NCBI GenBank assembly: GCA_018303885.1
Contig: JAGVXG010000001.1
Span: forward strand, 11,746 to 75,745
Source of the DNA: Candidatus Pacearchaeota archaeon
GTDB lineage: Archaea > Nanobdellota > Nanobdellia > Pacearchaeales > GW2011-AR1
Length of the DNA stretch: 64,000 nt
Direction of reading: 5' to 3'
Shown here: positions 1-64,000 of the stretch, in pieces
How positions within the stretch are numbered: position 1 is the stretch's first letter
How the letters are laid out: each line of letters opens with the position of its first letter
The notes under the pieces: model-generated
The model's database searches: none
Told to the model about the DNA's origin: nothing
What the model saw: the letters and a program-made list of their open reading frames with translations, nothing else
Translations under genes and position numbers: made by a program

Positions 1-2
1 TC

Positions 3-194
3 GCCAAAGGAATAAGCAAATTCATGACTCCGGAAAAAACAGTGCTGGTTATTACGCATTACAAAAGAATTCTTGAACACCTAGAACCAGAGAAAGTTTC
101 AGTGATGGTTGATGGAAAAATTGCTTTTGAGGGCGATAAAAACCTTGTTCAAGATTTAGAACAGAAAGGATATAGTTGGATTGATAAAAAATAG
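3..194 (+). CDS. sufC: Fe-S cluster assembly ATPase SufC, C-terminal fragment (gene starts upstream of window)
   Basis: Frame 3 translates ...VLVITHYKRILEHLEPEKVSVMVDGKIAFEGDKNLVQDLEQKGYSWIDKK*, typical SufC C-terminus; stop at 192-194. Confidence 0.6.
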   Translation, partial: AKGISKFMTPEKTVLVITHYKRILEHLEPEKVSVMVDGKIAFEGDKNLVQDLEQKGYSWIDKK

Positions 195-359
195 TTACTT
201 TTTCTTAACCTGTTTTAATAGCCAAAGTATTACAAGAACTAAGACTATTACAACTAAAATTTTATAAATTAAACCGAAAATTGCCATTAGCAGATAAAAT
301 GCGAGAATTACCACTAAAATCATCACAATCCACCAAACAATTGACTCGTTTTTCATTTT

Positions 360-584
360 TTACTTCTGAATTTGTCTTGCAAGCCAAACAATGAAGAGAA
401 CTAGAGCAACTAAAATTAAAACTCCATAAAGCCAGCCAAAAAACATCATTCCAGAGCCATAGGTTCCGTACATCATTCCCATCATTCCGCCATATCCACC
501 GAAGCCCATTCCAACCCCGCCAAATATCAAAACTAAAACTGCTACTATGACAATTACCCAAACCATTGTTTCATTGTTTTTCAT
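360..584 (-). CDS. Small Gly/Met/Tyr-rich membrane protein (paralog of 3256..3483)
   Basis: 74 aa; TM helix - GGYGGMMGMMYGTYGSGMM - TM helix, ends ...QIQK; close paralog 2.9 kb away shares MKNN..W.I..VAVL start and QIQK end. Confidence 0.5.
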   Translation of the reverse strand: MKNNETMVWVIVIVAVLVLIFGGVGMGFGGYGGMMGMMYGTYGSGMMFFGWLYGVLILVALVLFIVWLARQIQK

Positions 585-622
585 TATACTCTTAGTCTTT
601 TAGGTTATTTAAATATTCCTGG

Positions 623-826
623 CTATTGATTTTTATTATGTATTCCGAGAACATTGTGGAGCCAGCAATATCCGGTAAAGCTTTCAAGAAGAGCAATTAA
701 GGCAACTACAATGATTACCCAGTTAACCCATACAGTATTTGTTCTCAGAGCCCATGGTCCAAGCCACCAAAAAGCTAATAAAAATCGCAAAACACGATCG
801 GTTTTTCCTAAGTTTTGTTTCACCAT
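623..826 (-). CDS. DUF2892 (YgaP-like) small membrane protein
   Basis: 67 aa; N-terminal N.GKTDRVLRF and C-terminal TGYCWLHNVLGI resemble DUF2892 signature (G.CP.Y..LGI). Confidence 0.45.
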   Translation of the reverse strand: MVKQNLGKTDRVLRFLLAFWWLGPWALRTNTVWVNWVIIVVALIALLESFTGYCWLHNVLGIHNKNQ

Positions 827-881
827 TTACTTCTATGACCTCCTTTCAAATGCGCAAGCGTTTGATTTGAATTTTATTATT

Positions 882-2888
882 TCAAATCTTCTTCCTTCTC
901 AAAAGATTTGCATTTGTCACGACTGTTATTGATGAAAGAGCCATGGCTATCTCTGCAACAATTGGATGAAGCAAACCCGCGACAGCGACAGGAATCGCGA
1001 CTATGTTATATGCGAATGCCCAAAAAAGATTTTGTTTTATTTTTTTGAAAGTTGCCTTGCTTAGATTTATTGCCTGAACAACACCTACAAGAGAGCCACG
1101 CGCCAGAACAATATCTCCTGATTCTATTGCAATATCTGTTCCTGTTCCCATTGCAATTCCAACATTGCTTTGCTTTAGCGCAGGAGCGTCATTAATTCCG
1201 TCGCCGATAAAAGCAACAAATCCTGATTTTTGCAATTCTTCAACTTTTCTTGCTTTGTCTTCTGGAAGAACATTTGCTATGACTTCTGAAATTCCACATT
1301 CTTTTGCTATTGCCTTAGCAGTTTTTTCATTGTCTCCTGTAATCATCATTGTTTTATATCCTTGCTTATTTAATGAGGCAATCGCTAATATAGAATCTTC
1401 TTTAAGAGCATCTGCGACAGCAATAATGCCTATTACTTTTCCTGATTCTGCTACAATCATCGTTGTTTTTCCTTCTGACTCAAAGTCTGAAATTCTAGAC
1501 TCAAAATTCTTAAAAGAAATTTTCTTTTCGTTCATTAGTGTTCTATTACCAATAACAATTTCACTTTTTCCTATTTTTCCTTCGACACCCCTGCCCCTTA
1601 AAATCCTAAAACTTTTGACTTCCTTATATCTTCTTAATTTTGCCTTTTCAACAATTGCTCTTGCAATTAGGTGCTCGCTCAGTTTTTCAAGAGACGCAGC
1701 AATTTCTAGAAGATAATTTTCCTTGACGCTTGATATTATATTTGTGACTTCTGGCTTTCCTTTTGTGATTGTTCCTGTTTTGTCAAAGACAACTATCTTA
1801 ACATGCTTCATTGTCTGCATTGCCTCTCCCTTTCTTATTAGGATTCCATGCTTGGCACCCATTCCAGAGCCGACCATCAAAGCGGTTGGTGTTGCCAAAC
1901 CGAGGGCACAGGGGCATGCAATAACAAGAACAGAAACACTTGCGGCGATTGCTCTACTTAAATCAGAGCTAAAATAAAACCAACCAACGAATGTCAGGAT
2001 TGCAAGAACTAAAATTGATGGAACAAAAATACTAGTGATTTTATCTGCTAAAACCTGGATAGGAACTTTTTCACTCTGCGCTTCTTCAACAAGTTTTATT
2101 ATATGCGCCAGGAATGTGTCTTTTCCGATTTTTGTTGCTTTAATGTAAAGAATTCCGTCTTGGTTTATCGTAGCACCTATCACATTTGAGCCTTTGGTTT
2201 TTTCAACAGGCAGGCTTTCTCCAGTAACCATAGACTCATCAATACTGCTTTCTCCTTTAACAACGATTCCGTCTGTTGGAATTTTTTCACCTGGTTTAAC
2301 AATAAGGACATCGCCAATTTTAATTTCGGAAACGTCAACTTCAAATTCTTTATTGCCCTTTAAAATTCTTGCTTTTTTTGCTCCGAGCTCAAGAAGTTTT
2401 TTAATTTCCTGGCTGGCTCTTCCACGGGCTTTGGCTTCCACATACTTTCCAGTTATGTAAAAAGCCATAATCATTGCAGCAACTCCTGAATAATCCTGGA
2501 TTGAAGAAAACAAACTGAATAAACCAGTTAAATAAGCAACAAGAGTTCCCAGAGCAATAAGAGAATCCATATTAAAATAAAATGTAAACAACCCTCGCAT
2601 TCCTCCCCTAATCGTCGACCATCCAAAGATAAAGAGAACCGGGAAACCTATTGCTAGAATAAGGAAGGTAGTGTACTCCATTGAAAAAAATTGAATTCCA
2701 AAAATCCTTTCTGATAACATAAGAAAGGCAACAGGGACTGCGAAAATCCAAGATCCAGTCATCTTTCTTTTCCATTCATCTATCTCTTCGTCTTCTATTG
2801 GAGCATCGTGGTGATGCTCTAAATCGATCACGCTTGGGCGATTTTCTTTGTCCATTCTCATTTTGTGTTTTTCGTGTTTGTGTTGCAT
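882..2888 (-). CDS. copA: Copper-translocating P1B-type ATPase (CopA), His-rich N-terminus, no fused HMA domain
   Basis: 668 aa; CPC motif [12 protein letters not shown], phosphorylation site FDKTGTIT, hinge [12 protein letters not shown]-like TGESLPV; N-terminal [10 protein letters not shown]...HHH. Confidence 0.9.
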
Positions 2889-3003
2889 TTTTAAATTAGT
2901 TCACTTCGTTCACCTATTAATTTATATTGCTAATATAAAACCCCCTATAATTTACTAAAATATTTTTAGCATTAAAATTTAATCTTAACATCATTAACAT
3001 TTT

Positions 3004-3222
3004 TTATTCAAATTCCACTGTTTTTGCTTCATAACCTGCTCTTTTGACAGCTTTTTTTAATTCATCTTCTGAAACAGAATCTTCACATTCCGCGGTTCCT
3101 TTTTTCAGCAACAAAGACACGTTTGCGTTATTTACACCAGGTGTTTTGCGCAAACTTCTTTCTATGTTTGAAGCGCATGAAGCGCAGTGCATTCCATGAA
3201 TTGTTATTTTTGCTTTTTTCAT
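3004..3222 (-). CDS. copZ: Heavy-metal-associated (HMA) copper chaperone, CopZ-like
   Basis: 72 aa; GMHCASCASNIE (MxCxxC) ferredoxin-like HMA fold. Confidence 0.8.
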   Translation of the reverse strand: MKKAKITIHGMHCASCASNIERSLRKTPGVNNANVSLLLKKGTAECEDSVSEDELKKAVKRAGYEAKTVEFE

Positions 3223-3255
3223 TTTGTTATTTTTTGGTTGGTTAAATTTAGAGGT

Positions 3256-3483
3256 TTATTTTTGAATTTGTTTGACTAGCCAGGCAATGAATAGCACTAA
3301 AGCAATAACAACAAGAGTCATGAAAAGCCAGCCAAAAACCCACATCCCACCCCAATTCATCATATTATTATAGCCCATCATTCCACCATATCCCCCATAT
3401 CCTCCCCAACCCATGGTGAAACCTAAGAAGAGAAGAACGGCAACCGCAATAATAATCCATGTTAAAGCCTGATTATTTTTCAT
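3256..3483 (-). CDS. Small Gly/Met/Tyr-rich membrane protein (paralog of 360..584)
   Basis: 75 aa; TM - GWGGYGGYGGMMGYNNMMNWGGM - TM, ends ...KQIQK; overlaps ArsR stop by 4 nt (operon). Confidence 0.55.
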   Translation of the reverse strand: MKNNQALTWIIIAVAVLLFLGFTMGWGGYGGYGGMMGYNNMMNWGGMWVFGWLFMTLVVIALVLFIAWLVKQIQK

Positions 3484-3860
3484 TTTTCCTTACCCCCTTT
3501 CATATTATGTAATATATGAATACAATAAAGAGACATGTGCTTATCTATCAATTCAATTAATGGCTTTATTGTTTCTTCATTTAGCCAATAATAGCGGAAT
3601 TTGCCATTAACCTCGACATTAACAAATCCACATCTCTTTAACCTAGATAAATCGTGCGAGACAGAAGTTTGGTCCATTTTCAACTCTTTCATAATTTCAG
3701 AAACATTTTTCTTTCCGCTTCTAAGTAAATTAATAATTCTTAACCTTGATTCAGAGACTAACGTTCCAAAAAATATTTTATAGGCGTTATAGACATCAGA
3801 CTCTGCAAGGTGTTCATGATGTTTATGCTCAAAATGCTTTAATATAGATTTGCTTATCAT
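3480..3860 (-). CDS. ArsR/SmtB-family metalloregulatory transcription factor
   Basis: 126 aa; wHTH ...RLRIINLLRSGKKNVSEIMKELKMDQTSVSHDLSRLKRCGFV..., His-rich N-terminus; first gene of cop operon. Confidence 0.8.
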   Translation of the reverse strand: MISKSILKHFEHKHHEHLAESDVYNAYKIFFGTLVSESRLRIINLLRSGKKNVSEIMKELKMDQTSVSHDLSRLKRCGFVNVEVNGKFRYYWLNEETIKPLIELIDKHMSLYCIHILHNMKGGKEK

Positions 3861-3885
3861 ATGAAAATGTGATACATATGACTAT

Positions 3886-4341
3886 TTAAATATTTCGCTT
3901 CTTTAAGAAATATAAACTGGTCAGCAAGATAATAACAACTAAAACCTGTATTTCAATTCCCTGAAAAGGCAGAGAAGCAAAGGAAAAACCTATTCCAAGT
4001 AATCCTAGGGCTAAAGGAACAAGCCCTGTAACACACAAAGGGCAAACACCGACAATCAAGCCACCAACACTTCCTGCTCCGGCCAAGACTTTACCCTCTT
4101 TACATTTTTTTCTTTCTTTGTGTAAGATATAAACGTAGACTGCATTCAGGGCAACCAAAAACCCAATAGCTAAAGTTAAAACCAAAGATATTCCTAATCT
4201 AAACCAGTCAACAGTTGAAGCGTATAAAATAATCAAAGGAATTGTGTTATCAAATCCACTGATGAAAATGTTCAGAACTAAATATAAAATAAAAATTGCA
4301 AAAAACCAATATAAATATGGCTCCTTAAAAATTCTTTTCAT
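3886..4341 (-). CDS. Polytopic membrane protein with intramembrane CPLC motif
   Basis: 151 aa, about 4 TM; GVCPLCVTGLVP in TM helix. Confidence 0.45.
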   Translation of the reverse strand: MKRIFKEPYLYWFFAIFILYLVLNIFISGFDNTIPLIILYASTVDWFRLGISLVLTLAIGFLVALNAVYVYILHKERKKCKEGKVLAGAGSVGGLIVGVCPLCVTGLVPLALGLLGIGFSFASLPFQGIEIQVLVVIILLTSLYFLKKRNI

Positions 4342-4343
4342 TT

Positions 4344-4727
4344 TTATTCCACTATGATGGTTCCATAGCCCATTCCCATAGAACAGGCAAATCTAAATGT
4401 TCCTTTTTTTGTGGGGGTAAAATCAATTGTCTCACTTGGGGTTTTCACATACTTTGAAACACCAAGGTCTTTTATTGTGAAACTTCTTAAGCAGCCTGTG
4501 ACAGATTTATCAAGAGTTATACTTACGGGTTTTCCAGATTGCACCTTTATTGTATTCGGATAATAGTTGTAGTCTTTTGTTCCTAATACAACTTTTTGGA
4601 CTTCTCCTTGAACAACATTTTTCGGAATATCTGTATTTTCTTGAGTTGTTCCCCCCTTCAGAAGAAGAAACCCTGCAATCGCTATTAAAATAAAAATGCT
4701 AATCATATAAAAAATATTTTTTGCCAT
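4344..4727 (-). CDS. Cupredoxin-like (Cupredoxin_1 family) secreted copper protein
   Basis: 127 aa; N-terminal signal anchor; ...KVQSGKPVSITL...TGCLRSFTIKDLGV...GTFRFACSMGMGYGTIIVE matches cupredoxin_1 pattern. Confidence 0.6.
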   Translation of the reverse strand: MAKNIFYMISIFILIAIAGFLLLKGGTTQENTDIPKNVVQGEVQKVVLGTKDYNYYPNTIKVQSGKPVSITLDKSVTGCLRSFTIKDLGVSKYVKTPSETIDFTPTKKGTFRFACSMGMGYGTIIVE

Positions 4728-4730
4728 TTT

Positions 4731-5414
4731 TTATTGGAACAACAAGCTCCTTGGTCCAAAAACCATAAACCATGTTGTTACTGCAGTGAGCATGAAACTC
4801 CATGAAATTGTGAAAAATTCATTATCTTTGTGTTTTCTTTCCATTTCTCTTGTTTCAGTATATATCATATAATTCAATCCAAAGAGAATAAATCCTGAAA
4901 TCATGAAAACAACCGCTCCCGCAACCCTTAGATTGTCATTGAGCATCATTATAGCTGTCATTCCACCCATTATTCCACCCATGAAGCCAGCCATCATTCC
5001 TTCCATTGCCCCCATTATTCCACAGCATTTTCCATTCCATACGCCAAATAAAATTCCAAAGGACATTCCGACAACACTTCCCCAAAACATTCCATTAGTA
5101 GAAGCAATAAAAAACCCAGGCAAAAATCCAGAGATCATTCCTATTGTCATTCCTATCATCATTCCAGACATGCATGAAAATTCCTTATAAGCTCTGATAT
5201 GCTTTACAGAAAGCAGAATAAGGGAGTAGCTTAGTACAGCAAAAAACAAGAAAAACCCGTATTTTGGAATAAAGTTCTCGATGTATCTAAGCCTGACAAA
5301 AAAAAGAATTCCTAATAGGATAAACGAGGTGACTAGTGAAACGAAAATGGTTTTAACTAACTCGCCTTCAACTTTGTCGTTATTCAGTGATTTTATGAAA
5401 TCTTTTACAGGCAT
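4731..5414 (-). CDS. Met/Gly-rich polytopic membrane protein
   Basis: 227 aa; repeated GMxxGM motifs (MSGMMIGMTIGMISG...CCGIMGAMEGMMAGFMGGIMGGMTAIMM). Confidence 0.5.
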   Translation of the reverse strand: MPVKDFIKSLNNDKVEGELVKTIFVSLVTSFILLGILFFVRLRYIENFIPKYGFFLFFAVLSYSLILLSVKHIRAYKEFSCMSGMMIGMTIGMISGFLPGFFIASTNGMFWGSVVGMSFGILFGVWNGKCCGIMGAMEGMMAGFMGGIMGGMTAIMMLNDNLRVAGAVVFMISGFILFGLNYMIYTETREMERKHKDNEFFTISWSFMLTAVTTWFMVFGPRSLLFQ

Positions 5415-5561
5415 GAAAATTTCAGGAAATTTCCATATATAAAGGTTTATATGAAACTAGTTTTGGATTTAATCTTTATGTCCAGACTAGTTTACTTTAG
5501 ATTTACTTCTATCATTTATTTATTAATTAAAAGTTAACAATAATAAACTTGCCCACTTTCT

Positions 5562-5828
5562 TTAGTTCAATTTGTTGTATATTACAGCAAAAAGCCAGCC
5601 TAAGACAAAGCCTATAACAATAACTTCTACAAATCCTAGAATTGCAGAGCCAATTGTTATGTTACTTGCCTCTATTTGGTTTAAATCAATGCCATGAAAT
5701 ATTGCCCCAAAGAAATTTATTGTAAATTCCTTTGCAATAAGAACAAGCAATAAGCATGTAAGAGAAACAATTCCTGCTACGCTTGCTAAAGCATATCCTG
5801 CTGCTTTTGGTTTTATTTTTTCTGCCAT
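5562..5828 (-). CDS. Hypothetical membrane protein
   Basis: 88 aa, 2-3 TM. Confidence 0.4.
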   Translation of the reverse strand: MAEKIKPKAAGYALASVAGIVSLTCLLLVLIAKEFTINFFGAIFHGIDLNQIEASNITIGSAILGFVEVIVIGFVLGWLFAVIYNKLN

Positions 5829-5861
5829 CTTTCACCCCCTTTTATTTTAATTTAAGTTCAT

Positions 5862-6071
5862 TTAAGTCAAACATTCCCTGTATATATTCGGATGATGACT
5901 CATGTGCTCTCTCCAGGATTCTTCAGTGTAGCCCGGTGCTGGCTTGCACTTTTCACTTGCTATTTTTCCAGAATCTTTCCAAGCCTGAATAACTCCTGGA
6001 AAAAAAGTTAACACTAATAGCCCGATGATTAATAACCCTGCTATTATGTATAATATTATTTTTTTGTCCAT
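5862..6071 (-). CDS. Small membrane-anchored protein
   Basis: 69 aa; N-terminal TM, C-terminal Cys/His residues. Confidence 0.35.
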   Translation of the reverse strand: MDKKIILYIIAGLLIIGLLVLTFFPGVIQAWKDSGKIASEKCKPAPGYTEESWREHMSHHPNIYRECLT

Positions 6072-6536
6072 TTAATGATACGAAACCCCCAAATTTTTCA
6101 TCTTTCTTTTATGTTTAATCATAATAGAGATTCCAATTAAATTAGACAACAATCCAACACCCAGAAACCACTTTTGATATGCTGTTAAAAAAACTGCAAT
6201 CCCAGAAAGCCCAACAATAGGAATAATATTCAGCAAAAAATGGCTGCAGCATGCAATCATGCTTCCCGCAGAAACACCTCCTGTTCCAGCAACTGTTCCA
6301 GTAAGTGCGGCAGTGTGCTTAATAGAAGCATAAAGCCCGATTTGTGTTCCAAACCCTGCTGCAAGAGGGAAAATTAAATACCACAAACTTCTTAGGTTAA
6401 GGAAGGCAAAATCAATTCCTTGAAAAATCGAGACAACTGTTAAGTAAAATAATAAAAGTCCAAGCCCTGCAAGAATTCCATACAATACTGAATTGTTTTT
6501 CACCACTTTTTTATTTTTTACCATTTTTTGCAGCAT
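6072..6536 (-). CDS. Hypothetical membrane protein
   Basis: 154 aa; 4 TM; IACCSHF motif. Confidence 0.45.
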   Translation of the reverse strand: MLQKMVKNKKVVKNNSVLYGILAGLGLLLFYLTVVSIFQGIDFAFLNLRSLWYLIFPLAAGFGTQIGLYASIKHTAALTGTVAGTGGVSAGSMIACCSHFLLNIIPIVGLSGIAVFLTAYQKWFLGVGLLSNLIGISIMIKHKRKMKNLGVSYH

Positions 6537-6985
6537 TCTATAAGTTTAGTTGAAAAAGTTTTGAATTTTTTATTAGTTCTAAATAAATAAATCAATAGGA
6601 AAATTAGCCATAATGCTATTATAAAAATCAAGCTGCTAAGACTAAAACTTTCTAGAATAAAATATATGGCAAAAATAAATGTTAACAATAAAGGCAGTCT
6701 AAAAACTTTGAATTTTTCTTTGGTTTTTTTCTCCCATAGATAAAAAATGCCAAGAGAGGTGTGCCCCATCAATATTGCTATTATGGTTTTATCTATGAAA
6801 ATGTTTAGAAAATAAGATATTAAAAGTAAAACCCATACGAGAGTAATTGAAATGCATATTGCACAAAACTTTTTTAGATTAAAGATATTTTTCAGTACTA
6901 ATAGTATAAAAAACAGTATAACAATTCCTATTAATACTGTTGTTATTGTATCCATTAGATTATTTTCCTCCCGGATTCTTCCCAC
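6518..6985 (-). CDS. Hypothetical membrane protein
   Basis: 155 aa; polytopic; overlaps neighbours at both ends (operon). Confidence 0.4.
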   Translation of the reverse strand: MGRIREENNLMDTITTVLIGIVILFFILLVLKNIFNLKKFCAICISITLVWVLLLISYFLNIFIDKTIIAILMGHTSLGIFYLWEKKTKEKFKVFRLPLLLTFIFAIYFILESFSLSSLIFIIALWLIFLLIYLFRTNKKFKTFSTKLIECCKKW

Positions 6986-7863
6986 GCATTCATTCCACCG
7001 TCTAAGTCATAAATCTTTTGATAACCCATTTCCTTAAGATCTTCGGCTACGGCTTCTGACATGCGCCCGCTTCTGCAATAGACAGCTATGGGAATAGAAG
7101 TATCCTTAGGTAATTTGTCCATATACTTTTCAATGTTTTCCCAATCTTCAATTATTTCATCAGTTCCATCAATTTGACCCTGATAAGGAGTATGAACATT
7201 TAGTAAAAAAACACCTTCGTTCTGAATGACTTTCTCAAATTCGCTCGGAGATAAACGCTCAATCGATCCTGTTACAACACCACTTCCCAAATTTGTCAAA
7301 CTAAGTTGTATAATTCCTCCAGCTATTATTAATAATAAGAGTGTTAATATAACTCCTTGAAAAGGAATTAGTTTTCCTTTTCTTAATTTAGTGAGGGTTT
7401 TGCTTAATTTTGGAGACGAAAGTACCAAAATTCCTCCTAAAGCACTTGATACCAAAGAGTAATTAACTGCATATGTTTTTCCGTATTCTCCGATGAAAGA
7501 GAGGTATAGTGGCCCTATAGCTTTGAATAGTGGAATCAAAGGGATTACTGTAGTCAAAAATATTAGTAAAATAATTATAGTTTTCTGAAATGGTATGTAT
7601 CTTTTTTTAGGGATTTTTGAAAACCACATTCCCATTGACATTGCAAAAGCTCCAATAAACAAAGCAACTACTACCTTACTTACGCCAAGCCAGATTGCAC
7701 CAACTCCGGCTGCTCCAGCCCCGATTGTACATAGAGGGCAGTGTGCAGAAACTTGTTTTACTAAGAAAATTGCTAAAACTGTTAAAACAGGAAAGATGAA
7801 AATTTTTTTTTGCATTTTATCTGATGAAACTAAATACCAATAAAATAACGAGGAGAATAACAA
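6955..7863 (-). CDS. Membrane protein with CPLC motif and C-terminal rhodanese (sulfurtransferase) domain
   Basis: 302 aa; SAHCPLCTIGAGAAG in TM1; C-terminal ...VYCRSGRMSEAVAEDLKEMGYQKIYDLDGGMNAWEESG rhodanese active-site loop. Confidence 0.7.
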   Translation of the reverse strand: MLFSSLFYWYLVSSDKMQKKIFIFPVLTVLAIFLVKQVSAHCPLCTIGAGAAGVGAIWLGVSKVVVALFIGAFAMSMGMWFSKIPKKRYIPFQKTIIILLIFLTTVIPLIPLFKAIGPLYLSFIGEYGKTYAVNYSLVSSALGGILVLSSPKLSKTLTKLRKGKLIPFQGVILTLLLLIIAGGIIQLSLTNLGSGVVTGSIERLSPSEFEKVIQNEGVFLLNVHTPYQGQIDGTDEIIEDWENIEKYMDKLPKDTSIPIAVYCRSGRMSEAVAEDLKEMGYQKIYDLDGGMNAWEESGRKII

Positions 7864-7974
7864 TGATCCACATTAACCATGAACTTTTCTTCTCTGAGTT
7901 ATTTTGGTTATGACTCTCGTTACTGTTTTGCTTTCCATGCGAATGACTCGAATGATTTCCGCAGCAGCTCATTT

Positions 7975-8454
7975 TTATATCCTTATAAATTCGCTGTAGC
8001 TTCCGTCATAGTTTACAGCGTAAATTACGAAGGCGCCTTGCTTTTGACCAGGCATTCCCGGGCTTCCCGAAGGCATTCCAGGCATTGCAATTCCTGCTAT
8101 ATCTGGCTGTTCTTTAAGAAGTTTTTCAACAGCTTCTAAAGGAACATGCCCTTCAATGAAATAATCTCCAACAATTGTAGTATGACAGCTTTGGAGTGCA
8201 ATAGGAACGCCATATTGCTTCTTTATTTTGTCAGAGTTCTGAATGTCGATAATGTTTACTTTAGTGGAAACTTTTCCATCGACGTAACTTGAATAAACAT
8301 CACAGCATCCGCAAGTTAAAGATTTGTATATGTCTACTTTCTCGGCGTTGTTAATATTTTCAAAAGAAGCCGCGCCAGAACCCTTTGAAAATAAGAGGAC
8401 TGCTGCTAAGAAAATAAATACTATTACTATTCCGAACAATAAACTTTTTTTCAT
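7975..8454 (-). CDS. DUF411 / CopG-like copper-binding protein
   Basis: 159 aa; signal anchor; CxCC motif (TCGCCD), QSCHTTIVGDYFIEGHVP, Met-rich GIAMPGMPSGSPGMPG. Confidence 0.75.
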   Translation of the reverse strand: MKKSLLFGIVIVFIFLAAVLLFSKGSGAASFENINNAEKVDIYKSLTCGCCDVYSSYVDGKVSTKVNIIDIQNSDKIKKQYGVPIALQSCHTTIVGDYFIEGHVPLEAVEKLLKEQPDIAGIAMPGMPSGSPGMPGQKQGAFVIYAVNYDGSYSEFIRI

Positions 8455-8458
8455 GTTA

Positions 8459-8722
8459 TTAACATCCTCCTACCATTCCGCCAGAAGATCCGGCTGACGT
8501 GCTAGCTTTTCCCACACGAGAAGGAATTGTTCCGTGCATTTCATAATTCATTATTTCGTTCTCTGTCCAACCAGTTGTGTCTATTTTTGCGTTTAATTCT
8601 GAAATTGAAGCTCCTGTACCTGAAGACCCTAATTTAAACGCAAAAAAAACCGCTATTAAAAATAATGCTCCAATAACTGCCCACAATACTATTCTTCTTT
8701 CCATTTTAATCAAAATTAACAA
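8459..8722 (-). CDS. Small membrane-anchored protein ending in -SSGGMVGGC (likely start at internal MERRIVLW)
   Basis: 87 aa; TM anchor; C-terminal tail SAGSSGGMVGGC shared with two adjacent genes. Confidence 0.55.
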   Translation of the reverse strand: MLILIKMERRIVLWAVIGALFLIAVFFAFKLGSSGTGASISELNAKIDTTGWTENEIMNYEMHGTIPSRVGKASTSAGSSGGMVGGC

Positions 8723-8985
8723 CCTCCGACCATTCCACTAGATGAAGCTGCGCTTGCTGCAGCATTTGTTGTAGAACCTATACTTTCAGCTCCAACATTG
8801 CTTCCTGTTTGGAATATAAGATACAAAGCAGCCAAAAACAAAATTCCTATAGCAACCCACAACACCATTCTTCTTTCCATTTTAAAATTCCCTCCTTTCA
8901 TTTGGCTTTCAGACGAATGACCCATTTCTGTTTTCTTTAAGTCTTTACAACATCCATGGTCTTTTTTTGTTTTGCAAGATTCCAT
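8716..8985 (-). CDS. Small membrane-anchored protein ending in -SSGMVGGC; N-terminal Cys/His-rich segment
   Basis: 89 aa; MESCKTKKDHGCCKDL..., TM anchor MERRMVLWVAIG, tail AASSSGMVGGC. Confidence 0.55.
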   Translation of the reverse strand: MESCKTKKDHGCCKDLKKTEMGHSSESQMKGGNFKMERRMVLWVAIGILFLAALYLIFQTGSNVGAESIGSTTNAAASAASSSGMVGGC

Positions 8986-9068
8986 TTTATTTTTTTCTCC
9001 TATGTTTATTTTTAATTTTAAAAGGGGAAAAGGAGGTAAGACTTGTAAAAAATAAAGTAAATTTCATC

Positions 9069-9740
9069 TTAACATCCTCCGACCATACCTCCCCCGCTTG
9101 TTTTACCTTGTTCGATCCCACGATAAAGATTGCTTGCAAGGTTAATGTAATCTGTAGAATCTATTCCATTGGCTTCAAGGGCTTTGGCTTTTTGCTCATG
9201 GACTCCTGGAAAGAAAAGAACTTTCCATTTTCCGAGCTCACTCAAGATTTCTATATCAGTCATGTCAGGATGATTGGTAAGAAGGTATTTTGCCAATCCC
9301 CTCATTGCATAACTGTGCGCGCATCCACAGGCTCTTTGCCCGTTTGTAAATATTATCGATTTAGCGCCACAGCAATACTCGCAACTTATTGAGCCCCCTA
9401 TTCTGATATAACGAGTCATTGTCGCGTTGTCTAACTGCATATCCTCATATGCTGTCAATTTTTGAATTGTCGCATCAGCCAGTCCTGGATTATCTGCAGA
9501 AACATCATCATAACTAACTCCCAATTCTTCACCATAAACAGCCGGCACTCCTTTTGGAATTATGCTAGAGGCAGAAACTTCGCTGATTCCTGTTGCAAGT
9601 CTTGTTTCAGAGTTTCCGTAAGTCTTTCCAAGATTAAATGCTATTACCAAAACCAAAATAGCGATGACGCCTATTTGGAAATAGAGTTCAACATCGGTTT
9701 TTCCCCCTTTCATTTCTTTAGGGTTTTTTTCGTTTTCCAT
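9069..9740 (-). CDS. Membrane-anchored Cys-rich protein ending in -SGGGMVGGC
   Basis: 223 aa; signal anchor; CEYCCGA and ACGCAHS cysteine clusters; same C-terminal tail as the two downstream genes. Confidence 0.55.
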   Translation of the reverse strand: MENEKNPKEMKGGKTDVELYFQIGVIAILVLVIAFNLGKTYGNSETRLATGISEVSASSIIPKGVPAVYGEELGVSYDDVSADNPGLADATIQKLTAYEDMQLDNATMTRYIRIGGSISCEYCCGAKSIIFTNGQRACGCAHSYAMRGLAKYLLTNHPDMTDIEILSELGKWKVLFFPGVHEQKAKALEANGIDSTDYINLASNLYRGIEQGKTSGGGMVGGC

Positions 9741-9802
9741 GATTTATTCAAGAATTAGTTTGTTATAACCGCTTTGGTGAAACTGGTTTCATTGACGAGA
9801 AT

Positions 9803-10285
9803 CTAATCTTTTAGAACAACAATATTATTCATTCCACGCCTTTTTCTTTCAATTAGTTGTTTGGCTTCAAGTTTGTCGAGAAGTCTTGTTGCCTTGACTT
9901 TGCCTATTTCCAGTTTCTCCATAAGAGTTGATTGGAACATTGCATTCCCTTCTTTTAAGATGAGGTCTATGACTTTTCTTTCGTCTTTATCAAGATTCTC
10001 CAAATCTAATTTCCTTTTTCTTTCTTTAACTTTTTTGACAACAATCTTCTCTTTGGGTTTTGTAAATACTAAAACCAATCCAATTATCATTAGAAGACCC
10101 ACTATGCCAAGAGACAGATATGTTTGTTGGTTTATGCCTTCATTCATAGGACAAGAAATTGAATGCTCTTCTGCGGTACAGGTTGAAGCTACTACATCTT
10201 TTAATGCACTCTGAAACAGAAATATTATTCCTATGAGTAAAATAGCAATTCCCATAATCAAAAACCCAACATGCTTATTTTCCAT
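9803..10285 (-). CDS. Membrane-anchored winged-helix transcriptional regulator
   Basis: 160 aa; TM1 - CTAEEHSISCP loop - TM2 - cytoplasmic MarR-like wHTH (ERKVIDLILKEGNAMFQSTLMEKLEIGKVKATRLLDKLEAKQLIER). Confidence 0.55.
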   Translation of the reverse strand: MENKHVGFLIMGIAILLIGIIFLFQSALKDVVASTCTAEEHSISCPMNEGINQQTYLSLGIVGLLMIIGLVLVFTKPKEKIVVKKVKERKRKLDLENLDKDERKVIDLILKEGNAMFQSTLMEKLEIGKVKATRLLDKLEAKQLIERKRRGMNNIVVLKD

Positions 10286-10327
10286 GAATTAGGGTTAAAT
10301 GTTCCGTTTATATACTTTTTTAAAATG

Positions 10328-10963
10328 TCAAGCAGAAGTGAACTCTATGACTATTTCATCGCCATCACGCATTATATGATTTTCAAACTGCTGGCTTTCT
10401 TGCCCATTAACTGACATTTTTAGTGTACTATTGCTTTCAGTGCCGATGCAATTTTCAAATATACAAGTAGAGTTGAAAGTTTTATTCCATATTTGGAAGA
10501 ATTCTCCAATTGTAAAGTCTCTGGCATAAGGCCCTTCAATATGAACTTCTCCTGAAGAATCATGCGTATGCAATGGCCTCATTATTCCTGTTTGAATTCC
10601 TATGTCTGCTGGGATTGGGAAACCCTGATTGTTTATTTTAATTTCTAAGTCTGAATGAATGTGCAATGCTATATTTTTATGGCTTCCAATATTTATCTCA
10701 GAAGCAGGAAGATCATCAAAAGAATTTGAGCTGGTCATTAAAAAATAAACTCCAAAAATAACCAATCCAAGAATTAAAATAAAAATAACCCAGTTCCTGG
10801 TTTTTTTAACCGGAAAGCGTTTCTTATCTTTTGGAACTTTTTCAGGATGTTTTGCTGCGCCATGCATTTCTAAAGCTTCTTTACTGCCGAAAATTCTGTT
10901 GCAAGATTCACATTTGAATGTTTCTTCTTTTGTTTCCATTTGATATGAAATTTTCTGCTTCAC
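10328..10963 (-). CDS. C2H2 zinc-finger, single-pass membrane protein with extracytoplasmic domain
   Basis: 211 aa; N-terminal FKCESCNRIFGSKEALEMHGAAKH (C2H2), then TM, then His-rich beta-type domain. Confidence 0.5.
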   Translation of the reverse strand: MKQKISYQMETKEETFKCESCNRIFGSKEALEMHGAAKHPEKVPKDKKRFPVKKTRNWVIFILILGLVIFGVYFLMTSSNSFDDLPASEINIGSHKNIALHIHSDLEIKINNQGFPIPADIGIQTGIMRPLHTHDSSGEVHIEGPYARDFTIGEFFQIWNKTFNSTCIFENCIGTESNSTLKMSVNGQESQQFENHIMRDGDEIVIEFTSA

Positions 10964-11058
10964 AGGATTTATTTGATTGTGAATAGGAGATACCCTTTAA
11001 TTAATCTGGCTCATTAATTTTACGCTTATTATATTTATTTAAATTTTCTTTGTTTATA

Positions 11059-11418
11059 TTAATTTAGCGGAATCATATCGACAACAAGATATTTACCGTC
11101 AGATGTAGCATAAACAGGAACTTCTTGTCCATCAATATTCAGTGTTATTTTGTAAAGGCTTCCTTCTTTTGATGAAGAGACAAATGTCACATTGCTATCA
11201 GGAGCTTGAGTTACCACAAAATTAAGCACCTTATCTGCAGCTTCTTTTTCACTTACGTCTGAACTCGTTGTTTTTGAAAAGATTCCTGAATTCATTAAGA
11301 TAAAAACTAAAATAAGAACAACCAGTATAACAACGATTGAAACAATCCATTTTACAGGAATTTTAATTGATTCGTTTGAAGTATGCTTCTTTTCTGAATC
11401 CATATTAGTTTTAGTCAA
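11059..11418 (-). CDS. Small membrane-anchored secreted protein
   Basis: 119 aa; N-terminal TM, no recognisable domain. Confidence 0.4.
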   Translation of the reverse strand: MTKTNMDSEKKHTSNESIKIPVKWIVSIVVILVVLILVFILMNSGIFSKTTSSDVSEKEAADKVLNFVVTQAPDSNVTFVSSSKEGSLYKITLNIDGQEVPVYATSDGKYLVVDMIPLN

Positions 11419-11529
11419 AAAACCCTTATTAACCTTTTGTAATTTGATTTGGCTGAATATTCAAAATTAACATTTACTTAGTTTTTATTACCAGAAGAAT
11501 CTACCTTACAATTTTTAATTAAATTAAAA

Positions 11530-12264
11530 TTATTTTATTGAAGCTATTGCTGCTTCAAATTGAGTCCAAGGATAAGCTCCAGAAATCACAGTTGATTTAT
11601 CAGTTTCCGTGTTAACAATCACGAAGAAAGGAGTTCCTTGCCCGCCGGCTGATGTAGCTTGAGCAGTTTCCTTTGATACCTCAGAGGCGAATTTTCCGTT
11701 GTCTAAGCACGCATTAAATTGTGCTGTGTTGAGTCCAAGTTGTGAAGCATAGCCATTTAAATCGGTCACAGTTAATTTTGCTTGATTTTCGAACATCATA
11801 TCATGCATTTCCCAAAACTTTCCTTGCTCACCTGCACACAAAGAAGCTTCTGCGGCTTTCTGTGCATAAGGATGTATTGAATTTAATGGAAACTGTTTGT
11901 AAATAAGATTGACTTCTCCATTTGTGAAGTAACTGCTTGCTTTGAAATCTGCTATAGCACCAGAATATGCTCTCTCGCAAAATGGGCACTGGAAATCAGA
12001 GAATTCCAATATAGTAATTCCCGCGTCTGCGTTTCCCAGGACAGGATCATTATTCTCGATGAGGGCTTTTGCATTTATTGGTGCTTGATCATTTGTTCCG
12101 GTGTCTGTTGTGTCCGTGTTTGTGTTTCCAGAGCTACCATCATTTCTTAAAAGAAAAAATCCTCCTATAATAACTACGGCGAGTAATAAGAAAGTAGCGT
12201 ATTTCCACAAATCGCTTTTCTTTACTGTTATTGTTTTTTCTTCTTCTGACATTTTATAACTCAT
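11530..12264 (-). CDS. DsbA-family thiol:disulfide oxidoreductase, membrane anchored
   Basis: 244 aa; TM anchor; thioredoxin fold with CPFC active site (FSDFQCPFCERAY). Confidence 0.75.
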   Translation of the reverse strand: MSYKMSEEEKTITVKKSDLWKYATFLLLAVVIIGGFFLLRNDGSSGNTNTDTTDTGTNDQAPINAKALIENNDPVLGNADAGITILEFSDFQCPFCERAYSGAIADFKASSYFTNGEVNLIYKQFPLNSIHPYAQKAAEASLCAGEQGKFWEMHDMMFENQAKLTVTDLNGYASQLGLNTAQFNACLDNGKFASEVSKETAQATSAGGQGTPFFVIVNTETDKSTVISGAYPWTQFEAAIASIK

Positions 12265-12464
12265 AGTAAATCTTAAAGGACTTTTATAAATGTTTTGGTG
12301 ACAATTCGCCCGTTCATTTCATTCACTCGTATTAGCTAAATTTGTTAACATAAACTTCCATTAGAAATTATTTTATAACATATACTTATTTTATTATGGT
12401 TTAACTTTTTTATCTTTAGAGCGAGCTTCCTAATTTTAATATCAATAAGAAGCGAGCGACGTAT

Positions 12465-13451
12465 TCAAACAATCCCCTGTTCCAAAACATCGTCCCAAGA
12501 GCGTTCGCCGATTGCAACCATTGCCTCGAGCATTGTTAATATTGGTTTTGGATATTTTGCAAAATCATCCAAGGCAATTCTTGGACATGCTAATTCAACG
12601 AAAGCATCAATGTGGTAAAAATTCATTATTTTATCTGGCGTTAATTCTGACATTGTGATAACGATTGCGTTTTTTCCGGCGTTTCTAAGTTTTTCAAGAA
12701 GCTTTTTAGGATTTCCGAATTTTTGGCCAGGTTTTATCTCAACGATAATCGCGACATTTTTTGCTGCTTTGAATTTTTCAATCGAGAAAAGCCTTTGCTT
12801 TAGAATTTTTTCTTTCAAACCAGCCATGCTTCTGACATCGTCGTTGTAAACATCAATGAGAATTACTGGTTTTGTCAATGCAAGCGTGGCGCCCATTGAA
12901 TGAAATTGATTTCCTATGATGACAAATGCATCTACTTGGTCCTGAATTGCTTTTAATCCACGGTATTCACAGCCAGTTATATGCCCTTCATAGGCATTTG
13001 TTCCTGCTTTTTGTGAAAGCGTGACTTTTTTTCCATTGTCTTCGTAGAATTTTTTTACGTTTTCTATATCATGCCTGTGCTGAATTGAATAAGAAAGTCC
13101 GATTGACTTATACTGCTCGAGATGCGGAAGAGATTTGTTCAAAATAGGGTTTAAATCCAAAATGTCCTGAACTTCCATATAAAGAATTGGGAAATCAACT
13201 TCTATGAATTGCGCATGTCCGAAATGCACCAAAAGGTCGACGCCAAGAGCTTGGGCTTCCTGGACTGCAACAGAACAAGCTCCCCAGCATGTTTCTCCGG
13301 AAAATATGCATTCTATTCCAAGAGATTCTATCCAATTTGAAATTTCAGAAGCATCTCTTTTTATACCTTCTGCTAGCTGAACAAGGACTTTCTTTGGCTT
13401 CCTCTCATTTAGCTCAGAAATAAGTTTTTCCTTTTCAAAATCAAGTGTCAT
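12465..13451 (-). CDS. dph2: Diphthamide biosynthesis enzyme Dph2 (2-(3-amino-3-carboxypropyl)histidine synthase)
   Basis: 328 aa; three-domain radical-SAM-like Dph2 with one conserved Cys per domain (GETCWGAC, HITGCEY, LACPRIALDD). Confidence 0.75.
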   Translation of the reverse strand: MTLDFEKEKLISELNERKPKKVLVQLAEGIKRDASEISNWIESLGIECIFSGETCWGACSVAVQEAQALGVDLLVHFGHAQFIEVDFPILYMEVQDILDLNPILNKSLPHLEQYKSIGLSYSIQHRHDIENVKKFYEDNGKKVTLSQKAGTNAYEGHITGCEYRGLKAIQDQVDAFVIIGNQFHSMGATLALTKPVILIDVYNDDVRSMAGLKEKILKQRLFSIEKFKAAKNVAIIVEIKPGQKFGNPKKLLEKLRNAGKNAIVITMSELTPDKIMNFYHIDAFVELACPRIALDDFAKYPKPILTMLEAMVAIGERSWDDVLEQGIV

Positions 13452-13631
13452 GAAAAAACAGGGGAAGTAAAGGATTAAATATGTTTTGGTTTTATTGGCT
13501 TTGTTTGTTGAACGGTATTTAGTAATTAGATAGCAAACATGTTAATGATCAGTTAAGTGCAAGTTATCTTTGATATAAAATTGGTTTTTATGATAAATAA
13601 GATTTATTAATTAGATTCTAGTTTTTTAACT

Positions 13632-14405
13632 ATGAAAGAAACCGACGAATTTATTCCAAACACTGATCTAGGCCAGCATTTCCTTATTGACAAAAAAGTA
13701 ATAGACAAGGAAATTGCGATTGCTGATTTATCTAAGGAAGATATGGTTATTGAAATTGGTGCTGGCAAAGGTTATTTGACAGAACAGCTGGCTTTGAAAA
13801 GTAAGGAAGTTCTTGCCTTTGAACTGGATCCTAGGATGAATGTTTTTTTAGACGCTCTTGAAAAGAAACATAAAAACTTGAGGGTTGTTTATGGCGATGC
13901 AATGAAGTTTTCCTGGAAAGGATATGATAAAATAGTTTCCAATATTCCTTATTTTTTAGCAGAACCATTGATAAAAAAAGCCATTGAATCAAGTATTGAA
14001 GAAATGATACTCATCGTCGGCGAAAATTTTAAAGGCACAATAACGGAAAACAAAAGCAAAGCAGGAATTACTGTTAACCTTTTCTTTGATTTTACGCCAA
14101 TTGCCATTGTTAAAAAAACTAGTTTTTCCCCAGAGCCGAGAGTTGATTCGTGGCTTATAACTTTAAAACAGAAAACTAAAGTTTCAAAGGAAGAAAGAAT
14201 ACTTCAAAGCATAATATTGAAAAAAGGAAAAATAAAAAATGCAATTATAAATTCTTTAACCTTTGAGAGCGGCTTGACAAAAAAACAAGCAAAAAACCTC
14301 TTAGAGCAAATGCACATTGAAAACTATGTTTTAAACAAACCTGTTGCCAGCATCACTGGAAGATTTTTGGAAAAGGTCAGAGATGGCTTGAAGGAATTGG
14401 CGTAA
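13632..14405 (+). CDS. rsmA: 16S rRNA (adenine1518/1519-N6)-dimethyltransferase KsgA/Dim1
   Basis: 257 aa; LGQHFLID, VIEIGAGKGYLT SAM motif, SNIPY. Confidence 0.8.
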   Translation: MKETDEFIPNTDLGQHFLIDKKVIDKEIAIADLSKEDMVIEIGAGKGYLTEQLALKSKEVLAFELDPRMNVFLDALEKKHKNLRVVYGDAMKFSWKGYDKIVSNIPYFLAEPLIKKAIESSIEEMILIVGENFKGTITENKSKAGITVNLFFDFTPIAIVKKTSFSPEPRVDSWLITLKQKTKVSKEERILQSIILKKGKIKNAIINSLTFESGLTKKQAKNLLEQMHIENYVLNKPVASITGRFLEKVRDGLKELA

Positions 14406-14441
14406 GGTAAGTTTTATAAATCTGGCTTTTATGGGTTTTTT

Positions 14442-15107
14442 ATGGTATTAGATGATAGATTAACATCATTACAACAGCTTCAAACTTTGGAAGTTGGAGA
14501 TGTAGAAAGAGCTATTTCTGATATAGCAAAAACAAAATTAGAAACTGAGCAAGCCATAAGCCTTTTTGAAGGAGAATTACAAAGATATAGGGAATTAATA
14601 GAAGAAAAACTTCCAAGAATAATTGATAACATTGTTACTATGGGAAGTTTTGTTCTTGAGTTGGGTGAATTTTATTTTGAAGATATTATGATACAGAAAA
14701 ATACTACTAAAAGATATAGGGCTGGGTCTAATTTAAGAAGGAGTACAAATCATGGTATAGATTTTTATATAGTATTTGATGAAGATTCTTATGTTCAAGA
14801 TATCGGTCTTCTTGAACAAAGGCTTTATAGAAGACACTGGTATTCTTTTAAAGAAATGGGTTGGGTACCTATTATTAGCGCAAAGACATCTGATGGGTTT
14901 ACAGAAGATTACATAAAATTAGCTATGCCTCCTCTTGAAAGAAGCGGAGGTTTTGTATTAATAAAACTTCCTTTAATTTTAAGCGAAATTCCGGAGATAA
15001 TTAAAAGAGTTTATGAAAGAGTAAAATGGAATGAAGAAAGAAAATTAGGCGAGCTCAAATCAAGAAATGGAGAAGTAGAATCACTGAGCGTTCCAAATTT
15101 TCCTTAA
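14442..15107 (+). CDS. Hypothetical protein
   Basis: 221 aa; no recognisable motif. Confidence 0.45.
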   Translation: MVLDDRLTSLQQLQTLEVGDVERAISDIAKTKLETEQAISLFEGELQRYRELIEEKLPRIIDNIVTMGSFVLELGEFYFEDIMIQKNTTKRYRAGSNLRRSTNHGIDFYIVFDEDSYVQDIGLLEQRLYRRHWYSFKEMGWVPIISAKTSDGFTEDYIKLAMPPLERSGGFVLIKLPLILSEIPEIIKRVYERVKWNEERKLGELKSRNGEVESLSVPNFP

Positions 15108-15115
15108 AATCATTT

Positions 15116-16093
15116 TTAAGTAACCATAACTTTCTCTTTTGTGATATATTCATAGGCGTAATAGGCCGCAGTGCAGCCATCTGCAACGCCTGTTATTAAT
15201 TGCTTGAATGGCTTGTCTGTTACATCACCGGCAGCGTAAACGCCATGAATATTTGTTTCAGAAGTCATGTGGTTGATTTTTATTTCTTTTTTTCCGTTGA
15301 GTTTTACCCCAAGCTGTGCTGATATCTGTGAAAGAGGCTCATGCCCTATGGCAACAAAAACACCATCAAGATTTAACTCGTTTGAACTTTTATATTTTCT
15401 ATCCAATGAAATACCCTTTACAAACTCATCGCCATTTATCTTTGTTAAATTAGTGTTGTTAATTACTTCTATTTTTTTGTTTTTTTCAATTCTTTGTAGA
15501 TTTATTGGCTCTGGATGAATCTCACTGCCGCGATAAATCATATAAACTTTTTTAGCGTATTCTGTTAAAAGCAAAGCATCTTTTGCCGCACTGTCAGAAC
15601 CGCCGATGATAGCGACTGTCTTGCCTTTGTAAAGGGGGGCGTCGCATAAAGCGCAGTAACTTAAACCCATATTTTCAAATTTACTGGAATTTTTGACAGA
15701 ATCAGGAAGTTTGCGCCATCTTGTTCCTGTTGCAAATAAAATCGTTTTTGTCTTGTAGTCTGTTTTTTCTGTTTTAACAATAAAAATGCCTTTTTTCTTT
15801 TTTATTTGCAACGCTTTTCCCCCTTTTACTGAAACTAGATCATAGCTTAATGCATGTTTCTCAATTTCCCTTGCTAATTCTGGGCCAGAAATTTTTGTGA
15901 AGCCAGGATAGTTTTCTACAATATGTGTGGTTGTTATTATACCCCCTATAGGAAGCTCTGTTCCATGAGAATGTCCTAACACAAGAGTTCGCAAACCCAG
16001 CCGGGCAGCGTACATTGCTGCTGCTAAGCCAGTGCCTCCCGCCCCTAAAACAAGAAAATCATAGTTTTTTCCTGTTGATTTTTTCTTTGACAT
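15116..16093 (-). CDS. trxB: Thioredoxin-disulfide reductase (TrxR)
   Basis: 325 aa; FAD site DFLVLGAGGTGLAAA, redox CALC (LSYCALCDA), NADPH site AIIGGSDSA, HGVYAAGDV. Confidence 0.85.
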   Translation of the reverse strand: MSKKKSTGKNYDFLVLGAGGTGLAAAMYAARLGLRTLVLGHSHGTELPIGGIITTTHIVENYPGFTKISGPELAREIEKHALSYDLVSVKGGKALQIKKKKGIFIVKTEKTDYKTKTILFATGTRWRKLPDSVKNSSKFENMGLSYCALCDAPLYKGKTVAIIGGSDSAAKDALLLTEYAKKVYMIYRGSEIHPEPINLQRIEKNKKIEVINNTNLTKINGDEFVKGISLDRKYKSSNELNLDGVFVAIGHEPLSQISAQLGVKLNGKKEIKINHMTSETNIHGVYAAGDVTDKPFKQLITGVADGCTAAYYAYEYITKEKVMVT

Positions 16094-16096
16094 TTT

Positions 16097-16306
16097 TTAT
16101 TTTTTATATTGTATAATTAGCCTATTTAGATATTTAATAAGTGGTAGTCTCCAATTTTTCTTAAGTTGTGTTTTAATTAATTTAACAATTTCCTTATCTT
16201 TTTTATTTAATTTATGATTTTCTAGCTTTTTAACCTTAGATAATATAACTAAGTCACTTTTATCCTTTAAAATATAATTCTTTTTTTCATAATCTGTAAT
16301 TTTCAT
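16097..16306 (-). CDS. Lys-rich hypothetical small protein
   Basis: 69 aa; low complexity; sits between grx and trxB. Confidence 0.25.
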   Translation of the reverse strand: MKITDYEKKNYILKDKSDLVILSKVKKLENHKLNKKDKEIVKLIKTQLKKNWRLPLIKYLNRLIIQYKK

Positions 16307-16539
16307 CTTATTTTCAAAGCTTTTTTCAAAGCCCCCTCATTATAGCCAACAATTATTTTTCCATTGATGTCGATAACAGGAACGCCCATTTGGCCAGACT
16401 TATGGATCATTTCCATTGCTGCTTTTCTATCTGAGCCGACATCTAATTCTGTGAATTTGACTTTGTGAGATGTTAAAAATTCTCTTGCTTTAGCACACCA
16501 AATACATGTTTCTGTTGAATAAATTTTGACATTAACCAT
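16303..16539 (-). CDS. Glutaredoxin-like protein (NrdH/Grx family)
   Basis: 78 aa; CIWC active site, thioredoxin fold (VKIYSTETCIWCAKAREFL...GVPVIDINGK). Confidence 0.7.
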   Translation of the reverse strand: MVNVKIYSTETCIWCAKAREFLTSHKVKFTELDVGSDRKAAMEMIHKSGQMGVPVIDINGKIIVGYNEGALKKALKIR

Positions 16540-16591
16540 TTCTTTAATAACAAGGAATAAGTTATAAATTTAACTTATTAAAAACTTTTAA

Positions 16592-17482
16592 ATGAGTTCT
16601 CCCTTTGTATCAATAGGAGAAAAGAGGAGAATGACTTATTACTTTCCGGTTCTTGGCGCTTTGGCTTTGGCTGCAGGAACAATTTTAGAACGGCTTGTGT
16701 TGAAAAAAAGAAAAGTAGACATCAAACTTTATCAGGTTGCTTCTTTTCTTGCAATAGTCGTTTCTATGCTTCCTCTTATTTATTTTTTCTGGAGAATCGA
16801 CGCTCCTGCACTTGAAATAAAAAACATCATAGTTCTTCTTGCTGTTGTTCTATTTTCAATTTTTGCAAATCTTTTGGTTTTTTATTCCATGAAATGGGAA
16901 AAAGTTACAAATCTTGAGCCGGCAAGGGTTTTAGAGCCTTTATTCGTGATTATTCTTGCAATCGTCTTTAGTTTTTTTGCCGAGGGGCTTTATGAGAGAA
17001 ATATCAGGATAATTGTGCCTGCGTTAATTGCCGGGCTCGTGTTAGTACTGACGCACTTTAAAAAAGACCATTTAGAATTCAATAAGTATTTTATTGCGGC
17101 GATTGCCGGAAGTTTTTTCTTTGCTTTGGAGCTTGTGGTTTCTAGACTGATTCTCGATTACTACTCGCCGCTAAGTTTTTATTTTTTGCGAAGCTCATCG
17201 ATTTTTTTGATTAGCTGGGCTATTTTCAGGCCAAAGTTTGGAAACTTAAGCACTAAAGTTAAATGGGAGATTTTTCTGACAGGTGTCGTATGGGTTGTTT
17301 ACAGAGTTGTGGTTTACTACGGGTATCTGAATATAGGAGTAGTATTCACGACGCTTCTTCTTATGCTTGCTCCAGTGCTAATTTACGTTTTTGCACACTT
17401 TTTCCTCAAGGAGAAAATGAGCTGGAAGAACTTTGTTGCCAGCATTGTTATTGTTGGCTCTGTTGGTTATGTTATATTTTGA
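16592..17482 (+). CDS. EamA/DMT-family membrane transporter
   Basis: 296 aa; about 10 TM in two repeats; start may be internal (MTYYFP). Confidence 0.5.
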   Translation: MSSPFVSIGEKRRMTYYFPVLGALALAAGTILERLVLKKRKVDIKLYQVASFLAIVVSMLPLIYFFWRIDAPALEIKNIIVLLAVVLFSIFANLLVFYSMKWEKVTNLEPARVLEPLFVIILAIVFSFFAEGLYERNIRIIVPALIAGLVLVLTHFKKDHLEFNKYFIAAIAGSFFFALELVVSRLILDYYSPLSFYFLRSSSIFLISWAIFRPKFGNLSTKVKWEIFLTGVVWVVYRVVVYYGYLNIGVVFTTLLLMLAPVLIYVFAHFFLKEKMSWKNFVASIVIVGSVGYVIF

Positions 17483-18405
17483 GAGGTTAGAGGAATAGAA
17501 GACCTTATTTGAGATTCAATGATTTCTCTTGCTTTTGATGAGATTCCCCAACGGTTCCTAGAATCAAATTGAGAACTATCATAATCCAAACGTAACTCAT
17601 TAAGCCCAGTTACATAATAAACTCTTATATTATTTTTTTTAGTTGCTGAATCAATAACACCCCTGTACACAGATTTATCTGGATAAGTTAGATAAGATAA
17701 GGTATTGAACAAAATTCTTCTTATATTAGAATTCCTAGTTAAAATACTACAAGATTTGCTTTCACTAACAGAGAGATAAAGTGCTGTAGCAATAAGCTGT
17801 TCACTTGTGTGGAAATCTTCTACTTTTTTTGGACCTCTATTAGGATGATAAACTTTCTCATAATCCACTTTTGCGCCAGTATTTTCTGTTACGCTTAAAA
17901 CAATTCTTTCCAGAAAATTGTATTTTTCATTATTTCTACGCGCGAGTTCGGACCTTTTAGATTGCTGATAAGACACGTGCAACAAGTTACATAACTCGTT
18001 TAACATAACCTTTTCTACTGATTCATTTTCAGAGTGATCTGTAAATCTTTTTCCGCTCCGTCTTAGAGATCTTTTTTCTTCTCCTAACAAAAAACTTATT
18101 TTATCTGAAAGAATATTTACAATGGTAAGAATTTCAGATGAAACCCCACTTACAACAAATGTTTTTGGGTGTGCCAAGAGATTGAGAGAGGATTTTGTGT
18201 ATTCAATCTGCCTTTGTATTGAATTAAAATCAAGTTCTGAAAATCGGTGTATTGGATAGATAAAATCCCAATACCAATCACTACCTTTTCCTTGACCAAA
18301 AGTAGAATTATCACAGAGAACATAGTCTGCTTGCTGAAGAACACTCTGAAGAGTTAATGTTGTTTTTCCTTGGTTTTGCTGCTGTTGACTAATCTCAGAA
18401 CTCAT
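17467..18405 (-). CDS. Hypothetical protein (downstream of thermosome)
   Basis: 312 aa; starts 11 nt inside thermosome 3' end; no motif recognised. Confidence 0.45.
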   Translation of the reverse strand: MSSEISQQQQNQGKTTLTLQSVLQQADYVLCDNSTFGQGKGSDWYWDFIYPIHRFSELDFNSIQRQIEYTKSSLNLLAHPKTFVVSGVSSEILTIVNILSDKISFLLGEEKRSLRRSGKRFTDHSENESVEKVMLNELCNLLHVSYQQSKRSELARRNNEKYNFLERIVLSVTENTGAKVDYEKVYHPNRGPKKVEDFHTSEQLIATALYLSVSESKSCSILTRNSNIRRILFNTLSYLTYPDKSVYRGVIDSATKKNNIRVYYVTGLNELRLDYDSSQFDSRNRWGISSKAREIIESQIRSSIPLTSQNIT

Positions 18406-20002
18406 CGTACATTTCTTTCTCTTTCTTCATATTAAAATCTTGCCCTTTGCCTGTCGAAGCAATTACATCATCTATTCTTAAAATCATGTTGGCTACTTCG
18501 CTGGCAGAACTTATTGCCTGGCTTTTTATTTTTAATGGCTCAATGATTTGGGCTTCGAGCATGTTTTCTACTTTGTTCTTGAATAGATTTAGCCCTGCGT
18601 TTCTTTCCCCAGAATCATGTCTTGATTTTAACTCTGTGAGAATGTCTATTGGATCTAAACCAGCGTTTTCTGCGAGTGTTATTGGTATGAATTCTAAGGC
18701 AGAGGCAAATTCTTCTACTGCCAGTTGTTCTCTGCCGAAAAGTCCATTTGAAAATTCTCTTAACCTACGAGCCAGTTCTATTTCTACGGCTCCGCCGCCT
18801 GGAACTACAAGCTCTGACTGTAGCACACAAGATACATCGCCTAAACCATCTTTTATTGCCCTTTCAACCTCATCAATAACATGCTCTGTTCCGCCGTGAA
18901 TGAGGATTGTGAGTGCTTTTGGATTTTGACAGCCAGTAATGTAAGTCATCGAATCTGTTCCATGCTTTATTTCTTCAACTGTCTGCGCGTTTCCAGTTTC
19001 AAAAGGAGTAAGTTCATTTATATTGCTGACTATTTTCGCTCCTGTTGCCTTGGAGATTTTTTCCATGTCGCTTCTGGCAACACGCCTGCAAGCATAAGTC
19101 CCTTCTTTGGCAAGAAGGTACTGTGCAAAATCATCAATTCCTTTCTGGCAGAAGATGACATTGGCTCCAGAGATTTTTACTTTTTCCACCATTCCTTTGA
19201 TTTCCCTTTCTTCCTGCATCACAAAACCCTGGAGCTGTTCAGGAGAGGTAATTGAAATTTTTGTGTCAATTTCCGGATTTTTTAGTTCAAGAGGAAAATC
19301 AATAAGCGCAATCTTTGCATTAGAAACCAGAGTAGGCATGTCATGGGAAACCTTTTCTTTGTCAATTACGATACCTGAAATCAATTCTGTGTCTTTTATT
19401 CCGTTGCCTTTTGATTTTTCTATTTTTATGTCATTCAAGTCAATTTTTCCGTTGTTTTCAATTTGTCTAAGAGCCTGAACAATTATTTCTGCAAACCTTT
19501 CTTTTGCGTCTTCGGCACCTTTTCCAGTCATTGCTGTCATTGCAATCTGTTTTAAGATGTCGATATCATTAGGAGTTACTCTTAAGGAGATGTCTTTCAG
19601 GATTTCTTGTGATTTTTCAGATGCTAACCTGTAGCCCTTTGTGATAGTTGTTGGATGAATTTTTTTATCGAGAAGTTTTTCTGCATTTTCTAAAAGCTTT
19701 CCTGCTATCATCACTGCTGTCGTCGTGCCATCACCCACCTCGCTTTCCTGGGTTTTTGCAATCTCAACCATCATCTTTGCGGCAGGATGCTCTATCTGCA
19801 TTTCTTCAAGGATTGTGACCCCGTCATTTGTTATGGTAATGTCTCCTGTCGGAGAGACGAGCATTTTATCCATTCCTCTTGGACCGAGAGTGGTTTTTAC
19901 AATCTCTGCCACCATTCTCGCGACAAAAATATTATTTCTTTGGGCGTCTTTGCCAAGCAACCGATGCACATCTTCAGGCATTATACTTGATTTTTCTGAC
20001 AT
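18395..20002 (-). CDS. ths: Thermosome subunit (group II chaperonin)
   Basis: 535 aa; [33 protein letters not shown] motifs. Confidence 0.95.
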
Positions 20003-20005
20003 TTT

Positions 20006-20308
20006 TTATCTAGTTAAAACGGAAAGTTTATTTACTCTATCTTCTAAAAAATCTGAGTTGTTTAATGAGTTAAGCGGGCATTTTATTTTTTTTATATTTG
20101 CTTCTGATAACCTATCTTTTAGCTCTTGTCCAATCGGAATTCCTGTTTCAAAATCATCTAATGCAATTAAAGTTAAACAATCATAATGAGCATTTTCCTT
20201 ATGTCCTTGAAGTATAATTACATCTTTTCTATCATTTCTAGTATAATCTAACCAATTAAGATAGAAAGGACATCTCGCTGTATTAGGACAATATTCTGAC
20301 ATAATCAT
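20006..20308 (-). CDS. Hypothetical Cys-containing protein (upstream of thermosome)
   Basis: 100 aa; CPNTARCP ... C ... CP; TATA-like gtttaaata about 20 nt upstream of ATG. Confidence 0.4.
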
Positions 20309-20405
20309 AATCTTGAGGAGACTTATTTAAACATTATTGTAATGAAGTAAAAGTAGGAACTGTAGGAATCAGCCTCATAAAATTTATAAGTAACTGCTGC
20401 CTTAA

Positions 20406-20972
20406 TTGTTTATGAAAAACATCCTTGTCGCGGATGTTATGACGCGCGAACCGGTGACAGCGAGGTCTGACGAAACCCTCTTCAATTGTGCCAAAAAAAT
20501 GGTGCGTAGGAAGGTCGGCAGTTTGCTTCTTATTGACGGTAAAAAACTTGCCGGATTTATCAGCCAGAAAGATATTCTATGGGCATTGATAAAAAAATCC
20601 AATATTGACTTATCTAAAATCAAGGCAATTGACATTTCACCAAAGAAAATAGCGGTAATAAAACCCACTGCAACGGTTCAGGAAGCGATAGGAAAAATGC
20701 AAAAATTCCAGTTTGAAAGGCTTCCTGTTGTCGATAATGGCAATCTTGTTGGAATGGTAACTGTAAAAGATGTTCTAAGCTTTCACCCAAATATTTACCC
20801 TGAGCTTGAGGAATTCATCCAAATCAGGGAAGAACAGGAAAAACTGAAAAGAATAAAAAAGAAAGATCTTGCTGTAATTGAAGACGGCATCTGCGAGGAA
20901 TGCGGAAAAAGAGCATCGTTATATCGTGTTCACGGAATGCTAATCTGCGATTCATGCAGGAGTTCTATATAA
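20406..20972 (+). CDS. CBS-domain pair protein with C-terminal zinc ribbon
   Basis: 188 aa; two CBS motifs; C-terminal CEECGKR...CDSCRS. Confidence 0.7.
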   Translation: MFMKNILVADVMTREPVTARSDETLFNCAKKMVRRKVGSLLLIDGKKLAGFISQKDILWALIKKSNIDLSKIKAIDISPKKIAVIKPTATVQEAIGKMQKFQFERLPVVDNGNLVGMVTVKDVLSFHPNIYPELEEFIQIREEQEKLKRIKKKDLAVIEDGICEECGKRASLYRVHGMLICDSCRSSI

Positions 20973-21018
20973 AAGTTAAATATTTAAACAAGATTTCTCT
21001 TTTATAAAAAGAATAAAA

Positions 21019-21525
21019 ATGGTTGAAAAGGAAACGATATTTTCAAGCAAAGTCAGTTATACTGGAATTTTTTCGTTTAAAGATTTCTACAAATTTTGCT
21101 ATGAATGGCTGAAAGATGAAACAGGAATGGACCCATTATCTGAGATTAAGTATGAGGAGAAGATAGTAGGGGAAATGAAGAATATTATTGTGAAATGGAA
21201 GGGTGAAAAAAAAGTTACAGACTATTTCAAGTTCGAGATGGAAGTGAATTTTAAGATAGAAAAACTGACTAATGTAGAAATAACGCAGGGCGGAGCAAAG
21301 GTTAGCACGAATAGCGGTAAGGTCGAGGTTGAAACTAAAGGAAACCTGGTTCGCGATTGGCAGGGAAAGTTTGAATTAACAGCATTTAAAAAATTTCTTA
21401 GAAGCATTTACGAAAAATGGGTTATTCCTGCGAGAGTCGAAGAATACAAGGGCAAACTAGCCGCAGATTGCGATGAGTTTCTAGCTCAGACAAAGGCGTA
21501 TCTTGATTTAGAAGGTAAGAAATAA
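21019..21525 (+). CDS. Hypothetical protein
   Basis: 168 aa; Lys/Glu rich; no motif. Confidence 0.45.
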   Translation: MVEKETIFSSKVSYTGIFSFKDFYKFCYEWLKDETGMDPLSEIKYEEKIVGEMKNIIVKWKGEKKVTDYFKFEMEVNFKIEKLTNVEITQGGAKVSTNSGKVEVETKGNLVRDWQGKFELTAFKKFLRSIYEKWVIPARVEEYKGKLAADCDEFLAQTKAYLDLEGKK

Positions 21526-21571
21526 ACGAACGTCCAGACTTGGCCATCCGAAGGGAAAAAAATAGATTTTG

Positions 21572-21853
21572 TTAAGTGTTACGATTTTTTCTTCCATGAA
21601 AAGGCAAAACTTTTTTATCATAATTTCTCTCGTAAATTGATGTTGAATGCAATGTTTGAGTAGATCCCATAGTATATGGGCTACAATCTAATCTTATGTA
21701 TCTAATCCCTTTATTGTCATAGCTTATTATTATCTTTGTTGAATTATGTGATTCATGTTCTCTTAAGAAAGGCTTAATATTTTTAAGAGTTAAATCTGAT
21801 TCAGGAATTTCCATAGCCTTGGCAATTGCTTTAAGCCTATCAATTAAATCCAT
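21572..21853 (-). CDS. Hypothetical protein
   Basis: 93 aa. Confidence 0.35.
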   Translation of the reverse strand: MDLIDRLKAIAKAMEIPESDLTLKNIKPFLREHESHNSTKIIISYDNKGIRYIRLDCSPYTMGSTQTLHSTSIYERNYDKKVLPFHGRKNRNT

Positions 21854-21951
21854 TTTGCTCTAGAGTGGCATCTGTTTATAATAATTTATATTTAATAACT
21901 GCAGAAAACAGCAACCGAAATCCTTAAATATAAATTCTTTCTGTTGTTTGT

Positions 21952-23349
21952 ATGAAAAAGATGTTTGTTTTGGTTTTTTTGTTTTTTGCTGGTATATTCC
22001 TAACTGTTTCATTGGTTTCTGCTATAAATCTCAAAGTTGAAAAAATAAGCAGTAGTGAGGCATGGGTTTCAGATCTTGACAAGCCTGTTGTTTTCGACTT
22101 AAAAATAACTAATCTCGGCTCCAGCGACAGTTTTAGTTTTTACAATCTTCTTGGTTTCAGAATGTTTCCTGTTGGAACAGTTCCGATATCTAATAGCGAA
22201 GTCAAAGAAGTAAGGGTTGAAGTTTTCCCTTTGTCAAAACTTCCTGACAGCGGATTTTATACATTTCCCTATTATATAAGAGGAAACGATGGCTCTGAAA
22301 TAAGCCAAAATTTAACATTCAAAATAATCGGCTTGGAAAATGCCTTTGAAGTTGGTTCTGCCGATGTCGATATAGAGGCTAATACCCTTGAAATATATCT
22401 CAAAAATAGGGAAAACTTTAATTTTGGAAATGTCGATGCGGTTTTTTCATCCCCCTTTTTTAATCTGGAAAAAAGCTTTACACTTGGCCCTTATGAAACA
22501 AAGAAGTTTGCAGTTCAGCTGAATAACGAGGATTTCAGAAGCCTGCTTGCCGGTTTTTACACGATGACGGCAGAAGTTACTGTTGACGGAGAAAAAGCAA
22601 AAGTTGAAGGCACTATAAAATTCGTCGAGAAAAACCTTGTTACAACGACAAAAAAGAATTTCGGACTTTTTGTGCATACTAGTGTAATTGAAAAGAAAAA
22701 TGAAGGAAACACAGTCGAGCGTTCTGAAACAGTCATAAAGAAGAATATTATCTCAAGACTTTTTACAACTTTCAGTCCTGAACCAGACCTCGTTGAAAGA
22801 GACGGCTGGGCAATATACTATACTTGGACAAGAGATGTTGGGCCTGGTGAAAATTATAACATCACTGTGAAAACCAACTGGCTTTTCCCATTCTTGATTA
22901 TTTTATTCTTAGTCATAGTTGTCGCCATTGTAAGACGTTATTCTGAATCAAGCCTGGTTCTAAAGAAAAAAGTTTCGTTTGTGAGCGCTAAAGGCGGTGA
23001 ATTTGCTCTCAAAGTTTCTATTCTTGTGAAGTCAAAGAGATACTTGGAAAGGGTTAATGTCATAGATAGGCTTCCTCCTTTGGTGAACATTTATGAGAGA
23101 TTTGGAGGAGACAGACCTTCGAGAGTAGATCAAAAAAACAGAAGGCTTGAATGGAATTTTGAAAAACTTTCTCCAGGGGAAACAAGAATTCTTAGTTATA
23201 TAATCTATTCCAAGGTTGGCGTTTTTGGAAAGTTTGCGCTGCCTACTGCAACAGGCATTTTTGAGAAAAACGGCGAGATTCATGAATCAGAATCTAACAG
23301 GGCATTTTTTGTTTCAGAACAAAGAGCGAAGCCGGAAGATGAACGATAA
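21952..23349 (+). CDS. Secreted surface protein with internal TM anchor
   Basis: 465 aa; N-terminal signal peptide, beta-rich ectodomain, TM at NWLFPFLIILFLVIVVAIV, C-terminal cytoplasmic domain. Confidence 0.5.
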   Translation: MKKMFVLVFLFFAGIFLTVSLVSAINLKVEKISSSEAWVSDLDKPVVFDLKITNLGSSDSFSFYNLLGFRMFPVGTVPISNSEVKEVRVEVFPLSKLPDSGFYTFPYYIRGNDGSEISQNLTFKIIGLENAFEVGSADVDIEANTLEIYLKNRENFNFGNVDAVFSSPFFNLEKSFTLGPYETKKFAVQLNNEDFRSLLAGFYTMTAEVTVDGEKAKVEGTIKFVEKNLVTTTKKNFGLFVHTSVIEKKNEGNTVERSETVIKKNIISRLFTTFSPEPDLVERDGWAIYYTWTRDVGPGENYNITVKTNWLFPFLIILFLVIVVAIVRRYSESSLVLKKKVSFVSAKGGEFALKVSILVKSKRYLERVNVIDRLPPLVNIYERFGGDRPSRVDQKNRRLEWNFEKLSPGETRILSYIIYSKVGVFGKFALPTATGIFEKNGEIHESESNRAFFVSEQRAKPEDER

Positions 23350-23380
23350 GAACTTTTAAAAGTAAATAATTCTTTAGCTG

Positions 23381-23638
23381 TTGATGCCAAAGAAAAGAGT
23401 AAAGAAAGGTTCCAAGCGTGGAATAAAATATCATATAACGCATAAATCAAGATTGACTTCTCTTTTGGCAATTAAAATATTATTGGCTTTTTTATGTTTT
23501 GGCTTGGGAATAATTGCTTATTTTTTTATTAATGGTATTTTTAATCAGGTTATTTCGTTGATTTTATCATTTGTAGTTGCCATTGTGCTTTATTTGTTCT
23601 TATTTCTCAGGGTTTTGAATCAGTTTAAGTTCCAGTGA
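23381..23638 (+). CDS. Small basic membrane protein
   Basis: 85 aa; KKRVKKGSKRGIKYH then 2 TM. Confidence 0.3.
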   Translation: MMPKKRVKKGSKRGIKYHITHKSRLTSLLAIKILLAFLCFGLGIIAYFFINGIFNQVISLILSFVVAIVLYLFLFLRVLNQFKFQ

Positions 23639-23646
23639 TTTTAGAA

Positions 23647-23901
23647 TTAGACTAATAGCCTAAGGGGGACATTAACTTTACCTTTAGATTTTTCTTTTAA
23701 GTAGTTTACTATTGAAAGTTTTAGTGCTCTTAAATTAACGTCACTTCTATTTTCATATCTTGCATCAGCAAATTCATACCCATTTATGAAAGAGCCCAGT
23801 GCAGCCCCATAAAAATCTTCTCTAAAAGCTATAGGCAATGATTCCGCTAGTTGATCTAATTTCCTGATTAGGACATGGTCTTTTATTTCCATAGTCATCA
23901 T
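23647..23901 (-). CDS. Hypothetical protein
   Basis: 84 aa. Confidence 0.35.
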   Translation of the reverse strand: MMTMEIKDHVLIRKLDQLAESLPIAFREDFYGAALGSFINGYEFADARYENRSDVNLRALKLSIVNYLKEKSKGKVNVPLRLLV

Positions 23902-23986
23902 TGAAGAACTTCTTTTTTAAACATTATTATACTTGGTTATACACTAATGACAAACCTTAAAAATCCCAATCCTGTTTTTAAATAAA

Positions 23987-24139
23987 CCCTCTGTAGCTTA
24001 GTGGTTAAAGCGCCTGGCTGTAGGTTTTACCTAAGGTGGAGATTCAATTATGATTACGATGAAGCCCCAAAAGCCAGCTCTTGAGTTTAAGAACGAAGCA
24101 GAACCCGGGAGATCCCCAGTTCGACTCTGGGCGGAGGGA
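23987..24139 (+). tRNA. tRNA-Tyr(GTA) with an 80-nt intron at canonical 37/38 position (intron 24024..24103)
   Basis: Acceptor CCCTCTG/CGGAGGG, D arm GCTT-AGTGGTTA-AAGC, anticodon stem CCTGG/CCGGG, loop CTGTAG|...|C, T arm CCCAG-TTCGACT-CTGGG, discriminator A, then T-tract. Confidence 0.6.
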
Positions 24140-24185
24140 TTTTTCTTTTCAGAAGATTTATAAATAAAAAGACTACCCTCTTTTT

Positions 24186-24677
24186 ATGACATTATTTTAT
24201 CATGGAACAGATGTTGACTCTGCAATCGGAATAGCAAGAGATGGGGCAATTTTATCTCCTTGGGACGAAACAATTTTGAGATATAGGGGGCTTAGAATAG
24301 CACAAACAATGTCTTATCGCGAGCTTCAAAAACTTGCTTTAGAAGATGCTAGCCGACTTTATTCTGACCATGAATTAGAACACAGAGTTAAGTCTATTAG
24401 TTTAGATACTAGATTTTATATCGCTAAAGGTTACGCTTTAGGATATAAGGAAGAACATTTTCATGGTGGAGTTGTTTTAGGTTTTGAAATAGACGAAGAT
24501 TTTTTAAAAAGAATTTGCCTTATTTCATATAGTGGTCATATTCTTGGAGCTTACATCCCAAGAAGACTCAAACTTGATACACTGAAAGAAGTTCATCTAA
24601 CTCCCAAAGCGAAAGATTACAAAGAACAAATTGCTAAGGAATTTGAAGTATATGACCCGGATTTTTTTTATTTATAG
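24186..24677 (+). CDS. ADP-ribosyltransferase-fold protein (H-Y-E class; Tpt1/KptA-like YHGT motif)
   Basis: 163 aa; starts MTLFYHGTDVDSAIGIARDGAILSP (HGT..S motif), later Tyr-rich strand and EIDED acidic motif; weak family assignment. Confidence 0.3.
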   Translation: MTLFYHGTDVDSAIGIARDGAILSPWDETILRYRGLRIAQTMSYRELQKLALEDASRLYSDHELEHRVKSISLDTRFYIAKGYALGYKEEHFHGGVVLGFEIDEDFLKRICLISYSGHILGAYIPRRLKLDTLKEVHLTPKAKDYKEQIAKEFEVYDPDFFYL

Positions 24678-24768
24678 CGCCTTTAATTTTTTTCATCACA
24701 GAAATCTTTAAGACTGATTCTAAAACATCTTCCGCAAACCAATAATACTTAAATATTGAGAAGGGCTT

Positions 24769-25521
24769 TTGGTTTGTATGGAAAACCGCGAAAGACTTGT
24801 CATAGAAATTCTTCTTGGATTGATTCTCATAGTTCTTTTAGTATTGCTTGCCTTTCTTGTTGTTGGAATTTCAGGAGTTTCTAGTTATAAGCCAACACAG
24901 ACTCAAACTCCGACAGCAATAACAAACTCTTACAATACTAATTATAATACATATCAACAGCCAAGAACATATACAAGAACACAGCCAATTGTTAGATATA
25001 CAACCTCAAAGCCTTATTTTGTTGATGATAATTATAGATATACTAATCGTTATCGGGACGAAAATGCCCGCGTTTATTATTTAGATTCAGATTTTTATGA
25101 TGATGACAATGGCGATTTTTATGATTCTACATACAGAAAAACAAAAACTTCTACAAGATACATGGACTATGATGACTCTTCAAGACTTAGAAGATCAGAA
25201 GGGATTATTGGAAATGACGTCAATAATTATGAGGTTTATGTGAGAAATGAGGAATTTAAAGGAGGATATTTCGAGGTGACATTTTACTTTGAGGACTATT
25301 ACGGAGAAACTTCAAGAAGCTCTGAAACACGTTATATTCCGGCAAGAGAAGAGAAAAAATTCTTTTACAAAGACATTTCCCCTCAACGTTATAAATATCG
25401 TGATTGGTGGTACGATGTAAGGTCTCTATCAAAAGTCCCTGAAAAAACCTATTATGATGAGGGGGATTACTATGCAAGAGATTATGATGCTATGCCAATG
25501 AGAGTTTATTATTACAGATAA
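24769..25521 (+). CDS. Membrane-anchored Tyr/Asp/Arg-rich low-complexity protein
   Basis: 250 aa; N-terminal TM, T/Q/Y-rich linker, extreme Y/D/R/E content (DxYY, RYR repeats). Confidence 0.45.
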   Translation: MVCMENRERLVIEILLGLILIVLLVLLAFLVVGISGVSSYKPTQTQTPTAITNSYNTNYNTYQQPRTYTRTQPIVRYTTSKPYFVDDNYRYTNRYRDENARVYYLDSDFYDDDNGDFYDSTYRKTKTSTRYMDYDDSSRLRRSEGIIGNDVNNYEVYVRNEEFKGGYFEVTFYFEDYYGETSRSSETRYIPAREEKKFFYKDISPQRYKYRDWWYDVRSLSKVPEKTYYDEGDYYARDYDAMPMRVYYYR

Positions 25522-25581
25522 TATCTAACACTCTTTTTAACATATAAATATTTAAAACTGATTTTTATTTAACCCAATAAC

Positions 25582-26007
25582 ATGCCAAGAAAAATTCTTA
25601 GAAGATTACATAATGCAGCATCTGGAAGACCGCATTTTGAGAGAGAGGATCTGAGCTTTGAGGAAACTCAAAAATTGCTTCAAAATCTTTCGGATAAAAA
25701 TTGCGTGAGAGGAAAAATTACATATTATCATCCAAACCCAACAAAGTTTCTTGAAAAATCTATAACTCCATCTAGAGCATATGACTTTATTTCTAAATAT
25801 TTTGGATCTTCACAAATATTCGTACATAAGGTTAAGTATGACTCTAAAGGAAGTCATGAGATTTATTTTGGAAGTAAAACTGAAATGCATTATATAGAAA
25901 TTTCAGCTGGAGCAATTCAATTAATAGACTACTCAAAAAAGATAAAAAGGCTGATAAGAAGAGGGTCAAAAAGAGCAAATCTCGAATTTTTAATAAAAAA
26001 TCCCTAA
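25582..26007 (+). CDS. Hypothetical protein
   Basis: 141 aa. Confidence 0.4.
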   Translation: MPRKILRRLHNAASGRPHFEREDLSFEETQKLLQNLSDKNCVRGKITYYHPNPTKFLEKSITPSRAYDFISKYFGSSQIFVHKVKYDSKGSHEIYFGSKTEMHYIEISAGAIQLIDYSKKIKRLIRRGSKRANLEFLIKNP

Positions 26008-26095
26008 TAAGTCCCCGTCGGTAAGCATATTCTTATCAATAGAAATGTTTAAAAACAAGATTTATTTAAGAAAAATATCAAAAGGGGTTGATTAA

Positions 26096-26185
26096 ATGGT
26101 GAAAAATTTTATTGTGGATCCTAAGGCTGAGGAAGAGGATACTTTTGAAGATGAGCTCGAAGATTTAGAGCTTGATGATTTTTAA
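26096..26185 (+). CDS. Acidic 29-aa micro-ORF with Shine-Dalgarno
   Basis: MVKNFIVDPKAEEEDTFEDELEDLELDDF*; aaaGGGGTtgatt 7 nt upstream of ATG; not in ORF track (below length cut-off). Confidence 0.25.
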   Translation: MVKNFIVDPKAEEEDTFEDELEDLELDDF

Positions 26186-27096
26186 CTTTTTACTTTAAGA
26201 CTAATTATATTATTTTCTTTTTTTAATTCTTCAGGATTGTAATCTATCGACAGTTTTATTTCGCTGACGCTTGTTTGAAGTACAAAAATATTCGTTAAGG
26301 TTATGAGCTTTCCAGAACCTATTGGCAACGCTTCTATTTCCAATTCTTTTACTGAATCCTCGTCTGCATAGACTATAATTTTTGCATTTTCAGAGTTTTT
26401 TAGGCCGTTGTTTCTTACAACCATTGAGATATCAAGATATCTTCCTTTCATAGAAGCAGAGGCGTTTTCAAAAGTCAAGTCTGGCAAGCTTGGAACTGAA
26501 TAAAGCTCATTTATCACGTTAATGCTATCTTGACCGATTTCCTGTCCGCATCTGCTTACTTCATACATGATGTTTTCTGGGTTTTTGGAATGATCAAATC
26601 CTAAGGCATGCAGTAGTTCATGTATTGCAATGTTTGGCCTTTCACAGCGTGAGTCGCGTAGAAGAATTATGCCCCCATTATGAATGACATTGAAATCTCC
26701 TGCCTGAGTGATGTTTGTCGGACCACCTTCTCCGGCAATGAAGAACTCTCCTTCAAATCTTGTTTTACTTTCGCACGTAATCAAAATTTCTTCATTGTTG
26801 CTTACAGAATAAAAATTTAAAACTGTTTTACTTTCAATTTCTTTGAAAGCGTTTTTCATCTCATCTGCTTTTTCCAAAGTGCAGTCTTCAATCCTGTATG
26901 AGATTCTTGACTCAGAATAACGCAAATTCTCATAGAACTGCATACTTTCTTCTGTAGAGGAATTTAAAGTGAAGTTAGAGTGCCCTGGTCCAAAAATCCT
27001 AAACTCGGTTTCACCTAAAGGAATAAACCAGTAAAAAACCAGCAAGGCAATTACAATTATGAAGAAAATTAAACTAAGAACAGTTTTCCATGTCAT
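26182..27096 (-). CDS. Membrane-anchored zinc metalloprotease, metzincin family
   Basis: 304 aa; HELLHALGFDH (HExxHxxGxxH) plus Met-turn IMY; N-terminal TM. Confidence 0.7.
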   Translation of the reverse strand: MTWKTVLSLIFFIIVIALLVFYWFIPLGETEFRIFGPGHSNFTLNSSTEESMQFYENLRYSESRISYRIEDCTLEKADEMKNAFKEIESKTVLNFYSVSNNEEILITCESKTRFEGEFFIAGEGGPTNITQAGDFNVIHNGGIILLRDSRCERPNIAIHELLHALGFDHSKNPENIMYEVSRCGQEIGQDSINVINELYSVPSLPDLTFENASASMKGRYLDISMVVRNNGLKNSENAKIIVYADEDSVKELEIEALPIGSGKLITLTNIFVLQTSVSEIKLSIDYNPEELKKENNIISLKVKS

Positions 27097-27139
27097 GACT
27101 GAGAAACAGGAAAAGAATATATAAATTTTTTCTGTGCGT

Positions 27140-27433
27140 TTAAGTGGCTTTTGGTGGAGCTGGCCTGTAAACTAAAGCGGAAAGGGTATATGTTGTCGCA
27201 AAAGGAGATTTAATTTTGCTCGGTGAACTAATATCGCATATGTTCGTTGCTCTAAATTCTTGTACATATTTAACTAACCTATCTTCTGCTTCTTGAGCAG
27301 ATGTTCCAGAACCTTTGATCTCACGATATTCATAATTATCGGCAGAAGGTTTATCTAACTTTATCCCTAAATTTTTTAATCTTTCTTCTAATTTTTTGCT
27401 ACCGTGAGTTTTTGATTTCCTAAACCATCCCAT
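27140..27433 (-). CDS. Hypothetical protein
   Basis: 97 aa. Confidence 0.35.
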   Translation of the reverse strand: MGWFRKSKTHGSKKLEERLKNLGIKLDKPSADNYEYREIKGSGTSAQEAEDRLVKYVQEFRATNICDISSPSKIKSPFATTYTLSALVYRPAPPKAT

Positions 27434-27656
27434 CTGTAAAAAATATATTTTCTCTTTTTAAACATTGTTGTTCTTTAAAATTGTGTTTAAACATGCTTTG
27501 AAAATTGGGCATTTTAATTGAACAATTAAATATGCAATCTTTAGATAATTTAGATAAACTATTCCTTATATAGCAAATTTTTTGTATGATGTCTTATATC
27601 TTCTATACTCATCTTTTGATAAAGTTTTTAAACAGAACCAGCCACTCTGTCCTTGT

Positions 27657-27728
27657 GCCTCAATGGTCTAACGGCTATGACACTAGCCTGTCGCGCTGGT
27701 GATCCGGGTTCGACTCCCGGTTGGGGCG
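27657..27728 (+). tRNA. tRNA-Asp(GTC)
   Basis: GCCTCAA acceptor / TTGGGGC, anticodon stem CTAGC/GCTGG loop CTGTCGC, T arm CCGGG-TTCGACT-CCCGG, discriminator G, T-tract follows. Confidence 0.8.
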
Positions 27729-27820
27729 TTTTTAGAAAATATCATCATTGTTATTTCTTGTCAAATCGTCTTTAATCCAATCACAATAATACTTATAAAA
27801 GAAATTCTTTATATCGAGTT

Positions 27821-29083
27821 ATGCCAAAAGTAAGAATTGTCAATGAACTTGTTTCTAGAGAAAGAATTCCGGCAGGAAGAAACTATGCTAAATTTGCAGC
27901 AGAGCAGATAAGACCTGTTAATAGGTATCTTTTGGAATGGCTTGCTAGACAATCTTTTGCTTCTTATTCCCCAGATCCAACCTATGGGGAAATTAAAATA
28001 GAGGGAAGTTCCAATTATCTCGGTTTAGATATGAAACCTTATCAAGATTGTGTTAGTTGGAGTTTACGATTTAATCATAAAGTAAAAGAACCTGAAAGGC
28101 GTAGACATTCTCTCGGACCACATATTTTAAGTGATGCACTATTGCATATTGACAGGTTACCTGATGTTTCTAGATACAATAGCGGTCCTAGATTTTTTTC
28201 AACTTTAGATTATATTGATGTAAGGGTGGAAAATGGAGAGCGGGGATGGGTAAAACAAGGAATATTTCCGGTAGGCCCTCATATAAAGGGAGAAGAAAAT
28301 TCCCAGATTCTAGCATTCACTGACACAAGAAGAAATGCTGAAGTAGGATTCAGGGCAGCAATAGACTGGGCAAAATTCAGGACAATGGCTATCGCATGTA
28401 GCTCTTACGCTCTTGATCTCTTGAAAAGGGAAAAAATAGAAACTTGGGAGGATGGAGAAGCCTTTAGATATAAAATGGAAAAAACAATTCCCCTCATGGT
28501 TCAACTATTCCCTGACACAAGAAAGAGAACAGGACCATCTTCTCTGAAGCCTTACTATGAACCAGGTATCCTTGAAACAACAGTTGCCTTTATGCTTGGT
28601 GAAGATATAGATCCTAATTTTGGACCAAGACGCAAAAGAAGATATCCTATACATTACACTGAAGGTTCACCCGTGGAAATTTTTCCGCGACCCGGGAAAA
28701 AGAATGAATATGATGCAGTACTCCCTTTCAGGATTGCTTTAATGAGCAGTGTTGAAGGTGAAGAGATAGGAGATGTTTTGGAGCGCCACCTTTCGAAACG
28801 TCTTCCTGATGACTTTAAGATTTCATTTAAAGGGAATTATATGTATGTAAGACTTCATGTTCCAGAAGCCCATAAAACAATAGTGGAGTTAAAAGAAAAC
28901 AAAAAAACTGAACTTCAACATAGAATAGGGGATCTTTCGCAAGTTCTTCATGAGATAGATTATCTTAGAAGGGTTTGGGAAGAAGATCAAATGCCTGCCA
29001 TTAGAAAAGGATATCAAGGGATGGTAGATGCAGCAAGACAGGAACATTTTGGAAAAATAAGAGCTCTGAGAATTAATCTATAA
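27821..29083 (+). CDS. Hypothetical protein, apparently higher GC than surroundings
   Basis: 420 aa; Arg-rich, no motif recognised; directly downstream of tRNA-Asp. Confidence 0.5.
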   Translation: MPKVRIVNELVSRERIPAGRNYAKFAAEQIRPVNRYLLEWLARQSFASYSPDPTYGEIKIEGSSNYLGLDMKPYQDCVSWSLRFNHKVKEPERRRHSLGPHILSDALLHIDRLPDVSRYNSGPRFFSTLDYIDVRVENGERGWVKQGIFPVGPHIKGEENSQILAFTDTRRNAEVGFRAAIDWAKFRTMAIACSSYALDLLKREKIETWEDGEAFRYKMEKTIPLMVQLFPDTRKRTGPSSLKPYYEPGILETTVAFMLGEDIDPNFGPRRKRRYPIHYTEGSPVEIFPRPGKKNEYDAVLPFRIALMSSVEGEEIGDVLERHLSKRLPDDFKISFKGNYMYVRLHVPEAHKTIVELKENKKTELQHRIGDLSQVLHEIDYLRRVWEEDQMPAIRKGYQGMVDAARQEHFGKIRALRINL

Positions 29084-29515
29084 ATCATCCTTCTTTGTCA
29101 AATCTTCAGGAACCCTATATTCTTCCCAGCGAACCCTCTTTTTTTCTATGGTTTCTTTCAAGCTTTTTTCTTGCGGCGAAAGCTTTGATTTTCCACTTTT
29201 GGCTTCGACAAATACAACTTCTGTTATGTTTTTTTCATCCATGCCTTTGAATACGATAAAATCAACAGGCTTTCCTAAAAATCTGCATTCTGTTGGAAGA
29301 TAATTGAAATCTGGGAGGTAAGGCGCGAGCTGTTCTGAAAATTGCCCACCTAAAACAGCCCTTGACTTCATTATAGCGTCTTTCCTGTGATCTGGGATAG
29401 TGTCTTGCCAGTATTTATCCCTACGGAAAGCGCCTGATTTGAAGCCAATAGTGTATGCTATTGCAATTCCGATAAGAAAAATAGCGATAAGAATTATTGT
29501 GAAAAAGTCAACCAT
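29078..29515 (-). CDS. Membrane-anchored restriction-endonuclease-fold protein (archaeal Holliday-junction-resolvase-related, Endonuc_Holl-like)
   Basis: 145 aa; N-terminal TM; ...VDFIVFKGMDEKNITEVVFVEAKSGKSKLSPQEKSL... resembles PD-(D/E)xK (D...EAK) nuclease core. Confidence 0.4.
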   Translation of the reverse strand: MVDFFTIILIAIFLIGIAIAYTIGFKSGAFRRDKYWQDTIPDHRKDAIMKSRAVLGGQFSEQLAPYLPDFNYLPTECRFLGKPVDFIVFKGMDEKNITEVVFVEAKSGKSKLSPQEKSLKETIEKKRVRWEEYRVPEDLTKKDDL

Positions 29516-29533
29516 ACAAAAAGAGAAGAAAAA

Positions 29534-29677
29534 TTCTATTTAAAACTTGCTATGAAAAAATTGTGATTTGATATAGAATCATATTTGATTTTATTTTAAT
29601 GGTAAATCTATTTAAAACTTGCTATGAAAAAATTGTGATTTGATATAGAATCATATTTGATTTTATTTTAATGGTAA
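29534..29677. repeat. Perfect tandem direct repeat, 2 x 72 bp
   Basis: Unit tctatttaaaacttgctatgaaaaaattgtgatttgatatagaatcatatttgattttattttaatggtaaa occurs twice back-to-back (29534..29605, 29606..29677); each copy carries TATA-like tttaaaa. Confidence 0.9.
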
Positions 29678-29755
29678 ATTACCTTAGTGCACAACCGCGC
29701 CCCGCACTAAAAAATTAGCAAAAAATTTAGCGGCGAGGTTTGATTAAAATATGTT

Positions 29756-30007
29756 CTACTTACCAAACTTCATAACCTTAACATTCTTTAACATAGCAAT
29801 TTTTGGTGCAACGTTTTTGTATAAAGATTCTAACTCTTTGATATTCATTTCAACTATCCCCGAGCTGCTTTTTCCCCTAAAACATATGGAAACAGACGCC
29901 TCTTTTGGCTTTAAAAAATCCTCATTAATCAAAACTTCCTTTATCTGGCCAGATGTTTCAACACGAACAAGCCCGTCTTCATTATGTTTTTTTGCTTTGA
30001 TTTTCAT
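29756..30007 (-). CDS. Hypothetical small protein
   Basis: 83 aa; overlaps upstream ORF by 4 nt (ATGA). Confidence 0.35.
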   Translation of the reverse strand: MKIKAKKHNEDGLVRVETSGQIKEVLINEDFLKPKEASVSICFRGKSSSGIVEMNIKELESLYKNVAPKIAMLKNVKVMKFGK

Positions 30008-30231
30008 CTGAAATCTCCAGAAACTTTTAATTCGAGACTCTCAACTTCTGGGCGCATTAAAATATCTCTAATTGCTCTTTCCAAATCTCTTAATGCTTCT
30101 GGGACTTCTTCGACTTCAACTCTTTTATCATTATGAGTTAGTTCGATTGAATAGCCCGGCATATTTAAGTAATTTGGTTTATACTCTTCAGAATCTATTC
30201 TTTTTTTTCTAACAAACTTATACACATCCAT
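30004..30231 (-). CDS. Hypothetical small protein
   Basis: 75 aa; follows serS. Confidence 0.4.
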   Translation of the reverse strand: MDVYKFVRKKRIDSEEYKPNYLNMPGYSIELTHNDKRVEVEEVPEALRDLERAIRDILMRPEVESLELKVSGDFR

Positions 30232-30279
30232 CTAAAACTAATATAATAGTTATTTATAAGAATATATGGATTTTAATGG

Positions 30280-31572
30280 TTATTTTGGTTTGTTAGTTCC
30301 AACAATCTTCTTCTTTCCACCCATGTACTTTTGCAAAACAGTAGGAATCTTTACTGAGCCGTCTTTTTGCTGGAAGTTCTCGAGAATTGCAACCATGATT
30401 CTAGATGTTGCCAAAGCAGTGTTGTTTAATGTGTGTAAAACATAACGCTCTCCTTTGGAACCCAAGGCACGAATATTTAAATCGCGAGCTTGGTAATCTG
30501 TGCAGTTGCTCAAGCTTCCAACTTCTCCGTAACTCTGTGTTGTTGGGCGCCAGACTTCAATGTCTTCGCTACGGGCTTTCCAATCGCTGAGATCTGCAGA
30601 ACACATTTCAACAATTCTATACGGCAGTTTTAGTTTTTTCATGATTTCTTCTGCATTTTTCCGCAATTCATCATAATATTTCCAGGAATCTTTCGGCTTG
30701 CAGAAAATGAACTGCTCGACTTTGTTGAACTGATGTGTACGCCAAAGTCCTTTTTCATTTATTCCATGTGCACCGATTTCTTTTCTTAAGCTCATACTAT
30801 AACCAAAGAACTTCAAAGGAAGATTTTCTTCGGGAATTGTTTTATCTGACATCATTCCAAGCATTGCATGTTCTGCTGTTGGAATCATGTACAAATCCTC
30901 GCCCTCAATTTTATAAAGAGCATTTTTGAATGCGTTTAAATCACCGGCAGCAGCAGCTACTTTTTTAGTCATCATTAACGGCGGCTCAATATATGTATAC
31001 TTTTTTTTAGTCATGTGTTCTATAGCAAATTGAATCAGTGCCTGATTTAACAATCCAAGATCGTTTTTCAAATAATAAAATCCATTGCCGGCAACTTTTG
31101 CAGAGGCGTCAAAGTCCCCTAAGCCAGAAGACTCAATAATTTCCACATGTGTCTTTGGCGTGAAGGCAAGTTTTGTTTTTTTGCCAACGACTTTTCTTAC
31201 CTTGTTGTCTTTGTCAGATTTTCCTTTTGGAACACCGGGATGCATTAAGTTTGGGATTTCCTTAAGAAAAAAACTTAACTGTGCAAACACCTCGCCTTCT
31301 TCCTCTTCAAGTTTTTTCAGTTTTTCAGGAATTTCTTGAGCTCTTAAAATTAACTCTCTGGCTTTCTTTTCATCCTTTTTTTTCTTTGCCTGGTTTATTG
31401 CCTCTGAAACCGAGTTTCTTTCTGAACGCAAGTCATCTGCTTGTTTTTTTAAGCCGCGCCATTTTTCATCGACTGCAAGAAGTTTTTTGACAAGTTCTGG
31501 ATTTTTACCCTTTTTCTCAATGTTTTTTTTGTACAATTCAGGACGCTCTCTCAAGTCTTTGAGGTCAATCAT
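30280..31572 (-). CDS. serS: Seryl-tRNA synthetase
   Basis: 430 aa; N-terminal coiled-coil arm, class II motifs (FRxE-like, GSALA-like ...NNTALATSR). Confidence 0.9.
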   Translation of the reverse strand: MIDLKDLRERPELYKKNIEKKGKNPELVKKLLAVDEKWRGLKKQADDLRSERNSVSEAINQAKKKKDEKKARELILRAQEIPEKLKKLEEEEGEVFAQLSFFLKEIPNLMHPGVPKGKSDKDNKVRKVVGKKTKLAFTPKTHVEIIESSGLGDFDASAKVAGNGFYYLKNDLGLLNQALIQFAIEHMTKKKYTYIEPPLMMTKKVAAAAGDLNAFKNALYKIEGEDLYMIPTAEHAMLGMMSDKTIPEENLPLKFFGYSMSLRKEIGAHGINEKGLWRTHQFNKVEQFIFCKPKDSWKYYDELRKNAEEIMKKLKLPYRIVEMCSADLSDWKARSEDIEVWRPTTQSYGEVGSLSNCTDYQARDLNIRALGSKGERYVLHTLNNTALATSRIMVAILENFQQKDGSVKIPTVLQKYMGGKKKIVGTNKPK

Positions 31573-31642
31573 ATATTGAATTAGAAAGAATTCTATTTAA
31601 ATTTATTGAAACATTTAAAAACAAAAAAGCTTAACTTTATTC

Positions 31643-32269
31643 ATGGCTTTTGAAGAGGTGGCTTTAGGTTTAGTTGAAGCGTATAAATCAATTGTTTCTG
31701 CTGCGCCTGTTCAGTTTCAGAGCTTCATCTCATTGTTTTTTATCGTGGTTTTGATGGTGATTTACTCTGTTTTCGCTTGGAAACTTGACAGACTTATTGG
31801 AACAAAAAACATTTTTTCCTTGAACTTAAACCAGTATAATATATCAAAACATAAATTCTTGACAGCTGTCCTTTATTTTCTTGAATATATAATAATTCTG
31901 CCGATAATTATCTTGTTTACATTTGCTGTATTTAGCATTTTTCTTATATTAGTAATACAGTTAGATTTGAGCGTAATTTTGTTTATTTCTGCAGCCGTAG
32001 TTGCAACTGTTCGTGTGGCAACATATATTCCAAAATACGGCGAACATCTTGCTAGAGAGATTGCAAAACTTTTACCATTTACTCTTTTAGCTATTGCCCT
32101 TCTCGCACCCGGATTTTTTGACATTGAAAGAATCTTGGGGAATGTCGCACAAATCGGAGACTTTTTTGGCCTGATAATAAATTATTTCCTGTTCATAGTA
32201 ATTCTTGAAGTGCTCCTCAGATTTTTTGAATTTTTTCTGGATTTGATTGGGTTGAAGAATACGAACTAA
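31643..32269 (+). CDS. Hypothetical membrane protein
   Basis: 208 aa; 5-6 TM. Confidence 0.45.
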   Translation: MAFEEVALGLVEAYKSIVSAAPVQFQSFISLFFIVVLMVIYSVFAWKLDRLIGTKNIFSLNLNQYNISKHKFLTAVLYFLEYIIILPIIILFTFAVFSIFLILVIQLDLSVILFISAAVVATVRVATYIPKYGEHLAREIAKLLPFTLLAIALLAPGFFDIERILGNVAQIGDFFGLIINYFLFIVILEVLLRFFEFFLDLIGLKNTN

Positions 32270-32287
32270 GAAGGCAAAAAGGAAAAA

Positions 32288-33994
32288 TCAATTCTTCTCA
32301 ACAAAAGGATGATCTTGGCCACGAGCAAATCTTTGCTTTAGCATTGTAATGTGTTTTTCACGTTCTTTTTTGTAACCCTCTGGATTTATTTTTATTTCTC
32401 TAATCATTTCTGCTAAGTATTCTCCCCCGAGGAAATGTGGCGTTAAAACATAATCTGCGCCTTCTTTATACAATTGCATCGCGTCTTCTATTGAATGCGC
32501 CCTTAAAGTCACTATTGTGTTTTTGTTTGCTGTCTTTATCTTTTTTAAGATTAATTCATTTGTTTCTAATTCAGGTATTGTGGATACGACAATTTTGAGA
32601 TTTTTCAAAGGCAATTCCTCGAGAAGTGCTTCATCATCAACATCGCCATATACAGAAGGTATGCCTAATTTTTTAAGATTGGAAATCGTGTCTGGATTGA
32701 AATCGACAACAAGATAGTTTTCTTTGATTTTTTTCAACGAAGTCAGGATACCAAAACCAATCCTGTTATATCCGAACAAGACAGCGTCAACATTTTGGTT
32801 TATTTTTCTTTTCTCTTTCAACTTTTTTCTTTCGAATATTGACAGGTATTTTGAAAAGAAAGAATATAGCTTATTTGAGTAAATTATCATGTAAGTACAT
32901 AGCGCTATTGTGATTAAAGCTGTCAGTGTTATTAATGATAATATTTCGCTTGGAATATGGCCATTTTTTGTTCCTAATGCTATCACGATTAATGAAAATT
33001 CGCCTATCTGAGCAACTGTTAAACCTGCGAAGAAGCTTGTTTTTTTAGTGTATCCTTCAAAACCCATTAAAGCCATGACAATTAAAGGATTTCCTATAAT
33101 GATAACCAAAGAGAAAACAATTGCGGGAATTAAAAGCTGACTTGCGTTGCTTATTGCTATTTGTGAGCCCAGGAGCAGGAAGAAAGATATTATGAAAAAA
33201 TCCCTCAGTGGCTTCAGTTTTGAGCTTATCTCTAATTGATAGGGCGAAACAGAAAGCAAAACCCCGGCAATCAAGGCGCCGACTTCAATTGACAATCCGG
33301 CGTAAAAGAATAAAGATGCAAGCCCGAGCCCCCATGTAATAGCAAATAAAAATAGAAGCTCTTGAGACCTCGCAAAAAACCTCTGTAACTTTGGCAGGAT
33401 GTAAATGCTTATTGGCGCGAGAATCAAAACAAGGAAAGTTCCTTTCAGAAGAGTTAAGCCCATTTCACTAATAAATCCTGCTCCTGTCGAATAAGACGAA
33501 ACCATTATTATAACCAGAATAGCAACAAAGTCCTGAACTAGAAGAAATCCTATGGAAATTTTTCCGTAAAGGTTGTCTAAGTCACCTTTGTCAGAAAGCA
33601 GTTTCAGTATTATAATTGTGCTGCTGAATGTCAGTGCAATTGCGATGTATAAAGACGTTAATGGTGTGTATCCAAGAAGAATTCCTATAAAATAACCTAT
33701 AATTGTTGTGAAAATAATCTGTCCAATGCCGGTAATGAGTGAAATTCTACCAACTTCTTTTACTATTTTCGGAGACAAGTGCAATCCGACAATAAAAAGA
33801 AGGAATGCTATGCCGAATTCAGAGAATGTTTGAATTTCTTTTATGCCCGGTAAAACCCCAAAAAAATACGGGCCGACTATAATTCCAGATATTATGTATC
33901 CAATAATTAACGGCTGCCGCAAAATTCTCATAATAAAAGAGGCAGCTAAAACAATCAGAATTACCAGGCTAATTTGAATAAATACGTCGCTCAT
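32288..33994 (-). CDS. Monovalent cation:proton antiporter-2 (CPA2, Kef-type) with C-terminal TrkA-N/RCK domain
   Basis: 568 aa; about 12 TM Na_H_Exchanger core; C-terminal Rossmann VLFGYNRIGFGILTSL...VVDFNPD. Confidence 0.8.
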   Translation of the reverse strand: MSDVFIQISLVILIVLAASFIMRILRQPLIIGYIISGIIVGPYFFGVLPGIKEIQTFSEFGIAFLLFIVGLHLSPKIVKEVGRISLITGIGQIIFTTIIGYFIGILLGYTPLTSLYIAIALTFSSTIIILKLLSDKGDLDNLYGKISIGFLLVQDFVAILVIIMVSSYSTGAGFISEMGLTLLKGTFLVLILAPISIYILPKLQRFFARSQELLFLFAITWGLGLASLFFYAGLSIEVGALIAGVLLSVSPYQLEISSKLKPLRDFFIISFFLLLGSQIAISNASQLLIPAIVFSLVIIIGNPLIVMALMGFEGYTKKTSFFAGLTVAQIGEFSLIVIALGTKNGHIPSEILSLITLTALITIALCTYMIIYSNKLYSFFSKYLSIFERKKLKEKRKINQNVDAVLFGYNRIGFGILTSLKKIKENYLVVDFNPDTISNLKKLGIPSVYGDVDDEALLEELPLKNLKIVVSTIPELETNELILKKIKTANKNTIVTLRAHSIEDAMQLYKEGADYVLTPHFLGGEYLAEMIREIKINPEGYKKEREKHITMLKQRFARGQDHPFVEKN

Positions 33995-34122
33995 TTTCCT
34001 CTTTTATTACAGCAATAATAAAAAGAAATAGTATAAAAAGGTTTTTAAACGAAGATAGAATTTCTATATCATGCCAAGGCTGGGAAATTAAAAGATTTTC
34101 CGCTAATGTCATTTACAAGAAA

Positions 34123-34431
34123 ATGCCAAAAGTAAGAATCAAACTAAACAGCACAGACATAGAAATGATTAATAGTATTTGCAATTCTATCAGAGACATA
34201 GCAAGCAAATCAGGAATTACTATTTCAGGGCCAGTGCCACTTCCAACGAAAAAATTGAGAATAACGACGAGAAAATCCCCATGCGGAAACGGAACCGCAA
34301 CCTTTGACAATTACGAAATGCGAATCCATAAACGTCTTATTGACCTTCCGGCAAATGAAAAAGTCCTCCATCATATAATGAGGATGCAGATTCCAAAGAA
34401 TGTCAATATTAAGATTGAGATGAAGGATTAA
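34123..34431 (+). CDS. rps10: 30S ribosomal protein S10 (uS10)
   Basis: 102 aa; MPKVRIKL..., ISGPVPLPTKKLRITTRKSP...YEMRIHKRLIDL. Confidence 0.85.
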   Translation: MPKVRIKLNSTDIEMINSICNSIRDIASKSGITISGPVPLPTKKLRITTRKSPCGNGTATFDNYEMRIHKRLIDLPANEKVLHHIMRMQIPKNVNIKIEMKD

Positions 34432-34485
34432 GTATTACCTTTTTGCTACCACAATTCTTTTATACTACTTTTTAGATTTTCTTCT

Positions 34486-34929
34486 ATGACTAGATTACTA
34501 AACATCTATTTTTTCGGTTCTATTTTTGGAGCAGAATCGAACAGACCTCTTGTTAAAGAACTGCTTGGACATGTAAAAACAAAAGGCCATGTTTTAAGCG
34601 AACACCTTTTTGATGATGATTACAGAACAAAAGAGACTTTAGATGCAAAAGGGATTCGTATTAGAGACCTAACTTGGATTAGGCAGTCAGATGTTTTAGT
34701 TGGAGATGTTACTGCTCCTAGTTTGGGTGTCGGGTACGAACTAAGGGACGCAGAGATTCTAGCTAAGCCAATTCTTGCCCTTTATAATACGGCTCGAGAA
34801 GGGAAATTATCAGCAATGATTGAAGGAGCTGCGCCAGGAATAACCGTCGTTAGGTACTCTGACTTAATTGGAGCTAAAAATCACATCGATGAATTTTTTG
34901 AATATTTGAAACTAACTGGCTTCAGGTAA
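34486..34929 (+). CDS. 2'-deoxynucleoside 5'-phosphate N-hydrolase (DNPH1/Rcl family)
   Basis: 147 aa; IYFFGSIFGAESNR, ...DVLVGDVTAPSLGVGYELRDAE..., SAMIEGAAPG - close to DNPH1 signature. Confidence 0.65.
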   Translation: MTRLLNIYFFGSIFGAESNRPLVKELLGHVKTKGHVLSEHLFDDDYRTKETLDAKGIRIRDLTWIRQSDVLVGDVTAPSLGVGYELRDAEILAKPILALYNTAREGKLSAMIEGAAPGITVVRYSDLIGAKNHIDEFFEYLKLTGFR

Positions 34930-34988
34930 TTATGAAATATATTTCTTGGAACAGATTTCTTTTTAAAACAACAAATTCTTAAGAGTCC

Positions 34989-36353
34989 ATGGGCTCTGCT
35001 GACCTAGAAAAAAAGGCGACGGAATTGGATTCTTTGAATCATGTCAGAAGAGAAATTCCTGGTGGCGGAGAAGTTTATGTTTTGGACACTGGCGCGGTAA
35101 TAGACAGTGAAGGCGAAGCAATGCTTCAGGCACTTCATTCCAGATCTGTTGGAGGTCTCAAAAGCCATCTAGAGGCTCTTAAACAAAAAGGCGCTGCGAA
35201 TTTCATGAACAGTTTCTATGTCGGCTATGGGCATAAATCTATTGGAGACTGCGGATCCACAACAATATTTATTGAAGGAGTTTCTATGTTCGTAGCAAAG
35301 GCTATTCAAGATAACAGATTATACAACGGTCAAGAAGCGTCTACAAGATATATTGATTTTTCAAGACAACCTTTTGTTAATCCTATTGGAACTGCAGAAG
35401 GGCAGGAATTATTAGAGTCTCAAAGAAGATTTTATCTTTCTATTTTAGACCCGATAAGAAGATTTTTGAAAGAGCAAAACCCACAATCTGGAGGTGAGAA
35501 GGATAGTGTCTATGAGAAGGCTATCAATGCAAGAGCTTTTGATATTGCCAGGGGATTTTTGCCTGCCGGGGCAGCAACAAATTTGGCATGGCACTCAAAT
35601 CTGAGACAGGTTTCAGATAGGTTATTGTTTCTGCGACATCATCCTCTAGAAGAAGTAAGGAATGTTGCCCACACAGTAGAGGGGGCAGTCCTTGAAGCCC
35701 ATCCAAACTCATTTACAAATAAGAGATACTCTGATACAGAGTCTTACCAAGATTTAATTGCAGGAAATTATTTTTATCATAATCCTGATTCGCCAGATAT
35801 TTCTGTGACCTCTAATTTGGATTTATCTGGATTAAGAGGGATGAGAGAGTTAATCGATAAAAGACCTGAAAAAACAGAGCTTCCTAAATTTTTAAGCCAA
35901 GCGGGAACAATTCATGCTGAATTTAAATTAGATTTTGGTTCCTTCAGGGATTTACAGAGACATAGGGCACTAGATCAACGAATGCCCCTGTTAACTACAG
36001 ATATTGGTTTTAATTCGTGGTATTTAGAAAACCTGCCCGAAGAAACTAGGGGAAGTGCAGAGGACTTTTTAGCCAATTTAAGAAAAAGAGTTTGGGGATT
36101 GAACGCTTCTTTAGAGGTGCGCCAATATTACGTTCCTATGGGATTTAATACTTCAAATTCAATAAGTGGTGATCTTCCTGCTATGCTGTACATGGTGGAG
36201 TTAAGGTCAACGAGATTTGTTCATCCAACATTAAGAAGAGTGGCAAGGGGTATTGGAGAATATATTGGCGGCCTGGGAGTTCCAGTACATTTTGATTCAG
36301 AACCTGATAGATTTGATGTAAAGAGGGGGGAGCAAGATATTTTTATTAAATAA
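34989..36353 (+). CDS. ThyX-like (flavin-dependent thymidylate synthase fold) protein, unusually long (454 aa)
   Basis: N-half GHKSIGDCGSTTIFIEGVSMFVAKAIQDNRLYNGQEASTRY aligns with ThyX GHeS..E...tF.i.gvSR......RHR..S..q.SqRY but RHR degenerate (DNR); C-half carries FRDLQRHRALDQR. Confidence 0.5.
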   Translation: MGSADLEKKATELDSLNHVRREIPGGGEVYVLDTGAVIDSEGEAMLQALHSRSVGGLKSHLEALKQKGAANFMNSFYVGYGHKSIGDCGSTTIFIEGVSMFVAKAIQDNRLYNGQEASTRYIDFSRQPFVNPIGTAEGQELLESQRRFYLSILDPIRRFLKEQNPQSGGEKDSVYEKAINARAFDIARGFLPAGAATNLAWHSNLRQVSDRLLFLRHHPLEEVRNVAHTVEGAVLEAHPNSFTNKRYSDTESYQDLIAGNYFYHNPDSPDISVTSNLDLSGLRGMRELIDKRPEKTELPKFLSQAGTIHAEFKLDFGSFRDLQRHRALDQRMPLLTTDIGFNSWYLENLPEETRGSAEDFLANLRKRVWGLNASLEVRQYYVPMGFNTSNSISGDLPAMLYMVELRSTRFVHPTLRRVARGIGEYIGGLGVPVHFDSEPDRFDVKRGEQDIFIK

Positions 36354-36354
36354 A

Positions 36355-37017
36355 ATGCCAAAGACAAAAAGAGGTTTGTTCATTGCCTTTGAAGGAATTG
36401 ACGGAAGCGGAACAAGCACGCATGTTCATAAGTTAGAGGAGAGGATAGAAGATTTAGACAAGTATCAAGATGTTATTAGGACTCATGAGCCATGGAAAAA
36501 TGAAGAAATAAAAAGAAAATTAGAAAATGATAAAGTTGCTTATTCTGATGGGTTGAAGATGGCAGGACTTTATATTGAAGATCGGACCCAACATACGAGA
36601 CAAATAATTAGGCCTGCTTTAGAAGAACAAGGCATAGTTATTTTATGTAAACGATATAAAATGTCAACGTGCGCTTATCAATGGGCACAAGGCGTTCCAT
36701 TGCATGATTTGTTATCAATGCATAATCATCGTGGCCTTCTTGTTCCAGATTTGACGTTTTATTTAGATATTCCTAGAAAAGTTGCGGAAAGAAGAATTGA
36801 AAGAAGAAAGAAAACCGAAAAATTTGAGAAAGATCCAAGGTTCACAGAAAAACTGATTAAGGCTTATAATGCTTTATTGGGCTTATCAGAAGCTGACCCA
36901 AGGATTTTCGGGAAAGTAGTAAGAATAGATGGAAACAGAAGAATTCAACAAGTTTCAGAAGATATTTTTTCAGAATTTTTGCCTTTGTATAACTCTTGGA
37001 TTTCTAGAAATAGGTGA
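36355..37017 (+). CDS. tmk: Thymidylate kinase
   Basis: 220 aa; P-loop FIAFEGIDGSGTSTH, DRY-like ...ILCKRYKMSTCAYQ, lid region. Confidence 0.8.
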   Translation: MPKTKRGLFIAFEGIDGSGTSTHVHKLEERIEDLDKYQDVIRTHEPWKNEEIKRKLENDKVAYSDGLKMAGLYIEDRTQHTRQIIRPALEEQGIVILCKRYKMSTCAYQWAQGVPLHDLLSMHNHRGLLVPDLTFYLDIPRKVAERRIERRKKTEKFEKDPRFTEKLIKAYNALLGLSEADPRIFGKVVRIDGNRRIQQVSEDIFSEFLPLYNSWISRNR

Positions 37018-37018
37018 A

Positions 37019-37062
37019 CGCCCACACCAGGAGTCGAACCTGGGTGCCTGTTAGAGGGTAAT
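37019..37062 (-). other. tRNA 3'-half-like fragment (class II variable arm + T arm + acceptor 3' strand), no 5' half found
   Basis: Minus strand reads CCTCTAACAGGCAC-CCAGG-TTCGACT-CCTGG-TGTGGGC-G, about 85% identical to 3' half of tRNA-Ser at 38539..38619; no complementary 5' acceptor strand within 150 nt. Confidence 0.4.
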
Positions 37063-37191
37063 AGAAAGATTTAAATTGTATATTTGTGTGTGTTTATCAT
37101 AGGGAAACAGGACCTGACGAACCCCACGCTTGACGTGGTTAGTAGGATAGACGGACCTCCTTACCCTATGCTTTTTTGAAGTTTTAAATTC

Positions 37192-37656
37192 TCATATGTT
37201 AAGTCTTTCAATGTTCAGCCAATTATCCAAAACAAGGCTTATTTGGTACTCGATAGTTCCGACTTTTAGCTCACTTTCCTTTACTACCTTTATGTTTTTT
37301 CCGTCAACAATCTTAACAAAGTTTTGAAAATTATTATATTGCTTGTTATCTATTGAAGCAAATATAAGGCAATTAGGATTATTTTTAATAAATTCCCCAA
37401 TATCAAGAAATATCTCTATATTCTGCCGGGTTTCTCTTATTTTATGTTTTAAAAAATAGTCTAATAAATTTTCTCTTTTGAAGGTTTTCTTAACATTCTT
37501 TAGGTAAAGCTTTTTATCTCCCGCTTCTCTATAGTGCCTAAATCGAAATATTTTTGGCAATAAATATTTTATTTTTAATTTTTCAATTATTATATACCCA
37601 ATCAAGTTATCTGAATAGTCTATAAAGATATAGTAGTCAAATTGTTTTGCTCCCAT
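37192..37656 (-). CDS. Hypothetical protein
   Basis: 154 aa; Asn/Lys/Ile rich. Confidence 0.4.
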   Translation of the reverse strand: MGAKQFDYYIFIDYSDNLIGYIIIEKLKIKYLLPKIFRFRHYREAGDKKLYLKNVKKTFKRENLLDYFLKHKIRETRQNIEIFLDIGEFIKNNPNCLIFASIDNKQYNNFQNFVKIVDGKNIKVVKESELKVGTIEYQISLVLDNWLNIERLNI

Positions 37657-37788
37657 TCACAACAATCCCCATACGGATTTATTAATTTTGTCTATTATGC
37701 TCAATACCAAGATTCTTCAAAATCATAATTTTATCGATGATAAAATACGCCCCAACCAAAACCCTATAAAAAGTGTTACAGTTGGGAT

Positions 37789-38451
37789 TTAGATTGCATT
37801 GTCTAATAATCTGTTTAGATAAAAGACACCAAAATTTCGTAAGAGTAGCGTTTTAGCCATGTTCATATGATAATCTGAACTAAAAGCATGCCCTAGTACC
37901 TCAGCAAGTCCTTTTTCCTCATCTATTCTAGCTATTTCACTTTCTTTTCCGTATCTTCTCAGTTTTTCGGGGCTTATTGCAACAATTTCAGGATCTGTTA
38001 TGTTTCTGTAGATTATTTCAATCCAACGACTCTGTCTAAAAGATTCGGGAGTATAAAATTGGCCTGACTCGTCATGTCTATTGCTTAAAACTACTGGCAC
38101 CCGATTAAATCTTATACTGTGGAAATCTCCATTCTCTCTCCAAAATAAAGATAAAAACCCGCTATTATCTGGTTCTGCACCAAGTTTCCAGTCCTCTTTG
38201 AATACTTCATATCCTCTAAGAGAAGGTATATCCGTGCCGTTTTGTTTCAAAATATCGAGATAGTATTCCATGTCTTGATTGTATTCTGACTTTATTACAT
38301 TTTTGGCGTCTTCAATTAAGGAGACATCTATTCTAATACTGATTGGTAAATCCATTACAGATAAATGTATGGGAACTGTTGCAGTCACAGCTTCGTCTCT
38401 TTGATAAATTGATTGAATAGGTAACTCTCCTCTAACTAATTTTTCTATCAT
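37789..38451 (-). CDS. Hypothetical protein
   Basis: 220 aa. Confidence 0.4.
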   Translation of the reverse strand: MIEKLVRGELPIQSIYQRDEAVTATVPIHLSVMDLPISIRIDVSLIEDAKNVIKSEYNQDMEYYLDILKQNGTDIPSLRGYEVFKEDWKLGAEPDNSGFLSLFWRENGDFHSIRFNRVPVVLSNRHDESGQFYTPESFRQSRWIEIIYRNITDPEIVAISPEKLRRYGKESEIARIDEEKGLAEVLGHAFSSDYHMNMAKTLLLRNFGVFYLNRLLDNAI

Positions 38452-38538
38452 AATAAAAAATGAAAATCAATCTTTAAAAGAATTATTACAATTGATAATA
38501 GTCTTTGAGAATTCTCTAACTGTATCACAAATAACATA

Positions 38539-38619
38539 CGCCCCAACCAGGACTCGAACCTGGATGCCTGTTAAGGCCGAGATTTCCAATCTCGCGCAGT
38601 ACCCTTGTGCCATTGGAGC
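38539..38619 (-). tRNA. tRNA-Ser(GGA), class II with long variable arm
   Basis: Minus strand: GCTCCAA-TG-GCA-CAAGGGTAC-TGC-G-CGAGA-TTGGAAA-TCTCG-GCCTTAACAGGCAT-CCAGG-TTCGAGT-CCTGG-TTGGGGC-G. Confidence 0.8.
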
Positions 38620-38731
38620 TTACTACTAAATTAACTTAATGTCTTTTTAAAATTTTAGAATATAAGAATAAGTGCTCTTTCCCTCTTCGATTAAAAGTGG
38701 TCGGTGCGCTATAAAAGATCTTTTTTGTAAA

Positions 38732-39862
38732 TTAAACTCCAGAAGCTATAAATCCTGCAACCTTTGTGCCTGCCTCAACACATTCCCCAACATTATTTGC
38801 ACACCAATTGACTGCATTAGTAGTTAGCTTATCAAATAAATCTTGGGATAATTGATTTCCTCCAATTTGCTTATTATTCTCGGGGGTATATTTCCATCCA
38901 TCATATACTGTGGCAATAATCTTTGTCTCTGCATCAAATCTTGAATATTCATCGAACCTTGTAGTCTCCTTTGAAGTGGATTGACCTACATTAATTTTTC
39001 CAAAATCTAATAACTGATGCCCTATTATTTTAAAGTCGAAGTCTTCATCATTTTCCCTAGAATAAACTGTAACCAAAACAGAAGTATCTGTGCTATCCAA
39101 TGCTCTTTCATAATTACTATTTTTTAGATTTACATTACATACAAGATAACTACTTTGTAAAAAAGGCTTAGTTGCATCACATACCATAGAACCCGTAAAT
39201 CTTGGATTTGGCATATCAACTTCTGCAGTTATTAGATCATTTGAACTGATTGTTACCATATCTGCTGGTTTATTTGGGAATCTTTCAATACTAATTACAT
39301 AGTCTCCTGGCAAGACATCATTAAATTGAGCTTTTCCTTCATCTGTGGTTAAAATAGGATTAAAATTAGCTTTTCCATCTATTGATTTCAAGAAAACATT
39401 TTCATTGTCTATTGGTTTGTTGGTTTCAGAGTCTTTTAGTTCAAGGTTGATCGTTCTTGGCGCTATTATTTGGATAGTAATATTATTGTCCGATTCTGTA
39501 ACTTCTTTGGTTAGAACATCTGACTTCTCATTCTTATATTCTGCTCTTAAGTAATGTTTTCCAAATTCTAAACTTTCTATCATTAATTTTCCGTCACTTG
39601 ATGTTTTCCCAACAAGTTTCCCATCAAGATAAACTTCTGCACTTTCTAAATTCTTACCTGTAAGTTTATCAACAACCTTCACCTCATAATCAATCTCGTT
39701 GATGACTTTGACCTCTTTTGATAGATCCCCCTCTTTTCCTGTGTCTATTATTTTGTCAGAATTAACAACGTTCCCAGTAACAGAAGGTTTGGCAAATTGA
39801 TAAATTCCAATAATAATCAATACAGCAACTAATCCTATTATTACCAAATTTTTCTTATCCAT
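38732..39862 (-). CDS. Secreted CarboxypepD_reg-like (beta-sandwich repeat) surface protein
   Basis: 376 aa; signal anchor; repeated V.V.D..TG.P...A.V.L......T..DG....E.L..G.Y units. Confidence 0.55.
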   Translation of the reverse strand: MDKKNLVIIGLVAVLIIIGIYQFAKPSVTGNVVNSDKIIDTGKEGDLSKEVKVINEIDYEVKVVDKLTGKNLESAEVYLDGKLVGKTSSDGKLMIESLEFGKHYLRAEYKNEKSDVLTKEVTESDNNITIQIIAPRTINLELKDSETNKPIDNENVFLKSIDGKANFNPILTTDEGKAQFNDVLPGDYVISIERFPNKPADMVTISSNDLITAEVDMPNPRFTGSMVCDATKPFLQSSYLVCNVNLKNSNYERALDSTDTSVLVTVYSRENDEDFDFKIIGHQLLDFGKINVGQSTSKETTRFDEYSRFDAETKIIATVYDGWKYTPENNKQIGGNQLSQDLFDKLTTNAVNWCANNVGECVEAGTKVAGFIASGV

Positions 39863-39970
39863 TCTATTTAGTTTGATGAGAAAGCCAAATTTTTAAACTT
39901 TTGTGTCCTGTGCCAATATACGAAAATTTTCTTTAACTCCCACCTATTTATATAATAAAGCCGTTTGGTT

Positions 39971-40303
39971 TTAAACAAAATAAAAAAGAATATAATTGAT
40001 ATCAATACCTAGGATTAATCCAGTAAGTAACCCTGTGAAAAATCTCAGTTGGTTGTTGCTCTTTCTCCATCCGAAAAATTGAGTTGCTGAGTCAAAATAG
40101 AAAGGGAGTGTAAATATGATGGTTAGGATAAATAACAATTTAATATCTAAATTATCAGATAATCTCGTGGTTAATGAAAACAAAAACCCCAATAAAATAA
40201 ATAAGTAAAGACCAAAGCATCTAGAACACAAAGCCATTGGTTTACCTTTAAACTTAAAACATCTCTCAGGATTCTGATGGCAAATCCAAAATGGCAATTT
40301 CAT
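39971..40303 (-). CDS. Hypothetical membrane protein
   Basis: 110 aa; 3 TM. Confidence 0.35.
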   Translation of the reverse strand: MKLPFWICHQNPERCFKFKGKPMALCSRCFGLYLFILLGFLFSLTTRLSDNLDIKLLFILTIIFTLPFYFDSATQFFGWRKSNNQLRFFTGLLTGLILGIDINYILFYFV

Positions 40304-40309
40304 CTTTTA

Positions 40310-40492
40310 TTAATTGTTGGCTAAGATAGCAATTAAGATTATTGTGACTATGACTGCAATTACAATACCTATACAACAACCAGCGCTACTTCCCATCCAA
40401 CTAAATAAACTATTGAAAAAACCGCCTCCCTTATAGACATGGGTTGCATGTTCTGTATGATGCGAATGTTGTACATGACCTTGCTTAGCCAT
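40310..40492 (-). CDS. Small His-rich membrane protein
   Basis: 60 aa; MAKQGHVQHSHHTEHATH... then TM with CC. Confidence 0.3.
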   Translation of the reverse strand: MAKQGHVQHSHHTEHATHVYKGGGFFNSLFSWMGSSAGCCIGIVIAVIVTIILIAILANN

Positions 40493-40618
40493 AATATTAA
40501 CCAGAAAAGTTTCTATATAAAACTTGCTAATTTTAAAAAGGGTGTCCCACCAAGAGCTGAATAAAAGTAATCGGTTATCTAATAAATCTAGCTCAGAGTA
40601 TCTATTTAAGATTTTTCA

Positions 40619-41113
40619 TTAATAAGGGAAGGGTGCTTTAACTAAGTCCACATATAAATTCTCTAGATTTGAGGTCATATATTCTGAGGGTAATTGATCA
40701 AAAAATTCTATGGTGAGATATCTAAAATGATTATATAATACTCCGGCAGGATAAAGGTAATAAGGATGTTTTCCTCTTGCTCCCGTAACCCTTGTATAAG
40801 TTAAGTGAGATAAATATTTGTTTATCTGAACATTCCAATAATCAATATTCTTAAGAGGATTTTTTACTTTCCAAGCAAGGATATAATGATCAGCGTGGGC
40901 AAGATCGTCATTACCTGATTTATAAAAAAACTCATAGAGAATTCTTATATGAACAAGAAAGGCTTCTAAATCTTTTCCTGTAACATCAAGTATTCTTGGA
41001 TCAGAAGGCCGAGGTTTAAAATAAGTTCTCCCCTCTATTAACATTTTTACTTCATGGCTGAAATGCCCATCTAAAAGTTTTTTCTTTGTCTCTTTTGTTA
41101 TTGGTTTTTTCAT
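40619..41113 (-). CDS. Hypothetical protein
   Basis: 164 aa. Confidence 0.4.
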   Translation of the reverse strand: MKKPITKETKKKLLDGHFSHEVKMLIEGRTYFKPRPSDPRILDVTGKDLEAFLVHIRILYEFFYKSGNDDLAHADHYILAWKVKNPLKNIDYWNVQINKYLSHLTYTRVTGARGKHPYYLYPAGVLYNHFRYLTIEFFDQLPSEYMTSNLENLYVDLVKAPFPY

Positions 41114-41745
41114 CTTTCTTTAATCCACTCAATAAGGCTTTTAATTAATAAAATAATTCCTATCCAAAACAAGAAGAAAATAAACATATTCCCAATAGCA
41201 TCAAACCAGGTCATTTTTGAAATAAGAAGATAATTTACTTCTTTTCCCACCGTGATTTCTGTAGATATTGATGATATTATTTGGCCTTCTGGAACACTAA
41301 TATTTCTATAAGCAATATAATCCTTTATATCTGTAGTATTATATGTAAAATTTGAAAGAACAATGTTATAAGATTCATCAAATCTTATGGTTTTTACAAA
41401 TTCTCTATCCCCCCGAATAATACTTCTTGTTTCATTGTCAATTTGATATGTGAGAATATTTGGATAAACCAAATAACAAGCGGGGTTTTCTTTAAGGCTA
41501 AAACTTAAATAGAGATTATAATACTTTAAATCAAATGGTGACGTAACTTTTTTAATTGTATTAAATAATGTTGGCTTATCGAAAATTCCTTCTCTAGAAC
41601 TTATAGTCAAATTACAACAATCATATTCTCCATAATCTAAAATTTTTTGATTTAAGAAAGGAGCATACAGTAAAAAAGAAATAACGGCAATAAACATCAT
41701 TATAAAAACTTTGGTAATCTTTTTCATAAGTTTTACAATCATCAC
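41110..41745 (-). CDS. Hypothetical membrane-anchored protein
   Basis: 211 aa; N- and C-terminal TM. Confidence 0.4.
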   Translation of the reverse strand: MMIVKLMKKITKVFIMMFIAVISFLLYAPFLNQKILDYGEYDCCNLTISSREGIFDKPTLFNTIKKVTSPFDLKYYNLYLSFSLKENPACYLVYPNILTYQIDNETRSIIRGDREFVKTIRFDESYNIVLSNFTYNTTDIKDYIAYRNISVPEGQIISSISTEITVGKEVNYLLISKMTWFDAIGNMFIFFLFWIGIILLIKSLIEWIKER

Positions 41746-41787
41746 GTAATTTTATAGTTTTCCGTGTCTTAGTGCTATAAGAGGAAA

Positions 41788-42633
41788 TTGCATAAAATAC
41801 TTAAAATATGCAACAAGTCTATTGAAATCATGAGCCTCTCAAATTTAAAAGAGAAGATCAATAAAATTCCTATTGAAAAGAGAATTTTGATATCAGAAAT
41901 CCTTTTTGTTTTTTCTATTCTTTTTGTTTATTTAGGAATCTTTGGGCTGATCTTCTCAAACTTTGCCCAATCTCCAACACTATTTTCTTTTTTGTACATT
42001 TTACTTCCATTATTCTTTTTGCTATATGTTTTATTTTATCCTAATCTATTCGAAAAGATTACTTATGACCTTAAAAAACTAGGCGAAAACCTGGGCAAAA
42101 TCGATGAAACAAAAATCTTCTACCGATCTCTGATTAGAGATTTAAATAAAATTGCACGGAAAAGAGGAGAAGGCTACACTAAAAAATTTTATCGTATATT
42201 TAAAGATTATTTTTCGAATGTAATGTTTTACTTAATTTTTTCAAAAAGAGATAATGTTAGAGAATTAATTAAAGAATCTTTATCAAAACTTTCTAATTCG
42301 AGAGACATTCACGACTTACATGACGGCTTTATAGAGATGAATAAGAAGATAGTCCAATTAAAAGAATTCAAGAATTTATTAATTGCATTCCCTCCGATAG
42401 AGAGAAAAAACTTACATAACCCTTTTTTATGGATTTCTAAAATATCGAATGAAAGAAGTCTCAAAGAAAGAGGGGCGCTGAGAAGAGCTTATATTTATCT
42501 TGAAGAGATAGGAGCTATAAAGCTGGCCTTAAAAGCATTGATTATTTTATTGATCACAACTATTTCTGGCTTAGTTTTGAGTCATTTTGGCTTATTGGAC
42601 TGGGCTAAGCTGTTAATAGGGTCAATTCCATAA
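41788..42633 (+). CDS. Hypothetical membrane protein
   Basis: 281 aa. Confidence 0.4.
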   Translation: MHKILKICNKSIEIMSLSNLKEKINKIPIEKRILISEILFVFSILFVYLGIFGLIFSNFAQSPTLFSFLYILLPLFFLLYVLFYPNLFEKITYDLKKLGENLGKIDETKIFYRSLIRDLNKIARKRGEGYTKKFYRIFKDYFSNVMFYLIFSKRDNVRELIKESLSKLSNSRDIHDLHDGFIEMNKKIVQLKEFKNLLIAFPPIERKNLHNPFLWISKISNERSLKERGALRRAYIYLEEIGAIKLALKALIILLITTISGLVLSHFGLLDWAKLLIGSIP

Positions 42634-42880
42634 AGTCTTAAACAAAGGATTATCTCTTAAAACTGAACCATATAGCAAAAATGCCGAGGGCAATTATTCC
42701 AAGCCGTATTAGTCCATGATCATTTACACCAAAAATGTATCCAATAGGCAATGAACCGATAAAGAGAGCAAAGATTAAACATCCAAGTCCAAACATAAAG
42801 GCAGGAAAATTTCTCATATTTTCTACTAATCACTCTAATTTTTAAGCCTTTCTAAAAAGAGTTTTCTCTCGGAGATAGTA

Positions 42881-43012
42881 TGCGCTGTCCGAGAATCGAA
42901 CTCGGGTCACCTCGTCTTTGCGTTTACACCAAATTATTAAAGGAGATGGTGCGGAAGAACCTTTGGTTCTTCTGCGTGGCAACGAGATATTCTACCATTA
43001 AACCAACAGCGC
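42881..43012 (-). tRNA. Intron-containing tRNA, most likely tRNA-Gly(GCC); 61-nt intron at 37/38 (about 42916..42976)
   Basis: Minus strand: GCGCTGT acceptor / ACAGCGC-A, D loop AATGGTAGA, anticodon stem TCTCG/CGAGG with loop TTGCCA|intron, T arm CCGAG-TTCGATT-CTCGG; intron holds an 8-bp hairpin GAAGAACC/GGTTCTTC. Alternative register gives CCA (Trp). Confidence 0.55.
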
Positions 43013-43135
43013 GCAGAATCAGAGGCTCTAAGCTCTGAATCTTATTTTATCAAAGTTTTATAGTGTTTTTAAAATTTTAGAAAGCAGAAAGATAGTTCAA
43101 AACTCCTGCAAAACTAACCCAAAGCAAATAAGGAA

Positions 43136-43480
43136 TCAAGAGATAGGACCAATTTTTATTTTACTTATCTCTTTCTTAAGTTTTTGTAAATCTATTTCTA
43201 TTATATTCCAAATCCTATCCATGCTTACCCCAAAATAAGCATGACTTAGTATATCTCTAAACCCAGCAATTTTTCTCCAAGGGATTTTTGGGTACCTTTT
43301 TCTGAATGAATCCGGGATGTTTTTCGTAGCCTCTCCAATTATTTCCAGACTTCTTATTACGGCATTTTGTTTAAGTTTATCGTTTTCAAATTTTTCTTTA
43401 TTTAATCCTTTAGAAAAGGATTCTATATCCTTTATATTCTCCAGGATATCTTGAATGAATAAATTAATATCTCTTTTCAT
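43136..43480 (-). CDS. hepT: HepT-like HEPN toxin (DUF86)
   Basis: 114 aa; Rx4HxY motif RDILSHAY; overlaps upstream MntA gene by 4 nt. Confidence 0.8.
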   Translation of the reverse strand: MKRDINLFIQDILENIKDIESFSKGLNKEKFENDKLKQNAVIRSLEIIGEATKNIPDSFRKRYPKIPWRKIAGFRDILSHAYFGVSMDRIWNIIEIDLQKLKKEISKIKIGPIS

Positions 43481-43947
43481 ATTATCTTTATTTCCTCATT
43501 TAAAATACGATTTTTTATTAATGGCTTAATCACAGAGTATTCTACTAAGTCTACTTTTTTTCCCAGAACATCTTCTAATTTTAGCTTTAGTTCAATAAAT
43601 CCAAGCAAGCTCATGTTTTTATCATTAATTTCAACAGCTATATCAATATCACTATTCTTTTTCTGTTCTCCTTTTGAATAACTACCAAAAATTCCGGCCC
43701 TGCTGACTTTATTTTTTTTTAAAATCGCTATTATTTTAAATTTAATACTTTCTATTTCTTTGTTTGGTATTATCTTTTCTGACGACATTTTTTTATCGGC
43801 ATCTTTTTCTTTTTTTGTAACCTCTGAGCTTGATAATCCTTTTCCAAGATATATCCTCTTTTTTGAAACTTTATTTCCATTTCTTATGGAGATTACCCTA
43901 TAGTAATACTGTCTACCATTAATGTTTCTAATTTCTGTAAATGCCAT
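43477..43947 (-). CDS. mntA: MntA-like minimal nucleotidyltransferase antitoxin with 53-aa N-terminal extension (alternative start at internal Met, about 43788)
   Basis: 156 aa; GIFGSYSKGEQKKNSDIDIAV (GSx10DxD) NTase motif; typical MntA is about 100 aa. Confidence 0.75.
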   Translation of the reverse strand: MAFTEIRNINGRQYYYRVISIRNGNKVSKKRIYLGKGLSSSEVTKKEKDADKKMSSEKIIPNKEIESIKFKIIAILKKNKVSRAGIFGSYSKGEQKKNSDIDIAVEINDKNMSLLGFIELKLKLEDVLGKKVDLVEYSVIKPLIKNRILNEEIKII

Positions 43948-44109
43948 ATCTTATTTATGTCTACAATATTTATAAATCTTTCTTATGTAGACACAAAAGA
44001 AAAATGAGCCCGCAGCAGAACCGAGCTGGTGAATACTAGGTATAAACAAATAGACCAAAAAGGCTACTTTTCTAACAAGCTATTTATTTATACTAGTTTT
44101 AGTCACATT

Positions 44110-44266
44110 TATCTTTTCTTTTTCTTGAACTTAATCAAATCTTTCTTTGAATTAAAGACTCCAGAATCTAGGAACTCAATGGGCCTTTCTTTTCCGTTCT
44201 TATAAGTTGCTTTTACCTTTCCGCTTCTGAAAATTCCAAGTTTCCTTAATATATCTACAAATTTCA
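44110..44266 (-). CDS. Small basic hypothetical protein (52 aa)
   Basis: MKFVDILRKLGIFRSGKVKATYKNGKERPIEFLDSGVFNSKKDLIKFKKKKR; rc carries GGGGGT 6 nt before ATG; not in ORF track. Confidence 0.25.
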
Positions 44267-44341
44267 TTTTACCCCCTTTCTATATCTTTTCAAATGGCCC
44301 AGACTGAAATAAATTTCGTCAAGTCCATTAATTTTAGTTAA

Positions 44342-44412
44342 TGGCCCGTGAAGGAATCGGACCTTCGCTTCCTCGGTGTAAACGAGGTGTTCTGCCATTA
44401 GACTAACGGGCC
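44342..44412 (-). tRNA. tRNA-Val(TAC)
   Basis: Minus strand: GGCCCGT/ACGGGCC acceptor (7 bp perfect), anticodon stem CCTCG/CGAGG loop TTTACAC, T arm GAAGG-TCCGATT-CCTTC, discriminator A. Confidence 0.75.
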
Positions 44413-44494
44413 TTTATTAAAATTCATACTGGAACAGGGCTTTTAAGTTTTACGACTTCGCAAGTTTTATAAGCACCAGAAATTAATTCTCATT

Positions 44495-46372
44495 ATGAAA
44501 TCAGATAAGAAATCTCGTTCTAGCGATTCAGATTCAAGAAAGGAAGAAGAACACGACGAAGAACCAGAAATTCAGGAAATTCCGGGAATGGAGCTTGACA
44601 GCAAATATACGTCAAAAAAACCGGTAATACCTGAAAACTCCAATGAGGTTCAGAAAGAACTAGAAAAAGCAAAAAAAGAACTTGAGAAATTAAAAGCATT
44701 CATAGTAAAAAAATACCCCTTTACACAAGCCTTAGGAATCCTTTCTCCTCAGGCAAACAGATTTTTTATTGAAGATGAACTTGGGGAAGGCATTGCAAAA
44801 GAGCAGGCAGAAAGTCTGGAAAAAAAGATTCATCTCTACATGATTATTCCCGAGGAAAAATTCAAGGAAATTCCAAAGATAAAAAAAGAAATTGTTGAAG
44901 AAGTTGCCAGGACAAAACAAAATGTCTGGGTTTATATTAAGACTCCGGTTGACATTTGGGAATCTTGCTTAGACAGTAAATTTGACCTAGTGAATTTTAT
45001 TGCGCTTTCATTTCCGTTACACGATACAGGTATTTTGGCTTCGCTGAGAGTTGCGGCAATTCATAAATCTCTTGTTTTACAGAAATTTGACAAGTATATT
45101 GTCTCTTATGTAATTGCTGGGAGTTTGGTACGCGGTGATGTGACCAAAGAGTCTGATGTTGATGCTTTCGTGATTATTAATGATACAGATGTCAAGAGAA
45201 TGCCAAGACTTGAACTAAAAGAAAGGCTTAGGAGCATGATTCTTGAATATATTTCACAAGCAACCGCGCTTGCAGGGGCTAAAAAAAATGTCCTAAATGT
45301 TCAGGTTTATCTTCTTACTGATTTTTGGGAGTCTGTCAAAGATGCTCATCCTGTTATTTTCACATTTATTCGTGACGGTGTTCCTCTTTACGATCGAGGC
45401 ACGTTCCTGCCATGGAAAGCTCTTCTTAAGATGGGGCGTTTGAAGCCAAGCCCTGAGGCAATAGATATGTTCATGTCCATGGGAGACAAGACAGTAAAGA
45501 GAGCTAAAGCCACGCTTCTTGATATTCTTGTACATGATGTTTATTGGGGCGTTATGACGCCTTCACAGGCGCTACTGATGTTATATGGACTCCCACCGCC
45601 GACGCCAAAGCATACAGTAAGTGAAATGAAGAGAATTTTTGTCGACAAGGAAAAAATGCTGGAGAAAAAATATATTGCTATTCTTGAAAAAATTGTCGGT
45701 ATTTACAAGGATTTTGAACACGAGAAAATAAAGGAAATAAAAGGAGCAGAACTCGATGACTTGCTTCAGGGAACAGAAGATTATCTGGAAAGACTAAAGG
45801 AACTGAGAAAACAGATAGAAAAACGCGGGCAAGAAAAAACAATAGAACAGATTCACAAAGACGTATTTACTCTTTTAGAAGCCATACTCGGTAAAAAACC
45901 CCAATCACAATTAATATCTGAATTTGAAAATAACCTTGTTAAAAAAGGAAAGTTCACTCATCAGCATTTAAGGATTTTGAATGAATTGGTTAGCTCGAGG
46001 GCAGACTTCAAGAAAGGCAAGCTAAGCAGTCATAAGGTTGATGACGCAAGGAAAAATGCAACGATTCTTATCAATGACTTAATAGAATATTCCCAGAGAA
46101 GCGATTTGGTTTCGATGGAAAGAGGCAGAATGAGGCTCAGATACAAGAAAGCAGGAAAGGAAATGATTGCAGAGCTTCTGCATTGCAATGGGATTTCTTT
46201 CTTGTTTAGCGAAAACACAGTGAAAAAAATTACAGATAAAATTGAAGACTCTGGAATGAAAGAAGTTTCAGAATGCGTCGAGACCCAGAAGTCAAAAAAA
46301 GGCATCGAGATAAAGCCAAAAGTTTTCGAGCTGATAAAAAAAGAACTCGGCGATTTCGAGATAATTCTTTAA
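44495..46372 (+). CDS. Large polymerase-beta-superfamily nucleotidyltransferase fusion protein (NTase + helical C-terminal region), acidic N-terminus
   Basis: 625 aa; NTase motif GSLVRGDVTKESDVDAFVII; downstream LKMGRLKPSPEAIDMF segment shared with paralog at 50780..51634. Confidence 0.55.
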   Translation: MKSDKKSRSSDSDSRKEEEHDEEPEIQEIPGMELDSKYTSKKPVIPENSNEVQKELEKAKKELEKLKAFIVKKYPFTQALGILSPQANRFFIEDELGEGIAKEQAESLEKKIHLYMIIPEEKFKEIPKIKKEIVEEVARTKQNVWVYIKTPVDIWESCLDSKFDLVNFIALSFPLHDTGILASLRVAAIHKSLVLQKFDKYIVSYVIAGSLVRGDVTKESDVDAFVIINDTDVKRMPRLELKERLRSMILEYISQATALAGAKKNVLNVQVYLLTDFWESVKDAHPVIFTFIRDGVPLYDRGTFLPWKALLKMGRLKPSPEAIDMFMSMGDKTVKRAKATLLDILVHDVYWGVMTPSQALLMLYGLPPPTPKHTVSEMKRIFVDKEKMLEKKYIAILEKIVGIYKDFEHEKIKEIKGAELDDLLQGTEDYLERLKELRKQIEKRGQEKTIEQIHKDVFTLLEAILGKKPQSQLISEFENNLVKKGKFTHQHLRILNELVSSRADFKKGKLSSHKVDDARKNATILINDLIEYSQRSDLVSMERGRMRLRYKKAGKEMIAELLHCNGISFLFSENTVKKITDKIEDSGMKEVSECVETQKSKKGIEIKPKVFELIKKELGDFEIIL

Positions 46373-46519
46373 GCTAAGAAGATGTGTTTTTTACTAATTT
46401 TTTAATAACTTCTTATCATAAAGACTCTTGTTATTTATCCAAAAAGATTAAAAAGTCATATTTTTTAGTATTTTAGAGGTGATGGTAAGAGAATCGCCTT
46501 AGAATTCTAAAATGTAAAA

Positions 46520-47128
46520 ATGGCAAAACAAGGGTTAGACAAAATAATTATAGGTCCTGCAATATGGCCCGGTAAAAAATTACAAGTTCAACCAGGAGAC
46601 TTGTCTAAATTTGCTCCTTATGGAAATGGTGTTTATGGCTATCAAAAAAATTCTCTTGAACCTATTAGGGGCGACCCCCCACAAGAAGAAACTGGTGGCC
46701 TTATTTATTTTGGTAATGAGGCTAGAAAAGAAGATTTTGAAGGATTTTTAAGAATGATGAATGTAAGAGCAGAAGATAAAGATTATGTAGCTTTTGTTCA
46801 AGAGTCTTCTAATCCTATCGAAGATAGATATTTTAAACAAATGAGAATAATGTCTAAATTTGGGCTTAGATTCATGTTTGGAGCTATTGATGATAGAGAA
46901 TATGACACTTTCAAAGAACAAGAATTGTCAATAGGAGAAGCATTATGGGCCTTTATGAATGCTGAAAAAAGAAGGTTTGGAACATCATTTGGAGATTCAA
47001 GAATAGACGGTAAAATGGGTGGAGACGGAGATTATGCAGTAGAAGAACTTAGTTTTGGGTTTATGCTTGAAAATGAATATAATCAAGTTTATCGCATTTG
47101 GAGCAGAGCCTGGTTAGTTACTAAATAA
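46520..47128 (+). CDS. Hypothetical protein
   Basis: 202 aa. Confidence 0.45.
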   Translation: MAKQGLDKIIIGPAIWPGKKLQVQPGDLSKFAPYGNGVYGYQKNSLEPIRGDPPQEETGGLIYFGNEARKEDFEGFLRMMNVRAEDKDYVAFVQESSNPIEDRYFKQMRIMSKFGLRFMFGAIDDREYDTFKEQELSIGEALWAFMNAEKRRFGTSFGDSRIDGKMGGDGDYAVEELSFGFMLENEYNQVYRIWSRAWLVTK

Positions 47129-47176
47129 GCAATATTAAAAAAATTATTAATTTTCTTACCAAGCATATCCGCGTGT

Positions 47177-47617
47177 TTAAACTATAAAGAATATAATAAA
47201 TAAAATTAAGGTTAAAGCAAACTCGGCTTTAGAAAAATACTTTACTGGGCCTTTAATATTTATTTCTTTTATTGGATAAAATGGATAAAAATCTGAATTA
47301 TCTAGTACGTCTAGCAATAAATGGCTTAAATATCCTAAAGAAAACACGATTCCAATTCTTTGGTCAAATAAGAATACTATTAAACTAACCAAGATAAAAC
47401 CAAAAATAGAATGAAGATAGTTTCTTTGACTACCATACGGGTCTTTTGGATTTGTTATAGTCTCCCAAAATTTTTTCAAGTTAAATATAACTTTGTGCTT
47501 TATGTATGGAACCAGATGATCGATATCTACAAATAAAGCGGCTATTAATGCTACAAGATAATTTTGTGTTAATTTTCCTATTATCAAACCCGCGGCTAAA
47601 TGAGCTAATAAGAACAT
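47177..47617 (-). CDS. Membrane-bound metal-dependent hydrolase-like protein (DUF457/YdjM-like)
   Basis: 146 aa; MFLLAHLAAG start, conserved His/Asp (DIDHL, HLLLD) in TM context. Confidence 0.4.
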   Translation of the reverse strand: MFLLAHLAAGLIIGKLTQNYLVALIAALFVDIDHLVPYIKHKVIFNLKKFWETITNPKDPYGSQRNYLHSIFGFILVSLIVFLFDQRIGIVFSLGYLSHLLLDVLDNSDFYPFYPIKEINIKGPVKYFSKAEFALTLILFIIFFIV

Positions 47618-47855
47618 AAATGTCTAATTGATTTTAATTTGATATACTTTTCTGTTATTAATGATAATATCTACCGAACACTAGTGAGTTGTAATAAATG
47701 AATTATTGACTTGCTTAATTGTCCCAATTTAATAAAATGTCCTAATAGCAATCTTTTTAAAAGTATTTTTGCAGTAGATTATATACTAAAAGCAAACCAA
47801 AGAAAATGAAGACAAAAAATAAAGTTTTAGCTCATTCGTCTTTAGGAAAAGCCAA

Positions 47856-48110
47856 ATGAAAGGAAAAGTTGTACAATTTCGTCGCGGTCGTAAAACAGTC
47901 CATGAAAGGCACTTCTTGCTAGATTTCGGAGCAAAAAACAGAATCGAAGCACAGAAGTTCGTCGGCAAAGAAGTTACTTGGACCTCACCAGCAGGAAAAG
48001 CCATAAGAGGAAAAGTTTCTGGAGCACATGGAAATAAAGGTCTTGTCCGCGCTATTTTCGAAATCGGGCTTCCAGGCCAGGCAATAACGACGGAAGTGGA
48101 GATAAAATGA
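47856..48110 (+). CDS. rpl35ae: 50S ribosomal protein L35Ae (eL33)
   Basis: 84 aa; MKGKVVQFRRGRKTVHERHFLLDF...GKVSGAHGNKGLVRAIFE. Confidence 0.85.
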   Translation: MKGKVVQFRRGRKTVHERHFLLDFGAKNRIEAQKFVGKEVTWTSPAGKAIRGKVSGAHGNKGLVRAIFEIGLPGQAITTEVEIK

Positions 48111-48418
48111 ATGCTACATTTACATTAGATGATTTAATTGATTGGAGCAGGGTTGGAAGGGGCTTGAAGATTAATTTAGTCGCTGACACCCGCGATAGAC
48201 AAAATTCTCCCCTATGCTCTTTTGAAGACTTGCCGCATAACTGTAGATATTCTTTACATGTAGAATATGATGACTTCCTTAAAGCAGAACCATATCAAGC
48301 AACTGGATTAACACATAAGGAATTATTAAAAAACATAGCCAAAAGTTCAATCATTTCTGTTCAATCAAGAAGAATCTATGTTGCTAGAGAAAGAGAAAAA
48401 GTAGGAGAAGTAAAATAA
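48107..48418 (+). CDS. Hypothetical protein
   Basis: 103 aa; overlaps L35Ae stop by 4 nt. Confidence 0.45.
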   Translation: MNATFTLDDLIDWSRVGRGLKINLVADTRDRQNSPLCSFEDLPHNCRYSLHVEYDDFLKAEPYQATGLTHKELLKNIAKSSIISVQSRRIYVAREREKVGEVK

Positions 48419-48419
48419 A

Positions 48420-48656
48420 ATGGTTGAAATAAATTTAGAACCGGGAAGATGGTTTGCTCTTGACGCTGAACTAAGAGAAGTTTATGGAAATCCTGAAATC
48501 TCTAATGGAATTTACATGGGAAAGCCCCAAACTGCAAGAGTCTATGGAAATGATGTCATATTAAACTCAAATGAAAAGTCAGATCTTTTGGTGATTTGTG
48601 ACAGTACTCCTACGGAAATAAAATCAAAGCTGGTTAAACTAGCTACTAAGTTATAA
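48420..48656 (+). CDS. Hypothetical protein
   Basis: 78 aa. Confidence 0.4.
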   Translation: MVEINLEPGRWFALDAELREVYGNPEISNGIYMGKPQTARVYGNDVILNSNEKSDLLVICDSTPTEIKSKLVKLATKL

Positions 48657-48659
48657 AAA

Positions 48660-49229
48660 ATGGCATTAAGAAAAGCATCTTCATACTCGAAAAAATCTGT
48701 TGTTCCTTTTACGAGGATAAGCAAACAGAAAGGCAAGGCTTACATAAAGACTGTTCCGCCGCAGAATATTGTGAAGTTTACAATGGGTTCTGAAAAGCTT
48801 TATCGTGAAGGAAAATTTCCCCATGAACTTACCCTAGTTGCCGATGAATCAGCACAAATAAGGCACAACGCCCTCGAAGCATGCAGACAATATATCAATA
48901 AAAGACTCGATACAGACCTTGCAGGGCAATATCTTTTCAGGGTTGTTCCTTTCCCGCACCATATTCAACGAGAGAATAAGATGCTTACTGGTGCAGGAGC
49001 AGACAGAATGCAGTCTGGAATGCAATTATCTTTTGGGAAGCCAATGGGAAAGGCAGCGATTGTTAAGCACGGCACAAGGGTATTCTTCTTCGCTGTTCCA
49101 AATGAGAAAGCTATTGCCGTTATTAGAGACGTTTTATCCAAGGTAAAACCAAAATTACCGTGCAGGACTAAAGTTCTTTATGAAGTTAAGAAACCTACTG
49201 TGTTGAATGTTCCGGTTTCAAACGCTTAA
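48660..49229 (+). CDS. rpl10e: 50S ribosomal protein L10e (uL16)
   Basis: 189 aa; ...RQYINKRLD...FRVVPFPHHIQRENKMLTGAGADRMQSGM... Confidence 0.85.
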   Translation: MALRKASSYSKKSVVPFTRISKQKGKAYIKTVPPQNIVKFTMGSEKLYREGKFPHELTLVADESAQIRHNALEACRQYINKRLDTDLAGQYLFRVVPFPHHIQRENKMLTGAGADRMQSGMQLSFGKPMGKAAIVKHGTRVFFFAVPNEKAIAVIRDVLSKVKPKLPCRTKVLYEVKKPTVLNVPVSNA

Positions 49230-49322
49230 TATTTTAGAGTTATGGCTTTTGTGTTATTAACTATGTAATAGTAACAAATAGAAAGATTTATAAAGTTCAA
49301 GTTCTTGGGAAAAACATAGAAA

Positions 49323-49919
49323 ATGGCAGACGTAACACAAAGACCAAATTTTGAGAAGTACCAATATGGTGCATTAGCTGCGCACTTGGCATCATCTAAA
49401 GAAAGTGGAAGATATGCTCCAGGTGCTCTTGAGGTGCTTGCTGGCTCAAAAGGTCTTAATCTTGGAGAAGATGCTGAAGGTTTTATCAGAGGAACTAAGG
49501 CGTCTAAAGAAGGAATAGAAACTGCAACACAAATTTACGCGGGAAAATTCGAAGAAAAGAGAGGAGAGTACAAGCTAATTGAATTAGCTTCTGGATGGTA
49601 CGCTCCTGTATTAAATAGTATTGATAAAGAAGACAAAGATAAAATCGTCGCAAAATTGGGGAGATATGATGAAACTCTTGTAAGTATCATGAAAAAATAT
49701 AGAAAGGCTTCTAGAATTGTTCAAGATTCAGAAGATAATGACTTTAAAGATCAATATACTCCTGAGCAGGTTTCAGAAGCTAAGGAAACATTCAAGAAAT
49801 ACCATGAAGTAATGGAAATTATAGATGCTCTTGACAGATATACTCTTGAAAGCTTAAGACCAGGAGCAGTAGAATCTACAAGAAAAACTGAATTAAAGGG
49901 CTTGGCTTCTAAGGTTTAA
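49323..49919 (+). CDS. Hypothetical protein
   Basis: 198 aa. Confidence 0.45.
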   Translation: MADVTQRPNFEKYQYGALAAHLASSKESGRYAPGALEVLAGSKGLNLGEDAEGFIRGTKASKEGIETATQIYAGKFEEKRGEYKLIELASGWYAPVLNSIDKEDKDKIVAKLGRYDETLVSIMKKYRKASRIVQDSEDNDFKDQYTPEQVSEAKETFKKYHEVMEIIDALDRYTLESLRPGAVESTRKTELKGLASKV

Positions 49920-49928
49920 TTTTAGAAA

Positions 49929-50207
49929 ATGCAAAGATTAAAAAATTTGATTGGAGACTTTTTGGGATATGGAAGATGCCCTGTAACTAATGAAACATAC
50001 TGGCATGCAAACATTGTTAGTGTTCCCTATTCTGAACGTTCTGGCGTATTAATTTCAGCAAGAGCCTTATCTGAAGTACCAAAAGAAAGAATAGCTCAAG
50101 TTGTTTTCGAACGTAGTAGAAATATGACTAATGCTTTTCCACAAAGATATTCCCTTGAAGAAATAACTGGACAAATCCCAAAAGGGTGTATGAGATTACC
50201 AAGATAA
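49929..50207 (+). CDS. Hypothetical small protein
   Basis: 92 aa. Confidence 0.35.
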   Translation: MQRLKNLIGDFLGYGRCPVTNETYWHANIVSVPYSERSGVLISARALSEVPKERIAQVVFERSRNMTNAFPQRYSLEEITGQIPKGCMRLPR

Positions 50208-50246
50208 ATTAGAAAGAAATAAATACTAGTTTTTCTCGGTTTTTAA

Positions 50247-50537
50247 ATGGCAGAACCAACAACACGGCCAAGATTTGAAGTTGGTAAAAATTATGATGTT
50301 TCTGATTTTAGAGAAGCAGGATATTTTGCTTTTAAAACAATAAGACTTAATCCTTCACTTTCTGAAAAATATAAAAGAGATAGAATGATAAGATGGAAAA
50401 GAGGAAATGATAATTACCTTGTTGTTAGAGAACCGAACCTCGTAAGAGTCATTCACCATTATATGTCTGAGCCAGGGGGGAGGATAAAAAATCTTAAACG
50501 AAGACCAAACAGAAATGGCGAACGGACAAAAACTTGA
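50247..50537 (+). CDS. Hypothetical small protein (paralog of 50546..50773)
   Basis: 96 aa; NYDVSDFREAGYFAFKTI...YLVVREPNLVRV shares pattern with next gene. Confidence 0.4.
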   Translation: MAEPTTRPRFEVGKNYDVSDFREAGYFAFKTIRLNPSLSEKYKRDRMIRWKRGNDNYLVVREPNLVRVIHHYMSEPGGRIKNLKRRPNRNGERTKT

Positions 50538-50545
50538 AATAAAAT

Positions 50546-50773
50546 ATGGCGCTGGAAATAAAAGTAGATAGGCTTTATGAGGTATCGGAATTGCGAATGG
50601 ATGGATATACTGCAGTTAATATTACAGAAATTCAAGCACTTCCATTAATTCAAAGATATGGTGCAAGAAAAGTGGTACATTATAGAAAAGGGGGCGAACA
50701 TCTTTACCTTGTTAAAGATTCTGGATATTTAAGGCTCCATTCTCAATTTAAAACAAAACAAAAATCGCAATAA
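50546..50773 (+). CDS. Hypothetical small protein (paralog of 50247..50537)
   Basis: 75 aa; LYEVSELRMDGYTAVNI...LYLVKDSGYLRL. Confidence 0.4.
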   Translation: MALEIKVDRLYEVSELRMDGYTAVNITEIQALPLIQRYGARKVVHYRKGGEHLYLVKDSGYLRLHSQFKTKQKSQ

Positions 50774-50779
50774 TTTTTG

Positions 50780-51634
50780 TTATTCAATCAAGTCCTTAAC
50801 GAGATTTGCCATGGCTTCTAAGAATTGTTCTGCGCGCTCCTGCCATGCATCAATTTCAACACCCTTGAGGTTTTTTATTTCTCCGTGAGCTATTTTTTTA
50901 TGGAGAACAAGAAGATCACGATACCAAATAACATATTTCATGTCTAATTTTCCTGCGTTCACGAAAACTTCTTTTAAGTCTCCGGAAATGTGCTCTGGAG
51001 ATGCCGGTGAAACATTTGCTGCAATCAATGCAGCGTGTGCAGAATCAACCATGCTCCAAAAAAGCCCATCTATGGAATTTAATTCGGCGATTCTGCTTCT
51101 TGCAATATGCTGCGGCGCTCTCTGAAGCGCGGCATAAATTGCTTCAGGGGTTGATTTGATTTTTCCCTTGAGAAGAAGTGCTTTTAATGGGTTAAAAAAT
51201 CCAGCCATATCAACCATGGGTTCTCCATATCTAAGAATATTGACTACAACAGGGTCTCCACGCATTAAGTCTTCCCACCAAGTGCTTAATTTAACCGTGT
51301 TAATATGTAAAGCATTTTGATAAGGATTTGCTTTGATTAATTTTTCAAGTTCCTCACGATACCACGCAATCAATTCCTGATCCCAATTAATGCTTACATC
51401 ATCGATAATAATTATAATGTCTATATCAGAACCTGTTACAGCGGTTTGCTTCGCCGTGGAGCCGAAAAGAACAATAGATTTTACAATCTTGTCAAATACC
51501 TTGTAAGTCTTTAAGGCAAAATCCATCGCTATGTCTGTTTCTTTTTTCAACTGCAATGTAGGAATGTTTTTTGGGGTTTTGCTGTTTTTCCCAGAAGATT
51601 TTTTATTATTGGATTTTTTTTGTTTCTTTGCCAT
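50780..51634 (-). CDS. Nucleotidyltransferase-domain protein with C-terminal helical domain (paralog of 44495..46372)
   Basis: 284 aa; LFGSTAKQTAVTGSDIDIIIII NTase motif; LLLKGKIKSTPEAIYAA matches paralog. Confidence 0.55.
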   Translation of the reverse strand: MAKKQKKSNNKKSSGKNSKTPKNIPTLQLKKETDIAMDFALKTYKVFDKIVKSIVLFGSTAKQTAVTGSDIDIIIIIDDVSINWDQELIAWYREELEKLIKANPYQNALHINTVKLSTWWEDLMRGDPVVVNILRYGEPMVDMAGFFNPLKALLLKGKIKSTPEAIYAALQRAPQHIARSRIAELNSIDGLFWSMVDSAHAALIAANVSPASPEHISGDLKEVFVNAGKLDMKYVIWYRDLLVLHKKIAHGEIKNLKGVEIDAWQERAEQFLEAMANLVKDLIE

Positions 51635-51845
51635 CTTATATTATATTTTTATGGGACTGATTTTTAATTGCTAGTGCAAAAACTGGTTTTATATTAAAAT
51701 AGTTTAACAAGTTGTCAACACCAACCATCTTTTTATTTAACATATTCTAACTTAAATTTACCAATTCTCTTTTATATCCTACAATATATATTATTGAATA
51801 TAGTTTAAAAACTTTAACTTTAAAGTATTACTTTCTCGGCGAGAA

Positions 51846-52142
51846 TCAATCAACAGATATCCTATGCCCCTGTACAGAATCAACCTTTCTAGCACTATCT
51901 ATTCTCATCCATGGAATACCTTCACGAGGAAGGAAAAAGCATCCACTTTTTATTCTTTCATCAAGAGATTTTTTTATTTTTGGTGTAATATATCTTTTAA
52001 AACTTCTAATAGCTTCTTGAGAATTTCTTGCTACTCTAAAAGCCGTGTCACTACATGGATCGTATTGAATATCATCCTCCATTGCGGGTCTGCTATATTG
52101 TTGAACTGTGTATCTGATTAGGTATATCTTTAAATCTGCCAT
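51846..52142 (-). CDS. Hypothetical protein
   Basis: 98 aa; preferred over antisense ORF 51864..52121 on composition. Confidence 0.3.
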   Translation of the reverse strand: MADLKIYLIRYTVQQYSRPAMEDDIQYDPCSDTAFRVARNSQEAIRSFKRYITPKIKKSLDERIKSGCFFLPREGIPWMRIDSARKVDSVQGHRISVD

Positions 52143-52267
52143 ATCTTTCTCACAATATATTATTATATAAATCTTTCTAATGTAATTACTATTAAATTAA
52201 TATAACCTTTGAATCAAAATGATTATAGAATATAGTTTTTAAATTTACTGAATTCTGGAGAAAAAAT

Positions 52268-52531
52268 TTATTTTAAGGGATGTTCTAAATTCATGCGATA
52301 ATGATGTGATTCAAGGCAATTCACTAATAATCTAACTCCGGAAATTGTTGGTGCAGTTCTATTGTAAGGAGGATAAAACTCCGCATATCTATCATTATCT
52401 CTAATTGAAACAACTTTATGGTCTTCGTCTGAGGCTAATTCTCTTATTTTTCCTTTTTCTCCACTAAGCTTAAATCCTTTCTTTTCCACCAATTGATTTA
52501 TTGCATAATCTAAAGTATCCAAACTTGTCAT
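52268..52531 (-). CDS. Hypothetical protein
   Basis: 87 aa. Confidence 0.35.
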   Translation of the reverse strand: MTSLDTLDYAINQLVEKKGFKLSGEKGKIRELASDEDHKVVSIRDNDRYAEFYPPYNRTAPTISGVRLLVNCLESHHYRMNLEHPLK

Positions 52532-52593
52532 AACTTTTTCTATTTATTTGTATATTTAAAGATTTATATTAATTCTTGATAAAAAAGAAAAAA

Positions 52594-54393
52594 TTATTCC
52601 ATTGGTCTTCCGGACATTCTTGAGCCTTGTGCTCCTTGAGGAGTGCCACCAAGCTCTTTTGGAAGCCTTGCAAAGCTTGTTCCAAAAGTTTCATAATTTA
52701 TCTGGGGAAGCCATTGACCATCTAATCCTCCATGATATCCTTGGTAAAGTCCTGGGGCTTGAGACCAATAAGGAGCCATGTACATTGAATAAAGAGGAGA
52801 GCCCGCAGCCTCTAAAGTTTCCTGAAATGGAGAGGTTTTAATATGCTGCCACCAATCTGCTGCCTCAATAATTTTTCTTGCATTAAAGCCCTTTTCTCCA
52901 AGCTTTTCCATTATTTCTTTGAGGGGAACATTTCCCATTCCCATCGGGAGTTCTGTATGCTCCAAACCAAAATTGTCAGAAAGATGAACATGCTTTACAT
53001 AAGGTGCAACTTGCTCTGCTTCTTTTATGATTTCTTTTTCATCGTATCCAAATTTTCTCAGCATGTTTATGTGCCCTACGTCCCAGGTAGCTCCTATGAA
53101 TTTCTCTGCCTGGCGCTTTGCTTCTGATTCAGACATGCCTTCTTTTACTGCATTATCGACAAATTGCTTTCTTGATGCTACAACAATGTTTTTTATGTCT
53201 TTTCCTGTACTTAACGCAAAACCTGCTGGAGGATTTTCAATAACCAAAATCGGTGACTTATCTTTGAATTTTTTGTAAGCCTCAAAAGCAGCATTACCGT
53301 AAGTCTGCGAGGATTTTTTTATTGCAAAATCTTCTATTGGAACCCACATTTTTGGAGAGTTTTCTTCTAAAGTTCCAATCAATTCTCTCAATGCTTCTGA
53401 ATGGATTTTTGGATTGAGATATTTTTCTGGACTTTTTATCTTACCATCTTCTACACCGATTAGTTCTCCATATTTTTCAGAAAAGTTTTTTAAATCACTC
53501 ATCCGTTTCACATCACCATCCGCTTTCGCAAATTCATATGCTTTGCTAAAAAGAGAATCGGCAGACATTTTGGCTTGTTCAACAAATTCATATGCGGAAA
53601 AAATTTTGTGAATTTGCTCTTTTTCGTCTCCAGAAATTTCCGCAGGGTTTAATTTTCCGGATCTAAGTGCTGCGGCCCTTGCTATGACAATTGGGTGAAC
53701 ATCTTTCATAATTCTTTCGGCATTTTCTCTATTGACTTCTATTTGAAATAATGAGTTTCTCCATTCTGTGGAATTTAAATTATCCAAACGTCTTTCTGGA
53801 GTTTTTATTTCTCCCTTGACATTACCTCCGGGATGATATTCTAAATCAGGCTCCAACGGCGCCATTCTTCCTGTTTCTCTGTTAACGGCAATCATTTTTC
53901 TATAATCTCCTGTTTCTTCTGTTCTTTTTCTTGGGGGAAGAAATTGTGAACCTGGAATTCCTTCTGCAGAATGAAAGTTAACAGGAATATTTCCGCTTGG
54001 GTTTAGTTCATGGCTTCGCAAAAGAACTTGAGTAACTTTTTCCTCTGCAAGCTCTCTATCATTTTCGCTGAAACCACTTTGAGTAAATCCCGCCACATCT
54101 ATTACAGGACCGTGAAGAGAAACGTCAATACCGGTAAGTTTTGAAAGCCTGTGAACTTCTTTTAGATGCTGTTTTGGTATGGAGTCAAAAATTTTATCGG
54201 AAACGCCTTCAATTTCGATTTGTTTTGCTCCTGAAGAAAGTTTAGAGGAAACTTCCTGCAAGAGATTTGCTGAACGCGGGTCAGTAGTCATTCCTAGGCT
54301 TCCTGCGGCAAGATAAGTGTTAGAAGGGGGCGTTAAACCAGAATAACCTCCCTGATAAATGTCTGAGATTTTGTAGCCTGCTTTTTCCACCAT
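52594..54393 (-). CDS. Large xylose-isomerase-like TIM-barrel (sugar phosphate isomerase/epimerase / AP-endonuclease-2 fold) protein with long central insertion
   Basis: 599 aa; N-terminal ...KQIEIEG...GIDVSLHGPV and C-terminal ...KHVHLSDNFGLEHTELPMGMGNVPLKEIMEKL motifs typical of PF01261. Confidence 0.45.
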   Translation of the reverse strand: MVEKAGYKISDIYQGGYSGLTPPSNTYLAAGSLGMTTDPRSANLLQEVSSKLSSGAKQIEIEGVSDKIFDSIPKQHLKEVHRLSKLTGIDVSLHGPVIDVAGFTQSGFSENDRELAEEKVTQVLLRSHELNPSGNIPVNFHSAEGIPGSQFLPPRKRTEETGDYRKMIAVNRETGRMAPLEPDLEYHPGGNVKGEIKTPERRLDNLNSTEWRNSLFQIEVNRENAERIMKDVHPIVIARAAALRSGKLNPAEISGDEKEQIHKIFSAYEFVEQAKMSADSLFSKAYEFAKADGDVKRMSDLKNFSEKYGELIGVEDGKIKSPEKYLNPKIHSEALRELIGTLEENSPKMWVPIEDFAIKKSSQTYGNAAFEAYKKFKDKSPILVIENPPAGFALSTGKDIKNIVVASRKQFVDNAVKEGMSESEAKRQAEKFIGATWDVGHINMLRKFGYDEKEIIKEAEQVAPYVKHVHLSDNFGLEHTELPMGMGNVPLKEIMEKLGEKGFNARKIIEAADWWQHIKTSPFQETLEAAGSPLYSMYMAPYWSQAPGLYQGYHGGLDGQWLPQINYETFGTSFARLPKELGGTPQGAQGSRMSGRPME

Positions 54394-54573
54394 GATTGTT
54401 ATAGTTATGATTAATTTATATAGTTTACGACGAAGGTTTTTGTTAAATTTGTTAGTCTAAAGGTTAATATGTTTAAGTTGAATAAACTAAAGTAATTTGA
54501 TAATGATCTTTAATTACGACGGTTTTTACATTAACATATTAGTTTTTGATGTAATTTAAAATTAATAACTAAA

Positions 54574-55188
54574 TCATTTAGAAGTCCTCGGCTTGTATTT
54601 CTCATATTTTTGCTCCTCTCTTTCAAGGGGGTTTCTTCTTCCGACGTTTTCAAAATCAAACCTATCAACTCTTTGTATTCTTTCTTGAGTCGGAGATTCT
54701 ACTCTTGCTTCAGCAGATTGTGTGAAAAGCGCTTCTCGGCCTGTTTCTGACCAGGGACCTGTTCTCTTTCTTCCAGCTTCTTCAAATCTTAATCTTTCTG
54801 GTTCTTTATAAATTTGCGTCGAAGATTCAACGTATTTTGGCTCATTTGTTTCTGAACCTGAAGAAACATACTTGAATTCATCGCTGCTTTCTTCTTTTGA
54901 ATTTGCTTGGGTTCCTTGAGGTATTCCGCCGACGAAGATTGGCCTTGGCGCAGAGCCGGCGATTCTCTCTAAAACAGGGGCTCTTTCTTCCTGTGGCGCG
55001 GATTGTCGCATAAACTGATGAAATTCAAGGTCATTCGAGTTTGATTCCGATTCTTCTTCAAGCATTGATTCTTTTAGTTTTTCAGAGCCTAATTTTTCTT
55101 GAGGTTTAACCAAGGATTTTTTTAATTGTGTAGCTATTTCTTTGTCTATATTTTTTTCGTCCTTTGTTTTGTTTTTAGTCTTTTTCAT
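54574..55188 (-). CDS. Hypothetical low-complexity (disordered) protein
   Basis: 204 aa; Glu/Ser/Lys/Arg rich. Confidence 0.35.
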   Translation of the reverse strand: MKKTKNKTKDEKNIDKEIATQLKKSLVKPQEKLGSEKLKESMLEEESESNSNDLEFHQFMRQSAPQEERAPVLERIAGSAPRPIFVGGIPQGTQANSKEESSDEFKYVSSGSETNEPKYVESSTQIYKEPERLRFEEAGRKRTGPWSETGREALFTQSAEARVESPTQERIQRVDRFDFENVGRRNPLEREEQKYEKYKPRTSK

Positions 55189-55248
55189 GATTATACTAAG
55201 AAATGGAAATATATAAAAATTAGCATTACCTAAAATAATGACTGAAAC

Positions 55249-55470
55249 ATGAGGAAAATTATAATCGGGACGCTTTCTGTAATGCTTGGAACATTGCTCT
55301 TAATGGATTCTCTCCCAGGGATTACCGGATATGTGATTTCTAACGGCGATGGTTCTAGTTTACTTTCTGTTTTTGGTTTTATTTTTTTAATTTGCGGGTT
55401 TGCGCTTTTTATTTTGGAAATCCGTAAAAATAGAAAAGTAATTAAAGCAAAAAAACTTAGTAAACACTAA
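55249..55470 (+). CDS. Small membrane protein
   Basis: 73 aa; 2 TM. Confidence 0.3.
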   Translation: MRKIIIGTLSVMLGTLLLMDSLPGITGYVISNGDGSSLLSVFGFIFLICGFALFILEIRKNRKVIKAKKLSKH

Positions 55471-55651
55471 TGAACGCAAGAGTTAGAAGCTTTAGTTCTC
55501 ATAAAAAACCAAAAAAGAGGGGGAAATAAAAATGGCTAAGAAAAAAAAGAAAAGAAGATAAGTTTTTTAAAACCCTTCATCATATTTATTTCAATAATTT
55601 TTTATTTATTTTTATTTTTTACAAAGATTTCTTTTTTACCTTTTTGAGTAA

Positions 55652-57436
55652 TTATTTCGTTCCATATTTTTCCCAAACTTTCTTAAATTTTGGGGTTTTC
55701 TTCATTTCATCGAAAGTTCCTTCTGCAATAATTTTTCCCTTATCAAACATATAAATATAATCAAAGTTTTTTAGCAAATGCAATCTGTGAATTGAGGATA
55801 TGATTGTTTTTTTACGAAAAACTCTGAACAAAGCCTCATGAATTCTCATCTCATTTAAGCTGTCAACGCTGCTTGTTGGTTCATCCAGCAGCAGGATTTC
55901 ACTTTTCCTTGCCGCTAAAATTCCTCGAGCAAGAGCCAGTCTTTGCTTTTCTCCCCCGCTTAATGAAACACCTTTTTCCAGAACATTTGTATTTAATCCT
56001 TTTTCAAGTCTATCAACCACTTTTCCAAACTGAGCCATGTCAATTACCTTTTCCAAATGCTCTTTCTTAACTTTTAGATCCATTGTAATATTATATTTTA
56101 TAGTATTGTTGAATATTTCAGGGTCTTGGGGAATTAGTGTTATGTGCTGTTTTAATCTTGAAGGCCCATGATTAAGTTTTTTCCCATCGCAGTAAACATC
56201 TCCTTTGTCTGGGGGGTATAACCCCCTCATCAATGATAAGATAGTGCTTTTACCAGAACCACTTTCCCCGATCAAAGCTATTCTCTGCCCTCGCTTAAAA
56301 GAAATATTTACTTTACTTAGGTGTTTCTTCTCACCTTCTTGGTCATACTTAAAATCAAAATTTTTTAATTCTATTTTTTCCCAGTTGGGAGGAAGTTTTT
56401 CTCCAACCTCATTCTTCACTTTTTCAAAAGCCTCTTCAATAGGACGTGCTCCTACAAGCCTTGCATCATAACGAACTATCTCCCCATAAATTTGTGCAAA
56501 TCTTTGGAAGGTTCCACCTGCTCTTTCTAGATATCCATACAAAATGTATAGTGTTCCTATCATTATTACTCCCTCACTGGCATAGTCAGTATATGCTTTA
56601 AAAATCAAGACAACCACAGTCATAAGAGAGATTGCAAGATCTCCAAATCCCCATTTTATTTCGTTTAATACTACAGCTTTCTTGTTTGTATCATGACTTG
56701 CCATTAGCCTATCATTAATTTCTTGGGCAACCGTTTTCTTCAGCCTTAAGGTTATTACGGTGAATATATTGCTTACATAGTCAAAGACTGCTGCCGAAAC
56801 TTTGTTGCTATAAACATTTAATTCTTTGTAATATCCTCTAAGTTTTTTATCAAACTTCATTATTATATATAACACTGCAGAAGAAAAAACAAATGCGAAT
56901 AAAGCAATTTTAAAATCCACGAAAAACAGAATAATCAGAGAACCAAAAATGTTTATTACTGCATAAACTATTTGGAACATAGTGAAACTTGAAAAAGATT
57001 CAATTGATCCGCTTGCCCGATTTATTTTGTCTATAGTATCTCCTGAATGGTGGTCTTTGTGCCATTTTATTGGAAGCTCTAAAATCTGGTTTATTTTTCT
57101 ATTTGTGTAATTATTTCGTACAAAAAACCCTGTTCTTCCTTCGAGAACACGTGCTATTCCATGAAATGCCCAAGATCCAAGCTGTATGAAAAAAATCATT
57201 GAAATCAATATTACTAGTTTTTTGAATTCTGCTTCGGAAGTTATACTATTTTGTATAGAATTAAAAATCAATCCGATAACGAGAGGAGTCATTAGTGCTA
57301 TGATGCCAGATATCGTGAATAGAATGAGAAAAGTTATGAATACATTTCTTCTACTTCCGAGATATTCCCATTCCGTCTTGATAGTATTCCAAATTGGATT
57401 TCCCTTGTCCTGCTTTGACCCCTTTTCCTTCATCAT
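55652..57436 (-). CDS. ABC transporter, fused permease/ATPase exporter (MsbA/MDR-like)
   Basis: 594 aa; 6 TM then Walker A GESGSGKST, signature LSGGEKQRLALARG, Walker B ILLLDEPTS. Confidence 0.85.
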   Translation of the reverse strand: MMKEKGSKQDKGNPIWNTIKTEWEYLGSRRNVFITFLILFTISGIIALMTPLVIGLIFNSIQNSITSEAEFKKLVILISMIFFIQLGSWAFHGIARVLEGRTGFFVRNNYTNRKINQILELPIKWHKDHHSGDTIDKINRASGSIESFSSFTMFQIVYAVINIFGSLIILFFVDFKIALFAFVFSSAVLYIIMKFDKKLRGYYKELNVYSNKVSAAVFDYVSNIFTVITLRLKKTVAQEINDRLMASHDTNKKAVVLNEIKWGFGDLAISLMTVVVLIFKAYTDYASEGVIMIGTLYILYGYLERAGGTFQRFAQIYGEIVRYDARLVGARPIEEAFEKVKNEVGEKLPPNWEKIELKNFDFKYDQEGEKKHLSKVNISFKRGQRIALIGESGSGKSTILSLMRGLYPPDKGDVYCDGKKLNHGPSRLKQHITLIPQDPEIFNNTIKYNITMDLKVKKEHLEKVIDMAQFGKVVDRLEKGLNTNVLEKGVSLSGGEKQRLALARGILAARKSEILLLDEPTSSVDSLNEMRIHEALFRVFRKKTIISSIHRLHLLKNFDYIYMFDKGKIIAEGTFDEMKKTPKFKKVWEKYGTK

Positions 57437-57509
57437 TTTTTAATAAGGGAAATATCACTTATAAAAGTAATTTTTATGCTAAACTATGCGCAGTCCTACG
57501 CCAAAACCA

Positions 57510-58997
57510 CTAAGTATAACTCGGCATTCCATGCGCTTTTTTGTATGTATCAAAAACCCTGAATGTGATATCTTCTGCATTTTTTGATGCAAGCTTTCTT
57601 ATAATTTCTTTTTCTGCATAATTTTCTGGTTTGATTTTCACTTTTTCTTTTTTCGCTTCGGCTTTTTTTTCAGCGGTTTCTGGGCTTGCTGGTTTTGATT
57701 CATAGCCCCCTATTAAAGCAGTGAATGGGTTTGAATCATCTTCTGATTTCTTGCGCTCTTGTTCGTCTTCTTTTTCTTCTAGGAAAAAATTTATTTCTTC
57801 CTGAAGCTGAGCCATGCTTTCTCCTGTTGAGCCTTCTATCAGCCTTAGAACATCACCGACATCAGAAGCATCGATTTCTTCATTAAGTTTTTTGAGCTCG
57901 TCTTCATTAAGAACATAAGACTTAAAAGACACGTCTGCTCTTCCGCCGAAGACATAATGAGACTGCTGACTCACTCTTTGCGGAATTCCGCGAAATCTGA
58001 AATCCACTAGAACACAGCTGTAATAATTTTTTGTCTTTAGTCTTTCAATTTCTTTTGGAAAATTTCCAGAAAGAACTTCTTCATGCACATCAATTTTTTT
58101 CTTGCCGAGAAGCGTTAATTCCAAGACAATAGTGTTGAATGCCTTGACAAGTGCAGGTTCGCGCCCTCCAGTATCCTTCATTTCAAGCTCTTGGGCAGCT
58201 TTTAAGTAGGGCTTAGCCCAGCGTGCGTATAGCTTCAAAGAATTAACCTGGCTGCTCAAATATGTTTTTTCAAGATTATATCTTTTTCTAAGTTCTCCTT
58301 CAGAATGCGCAAGCCAATCATTAAATTCTAAGACTCTCGCGCGAAGAATACGTTTTACACGGTCATTCAAGTCAACAGAATCCACTTCTTTGAGGTCTTT
58401 AACAAAAAGAAATGCGTCTATTAATGTTTGGAATCCCGCTTGTCCGAGAGCCATGGCTTTTATGCTAGAATTCCCTTTATTTATGTCAACCTTGTCCATC
58501 CACAATTGTTTTAATGCAAGAATTGCAGCTTCTTTTTTTTCTGATTTAAGGGCGTCGTAACTGCTTAAACGAATCCTGAATTCCTTAAGATCATAAATAA
58601 TATTCAATACGCTTCTAAGAACAGCATTGATGTCTGCGAGAATTTTTGACCCCTGCTGCTGCATGGCTGTTGCCCTCTGGCCTAATTCAGCAAAATGTCC
58701 TGAGCCAGGAGAAGAGGAAAAATTGTCCATGAATTTTTCTGTTTGTAAGCCAAGGTCGTTCATTAAATCAAGGATAAAGAAATAAACCGGCTCAAGGGTT
58801 TCCGAAGAGGAATCATAAACAAGCTCGTGCTTTGAAATTGGTTTTTCTTTTATTTCTTCTGAGTTAACTGCGCCTAGAGAACCATATTTCTTCAGCAAAT
58901 CCTTGCTGTTTTCTGCATAAAGCTTAGGATTTACCTTTCCGATTATCTGTGAAATTGTGGCGACCAATGTAAGGAACAAAGGTTCCTTGACAGTCAA
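57510..58997 (-). CDS. Hypothetical protein
   Basis: 495 aa; helical, C-terminal acidic/Lys-rich tail. Confidence 0.5.
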   Translation of the reverse strand: MTVKEPLFLTLVATISQIIGKVNPKLYAENSKDLLKKYGSLGAVNSEEIKEKPISKHELVYDSSSETLEPVYFFILDLMNDLGLQTEKFMDNFSSSPGSGHFAELGQRATAMQQQGSKILADINAVLRSVLNIIYDLKEFRIRLSSYDALKSEKKEAAILALKQLWMDKVDINKGNSSIKAMALGQAGFQTLIDAFLFVKDLKEVDSVDLNDRVKRILRARVLEFNDWLAHSEGELRKRYNLEKTYLSSQVNSLKLYARWAKPYLKAAQELEMKDTGGREPALVKAFNTIVLELTLLGKKKIDVHEEVLSGNFPKEIERLKTKNYYSCVLVDFRFRGIPQRVSQQSHYVFGGRADVSFKSYVLNEDELKKLNEEIDASDVGDVLRLIEGSTGESMAQLQEEINFFLEEKEDEQERKKSEDDSNPFTALIGGYESKPASPETAEKKAEAKKEKVKIKPENYAEKEIIRKLASKNAEDITFRVFDTYKKAHGMPSYT

Positions 58998-59133
58998 CCT
59001 CCTTTAAGAAGGCAGAGTCAAGTTCCTAATAGACCTCCTTTATTTTCATACCAATTAAATGTATAATGTCTTTAAAAAATGTTTCTTCCCCCAATACAAC
59101 TAAATTTAAAAATAAAGCCACCTTCTAGCTTTT

Positions 59134-59445
59134 ATGGGATTATTTGGTTTCGGAAGCAAGAGGCAGGAAATTGTCGATCTTGCAGAAAGATACCGACAGA
59201 AAAAAGACAGAGAAGCGTCTGAAGGGGAAGCAGAAAAAAACATAAATGAGGCATTTGAAAAACTCGGGCCTGAAGACGAGGCTTCTGACTCGCTTGTTAG
59301 CCCAGAGGAAAAGAAAAAAAGACTGGCAAAAAGAATTCTTGACATAGTAAACAGGCTCGATGATTTATCGAATAAGATATATCACTTGCAGCAAAGGGTT
59401 GAGCTTCTTGAAAGAAAAGCTGATATTGGACGAGCTGAAAGTTAA
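59134..59445 (+). CDS. Hypothetical coiled-coil protein
   Basis: 103 aa; preferred over antisense 59106..59345. Confidence 0.35.
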   Translation: MGLFGFGSKRQEIVDLAERYRQKKDREASEGEAEKNINEAFEKLGPEDEASDSLVSPEEKKKRLAKRILDIVNRLDDLSNKIYHLQQRVELLERKADIGRAES

Positions 59446-59486
59446 CATTGAATAAGATTTATTAATGCTTTCTGCTTTTTTTAGAG

Positions 59487-60707
59487 ATGATTAAAAACCT
59501 GGAAAAAAAGGCGATGGCATACGCGTTGAAAAACGCGATTGCATATGATGGAGTTGCAAGAATGGGCTCTGTGATTTCTGCGCTATTTAATGAAGGGTTA
59601 AAACCAGAAGAAGTAAAAAAGAATTCTAAAAAAATAAGTGATATTATCGCTGAAGTCAACAATCTTTCAAAAGAACAGCAAGAGAAGGAATTTAAGAAAC
59701 TTGAAGAAGTTGTGCATGTCAGAGAAGGCCGGGAAGGCTTACCGGAATTACCGGGAGCGAAGAAAGGAAAAGTTGTCATGAGGCTCGCTCCGTCTGCCTC
59801 GGGGCCAATGCATGCAGGGCATGCATTAACTTTTTCTTTGTCTTTTCTCTTTGTGAAAGAGTACGGCGGAAAATTATACATGAGAATAGAAGACACAAAT
59901 CCTGAGAATATTTATCCAAAAGCATATGAAATGATTAAAGCAGAGAGTGATTGGCTTTTTGATGGAAGTGCTAAGATTCTCATTCAGTCTGACAGGATGA
60001 AGCTTTATTATGGATATGCAGAAAAACTTATCAAAAAAGATGCTGCCTATGTGTGCACTTGCGATTCTGACAAATTTAAGGAATATATAGGCAAAAAAAC
60101 CAATTGCCCATGCAGAAGGTTTGACATTAAAGAAAATCTTGAGCACTGGAAAAAGATGCTTGACAAAGGCAAGGGTTCTTTTGGAGAGGGGGAAGCTGTT
60201 TTGCGGTTTAAGTCAAAGAATAGCATGCAAGACAAAAACCCTGCAATGAGAGATTTCCCTTTGGCTAGAATTAATTTAACAAAGCATGTAAGGCAGGGAA
60301 ATAAATACAGGGTTTGGCCTTTGATGAATCTCGCTGTTACAGTGGATGACATAGATCTTGAAATGACTCATGTAATTCGTGCTAAAGACCATAGAGATAA
60401 TGCAGAAAGACAGAAAAAAATGTACGAAGCTTTAGGAATTGGGAAAAAATTTCCGTGGACTTCTTTTCTTGGAAGAATAAAATTCAAGGATTTTGAGTTA
60501 TCGACGTCAAAAATGAGAAAAGAAATCGAAGAAGGAAAGTACTCTGGTTGGGACGATCCAAGGCTTCCAACACTTGCTTCTTTGAAAAAACAAGGCTACA
60601 AGCCAAGCGCGTTTTGGAAATTTGCAGAGCGCATTGGCTTGTCGGAAAATGATAAAGTACTCGACAGAAAGGAATTTTTTACATTATTAGATGATTTTAA
60701 TAAATGA
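59487..60707 (+). CDS. gltX: Glutamyl-tRNA synthetase, archaeal/eukaryal-type catalytic core, lacking C-terminal anticodon-binding domain
   Basis: 406 aa; HIGH = PMHAGHA, KMSKS = LSTSKMRK about 65 aa from C-terminus; archaeal GluRS normally about 550-570 aa. Confidence 0.7.
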   Translation: MIKNLEKKAMAYALKNAIAYDGVARMGSVISALFNEGLKPEEVKKNSKKISDIIAEVNNLSKEQQEKEFKKLEEVVHVREGREGLPELPGAKKGKVVMRLAPSASGPMHAGHALTFSLSFLFVKEYGGKLYMRIEDTNPENIYPKAYEMIKAESDWLFDGSAKILIQSDRMKLYYGYAEKLIKKDAAYVCTCDSDKFKEYIGKKTNCPCRRFDIKENLEHWKKMLDKGKGSFGEGEAVLRFKSKNSMQDKNPAMRDFPLARINLTKHVRQGNKYRVWPLMNLAVTVDDIDLEMTHVIRAKDHRDNAERQKKMYEALGIGKKFPWTSFLGRIKFKDFELSTSKMRKEIEEGKYSGWDDPRLPTLASLKKQGYKPSAFWKFAERIGLSENDKVLDRKEFFTLLDDFNK

Positions 60708-60868
60708 TCCACTAGCTTCACTTGTTTAATAGCTTAGCTGTGCTTAGAGTTTTATAAAAACATTGTTAATATAAAAATAGTATATATAGATGATTTAAGT
60801 TAATAATTAGATACAACCGGGCCGAAAGGCGAGCAATTTCGCGAGACTAAATTGCTAACTCTCAACGA

Positions 60869-61393
60869 GTGGGGTTGCGAGTAGAGCAAATACTCGAACA
60901 TAATAACATTTTTAAAGAGGATTTTATTATATATAATATGGAAAGAGGTAAAATGAACAAAAGAGGACTTGATGCGATTGTGACTACTCTTATAATAATC
61001 CTTTTAGCTATAGTAGCCATAGGAATTATTTGGGTAGTTGTAAGGAATGTTGTTCAGCAAGGATCTGAGCAAATTGACATAAGTTCAAAATGCATTGCTG
61101 TTGACTTAAGAGCAGTTAGCGTTTCTCCTGTTTCAGGACAGGTCGGAAACTACTCTGTTACTCTGAATAGAAGAGCTGGAGGAGATGCAATTGGCGGAGT
61201 TAAAGTATCCTTGTTCAATGATACTGCCAATGGTGGAGTTCGTGATTTTGGTGTTACACTGAATGAGCTTGATACAAAAACACAGACAGTAGTTGGAGTT
61301 ACTGAGGCAAATAAGCTTGAATACACTGCTTACTTTGTAGATGCTTCAGGAAATGAACAGCTTTGCTCACAGACTGGAACATTCACTTTCTAA
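60869..61393 (+). CDS. Archaeal type IV pilin-like protein (class III signal peptide); likely start at internal Met about 60944/60959
   Basis: 174 aa; MNKRGLDAIVTTLIIILLAIVAIGIIWVV (KRG then hydrophobic helix), followed by beta-rich domain. Confidence 0.5.
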   Translation: MGLRVEQILEHNNIFKEDFIIYNMERGKMNKRGLDAIVTTLIIILLAIVAIGIIWVVVRNVVQQGSEQIDISSKCIAVDLRAVSVSPVSGQVGNYSVTLNRRAGGDAIGGVKVSLFNDTANGGVRDFGVTLNELDTKTQTVVGVTEANKLEYTAYFVDASGNEQLCSQTGTFTF

Positions 61394-61498
61394 ATTTTTG
61401 TTTTTAATTTTGGGTTTTAATTGGTAGTTGGAGCTTTAGGAATAAATGATTTTAATAGAGAAAGAAACCTTTAAATTACCTTCATTCTTTTAAAGGAG

Positions 61499-61972
61499 AT
61501 GGTTAATTCTCCAGTCTTCAATCCTTACGGAACTCAGACTAAAAAGAGAACATTAGGGCAGAGAGATAAACAGATTCTTTGGAGTCAAGCAAATCATAAG
61601 TGCCAAAATCCTTATTGTCCAAGAAAAGGCAAACATATAGAATTTAACGAAATGCAGATAGGACACAAGACAGCTTTTTCTAGAGGGGGTAATACAACCT
61701 TAAAGAATAGTGTTTGTCTTTGTTACTCTTGTAATAAGCTTCAGGGAACTGATTCTTGGGAGAAGTTTTTAAAGAAACAGGCACAGGCAAAGATACAAGG
61801 AGAACTTAGAAAACCGAGAACTAAAACTCCAAAATCAATATCTAAAACACCAAGAAGTAGACAACCAAGAGTAAAAGAATTCAATCCGTTTGCTGAACCA
61901 AAGTTCAAAGAGCCAAAATGGGATAATGTTAATCTCTTTGGAAAATCAAAGAACCCCTTTGGTAATTTGTAA
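61499..61972 (+). CDS. HNH endonuclease domain protein with basic C-terminal tail
   Basis: 157 aa; CQNPYCPRKG ... IGHKTAFSRGGNTTLKNSVCLCYSCN (HNH with Cys4 zinc site). Confidence 0.6.
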   Translation: MVNSPVFNPYGTQTKKRTLGQRDKQILWSQANHKCQNPYCPRKGKHIEFNEMQIGHKTAFSRGGNTTLKNSVCLCYSCNKLQGTDSWEKFLKKQAQAKIQGELRKPRTKTPKSISKTPRSRQPRVKEFNPFAEPKFKEPKWDNVNLFGKSKNPFGNL

Positions 61973-62140
61973 ATAAGAGAAATAATTAAAAACCCATTTT
62001 CTTTATTAAAATCATGACAGCTAATAGCCGAGGTTATCGGCATAATAGATACTGAATATTTTTCTAGTCGTAGCTGTCTTAATTTTTTTGATATTTCTGG
62101 TAAGGTTTTTATACAACGTTCCCCAAGTATTTTAAATTAT

Positions 62141-62212
62141 GGCGGTTGTAGTTCAATGGTAGAACGCATGACTGTGGCTCGTGAGACGAGAGTTCGATTC
62201 TCTCCTTCCGCC
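62141..62212 (+). tRNA. tRNA-His(GTG) with encoded G-1
   Basis: G-1 + GCGGTTG acceptor / CTTCCGC-C (two U-U mismatches at 5:68, 6:67), D arm GTTC-AATGGTA-GAAC, anticodon stem CATGA/TCGTG loop CTGTGGC, T arm GAGAG-TTCGATT-CTCTC. Confidence 0.6.
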
Positions 62213-62253
62213 CTTACGACGACCACGCTTGGGCGAAGTCAAGAGAGGTTAAC

Positions 62254-62697
62254 ATGAAAAAAACAAGGATACTATTTGTCTGTAAGCATAACAAATTTAG
62301 AAGCAAGATTGCTGAAATTTATTTTAATATGATAAATAAGAATAAGAATGTCATTGCAGGTAGTGCGGGAATTATTAGAGGGGATTCTCTTATAGAGAAA
62401 CAGGTTTTGTTTGTCGCAAAAGAATTTAACATAAACTTAAAAGGAAAACCAAAGGGATTGAGCATAGGCTTAATAAGAAAACAAAACTTAATTATTATTG
62501 TGGCTGATGATGTTCCAAAAAACATATTTGACAGAAAAGAATACATAAATTTCAAAACAACAAAAATAATCGTGTGGAAAATTCCAGACAATCCAGGAGC
62601 TACTAGCATTATCAAATTGAGACAGATTGTAAAGGCAATAATGAAAAAAGTCGAGCAATTAAATAGAGATTTGGAGGAAAGAAAAAATAGAAAATGA
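62254..62697 (+). CDS. Low-molecular-weight protein tyrosine phosphatase / ArsC-like (LMW-PTP fold)
   Basis: 147 aa; CX5R P-loop ILFVCKHNKFRS. Confidence 0.65.
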   Translation: MKKTRILFVCKHNKFRSKIAEIYFNMINKNKNVIAGSAGIIRGDSLIEKQVLFVAKEFNINLKGKPKGLSIGLIRKQNLIIIVADDVPKNIFDRKEYINFKTTKIIVWKIPDNPGATSIIKLRQIVKAIMKKVEQLNRDLEERKNRK

Positions 62698-63845
62698 CAG
62701 AACCAGTTAAGGGCTTTAAAGATTATTCTGGGAAAGAAGCCATTAAGAGAGAAGAAATCAGAAAAATCTTAGTTGAAACTTTTGAAAGATATGGCTTTGA
62801 ACCTGTAGAAACGCCAATAGTTGAACAAGAAGAGTTTGTTCGCGGTGAGAATGTTAGTGATGAAGCTGTCTCTGATATTTTTAAGCTACAAGATAAAGGA
62901 AAAAGAAATCTTGCTTTAAGATACGAATTCACATTTCAACTGAAAAGGCTAATGAAAAACAAAAAACTTCCTTACAAAAGATATCAAATAGGCGAAGTTT
63001 TTCGCGATGAGCCAATTTCTGCAAATAGATTCAGACAATTTACTCAATGTGATGTAGATGTTGTTGGCTCTGGCATAAGGAATGAGGCAGAAGTTCTTGC
63101 TCTTACAAATGAAATAATGATAACTTTGGGAATAAAACCGCTAATTTTGATAAATAATCGCGGGTTGTTAAATGAAATTCTTCAAGATTGCAGAGTAAAA
63201 GAAAAAGACAGGCTTCAAGTTTTAAGAGAAATCGATAAGTATGGAAAAATTTCTGATAAGGAAATTAAACAAAACCTTAAAAAATACAAGGCGGAGAAAG
63301 TCCTTGACACTTTAAAACAAGGCGAAGAATATTTCAATAAATTTCAAGGATATAAACAAATTATAGCATTGATTGAATACTGCAAACTTTATGGTGTTAA
63401 AGTAAAATTTTCTCCAACAGTAATACGCGGGCTTTCATATTACAATGAAAATGTGTTTGAAGTAAAGGCAAAAAACAGTGTTGGAATAAGTAAAGATTCA
63501 ATTGTCGCTGGCGGAAGCTATATGTTTAATGGCATTCAATGCACCGGAATCTCTTTTGGCTTAGAGAGAATTTCTACACTTGCAAAACTTGATAATGTTA
63601 ATGAGAAAGAGAAAATTTTAGTTGTTTCCTTAGGACAAGACAAAGAAACGATAGGTTTAGCACAAAAACTAAGAAAAAACAGAAAGGTTGTTTCTTTATT
63701 TTACGGAAAACCGACCAAGGCACTTGAATATGCTAATTCATATGGCTTTCAAAAAGTTATTTTTGTCGGAGAGAAAGAAATCAAGGCAAAAAAGTTTAAG
63801 GTTAAAAACATGAAGACGGGAAAGGAATCGGAACTGAAGATTTGA
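62694..63845 (+). CDS. hisS: Histidyl-tRNA synthetase
   Basis: 383 aa; N-terminal GFKDYSGKEAIKREEIRKILVETFERYGFEPVETPIVE (HisRS motif 1), AGGSYMF (motif 3-like), C-terminal HGTP anticodon-binding domain; overlaps previous gene by 4 nt. Confidence 0.7.
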   Translation: MTEPVKGFKDYSGKEAIKREEIRKILVETFERYGFEPVETPIVEQEEFVRGENVSDEAVSDIFKLQDKGKRNLALRYEFTFQLKRLMKNKKLPYKRYQIGEVFRDEPISANRFRQFTQCDVDVVGSGIRNEAEVLALTNEIMITLGIKPLILINNRGLLNEILQDCRVKEKDRLQVLREIDKYGKISDKEIKQNLKKYKAEKVLDTLKQGEEYFNKFQGYKQIIALIEYCKLYGVKVKFSPTVIRGLSYYNENVFEVKAKNSVGISKDSIVAGGSYMFNGIQCTGISFGLERISTLAKLDNVNEKEKILVVSLGQDKETIGLAQKLRKNRKVVSLFYGKPTKALEYANSYGFQKVIFVGEKEIKAKKFKVKNMKTGKESELKI

Positions 63846-63891
63846 AGGATAAGTGCATAAATCTTTTAAAGAGAATAAAATATGTTCAGTA

Positions 63892-64000
63892 ATGGCCTTT
63901 GATTTAGCTCAAACATTGGGATGGGTAGCAACAATTCTATTTTCAATTATGATTATTCCACAAATGATTAAAACTTTTAGGACAAAAAATACAGAAGGCG
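63892..64000 (+). CDS. PQ-loop (SemiSWEET/MtN3-like) membrane protein, N-terminal fragment (continues past window)
   Basis: MAFDLAQTLGWVATILFSIMIIPQMIKTFRTK - PQ motif in first TM. Confidence 0.4.
   Translation, partial: MAFDLAQTLGWVATILFSIMIIPQMIKTFRTKNTEG

Follow-up and report, generated by a model that had tools for sequence, protein, structure and literature searches.

Small Membrane Proteins Encoded Beside CopA in DPANN Archaea, an Apparently Undescribed Family with a Possible Role in Extracytoplasmic Copper Handling

What happens to Cu(I) after its release by a P1B ATPase is, to our knowledge, understood only in Gram-negative bacteria (CusF or CueO). In the window, by which we mean the whole stretch of 64,000 nucleotides that was analysed, the gene for the copper ATPase CopA is flanked by short open reading frames (ORFs) for Gly/Met/Tyr-rich membrane peptides. 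This raises the question of what these peptides are, if they belong to the copper system and which part they could play in it.

A sequence-only reading of this DNA had placed two paralogous ORFs of 74 and 75 aa at 360..584 and 3256..3483, leaving the strand unstated. Both ORFs are found there on the minus strand, peptide A at 584..360 (74 aa) and peptide B at 3483..3256 (75 aa), and BLASTP aligns them over their full length with 52% identity (E 7e-16 with compositional adjustment). Peptide B starts with MKNN, followed by helix 1, the Gly/Met/Tyr segment GGYGGYGGMMGYNNMMNWGGM and the conserved helix 2 FGWLFMTLVVIALVLFIAWLVKQIQK, and it is identical to protein P0001, labelled 'Candidatus Pacearchaeota archaeon'. 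The paralog peptide A contains a GxxxG motif in helix 2 (FGWLYG) and has orthologs at the equivalent position in loci L002-L008, L043 and L047. The shared motif given in the earlier reading needs two corrections, as position 6, read as T, varies between T and A in the two copies, and the C-terminus, read as [LI]-Q-I-Q-K, is actually A-R-Q-I-Q-K and V-K-Q-I-Q-K. Furthermore, a third paralog absent from that reading (356..195, minus, 53 aa) starts 3 nt past peptide A. It has both helices and the basic tail and lacks the Gly/Met segment, it matches the family profile with an hhalign probability of 97.9% (E 6.5e-13), and its orthologs, which are 91% identical, are placed after an A-type peptide in L005-L008. 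Compared with the orthologs in locus L005 all three are under purifying selection, with dN/dS values of 0.28 for peptide B, 0.07 for peptide A and 0.10 for the third paralog.

The gene upstream of peptide B encodes an ArsR-family regulator (3480..3860, minus; Pfam HTH_5, E 2.6e-14). As had been noticed before, its stop overlaps the start of the peptide, with the ATG of peptide B at 3483-3481 and the TGA of ArsR at 3482-3480 (ATGA), and ArsR is probably translationally coupled to peptide B. The described position directly upstream of copZ and copA was likewise confirmed: after 33 nt follow a CopZ-type HMA copper chaperone with the motif GMHCASC and without signal peptide (3004..3222, minus; Pfam HMA, E 7e-14) and CopA (882..2888, minus; Pfam E1-E2_ATPase, E 2.4e-58, and Hydrolase, E 1.5e-36). 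The CopA translation contains CPC, YN, MALSS (MxxSS) and DKTGT, of which CPC, YN and MxxSS are characteristic of Cu(I)/Ag(I) P1B-1 ATPases, and its N-terminus is His-rich and devoid of an HMA domain. Peptide A does lie, as stated earlier, beyond copA and the DUF2892 gene, which encodes a YgaP-like transmembrane protein (623..826, minus; Pfam PF11127, E 5.5e-13) and keeps this position between CopA and peptide A in L002-L004, L043 and L047. On the other side of ArsR, three genes with gaps of 2-25 nt (3886..5414) encode a Met/Gly/Cys-rich multi-pass membrane protein of 227 aa (5414..4731, minus), a membrane-anchored cupredoxin (4727..4344, minus; Pfam Cupredoxin_1, E 7.5e-14) and a membrane protein of 151 aa with a CPLC motif (4341..3886, minus), the first and the last without Pfam family. 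The order of this trio is kept upstream of ArsR and the peptide in most loci, and the neighbours are CopZ, cupredoxin, DUF411 and rhodanese. A scan for sigma-70 promoters and terminators stayed at shuffle expectation, the sigma-70 model not being applicable to an archaeon.

Co-occurrence with P1B-ATPases across genomes, proposed as a check in the sequence-only reading, was borne out from both directions. Starting from the peptide, it is found on the same strand as a P1B-1 CopA in 35 of 47 loci from species-representative genomes, with a median gap of 651 bp, the usual gene order being ArsR, peptide, CopZ and CopA, and in 21 of the 47 ArsR is found upstream of the peptide at a distance below 300 bp. 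Among the other 12 loci, the contig ends less than 700 bp after the peptide in seven; five peptide loci have no CopA inside the flank. Starting from CopA in metagenome loci, the peptide is present in 21/27 informative loci of the DPANN CopA clade, defined as CopA at 60% identity or more, and in 0/32 loci with more distant CopA. A component of the cop operon can be defined operationally by a location and an orientation shared with a P1B-1 copper ATPase across species, and the peptide shows both. The six of 27 clade loci without peptide, together with the five peptide loci without CopA, indicate that the partnership is not obligatory. The locus scans covered exact peptide-pattern seeds and contig fragments.

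The family reaches well beyond this genome, a point on which the sequence-only reading had asked for a homology check: a profile search yielded 571 clusters at 50% identity, nearly all with proteins of 55-128 aa. The 47 species-representative loci all belong to DPANN archaea or an unclassified archaeon, with the exception of one bin labelled Methanosarcinales. Groundwater datasets (Rifle, Hainich and Crystal Geyser) contributed many of the homologs. That the family could not be named was correct, since nothing significant is found in Pfam or NCBIfam; the best matches of the three paralogs to Pfam-A or NCBIfam have E values of 0.3-0.75, leaving aside Hok and holin (see below), scans of longer relatives against Pfam and NCBIfam gave nothing significant, and the homologs listed carry no precomputed Pfam domain and only source names such as 'hypothetical' or 'uncharacterized membrane protein'. 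Searching PDB sequences with the profiles of the family and of the long relatives returned chance transmembrane matches only, tblastn against 72,556 plasmids returned no match, and in the literature on small Met-rich membrane proteins, on SHOCT/COG3462 and copper and on DPANN CopA no description of the family was found. Judged by these searches, the small membrane proteins to which the peptides belong are a family not described before. A holin or toxin was dismissed as a reading, since no matches of this kind were obtained beyond Hok and a holin at E 0.07-0.5.

An AlphaFold2 model of peptide B built with 145 homologs predicts a helix at residues 4-26, a low-confidence coil at 27-44 (pLDDT about 51-65 in ten-residue blocks) and a second helix at 45-74. 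The two helices differ in conservation, with a mean column entropy of 1.27 bits for helix 2 vs 2.29 for helix 1. Helix 2 follows the consensus F-G-W...A-L-V-L-F-I-x-W-L-x-K-Q-I-Q, it is followed by a basic tail, and the proteins end 6-20 residues past it; its conserved residues F50, L57, A61, L64, W68 and Q72 form a stripe on one side. The label of a two-helix peptide used in the earlier reading is uncertain, because helix 1, which is of low conservation, lines up with the cleavable signal peptides found elsewhere in the family and may therefore be cut off as well.

Such a helix could act on the pump itself, and it is possible, albeit doubtful, that the peptide is a regulatory or stabilising subunit of CopA, with helix 2 packing on the transmembrane helices of the pump and the Met-rich segment being secondary. 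Conservation is by far the highest in helix 2, with its one-sided stripe, and in the juxtamembrane K-Q-I-Q, the genes directly adjoin CopA on either side, and the family is confined to one CopA clade. The loop-less paralog, under purifying selection, keeps the helix scaffold without the Met segment, so that the conserved function may lie in the helices and not in the loop. Small single-span partners that tune or stabilise other P-type ATPases (KdpF, MgtR/MgtS, sarcolipin, phospholamban and FXYD) are similar in their small size, in having the gene beside the pump, in one transmembrane helix being the most conserved part, in an aromatic motif at the outer boundary and in a basic cytoplasmic tail, and in the FXYD family signal-peptide and non-cleaved forms both exist, as they do here. 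However, these families are not homologous to the peptides and have no Met-rich ectodomain, and we know of no small subunit described for any P1B ATPase and of no single-span partner of the KdpF/FXYD type for these heavy-metal pumps. About a fifth of the informative clade loci lack the peptide and some peptides have no CopA nearby, and a near-invariant G-M-M together with His- or Cys-bearing variants (see below) points to selection on the segment outside the membrane as well. If the family does bind CopA, heavy-metal ATPases would have their first small subunit. A subunit role is compatible with the copper-binding reading that follows, and both could hold together.

The segment between the helices comprises about 28 residues, is free of Lys and consists of about 32% Gly and 18% Met, with a nearly invariant G-M-M (G34 81%, M35 92%, M36 96%). 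The MM pair occurs in 278 of 282 loops vs 157 +/- 7 in shuffles, and the runs MM (544 observed, 222 expected) and GMM (440 observed, 79 expected) are enriched. The sequence-only reading had called such loops classic Cu(I)-binding sequences, which does not hold in this form: the spacing M.M is depleted (73 vs 213 +/- 12 expected) and M..M is at expectation (203 vs 205), so that a classical Mets motif of the Ctr1/CusF/CopC type, i.e., enriched MxM or MxxM spacing, is not present and G-M-M is the conserved unit. The loops of peptides A and B contain neither His nor Cys. Cys is lacking in both proteins altogether, makes up 0.6% of loop residues across the family and is not conserved in the helices. 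The high content of Gly and aromatic residues could also simply make a flexible linker.

In 45 of 191 sequences examined, a signal peptide replaces helix 1, and these variants occupy the same slot between ArsR and the HMA and CopA genes. A signal peptide at this place implies that the Gly/Met/Tyr segment lies outside the cell. The C-terminal tail has a mean net charge of +3.3 and the loop one of -0.6; together with the signal-peptide variants, this charge distribution leads to the prediction of an outside-facing topology. The variants carry A-x-A|H-x-G-E-D-D-[YF]-x-H-H-x-M-M or Cys motifs; as they thereby place His, Asp, Cys and Met metal-ligand motifs in the outside segment, they lend the copper reading independent support. 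Longer relatives of 150-190 aa share the Met-rich stretch and the anchor and add to them a domain in which His, Met, Cys and Glu residues are invariant. When the His motif was sought on other domain types, by a search that started from a signal-peptide member and admitted E values up to 10, the matches were family members only.

This large unnamed family, which is nearly always encoded beside CopA and displays a Met-rich segment on the outside, is probably a new copper-handling accessory of the pump. We lean, with modest confidence, toward a membrane-anchored extracytoplasmic Cu(I)-binding accessory of CopA that is held by the conserved helix 2, in which binding and contact are inferred. The conserved C-terminal helix with its basic cytoplasmic tail would anchor each protein in the membrane and the flexible segment of about 28 residues would be displayed on the outer membrane face, where its Met and aromatic residues could bind Cu(I) or Ag(I) at the membrane surface. 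The segment might take up metal released by CopA or buffer metal arriving from outside, and the conserved helix might mediate packing against CopA or against paralogs; the binding of metal, its hand-off from CopA and the physical contact with the pump are all parts that we infer. A more far-reaching version, which we regard as unlikely, would make the family a partner dedicated to a P1B ATPase, the first small protein of this kind: helix 2 would dock on CopA and the outside G-M-M would receive Cu(I) directly from the exit site. In cells with a single membrane this would correspond to the CopA-to-CusF hand-off, built into the membrane, and the loop-less paralog and the longer domain-bearing relatives, sharing the anchor, would make up a hetero-oligomeric relay.

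The closest functional parallels of a Cu(I)-binding accessory are the bacterial Met-rich Cu(I)/Ag(I) binders CusF, PcoE/SilE, CopM, the CueO insert and CopC/PcoC, which likewise have a Met-rich and aromatic segment outside the cytoplasm, flexible or disordered, and are likewise encoded with copper-resistance genes. MMG runs are also present in the Met-rich insert of CueO. In contrast to this group, with which there is no sequence or profile similarity, the peptides are membrane-anchored and not soluble, are only 70-90 aa long including the anchor, conserve G-M-M with MxM depleted and are archaeal, essentially from DPANN. CopL (DUF1541) from Staphylococcus aureus and Bacillus is a Cu(I)-binding lipoprotein that is tethered to the membrane, exposed at the surface and encoded together with a P1B ATPase, and it shares with the peptides a single-membrane organism, a tethered copper binder on the outer face and an operon with the exporter. 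CopL is, however, a lipoprotein with a folded DUF1541 domain, whereas here a protein helix anchors a low-complexity Met/Gly segment, and the two are not homologous.

Alternatively, an oligomer of the peptide could be a small permease for copper uptake or relay that captures Cu(I) outside and passes it to CopZ or the ArsR sensor. The slot of regulator, small membrane protein and HMA protein mirrors merR-merT-merP, and in size and with two helices the peptides resemble MerF and MerE; MerT, MerF and MerE have 2-3 helices in roughly 80-116 aa and are likewise encoded between a regulator gene and an HMA-domain gene. Furthermore, the signal-peptide variants are reminiscent of Ctr1 in having first a His and then a Met cluster on the outside, immediately ahead of a transmembrane helix, and the GxxxG of the A-type copies could drive oligomerisation. 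Nevertheless, uptake appears very improbable. Helix 2 offers no conserved intramembrane Met, Cys or His for a pore save a variable Met at position 55, and the defining Cys pairs of the Mer transporters are missing, with no Cys at all in peptides A and B. Here the ligands would be Met and aromatic residues outside the membrane, and the cluster exports metal rather than reducing it; as it is an exporter cluster with no cytoplasmic detoxifying enzyme, import would bring no evident benefit.

Very improbable, in our view, is that Met-rich stretch, FGW, helix and basic tail form a generic C-terminal anchor or sorting module (PGF-CTERM-like) or a low-complexity linker without any metal role, in which case the synteny would go back to an envelope gene of this lineage located in the island by chance. 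It would account for the same C-terminal module on three different N-terminal parts and for helix 1 behaving like a signal peptide. Yet none of the CTERM models in NCBIfam is hit, even with the E cutoff relaxed to 1, and the whole helix with the cytoplasmic K-Q-I-Q is conserved and not merely a short signature, so that a C-terminal sorting signal of the PGF-CTERM or PEP-CTERM type was rejected. The window's copies would moreover have only the Met-rich segment as cargo, each attached N-terminal part is itself rich in metal ligands, and the association with CopA holds strongly whichever of the two genes the survey starts from, the negative control being clean.

At a genome size of about 1 Mb, DPANN archaea still keep a multi-gene copper island, and the one in the window holds three copies of the scaffold. 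In practice, the small 'hypothetical' proteins of the 571 clusters can now receive an annotation as cop cluster components. If the family binds copper, it would add a metal-binding module that is new, very small and anchored in the membrane, and that relies on G-M-M and not on MxM, and extracytoplasmic copper handling in archaea would become testable.

A last resemblance concerns COG3462-type membrane proteins with a C-terminal SHOCT domain, which have been reported beside archaeal copper islands (PMC5498576) and as induced by silver in Haloferax (PMC10694973). In analogy to the peptides, they have a short Gly/Met/His-rich N-terminus followed by one transmembrane helix and a gene beside copA. 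The SHOCT domain (PF09851) had no match in the peptides, nor did a regex scan of the peptide loci return one, and with hhalign only 18 transmembrane residues of a SHOCT protein from locus L140 aligned with the family profile (probability 81.6%), which is not evidence of homology, so that the resemblance is treated as analogy and not as homology. This SHOCT protein (L140, 1722-2063) is encoded directly after a CopA that is 58% identical to the CopA of the window.

The two Gly/Met/Tyr-rich peptides that the sequence-only reading had placed on either side of copA, i.e., peptide B (75 aa, 3483..3256, minus strand) and peptide A (74 aa, 584..360, minus strand), are real, conserved and indeed paralogous, as they align over their full length (52% identity; compositionally corrected E 7e-16). 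A 53-aa ORF (356..195, minus strand) was found to be a third paralog, which lacks the Gly/Met segment but matches the family profile via both helices (hhalign probability 97.9%, E 6.5e-13); its orthologs follow an A-type peptide in the compared loci L005-L008 (91% identity). All three paralogs are under purifying selection as judged from the dN/dS values against the orthologs in metagenome locus L005 (0.28 for peptide B, 0.07 for peptide A and 0.10 for the 53-aa paralog). AlphaFold2 (145 homologs, mean pLDDT 72) models peptide B with a helix at residues 4-26, a low-confidence coil at 27-44 and a high-confidence helix at 45-74.

In the copper region of the window every gene lies on the minus strand and the genes are tightly packed. 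The cluster starts with a 227-aa Met/Gly/Cys-rich membrane protein (5414..4731), followed after 3 nt by a membrane-anchored cupredoxin of 127 aa (4727..4344; Pfam Cupredoxin_1, E 7.5e-14), after a further 2 nt by a 151-aa membrane protein with a CPLC motif (4341..3886) and after 25 nt by an ArsR regulator (3860..3480; Pfam HTH_5, E 2.6e-14), the stop codon of which overlaps the start of peptide B (ATGA). CopZ (3222..3004; Pfam HMA, E 7e-14) lies 33 nt beyond peptide B and CopA (2888..882; Pfam E1-E2_ATPase, E 2.4e-58) another 115 nt further on. A 67-aa YgaP-like/DUF2892 protein (826..623; Pfam YgaP-like_TM, E 5.5e-13) follows after 55 nt, peptide A after 38 nt and the 53-aa ORF after 3 nt. The motifs CPC, YN, MALSS and DKTGT, a set that is a hallmark of P1B-1 Cu(I)/Ag(I) exporters in the P1B-ATPase classification, identify CopA as such an exporter; it has a His-rich N-terminus and no HMA domain. 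The operon position of peptide B resembles merR-merT-merP and would fit a MerT/Ctr1-like permease for uptake or relay, but helix 2, the C-terminal helix, carries no conserved ligand residue and import beside an exporter makes little sense, making this function improbable.

Conservation beyond the genome itself is extensive. A word-indexed search with peptide B returned 46 proteins of 64-91 aa, one of them identical to it and labelled Candidatus Pacearchaeota. When 1.84 billion cluster representatives were searched with a profile, 571 clusters matched at E up to 1e-3, of which 210 had E up to 1e-10; almost all are 55-128 aa long. A second profile search, in 90% clusters, gave at least 601 family proteins, a lower bound since 8000 candidates were scored; the 120 matches listed contain no Pfam domain and are named only 'hypothetical' or 'uncharacterized membrane protein'. 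No significant match was obtained in Pfam, NCBIfam or PDB and no description of the family was found in the literature searched, in agreement with the earlier remark that the family could not be named. With each GTDB species represented by a single genome, a scan seeded by two exact peptide patterns, so that distant relatives in other lineages are possible, yielded 47 loci from Pacearchaeota, Woesearchaeota, Nanoarchaeota/Nanoarchaeia and bins named just 'archaeon', with one Methanosarcinales bin as the exception.

When the window proteins were compared with these 47 loci by tblastn, CopA was found on the strand of the peptide in 35 (29 downstream, 6 upstream; median gap 651 bp) and ArsR less than 300 bp upstream of it in 21. 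The gene order that recurs starts with the 227-aa protein and continues with the cupredoxin, the CPLC protein, ArsR, the peptide, CopZ and CopA. Seven of the 12 CopA-negative loci stop less than 700 bp past the peptide; the other five lack CopA although they extend at least 2 kb downstream, and thiol- or metal-related neighbours are still there, including ArsR, DsbA-like, rhodanese, NifU/Suf and CPLC-type proteins. In the reverse direction, a metagenome scan was seeded by CopA alone. Where CopA was at least 60% identical (mostly G+C 0.28-0.37), a family peptide was present in 27/48 loci, and in 21/27 of those that extend at least 1.5 kb upstream; below 60% identity it was present in 0/32 loci, mostly of higher G+C and presumably from other lineages. 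The family profile is silent in unrelated cop loci. Both tests together show that the peptide often accompanies one CopA clade, in a lineage-specific and non-obligatory manner. The tie to copper efflux is firmer than the sequence-only reading could have shown.

The loop between the helices has a mean length of 28 residues (32% Gly, 18% Met, 9% Phe, 9% Tyr, 8% Ser, no Lys) with about five Met. These were initially likened to classic Cu(I)-binding Met motifs, which does not hold: MxM is depleted (73 observed vs 213 expected) and MxxM is at expectation, whereas G-M-M is enriched (440 vs 79). An adjacent MM pair occurs in 278/282 members (157 +/- 7 in per-loop shuffles), and conservation reaches 81% at G34, 92% at M35 and 96% at M36.

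The Met-rich segment is predicted to lie outside the cytoplasm, based on the charge distribution (mean net charge +3.3 in the C-terminal tail, -0.6 in the loop) and on variants in which a typical signal peptide replaces helix 1 (45/191 sequences examined) and which also occupy the ArsR-peptide-HMA-CopA slot. In these the signal peptide leads into A-x-A directly followed by H-x-G-E-D-D-[YF]-x-H-H-x-M-M, into Q-T-Y-D-C-P-M or into D-V-G-D...G-C-G-M, and then a Met-rich stretch and helix 2 as in other members; the variants thereby bring additional putative classical copper ligands. In CopC and YcnI the N-terminal His of the histidine-brace site is exposed by signal-peptide cleavage, and in analogy the His of the variants would be N-terminal after cleavage. 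As helix 1 is weakly conserved and aligns with the signal peptides of the variants, it may likewise be removed from the 'hairpin' members, and the mature protein would then be single-pass with about 50 residues. Longer relatives of 150-190 aa, often encoded directly 3' of a small-peptide gene, consist of a signal peptide, a domain of about 90 aa and the Met-rich stretch (MMN.MM) and anchor helix of the family (L015 2936-3424; L022 7011-7484; L035 3083-3565; L039 3585-4073; L041 8225-8791; L048 8193-8768; L051 7563-8096; L052 6747-7190). Their domain has invariant Cys, His, Met and Glu (…QKISC..LTD.QLEILGDYYMEQMHPGELHEIMDERMGGEGS…H…YCGEH) and no relative in Pfam or PDB; the window encodes none of these proteins.

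With moderate confidence we regard the family as a putative accessory of the CopA cluster that is anchored in the membrane, faces outwards and would bind Cu(I)/Ag(I). The peptide would capture metal that CopA releases or buffer incoming metal, and the conserved helix would dock on CopA or assemble with paralogs; both copper binding and pump contact are what we infer for the peptides. The non-canonical Met spacing, loops of peptides A and B without His or Cys, the non-obligatory CopA link and the conservation of the loop-less 53-aa paralog, which implies that the helix scaffold is valuable without the Met segment, count against it. Conservation is much stronger in helix 2 than in helix 1 (mean column entropy 1.27 vs 2.29 bits), with F50, L57, L62, L64, I66, W68, L69 and Q72 near-invariant and G51, W52, A61 and K71 conserved at 81-87%. 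F50, L57, A61, L64, W68 and Q72 fall on a single helical face, suggesting specific helix-helix packing. This pattern favours a regulatory or stabilising pump subunit comparable to KdpF, FXYD or sarcolipin, a tentative possibility that can hold alongside the accessory role. A pure anchor, sorting or linker module is improbable, as no NCBIfam CTERM model matches, conservation covers the entire helix as well as the cytoplasmic K-Q-I-Q, metal ligands abound in every cargo attached to it and the linkage test is clean in both directions.

By function, the closest analogues of such a metal-binding accessory are the periplasmic Met-rich copper binders CusF, PcoE/SilE, CopM and the CueO insert, and CopL, a surface lipoprotein of Gram-positive bacteria; by architecture, the family comes closest to the small proteins with one membrane span that partner other P-type ATPases. 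As a kind of function, a Met-rich cop-operon accessory acting outside the cytoplasm is known; new are the family itself, the G-M-M motif, the conserved anchor helix, the modular variants and the apparent restriction to DPANN archaea. SHOCT-domain membrane proteins were reported beside archaeal copper islands (PMC5498576) and as silver-induced in Haloferax (PMC10694973). A transmembrane protein with N-terminal MMHYGIGHFGGG and a SHOCT-like C-terminus (E 2.2e-4, under the Pfam gathering score) is encoded in L140 (1722-2063) directly after a CopA 58% identical to that of the window. Homology is not supported, as the family has no SHOCT domain and similarity to its profile is confined to 18 transmembrane residues; the L140 protein would rather be a small partner of analogous kind from a different lineage.

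The cop cluster is part of a metal/thiol island that extends further upstream, over 5562-8454 on the minus strand, where it encodes a DUF5676 two-helix protein (5562-5828), a 69-aa Cys/His protein kept in several loci (5862-6071), a VKOR-like protein (weak match; 6518-6985), a rhodanese-domain protein (6955-7863) and a DUF411 protein (7975-8454). The multi-pass 227-aa protein carries CMSGMMIGMTIGM and CCGIMGAMEGMMAGFMGGIMGGM stretches, has no family in Pfam or NCBIfam and adjoins the cupredoxin gene on its upstream side in most related loci (58-87% identity in most); it looks like a further uncharacterised Met/Cys-rich component of the copper island. The 151-aa protein (motif G-V-C-P-L-C-V-T-G; no Pfam family) is conserved in many loci, where its gene separates those of the cupredoxin and ArsR, and a related second type with the motif 'PGC[IVA]ACG' occurs in L001, L002 and L049. 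Several loci have extra small ORFs (59-112 aa) between peptide and CopZ (L009 3745-4259; L059 5249-5443; L060 5237-5437; L015 4731-4931), one with a Cys-rich end (…GGCCG), while the window has none in its 33-nt interval. At its other end the copper cluster meets a plus-strand gene (stop at 194) head-on. A convergent suf Fe-S assembly cluster is found here (24-194, plus strand) and in L002-L008, comprising genes for a SufC-like ABC ATPase, SufB/D (with inteins in L002), cysteine desulfurase and NifU, and this convergent copper/suf layout is common to several related genomes.

Follow-up and report, generated by a model that had tools for sequence, protein, structure and literature searches.

Three adjacent genes with a common C-terminal tail

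The stretch of DNA that we analysed (the window, 64 kb) carries three adjacent minus-strand ORFs, which encode proteins of 223, 89 and 87 aa and end in the same residues:

9069..9740, minus strand: family A; N-terminal TM anchor, Cys-rich CcmH-like domain (CEYCCGA, ACGCAHS), disordered linker, tail ...SGGGMVGGC
8716..8985, minus strand: family C; Cys-rich cytoplasmic N-terminus (MESCKTKKDHGCCKD), TM, Ala/Ser/Thr linker, tail ...SSSGMVGGC (ORF)
8459..8722, minus strand: family B; TM, Met/His motif DTTGWTENEIMNYEMHGTIPSR, Ser-rich linker, tail ...SSGGMVGGC
9069..9089, minus strand: tail codons G-M-V-G-G-C and stop, family A
8716..8736, minus strand: tail codons and stop, family C
8459..8479, minus strand: tail codons and stop, family B

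The C-termini read ...TSGGGMVGGC (A), ...ASSSGMVGGC (C) and ...GSSGGMVGGC (B), each followed directly by TAA. The corresponding DNA pattern, GGN-ATG-GTN-GGN-GGN-TGT-TAA, occurs three times in the window against 0.00 expected (100 shuffles), and no other ORF of the 64 kb has the tail pattern. These results confirm what an earlier note had read from the same DNA, namely three consecutive minus-strand genes with a common MVGGC tail, an N-terminal anchor in each product (one hydrophobic helix apiece) and both Cys clusters, CEYCCGA and ACGCAHS, in the Cys-rich protein. The plus-strand sequence ttaacatcctccgaccat that it had given for all three tails is exact at 9069 only; at 8716 and 8459 it is one synonymous base off in each case. 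Nor are the bodies of the two small proteins dissimilar, as it had described all three: a 52-nt direct repeat, 81% identical, spans the TM-start regions of 8716..8985 and 8459..8722, and both products fall into the same BLAST cluster, so these genes are tandem paralogs. Family B likely starts at the ATG at 8704, giving 81 rather than 87 aa; most of its homologs begin MERR... We found no Rfam elements in 7800..10500.

Copper and thiol-redox genes in the window

Genes in the neighbourhood of the tail genes are as follows (counts out of 80 refer to the 80 DPANN genome loci in which linkage was counted):

882..2888, minus strand: CopA-type P1B ATPase (Pfam, and motifs CPC, YN and MxxSS read from the translation)
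3004..3222, minus strand: CopZ-type HMA metallochaperone with GMHCASC (Pfam HMA)
3480..3860, minus strand: ArsR-family regulator
3886..4341, minus strand: membrane protein with CPLC within a TM (c10 type)
4344..4727, minus strand: cupredoxin-like, membrane-anchored protein (Pfam Cupredoxin_1, 52 bits)
4731..5414, minus strand: Met-rich polytopic membrane protein (24/80 loci)
6072..6536, minus strand: membrane protein with ACCSHF motif (51/80 loci, often several copies)
6518..6985, minus strand: membrane protein with CxxC motif and a weak VKOR-like match (E 0.004, below the Pfam cut-off)
6955..7863, minus strand: polytopic membrane protein with conserved AHCPLCT and a C-terminal rhodanese fusion (Pfam)
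7817..7972, minus strand: 51-aa protein, MSCCGNHSSHSHG... followed by a TM (ORF; cluster recurs in 7 loci)
7975..8454, minus strand: DUF411/CopG-like, membrane-anchored protein with invariant CGCC (CxCC) (Pfam PF04214, 89 bits)
9803..10285, minus strand: two-TM membrane protein with a predicted outside loop bearing two conserved Cys and a cytoplasmic winged helix (MarR/DUF7343) (Pfam)
10328..10963, minus strand: C2H2-like zinc finger, TM and His-rich domain predicted outside (c18; in 40/120 LP-type loci)
11530..12264, minus strand: DsbA-like thioredoxin (CPFC), membrane-anchored (Pfam Thioredoxin_4/DSBA)

The context that the earlier note had given (DUF411, rhodanese membrane protein, membrane wHTH, CopZ/HMA and P-type ATPase) is correct. 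The CPC, YN and MxxSS motifs of 882..2888 constitute the Cu+ signature, and the membrane wHTH protein 9803..10285 is the probable regulator of the cluster. The tail proteins themselves have no HMA/CopZ-type domain, which in the window is found just in 3004..3222, and none of the three matches CopG/DUF411 (PF04214). In one locus (L010), a tail-less A paralog carries the c10-type CPLC domain as a fusion. The AHCPLCT family has a median length of 176 aa and lacks rhodanese, versus 302 aa in the window; the fusion is peculiar to the window's lineage, which led us to discard rhodanese as a core partner, although another locus, L202, encodes a DUF1573-rhodanese protein.

Conservation of the tail

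MVGGC stands at the C-terminus of 115/120 A homologs, 114/120 B homologs and all 116 family D homologs. Across a superfamily set of 108 representatives at 50% identity, chosen with a complete C-terminal region, [MQ]VGGC is kept in 77, and only about five have no terminal Cys at, or a few residues from, the end. Distant relatives from Pace-, Woese-, Micr- and Aenigmarchaeota and one bacterial MAG carry a longer motif, L-P-x-(M/Q)-V-G-G-C-COOH. The motif, LPx(M/Q)VGGC, is thus both longer and older than the window suggests, and the S-G-G-M-V-G-G-C of the window's Pacearchaeota lineage is a shortened form of it. M/Q covariation between neighbouring tails was uninformative (142 M/M pairs, 2 Q/M pairs).

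A repeat of this kind might be a nucleic-acid feature (an embedded Shine-Dalgarno GGAGG serving translational coupling) or an assembly or duplication artefact, with no functional peptide. GGAGG does lie inside each window tail, 8 nt upstream of a possible next start codon. Over 169 tail genes, however, the Gly codons track background (GGA at the first Gly 57% vs 51%), GGAGG is present in just 96, and the spacing to the following gene varies between overlap and >300 nt. The tail is written with four codons for Val, four at both Gly positions, two for Cys and all three stop codons, and the stop directly follows Cys in all three window genes and in about 780 pooled carriers; M, V and C, for which a Shine-Dalgarno site has no need, are invariant. 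Because MVGGC is kept while synonymous and stop codons all vary, the tail is neither such a site nor an artefact: codon statistics rule out the former, and the latter is ruled out by a tail that recurs across hundreds of independent assemblies and reaches distant homologs, so this reading has next to no chance of being right. The codon pattern indicates that the tail is selected as a peptide. The earlier note had held that the tail would be uninteresting if the ORFs were non-coding or if homologs lacked it; the genes are instead real and conserved, and their homologs retain the tail.

Comparison with described signals and families

No Pfam or NCBIfam model matches any of the three tail proteins (NCBIfam E<=0.1), and the Pfam/HMM search that the earlier note had suggested for the 223-aa protein returned no match. 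The searched literature contains no description of an MVGGC, QVGGC or VGGC tail, and likewise nothing relevant on DPANN together with CopG/DUF411. Within that literature the tail is undescribed, in line with the earlier note, which did not recognise it. It resembles PGF-CTERM/archaeosortase and LPXTG/sortase signals in being a short invariant C-terminal motif on otherwise unrelated surface proteins, and the LP dipeptide of LPxMVGGC recalls LPXTG superficially. Unlike sorting signals, the tail ends at a free carboxylate with no TM helix or basic tail, and we saw no sortase-type gene. PGF-CTERM and PEF-CTERM were set aside, in line with the earlier note, because the stop follows straight after Cys in place of a hydrophobic helix and basic residues, and because no model matches; an LPXTG signal was rejected in turn, with nothing after LPx(M/Q)VGGC-COOH and no sortase family among the Pfam-annotated neighbours.

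The tail could nevertheless be a recognition or processing signal of another kind, in which a dedicated enzyme or receptor binds MVGGC-COOH and the Cys, as an attachment point rather than a free ligand, is covalently modified (lipid, cofactor, S-layer or host-surface cross-link) or the carriers are docked on one membrane hub. Five residues and an upstream LP are invariant on unrelated bodies across phyla, a pattern that enzyme-recognised signals typically show, whereas metal-binding tails tend to vary and seldom show it. Many carriers consist of TM, linker and tail alone, and co-encoded conserved membrane proteins of the AHCPLCT, ACCSHF and CPxC types are candidate enzymes. We nonetheless consider this reading rather unlikely: known sorting signals have a hydrophobic or basic segment behind the motif, which is missing here; neither the Pfam-scanned neighbours nor the Pfam matches of loci L201-L204 include a sortase, archaeosortase or rhombosortase-like gene or a known lipid-transferase family; each locus has 2-4 substrates only, all within the island; and the carriers are already membrane-anchored at their N-termini. 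It is likewise unlikely, a little more so, that LPx(M/Q)VGGC-COOH serves as a modification site or protein-borne carrier arm whose Cys, on the arm-only proteins, is covalently loaded (persulfide sulfur, cofactor, lipid, S-layer or host link) by the CcmH-like domain and the CxxC membrane proteins. If the tail serves for modification or as a carrier, it would define a new class of C-terminal signals and, if covalently loaded, a DPANN-wide envelope system without counterpart among described sorting, lipidation and carrier systems.

Proteins that carry the tail

The 223-aa family A protein has a CcmH-like fold, the three-helix-bundle periplasmic fold of CcmH/NrfF (PF03918). The link is at fold level alone: Pfam gave no match of family A to PF03918, a profile search against PDB sequences returned only spurious TM matches and no CcmH, Foldseek against PDB found no match, and the Cys motifs are CxC/CxxCC (CEYCCGA, ACGCAHS), not LRCxxC. 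Family A did not match the PCYCGC family (PF13798) at E<=0.1 either; a separate PCYCGC protein is encoded in 18/80 related loci.

The tail is present on 120/128 A ORFs. Tail-less A2 paralogs adjoin a tail-only gene in four loci, with a fifth (L143) appearing to do likewise, and in the bacterial MAG the A domain and the tail have been relocated together, behind an FKBP domain. The tail always accompanies this CcmH-like domain, either in cis or in trans. AF2 models give LP-type tails a pLDDT of 74-79; in the window's own protein, the tail is predicted to be disordered (36-48).

A DNA scan for LPxMVGGC-stop recovered 120 loci with zero chance matches. Of its 185 tail ORFs, 86 encode A proteins and 98 small proteins; the remaining one encodes 138 aa and shares the TM-linker-tail build. 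Pooled small carriers (B, C and D-type) have a single TM and an S/G/A/T-rich linker with a median of 47 residues; many lack any further domain, and their N-terminal extensions are rich in Cys, His or zinc-finger-like motifs. Family C has 57 relatives of the same build across the 80 DPANN loci. A weak charge bias for outside topology (+1.15 vs +0.58), together with analogy, suggests that the tail faces the outside of the cell.

Gene linkage and the thiol-redox partners

The copper neighbourhood that the earlier note had pointed to is strong and recurs across lineages: DUF411 is encoded in 47/80 loci, and a CopA/HMA/cupredoxin cluster is present in 42/80. The membrane wHTH gene lies upstream of A in 68 of the 80, and the membrane proteins of the CPLC (AHCPLCT) and ACCSH types are found in 63 and 51, the VKOR-like CxxC membrane protein (cf. 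6518..6985) in 29 and DsbA in 22. Met-rich proteins are also encoded near the tail genes. LP-type loci have the gene order A, D, triple thioredoxin, CcdA, with A upstream of D in 48/70 cases and the triple thioredoxin downstream in 30/75; here the DsbD_TM and triple-thioredoxin genes adjoin the tail genes, and the 64-kb window holds no homolog of the triple thioredoxin or CcdA. These two are the closest partners in most lineages, and the support for a thiol-redox role is accordingly no weaker than that for a role purely as a copper chaperone.

On one rival reading, the tail would take no direct part in metal handling and would be purely a thiol-disulfide relay or a tethered thiol buffer, a membrane-tethered counterpart of low-molecular-weight thiols or mobile Cys arms that is recycled by CcdA, the triple thioredoxin and the CcmH-like domain. 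Its Cys would reduce or protect surface proteins in organisms that make no small thiols. Besides the proximity of triple thioredoxin and CcdA, the CcmH-like fold of the A domain, the DsbA- and VKOR-like genes of the island and the L201 module, in which CopA is absent within 10 kb, speak for it. Copper genes are nonetheless linked in 42-47/80 loci, including the DUF411 gene directly after the tail genes, the carrier bodies and N-termini bear Met/His or Cys motifs, and redox chemistry alone has no need of the conserved Met/Gln at -5. We regard a role without metal as possible though somewhat unlikely.

The same partners recall the reductive branch of System I cytochrome c maturation (DsbD/CcdA to CcmG to CcmH to apocytochrome CXXCH), which likewise combines an electron importer in the membrane (DsbD_TM/CcdA) with two membrane-anchored components, a thioredoxin-like protein and a CcmH-fold domain that acts on a short Cys peptide of a flexible chain. 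The module might accordingly be a genuine Ccm-like system, in which CcmH-like domain, thioredoxin and CcdA prepare haem-binding Cys and the tail is a haem-carrier arm like that of CcmE; CcmE is anchored at its N-terminus and its C-terminal region is flexible and reactive, and we counted this build, along with the fold match, CcdA and membrane thioredoxin, in favour of that reading. Among 3022 ORFs in about 200 loci, however, no WWD-domain haem-handling or multi-CXXCH protein is encoded, a single CXXCH occurs in just 9, and the annotation of L201-L204 contains no Ccm or Ccs Pfam family. We rejected cytochrome c maturation on these grounds as highly improbable. The tail system also differs from System I in that its A protein lacks a CcmH sequence match and has CxYCC and CGCxH, not LRCxxC; no haem machinery or c-type cytochromes lie near the tail genes, and the presumed substrate is a single C-terminal Cys that lies on the A chain itself or is supplied by a gene of the same operon.

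A putative extracytoplasmic Cys arm

Hundreds of proteins encoded next to genes for copper export and thiol redox keep the tail, whose most likely role is therefore that of an outside Cys arm handling copper and/or disulfides. Our preferred reading, which we hold tentatively, is that it may well be a flexible extracytoplasmic thiol arm on membrane-tethered proteins of a DPANN copper/thiol envelope island, working with the CcmH-like domain. The partner of the tail would be the Cys-rich CcmH-like domain of family A, with the tail on the same chain or supplied by the small next-door proteins of TM, linker and tail. Reducing power would enter through CcdA-type membrane proteins and pass through the membrane-anchored triple-thioredoxin protein to the CcmH-like domain, which would keep the terminal Cys reduced or exchange with it. 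In the reduced arm, the Cys thiolate and the Met/Gln at -5 could capture Cu(I) released by CopA; the arm could then hand copper between tethered partners (CopG/DUF411, cupredoxin, Met/His-rich motifs) and/or resolve copper-induced disulfides. The invariant V-G-G exceeds what a metal or thiol arm needs and therefore hints at a specific pocket or a tail-recognising enzyme.

Most DPANN archaea remain uncultured despite their abundance, and the majority of their envelope proteins have yet to be given a function. The module described here is compact, easily recognised and conserved over several DPANN phyla, and its parts (CcmH-like Cys-rich domain, arm-only proteins, CopG, CxxC membrane proteins, triple thioredoxin and CcdA) yield testable hypotheses for about ten 'hypothetical' families. 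It suggests a route by which single-membrane cells could manage copper and thiol stress outside the cytoplasm, and the tail peptide, at ~9 residues, is directly synthesisable and testable.

Coupling of an envelope DsbD-to-thioredoxin pathway with copper tolerance has a precedent in the Scs proteins (ScsABCD; Salmonella, Proteus, Caulobacter), envelope thiol oxidoreductases in which a DsbD-like protein feeds thioredoxin-like proteins, and which are copper-induced, confer copper tolerance and include members that bind Cu(I) (PMC10907172, PMC8900818). A possible parallel is that tail loci co-encode CcdA (absent from the window) and thioredoxin-like proteins with CopA and CopG. Unlike Scs, which has no common C-terminal Cys tail and no CcmH-like domain, the tail system consists of tethered proteins in single-membrane archaea, with no homology to ScsA-D except in the general thioredoxin and DsbD folds. 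CopG, which binds a Cu4 cluster through CxCC (PMC7558416), is encoded right after the tail genes with CxCC invariant there, and has clustered cysteines outside the cytoplasm, as in family A (PMC7558416). It differs in its thioredoxin fold and in having no MVGGC tail, and the tail carriers lack a DUF411 match.

Ctr1 (HCH), MerA (Cys pair) and thioredoxin reductase (GCUG) shuttle metals or electrons with a C-terminal Cys or Sec arm; these arms are short, Gly-flanked and mobile, and the terminal thiol hands metal or redox equivalents to a partner site. Each of these arms belongs to one protein family, whereas the MVGGC arm is common to at least four unrelated bodies, arm-only proteins included. 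Should it act as a copper or thiol arm, it would offer a rare example of a single invariant arm that arm-only proteins provide in trans.

The tail peptide in the window and its homologs

The earlier note had picked out three consecutive minus-strand genes for a shared MVGGC tail, and the ORFs bear this out, with a fourth reading frame just past the stop of A:

9069..9740, minus strand: A gene, 223 aa, ending ...SGGGMVGGC with TAA immediately after
8716..8985, minus strand: C gene, 89 aa, Cys-rich N-terminus, ending ...SSSGMVGGC with TAA immediately after
8459..8722, minus strand: B gene, 87 aa, Met/His motif EIMNYEMHG between the TM helix and the tail, ending ...SSGGMVGGC with TAA immediately after
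9036..9066, minus strand: 26-aa ORF MKFTLFFTSLTSFSPFKIKNKHRRKK, starting 8 nt after GGAGG in the A tail; probably spurious

The pattern GGN-ATG-GTN-GGN-GGN-TGT-TAA occurs three times in the 64-kb window (34.6% G+C), compared with 0.00 expected from 100 dinucleotide-preserving shuffles, and is confined to these three genes. The tail had also been described as alike in the DNA, which holds for the 18-mer at 9069, where it is exact, whereas the other two copies are each one synonymous base off. The description of the bodies as dissimilar needs revision, since the B and C genes are, on their sequences, tandem paralogs that diverge only in the linker: a 52-nt direct repeat, 81% identical (8658-8709 and 8834-8885), covers their TM-start regions, MERR(I/M)VLW..IG.LFL, and the two fall in one BLAST cluster. 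Because B homologs begin at MERR.., the likely start of B is the ATG at 8704. In C, AAAGGAGGG lies 8 nt 5' of an internal ATG (MERR...) that is the annotated start in many homologs, making possible a short isoform without the Cys-rich N-terminus. A and C also share an (M/L)KGG motif just ahead of the TM helix (9700-9715, and 8880-8905 inside 8716..8985).

A has 1868 database homologs, all unnamed proteins from Pacearchaeota, Woesearchaeota or "Nanoarchaeota"; among the best 120, 115 end in MVGGC and the others in QVGGC, QVGNC or QVGSC. The same end is found in 114/120 homologs of B and in 116/116 homologs of one D-type protein, the named ones coming from Woesearchaeota or Nanoarchaeia (D denotes the small TM-linker-tail proteins of loci with LP-type tails, LPx(M/Q)VGGC). 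Across 169 tail genes of related loci, the tail amino acids are fixed and the synonymous sites drift, with Val encoded by GTC (67), GTT (65), GTA (25) or GTG (12), the first Gly by GGA in 96 (57%, against a 51% background), Cys by TGT (102) or TGC (67), and TAA (131), TAG (23) or TGA (15) as the stop. An embedded Shine-Dalgarno site, suggested by the window sequence, is ruled out as the cause of the tail by this codon use, by the presence of GGAGG inside only 96/169 tails and by the widely varying distance to the next gene. The genes are real, and the tail peptide is under selection.

Distribution of the tail

An exhaustive profile search with A against 1.84 billion representative proteins recovered only 294 relatives, with Aenigmarchaeota and Micrarchaeota among the named sources. 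The most distant full-length relatives still bear the tail, now with LP upstream (...EFPEFLPQMVGGC, ...NLPNMVGGC, ...LPSQVGGC). The C-terminal region is intact in 108 representatives; [MQ]VGGC is present in 77 of them, the remainder being mostly one-residue variants, and in only about five of the 108 is the terminal Cys neither at nor within a few residues of the end. Both the length and the age of the motif exceed what the window alone would indicate. A Desulfobacterales MAG (DRHF01000376.1; L204:10001-11416) encodes a signal peptide, an FKBP domain, an A domain and ...LQEMPNMVGGC in one gene, next to genes for RND efflux and for hybrid histidine kinases on a genuinely bacterial contig, an indication that domain and tail have spread laterally, as one unit, beyond archaea.

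We fetched 80 genome loci around A homologs and found 2-4 adjacent tail genes in nearly every one. Metagenome contigs scanned, irrespective of protein family, for DNA that encodes L-P-x-M-V-G-G-C followed by a stop codon gave at least 120 loci; the matches listed contain no chance matches and at least 185 tail ORFs (86 A, 98 small and one of 138 aa with the same TM-linker-tail build). The D-type build is one TM helix, VQAxQLxxLK, an S/G/A/T-rich linker and ...LPSNLxNLPxMVGGC, and the linker has a median of 47 residues in the pooled small B, C and D-type carriers. N-terminal extensions of at least 15 residues occur in 87 small carriers, with at least two Cys in 37/87 and at least three His in 10/87, and some are zinc-finger-like. 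This composition argues for a cytoplasmic N-terminus and a tail on the outside.

The A domain and its coupling to the tail

No Pfam or NCBIfam model matches A. AlphaFold2 models residues 55-213 confidently (mean pLDDT 79) and leaves the window tail disordered (pLDDT 36-48). Invariant cysteines of A form the motifs CxYCC and CGCxHS, compared with LRCxxC in CcmH, and neither Foldseek nor profile-sequence searches recovered CcmH with A, so that the modelled resemblance to CcmH is one of fold, not of family membership. With no WWD-domain and no CXXCH-rich proteins encoded in about 200 loci, a real role in cytochrome-c maturation is unlikely. In an LP-type A model the tail reaches pLDDT 74-79, hinting that it packs on the A domain.

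The tail is present in 120/128 A-like ORFs with enough flanking sequence, and the truly tail-less subfamily is A2 ("...WYALWYPKGTIERII"). In four loci a tail-only D gene lies directly beside a tail-less A, and L143, with a pattern match and a tail ORF about 0.7 kb away, is apparently a fifth case. Every A domain thus comes with one tail or more, whether in cis or in trans, and this constant company is the main basis for our proposal that the tail is a working partner or substrate of the domain. In L010, a Pacearchaeota locus, the tail-less A paralog carries a fused CPxC membrane domain of the type that window gene 3886..4341 encodes.

Gene neighborhoods

In window-type loci the order is a membrane wHTH, A, small tail proteins, DUF411/CopG, an AHCPLCT membrane protein and CxxC/ACCSH membrane proteins. 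Counts over the 80 loci around A homologs are as follows.

Neighbors of A in 80 genome loci
Membrane wHTH with two Cys in the predicted outside loop: 68/80
Polytopic AHCPLCT membrane protein: 63/80
ACCSH membrane protein: 51/80
Further CxxC membrane protein: 29/80
DUF411/CopG with invariant CGCC: 47/80
HMA, cupredoxin or CopA genes: 42/80

ArsR, DsbA-like, PCYCGC, DUF302 and Met-rich membrane proteins also occur in these loci. The window island spans 882 to 12264, all of it on the same strand, with neighboring genes overlapping or separated by short gaps, and its CopA carries CPC, YN and MxxSS, which is the signature of Cu+-transporting P1B-1 ATPases. Two of its members:

9803..10285, minus strand: membrane-bound winged-helix regulator upstream of A, two TM helices, two conserved Cys in the predicted outside loop (STC-x9-SCPM)
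6955..7863, minus strand: AHCPLCT membrane protein fused to rhodanese, 302 aa (family median 176 aa); the fusion is found only in this lineage

The regulator resembles a one-component sensor for copper or the redox state outside the cytoplasm. A DUF1573-rhodanese protein is encoded near a tail module in two other loci (L202/L203).

In LP-type loci, A and D are followed by a membrane-anchored protein in which a thioredoxin-like CxxC repeat occurs three times (the triple thioredoxin), and this in turn by DsbD_TM/CcdA. A precedes D in 48/70 cases, and in 30/75 the triple thioredoxin is encoded downstream. The 64-kb window encodes no triple thioredoxin or CcdA homolog, and no CopA gene lies within 10 kb of the LP-type module in L201. 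Some Pacearchaeota have both module types side by side; here the second, paralogous module (L010:15828-17279 and L022:14586-17897) encodes a CPxC membrane domain, either on its own or as part of a fusion, an A2 paralog lacking the tail, a Met-rich protein (MMGGGMMDMM...) and a D-type tail-only protein, followed in L022 by the triple thioredoxin, with L010 ending at the D gene. Close to its module, L010 also has genes for a BlaI/CopY-type repressor and a BlaR1-like M48/M56 peptidase.

A proposed role in copper and thiol homeostasis

The tail is an invariant C-terminal peptide with, from the gene sequence, a free carboxylate; it sits on single-pass membrane proteins, is coupled to the CcmH-fold Cys-rich domain of A and is linked to CopG, CopA, thioredoxin, CcdA and DsbA genes. 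The tail would lie outside the cytoplasm, and CcdA, the thioredoxin protein and the A domain could maintain its Cys in the reduced form, in parallel to the series DsbD/CcdA, CcmG, CcmH and apocytochrome. The reduced arm might then bind Cu(I) through Cys and the Met or Gln at -5; in type-1 copper sites, too, the axial ligand alternates between Met and Gln. Alternatively, an enzyme or receptor may recognise the tail, which would perhaps also be covalently modified, a reading we raise mainly because a simple ligand role does not account for the strict V-G-G invariance. As a copper ligand, the arm would hand the metal among tethered partners or resolve copper-induced disulfides. Such a role would resemble the bacterial Scs system, in which envelope thiol redox is coupled to copper tolerance (PMC10907172, PMC8900818). 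CopG, which is copA-linked, binds a Cu4 cluster via CxCC (PMC7558416).

The tail motif, the A family and the arm-only proteins are in no curated Pfam/NCBIfam model and in no paper of the literature searched. The components around the tail are of known kinds, and we place the whole within envelope thiol and copper homeostasis; what appears new is one invariant C-terminal cysteine arm that unrelated bodies have in common and that can in addition be provided in trans. We think it improbable that the tail is categorically different, for example a carrier arm or modification signal.

Other membrane proteins in the window

10328..10963, minus strand: C2H2-like zinc finger, TM helix and His-rich domain predicted outside (HIHSD...HTHDSSGEVHIEG)
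7817..7972, minus strand: 51-aa ORF MSCCGNHSSHSHG... with one TM helix, predicted cytoplasmic Cys/His-rich head, no tail
5862..6071, minus strand: 69-aa TM protein with VIQAWKDSG and YTEESWREHMSHHP, ending ...YRECLT without the tail
360..584 and 3256..3483, minus strand: two copies of a ~75-aa membrane protein with a Gly/Met-rich loop, GGYGGMMGMMYG

The zinc-finger protein has no Pfam domain; its family occurs in 40/120 LP-type loci among the matches listed, often flanking the triple-thioredoxin gene on both sides. The 51-aa ORF is found in seven related loci, and similar mini-proteins occur elsewhere (MNCCQVKDDCSLC...). The 69-aa protein is similar to tail-carrier bodies from L067 and L071 (VQAWQISALK...SYEEMMARMHPDQ), and the Gly/Met-loop family is present in 23/80 related loci, adjoining ArsR and CopZ genes.

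Follow-up and report, generated by a model that had tools for sequence, protein, structure and literature searches.

The flavin-dependent thymidylate synthase ThyX (FDTS) is an antibiotic target, and members longer than the core domain occur, such as chlamydial ThyX with about 530 aa. The canonical enzyme (PF02511, TIGR02170; T. maritima 1O26/5CHP, M. tuberculosis 2AF6) has about 220-250 aa and one domain, and forms four sites per tetramer. Thy1 from T. thermophilus (PDB 6J61) is also longer than core ThyX, but according to the title of its entry the addition is a C-terminal domain rather than another ThyX fold. The canonical homotetramer assembles each active site from three subunits, where the first provides the RHR motif and an R174-type arginine, which contact FAD and dUMP, the second provides a Ser and an Arg to FAD, and the third provides Ser-x-Arg-Tyr to dUMP (PMC6514825). 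Because this active site is common to three identical subunits, the roles of the subunits are hard to assign by mutagenesis. Acid quenching of ThyX reactions has trapped 5-hydroxymethyl-dUMP (hmdUMP) as a catalytic intermediate, and the same nucleotide is made by a phage ThyA homologue (PMC3498832).

Human DNPH1 is a drug target in terms of PARP-inhibitor sensitisation, and its physiological substrate was identified only recently. Eukaryotic DNPH1/Rcl is a 5-hydroxymethyl-dUMP N-hydrolase, and several of its structures are available (PDB 2KHZ, 4FYH, 8OS9, 9DA1). In the LTEHV motif of human DNPH1, E55 has been proposed to activate water and H56 contacts O2 of the base, whereas the R30-D73 pair contacts O4 of the base through water (PMC10603095). 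The 5'-phosphate is held by a Ser in the PSLGVGYE motif and by a Ser that a C-terminal helical extension contributes in trans (PMC10603095). MilB and BlsM are hydroxymethyl-CMP N-glycosidases, and MilB acts on a 5-hydroxymethyl pyrimidine nucleotide (PMC10603095).

We analysed a 64-kb stretch of DNA (hereafter, the window) from Pacearchaeota (DPANN), in which three co-directional ORFs lie on the forward strand at 34486-34929, 34989-36353, and 36355-37017. They encode a homologue of the DNPH1/Rcl-family 2'-deoxynucleoside 5'-phosphate N-glycosidases (147 aa), a ThyX-like protein of 454 aa (hereafter, long ThyX), and thymidylate kinase (Tmk, 220 aa). An earlier interpretation made from the letters of this DNA (the sequence-only reading) had described a closely spaced trio (0-60 nt) with a DNPH1/Rcl-like first gene and a canonical Tmk as the third, and our results agree with this description. 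The measured spacers are 59 nt and 1 nt, and the identity of the first protein follows from the PDB and Pfam matches given below. With 112.5 bits, the third protein is above the cut-off (83.25) of the dTMP kinase equivalog TIGR00041; it also matches PF02223 with 99 bits and has the P-loop FEGIDGSGTST. With the start of tmk 1 nt past the ThyX stop, the arrangement makes translational coupling of the two genes likely. Upstream of the DNPH1-like gene, the co-directional gene of ribosomal protein S10 (34123-34431, forward strand; Pfam PF00338, 104 bits) precedes it by a 54-nt spacer. A TATA-box-like motif, TTTTATA (34458-34464, forward strand), has its centre about 25 nt before the ATG of the DNPH1-like gene and is a possible archaeal promoter (no chance test; the intergenic DNA is AT-rich). 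A second TATA-like motif, TTTTTAAAA (34960-34968, forward strand), lies about 25 nt upstream of the ThyX ATG and is putative, both motifs having been read from the letters. The window also carries genes for thermosome, aminoacyl-tRNA synthetase, and ribosomal proteins. A tRNA-like sequence after tmk was considered as an intron-containing tRNA and rejected, as neither ARAGORN nor Rfam detected a tRNA there; the sequence duplicates 36 nt of the 3' end of tRNA-Ser.

The 454-aa protein matches Pfam Thy1 (PF02511) with 67.3 bits (cut-off, 24.8) over residues 60-239 only, and lies below the NCBIfam equivalog TIGR02170 (32 bits; cut-off, 87.9). There was no match to any NCBIfam model specific to the long form. 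This protein belongs to a large and highly conserved family of about 450 aa from DPANN archaea, CPR and other bacteria, and jumbo phages. We found more than 4,237 homologues, the best 120 of which have 57-72% identity over 97-99% of the length, and 489 clusters (50% identity, E<1e-30) with members that are nearly all 430-500 aa long. A single-sequence scan of genome contigs located long ThyX in MAGs of Saccharibacteria, Paceibacterota, Gammaproteobacteria, and Pseudobdellovibrionaceae (6 loci), and a viral scan located it on dozens of contigs from phages, which measure about 13-320 kb and in many cases exceed 100 kb. The HMM search, which the sequence-only reading had suggested as a check, confirmed through Pfam Thy1 that the protein is related to ThyX. 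Both a mis-called start and an assembly fusion of this ORF were rejected on the basis of thousands of full-length homologues and of an identical gene present on 23 contigs. We found no description of a tandem or fused ThyX in the open-access literature, and no enzymology of the long family in the literature searched.

In terms of architecture, long ThyX has two domains per chain, unlike the canonical enzyme. The N-half (residues 1-243; 34989-35717, forward strand) is a ThyX-fold domain recognisable by sequence, as supported by Pfam Thy1, a profile alignment, hhalign, and AF2 secondary structure. The C-half (residues 244-454 and the stop codon; 35718-36353, forward strand) is a second ThyX-fold domain that sequence searches did not recognise. 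When the profiles of the two halves were compared using hhalign, no significant match was obtained (E 0.13-0.44), and the C-half profile found no ThyX among the PDB sequences. Sequence comparison gave no signal of duplication, and the duplication was settled only by structure comparison of the AF2 model, which found the fold of canonical ThyX in both halves. The full model matches 6J61 weakly (Foldseek E 5.7e-2).

The two halves differ in their catalytic residues. On the one hand, the N-half, aligned to C. glutamicum ThyX (profile alignment) and T. maritima ThyX (hhalign), has D108-N109-R110 (35310-35318) instead of RHR, and retains H82-K-S84 (35232-35240), K104, E116, S118-T-R120-Y121 (35340-35351), R188, and R206 (35604-35606). 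On the other hand, the C-half bears R320-D321, R324-H325-R326 (35958-35966), R406 (36204-36206), and H412, and is without the SxRY and GHxS motifs and an equivalent of R165. The motif RHRxxSxxxxSxR is not contiguous in either domain, and this split between RHR and SxRY holds in 180 diverse members of the family (133 cellular and 47 viral). In this set, S84, S118, R120, R320, D321, R324, R406, and H412 are invariant, 162 of the 180 members have H325 and 177 have R326, and the RHR positions of the N-half read D, variable, and P. R216 of the N-half (equivalent to R174) and R331 of the C-half (equivalent to R90) are not conserved. All classes of FAD- and dUMP-contacting residues of canonical ThyX occur somewhere in the long chain and, at the level of the alignment, each of the three canonical subunit roles appears to be represented once per chain. 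Structure comparison and residue conservation support the view of the sequence-only reading that two ThyX units are fused here into a pseudo-dimer whose active-site residues are rearranged, and the degenerate RHR (DNR) of its N-half and the true RHR located later correspond to D108-N109-R110 and R324-H325-R326, respectively.

Considering these residues, we propose that the C-half would serve only the first role, through R324-H325-R326 and R406. The N-half would serve the second role (S84 and R206) and the third (K104, E116, S118, R120, and Y121), and only these. In this case, a homodimer of long ThyX would mimic the canonical tetramer, with two live sites instead of four. The predicted homodimer, its two-site stoichiometry, and the pairing of the halves come from hhalign alignments of little statistical weight (probability 9-28%) and the register of secondary structure. 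The C-half could instead be a structural scaffold or a regulatory pseudo-enzyme, with sites built differently from those of canonical ThyX, for example, four sites formed by N-half residues together with new residues. The dependence of the residue mapping on weak hhalign alignments would leave room for this, and K104 (129/133), Q107, and D108 (108/133) of the N-half, which are conserved in the cellular representatives and less so in the viral ones, might have new roles. However, the RHR and R406 of the C-half vary little or not at all among 180 divergent members, including those of phages, while decay has affected exactly the residues that partner each lost role (R216, R331, and P at position 397), and we consider a scaffold to be quite improbable. 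Such a reciprocal pattern of keeping and decay is what a division of labour within one composite site predicts.

The base composition of the trio is close to that of the window. The GC contents of the three genes are 0.385, 0.396, and 0.350 against a mean of 0.348 (sd 0.039; 64 window ORFs), and their GC3 values are 0.277, 0.292, and 0.262 against 0.285 (sd 0.055; window ORFs). The small GC excess comes from the first and second codon positions, a pattern shared by other conserved enzymes encoded in the window, and the contrast with the right flank is due to low-GC hypothetical ORFs (0.27) between repeats of the tRNA-Ser 3' end. Because GC3 is at the window average, the composition gives no indication of a recent or viral transfer. 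The closest long ThyX homologues (72% identity) are on syntenic archaeal contigs, and the viral homologues reach at most 48% identity. The sequence-only reading had regarded the trio as GC-richer than its flanks and as a possible recent acquisition from a virus; neither idea held, and a compositional island or viral transfer was rejected on GC3 and synteny. In relatives, S10 is the synteny anchor of the operon, and at five loci (L011, L020, L034, L148, and L149) it is followed by a DNPH1-like or MazG-like gene and a thymidylate synthase. Taken together, the locus is probably a chromosomal, vertically maintained thymidylate operon of Pacearchaeota, comprising S10, the DNPH1-like gene, long ThyX, and tmk, in which the 454-aa protein is the flavin-dependent thymidylate synthase of the cell with two ThyX-fold domains in one chain.

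The genomic context of long ThyX is that of an ordinary thymidylate synthase. In 86 cellular loci, Tmk was the commonest neighbour (42), followed by Dcd/dUTPase-like proteins (29), dCMP deaminase (19), SHMT (13), MazG-like proteins (10 and 7, in two clusters), and DHFR (5). Canonical ThyX has the same context (Tmk, Dcd, dCMP deaminase, and SHMT). The sequence-only reading had suggested a pathway for thymidylate or a modified pyrimidine deoxynucleotide. In the second form of this idea, long ThyX would not be a thymidylate synthase but a hydroxymethylase or other modifier for a non-canonical pyrimidine deoxynucleotide, and the trio would be a modified-base pathway, perhaps of viral origin. This is very unlikely, considering that the neighbourhood is that of canonical dTMP synthesis and that relatives have ThyA with DHFR, or a short RHR-bearing ThyX, at the same operon position. 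In addition, the dUMP- and FAD-contacting residues are invariant, GC3 is average, and the nearest relatives are cellular and syntenic. Nor was another synthase found in the window: single-sequence phmmer searches of limited sensitivity for ThyA, short ThyX, Dcd, dCMP deaminase, SHMT, MazG, DHFR, and NUDIX matched only Tmk, and by the same method no dUMP-supplying gene, SHMT, or folate gene was seen within these 64 kb.

The 147-aa protein resembles eukaryotic DNPH1, with about 40% identity to animal sequences, and its alignment to the DNPH1/Rcl structures of rat and human in the PDB (E 1.5e-21 to 1e-17) covers nearly the whole length. It also matches Pfam PF05014 (32.6 bits; cut-off, 28.8) and belongs to a very large family (at least 7,992 homologues). 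The shared Y/D/E triad consists of Y8 (34507-34509), D61 (34666-34668), and E85, which correspond to human Y24, D80, and E104 when aligned to rat Rcl with HMMER and do not vary among 12 prokaryotic homologues. E85 lies with S79 in PSLGVGYE (34717-34740), and S109 lies in LSAMIEG (34807-34827) on the helix extension. These two serines of the 5'-phosphate pocket are conserved in the rat and human alignment and in the 12 homologues. The E-H motif is LSEHL (residues 37-41; 34594-34608) as compared with human LTEHV, with E39 nearly invariant and H40 present in 9 of the 12. Accordingly, almost every residue with which human DNPH1 acts on hmdUMP is present in the protein. The exception is the R30-D73 pair, where F14 takes the place of R30 and the alignment has a gap around D73; the position of R30 is F or W in archaeal homologues, whereas several bacterial ones keep R, and those at L151 and L158 keep GSIRGG. 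Because R30 and D73 are absent, the specificity may differ from that of human DNPH1.

The fold and the covalent glutamate mechanism are also shared with MilB/BlsM, with the phage phosphodeoxyribosyl-transferase DmtZ, a family member able to transfer deoxyribose 5-phosphate, and with the nucleoside 2-deoxyribosyltransferases (NDT). However, where MilB has Phe the 147-aa protein has the Tyr associated with deoxyribose, and where MilB has Glu it has the His associated with a uracil-type O2 (PMC10603095), and NDT transferases are without the 5'-phosphate pocket. Its similarity to BlsM (E 0.027) and to NDT (E 0.17) is weak compared with that to DNPH1 (E 1e-21). We expect that the protein would be a dimeric dNMP N-glycosidase with a covalent Glu85 intermediate, in which E39 and H40 would assist the triad, and S79 and S109' would hold the phosphate.

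Unlike eukaryotic DNPH1, for which an operon with a thymidylate synthase and Tmk has no counterpart, the DNPH1-like gene is repeatedly found beside thymidylate synthases of any type, and this was the less expected result. A thymidylate synthase (ThyA, short ThyX, or long ThyX) adjoins it in five of ten sampled homologue loci, although three of these five are from related archaea and hence not independent. In one relative, the operon is replaced by a DNPH1-like gene (64% identity) followed by ThyA, DHFR, and Tmk (L156). S10 and a DNPH1-like gene are followed by ThyA at L148 and by a short ThyX bearing RHR at L149, and at the bacterial locus L151 the DNPH1-like gene is beside ThyA. L158 has dCMP deaminase, a kinase, long ThyX, Tmk, the DNPH1-like gene, Dut, and MazG. 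The recurrence of the combination at L156 and L158, with other synthase types and gene orders, is in line with the earlier description of the trio as one thymidylate-centred module. From the side of long ThyX the link is rare, with three weak NDT-like neighbours in 84 other cellular loci and no DNPH1-like neighbour in 51 viral loci.

If the protein were a phosphodeoxyribosyl-transferase, it would move deoxyribose 5-phosphate from a scavenged dNMP to uracil or thymine. The synthase would then receive dUMP, or Tmk would receive dTMP, a supply fitting for a DPANN cell that lives by scavenging. The position upstream of the synthase is occupied in relatives by dCMP deaminase, a supplier of dUMP, or by a MazG-like NTP pyrophosphohydrolase, and Dcd is also a frequent neighbour of long ThyX. 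Nevertheless, this function is unlikely, as E39, equivalent to the proposed water activator E55, is almost always kept in prokaryotic homologues, the protein is far closer to DNPH1 hydrolases (E 1e-21) than to NDT transferases (E 0.17), and at L158 the gene is beside the house-cleaning genes Dut and MazG, with dCMP deaminase already there. General catabolism, in which a broad dNMP hydrolase would give bases and deoxyribose 5-phosphate for salvage or carbon and its adjacency to ThyX would be meaningless, is likewise improbable. The size of the family would fit such a role, as would three of the ten homologue loci with no nucleotide genes nearby and the hydrolysis of several dNMPs by rat Rcl and the slow activity of human DNPH1 on other dNMPs (PMC10483697). 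On the other side, the synthase adjacency in half of the sampled loci involves three synthase types and unrelated genomes, and is far above chance for one gene among about a thousand or more.

We favour a sanitation function, which would be tied to thymidylate synthesis as such. The most likely substrate, plausible from the residues and context above, is an aberrant 5-substituted dUMP such as 5-hydroxymethyl-dUMP, which the enzyme would destroy before its phosphorylation by Tmk, the kinase that turns dTMP into dTDP. More broadly, and only tentatively, prokaryotic DNPH1 homologues may be dedicated to thymidylate synthesis, removing hmdUMP, or a related 5-substituted dUMP made in error, that leaks from the exocyclic-methylene chemistry common to ThyA and ThyX, before Tmk passes it on to the pool of DNA precursors. 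In this case, hmdUMP sanitation would be a proofreading of thymidylate synthase that long predates the eukaryotic turnover of 5hmC, and tandem ThyX would be a half-of-the-sites heterodimer form of the synthase.

In summary, this operon is probably one of housekeeping thymidylate synthesis, and its synthase is a little-studied two-in-one ThyX. The very large long ThyX family probably provides thymidylate synthesis in numerous CPR and DPANN organisms and jumbo phages, and lies below the curated equivalog threshold. Tandem ThyX, with each half keeping some roles only, would be a ready-made asymmetric enzyme, with a predicted stoichiometry of one FAD for each 450-aa chain and two sites for each dimer. 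Additionally, the operon-level tie of prokaryotic DNPH1 homologues to thymidylate synthases of either fold points to a testable and older source of the DNPH1 substrate, and these loci may provide simple microbial systems for studying its origin.

The ORF listing agrees with the sequence-only reading that three same-strand genes lie together. On the plus strand, we found a gene for a 147-aa homologue of the DNPH1/Rcl family (DNPH1-like, 34486-34929), a gene for a 454-aa protein (long ThyX, 34989-36353) and a gene for a 220-aa thymidylate kinase (Tmk, 36355-37017), with spacers of 59 nt and 1 nt, respectively. The gene for ribosomal protein S10 ends 54 nt upstream of the DNPH1-like gene on the same strand. 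Besides S10, the window has genes for a thermosome, seryl-, glutamyl- and histidyl-tRNA synthetases, a transporter and four tRNAs, and by this gene content it is an ordinary archaeal chromosome. A public record assigns the 147-aa protein to a Candidatus Pacearchaeota archaeon, and an identical long ThyX gene occurs on 23 metagenomic contigs with unchanged neighbours. TATA-like motifs (TTTTATA at 34458-34464 and TTTTTAAAA at 34960-34968) are centred approximately 25 nt upstream of the start codons of DNPH1-like and long ThyX; on an AT-rich background, these candidate motifs would fit separate leaderless transcripts. Elsewhere in the window, four ORFs of 625, 465, 420 and 417 aa (44495-46372, 21952-23349 and 27821-29083 on the plus strand and 57510-58763 on the minus strand) showed no Pfam match at E<=1e-5, and the sole match of a 599-aa ORF (52594-54393) was a partial AP_endonuc_2 TIM-barrel segment.

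In terms of base composition, the trio had been read as richer in GC than its surroundings, which the composition of the 64 window ORFs contradicts. The GC3 values of DNPH1-like, long ThyX and Tmk (0.277, 0.292 and 0.262) are near the window mean of 0.285 (sd 0.055). Their total GC (0.385, 0.396 and 0.350; window mean 0.348, sd 0.039) shows a slight excess that arises at the first two codon positions, a pattern shared by the window's other conserved enzymes, and the apparent contrast is due to the right flank. There, the 36 nt immediately after the tmk stop codon (37018-37053) repeat the 3' end (38538-38573) of a minus-strand tRNA-Ser(gga) gene (38539-38619) at 89% identity, and a further 13-nt copy lies at 37746-37758. 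Between the repeats are two hypothetical ORFs without Pfam match, 37192-37656 (GC 0.27) and 37789-38451 (GC 0.35). Neither ARAGORN nor Rfam found a complete tRNA at 37018-37172. The repeats look like att-type remnants of one or two small elements that may have integrated into tRNA-Ser.

Long ThyX is weakly recognized by standard models. Pfam Thy1 covers residues 60-239 only (67 bits), and the ThyX equivalog TIGR02170 scores 32 bits, below its cut-off of 87.9. As a single query against PDB sequences the protein gave zero matches, and its family profile reached C. glutamicum ThyX weakly, at E 0.013. An artefact or a one-off protein is ruled out by a large full-length family. The search scored more than 4,237 homologues, and the top 120 are 57-72% identical across 97-99% of the length. 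When representatives at 50% identity were searched exhaustively, 489 clusters reached E<1e-30, almost all of them 430-500 aa long and matching end to end. The family has members in MAGs of Saccharibacteria, Paceibacterota, Gammaproteobacteria and Pseudobdellovibrionaceae, and some lie on contigs that reach 2.8 Mb. Large phages commonly carry tandem homologues as well, 31-48% identical across almost the full length: they were found on dozens of IMG/VR phage contigs (L094-L128; approximately 13-320 kb, many >100 kb) and in isolated Vibrio jumbo phages (GenBank MK308674-MK308677 and MH595538), whose records label the gene hypothetical or 'thymidylate synthase-like'. In a more divergent set of viral sequences (L129-L147), the match is mainly to the N-half. 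Chlamydial ThyX, at about 530 aa, may be related to the tandem protein.

In the M. tuberculosis (Mtb) and H. pylori (Hp) structures, the ThyX site is assembled from three subunits (review PMC6514825). From subunit A come the RHR motif, in contact with dUMP and with the phosphates, ribityl and isoalloxazine of FAD, and Arg199 (Mtb numbering; R174 in T. maritima), a dUMP contact; subunit B provides Ser71 and Arg190 to FAD; and dUMP receives Arg87, Ser105, Arg107 and the lid residue Tyr108 from subunit C (PMC6514825). We mapped these roles onto residues 1-243 (N-half) and 244-454 (C-half) of long ThyX by C. glutamicum profile alignment, T. maritima hhalign and secondary-structure register, and then tallied each position across 133 cellular representatives and 47 viral members (180 in all). 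The numbering of the T. maritima sequence fits the PDB-title mutants H53D, Y91F, E144R and R174K.

Role A is lost from the N-half, where the RHR positions are D108, a variable residue and mostly Pro, and R216 is Arg in only 40/133 cellular members. It is kept in the C-half, as R324 and R406 (both 180/180), H325 (162/180) and R326 (177/180). Role B is kept in the N-half, with S84 in 180/180 and R206 in 145/180 members; S84 sits 24 residues ahead of the motif position, the same spacing as in Mtb and Hp ThyX. The C-half has no GHxS motif and Pro at the R165 position. Likewise, the N-half keeps role C (S118 and R120, 180/180; Y121, 176/180; E116, 177/180; K104, 129/133 cellular and 26/47 viral), and the C-half lacks the Ser and has Arg at R331 in 38/133 cellular members. 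Such reciprocal decay is expected if each chain feeds composite sites. The pseudo-dimer of the sequence-only reading was right; the protein has two ThyX-fold halves with split, conserved active-site residues. We infer that a long ThyX homodimer would mimic the canonical tetramer and have two functional sites, in which the residues would converge in space, each C-half supplying role A and the two N-halves supplying roles B and C in turn.

Regarding function, we clustered the ORFs lying up to 2.5 kb from long ThyX at 86 cellular loci and assigned neighbour functions from representative sequences, some checked with Pfam. Tmk was found near long ThyX at 42/86 loci, Dcd/dUTPase-like proteins at 29, dCMP deaminase at 19, a P-loop kinase of approximately 183 aa at 16, SHMT at 13, MazG-like proteins in two clusters at 10 and 7, and DHFR at 5. 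The operon position in relatives is stronger evidence of a synthase role than these counts. Among ten sampled loci with DNPH1-like homologues (32-64% identical), L148 has S10, DNPH1-like and ThyA in order; L149 has S10, DNPH1-like and then a short, 306-aa ThyX bearing a normal RHR...STRY motif; and L156 has DNPH1-like (64% identical to that of the window), ThyA, DHFR and Tmk, tightly packed. Exchange of ThyX for ThyA and DHFR at one operon position classically marks functional equivalence. Within the 64-kb window, a second thymidylate synthase was not found. Gene context and operon displacement both point to long ThyX as a predicted thymidylate synthase, and a modified-base role for it is unsupported, as is transfer from a virus. 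As a whole, the observation in the sequence-only reading was largely right. The window, L148, L149 and L156, which share SerRS and S10 synteny within one archaeal lineage, hold four solutions at one position, namely long ThyX, short ThyX with RHR, ThyA and ThyA plus DHFR, with DNPH1-like retained upstream; this is repeated non-orthologous displacement of thymidylate synthase.

Against structures of rat and human DNPH1/Rcl, the DNPH1-like protein scored E values from 1.5e-21 to 1e-17; its matches to Blasticidin M (E 0.027) and a nucleoside 2-deoxyribosyltransferase (NDT; E 0.17) were weak. Its family is very large in metagenomes (at least 7,992 matches at E<=1e-10). Compared with human DNPH1 bound to hmdUMP (PMC10603095), it retains the Y/D/E triad (Y8, D61, E85), the Glu-His helical motif (LSEHL; human LTEHV), the phosphate serine (PSLGVGYE) and the trans serine on an LSAMI helix extension, which in the human enzyme also positions the 5-hydroxymethyl group (PMC10603095). 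The retained residues are invariant or nearly so across 12 prokaryotic homologues. The sole loss is the R30-D73 pair (F14 here), which in the human enzyme contacts O4 via water (PMC10603095). A Tyr in place of Phe points to a deoxyribose substrate, and a His in place of Glu to a uracil-type base. We consider 5hmdUMP a reasonable candidate substrate on four grounds: the closest characterized homologues act on it physiologically, its recognition elements are conserved, acid quenching of ThyX reactions has captured it as a catalytic intermediate, and a phage ThyA homologue produces it (PMC3498832). The main rival reading is that the protein is a transferase, for which a phage DNPH1-like enzyme is a precedent (PMC12884076), but the water-activating Glu is nearly invariant, which argues for hydrolysis.

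Across the sampled loci, the DNPH1-like gene tracks thymidylate synthesis. It also adjoins ThyA in a bacterial context with LolA and FabA (L151), lies 3.7 kb from SHMT (L150), and accompanies cytidylate kinase and an ITPase-type NTPase (L153); L152, L155 and L157 have no relevant neighbours. On a 324-kb metagenomic contig (L158, 1-6590), a co-directional deoxynucleotide super-operon encodes dNMP kinase, dCMP deaminase, a P-loop kinase, long ThyX (45.7% identity, RHR at 296), Tmk, DNPH1-like, dUTPase/DCD, MazG, an unknown gene and a second P-loop kinase. Among loci with long ThyX the link is uncommon: weak NDT-like neighbours occur at 3 of 84 other cellular loci and at none of 51 viral loci. 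Three loci of other lineages carry distant NDT/DNPH1-superfamily genes (L031 7891-8196, L080 4436-4831, L092 8120-8554; 41-52 bits on the DNPH1-like profile) at approximately 1 kb or less from long ThyX, that of L031 adjoining dCMP deaminase and MazG genes.

Databases list these proteins under the names 'FAD-dependent thymidylate synthase' and 'nucleoside 2-deoxyribosyltransferase', so the gene identities are not new. In the open-access literature searched, we found no description of a tandem ThyX with split, reciprocally decayed roles, or of DNPH1 homologues recurring in operons with thymidylate synthases of one fold or the other, and the two features appear to be undescribed within that scope. 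In the slot between S10 and ThyX, the nearest long-ThyX relatives carry MazG-like NTP pyrophosphohydrolase genes with or without NUDIX genes, or dCMP deaminase. A 148-aa MazG-like protein (PDB 3NL9-like) occupies the DNPH1-like slot in L011 (3567-7410; ThyX 71% identical to that of the window), L020 and L034, and L011 additionally has a 316-aa NUDIX protein, a 361-aa Tmk-NUDIX domain fusion and, downstream, SHMT and a FolC-like ligase. Because the slot contents vary, the trio represents one version of an adaptable operon that combines a thymidylate synthase, Tmk and nucleotide-pool enzymes. The proposal that the three genes work together is supported.
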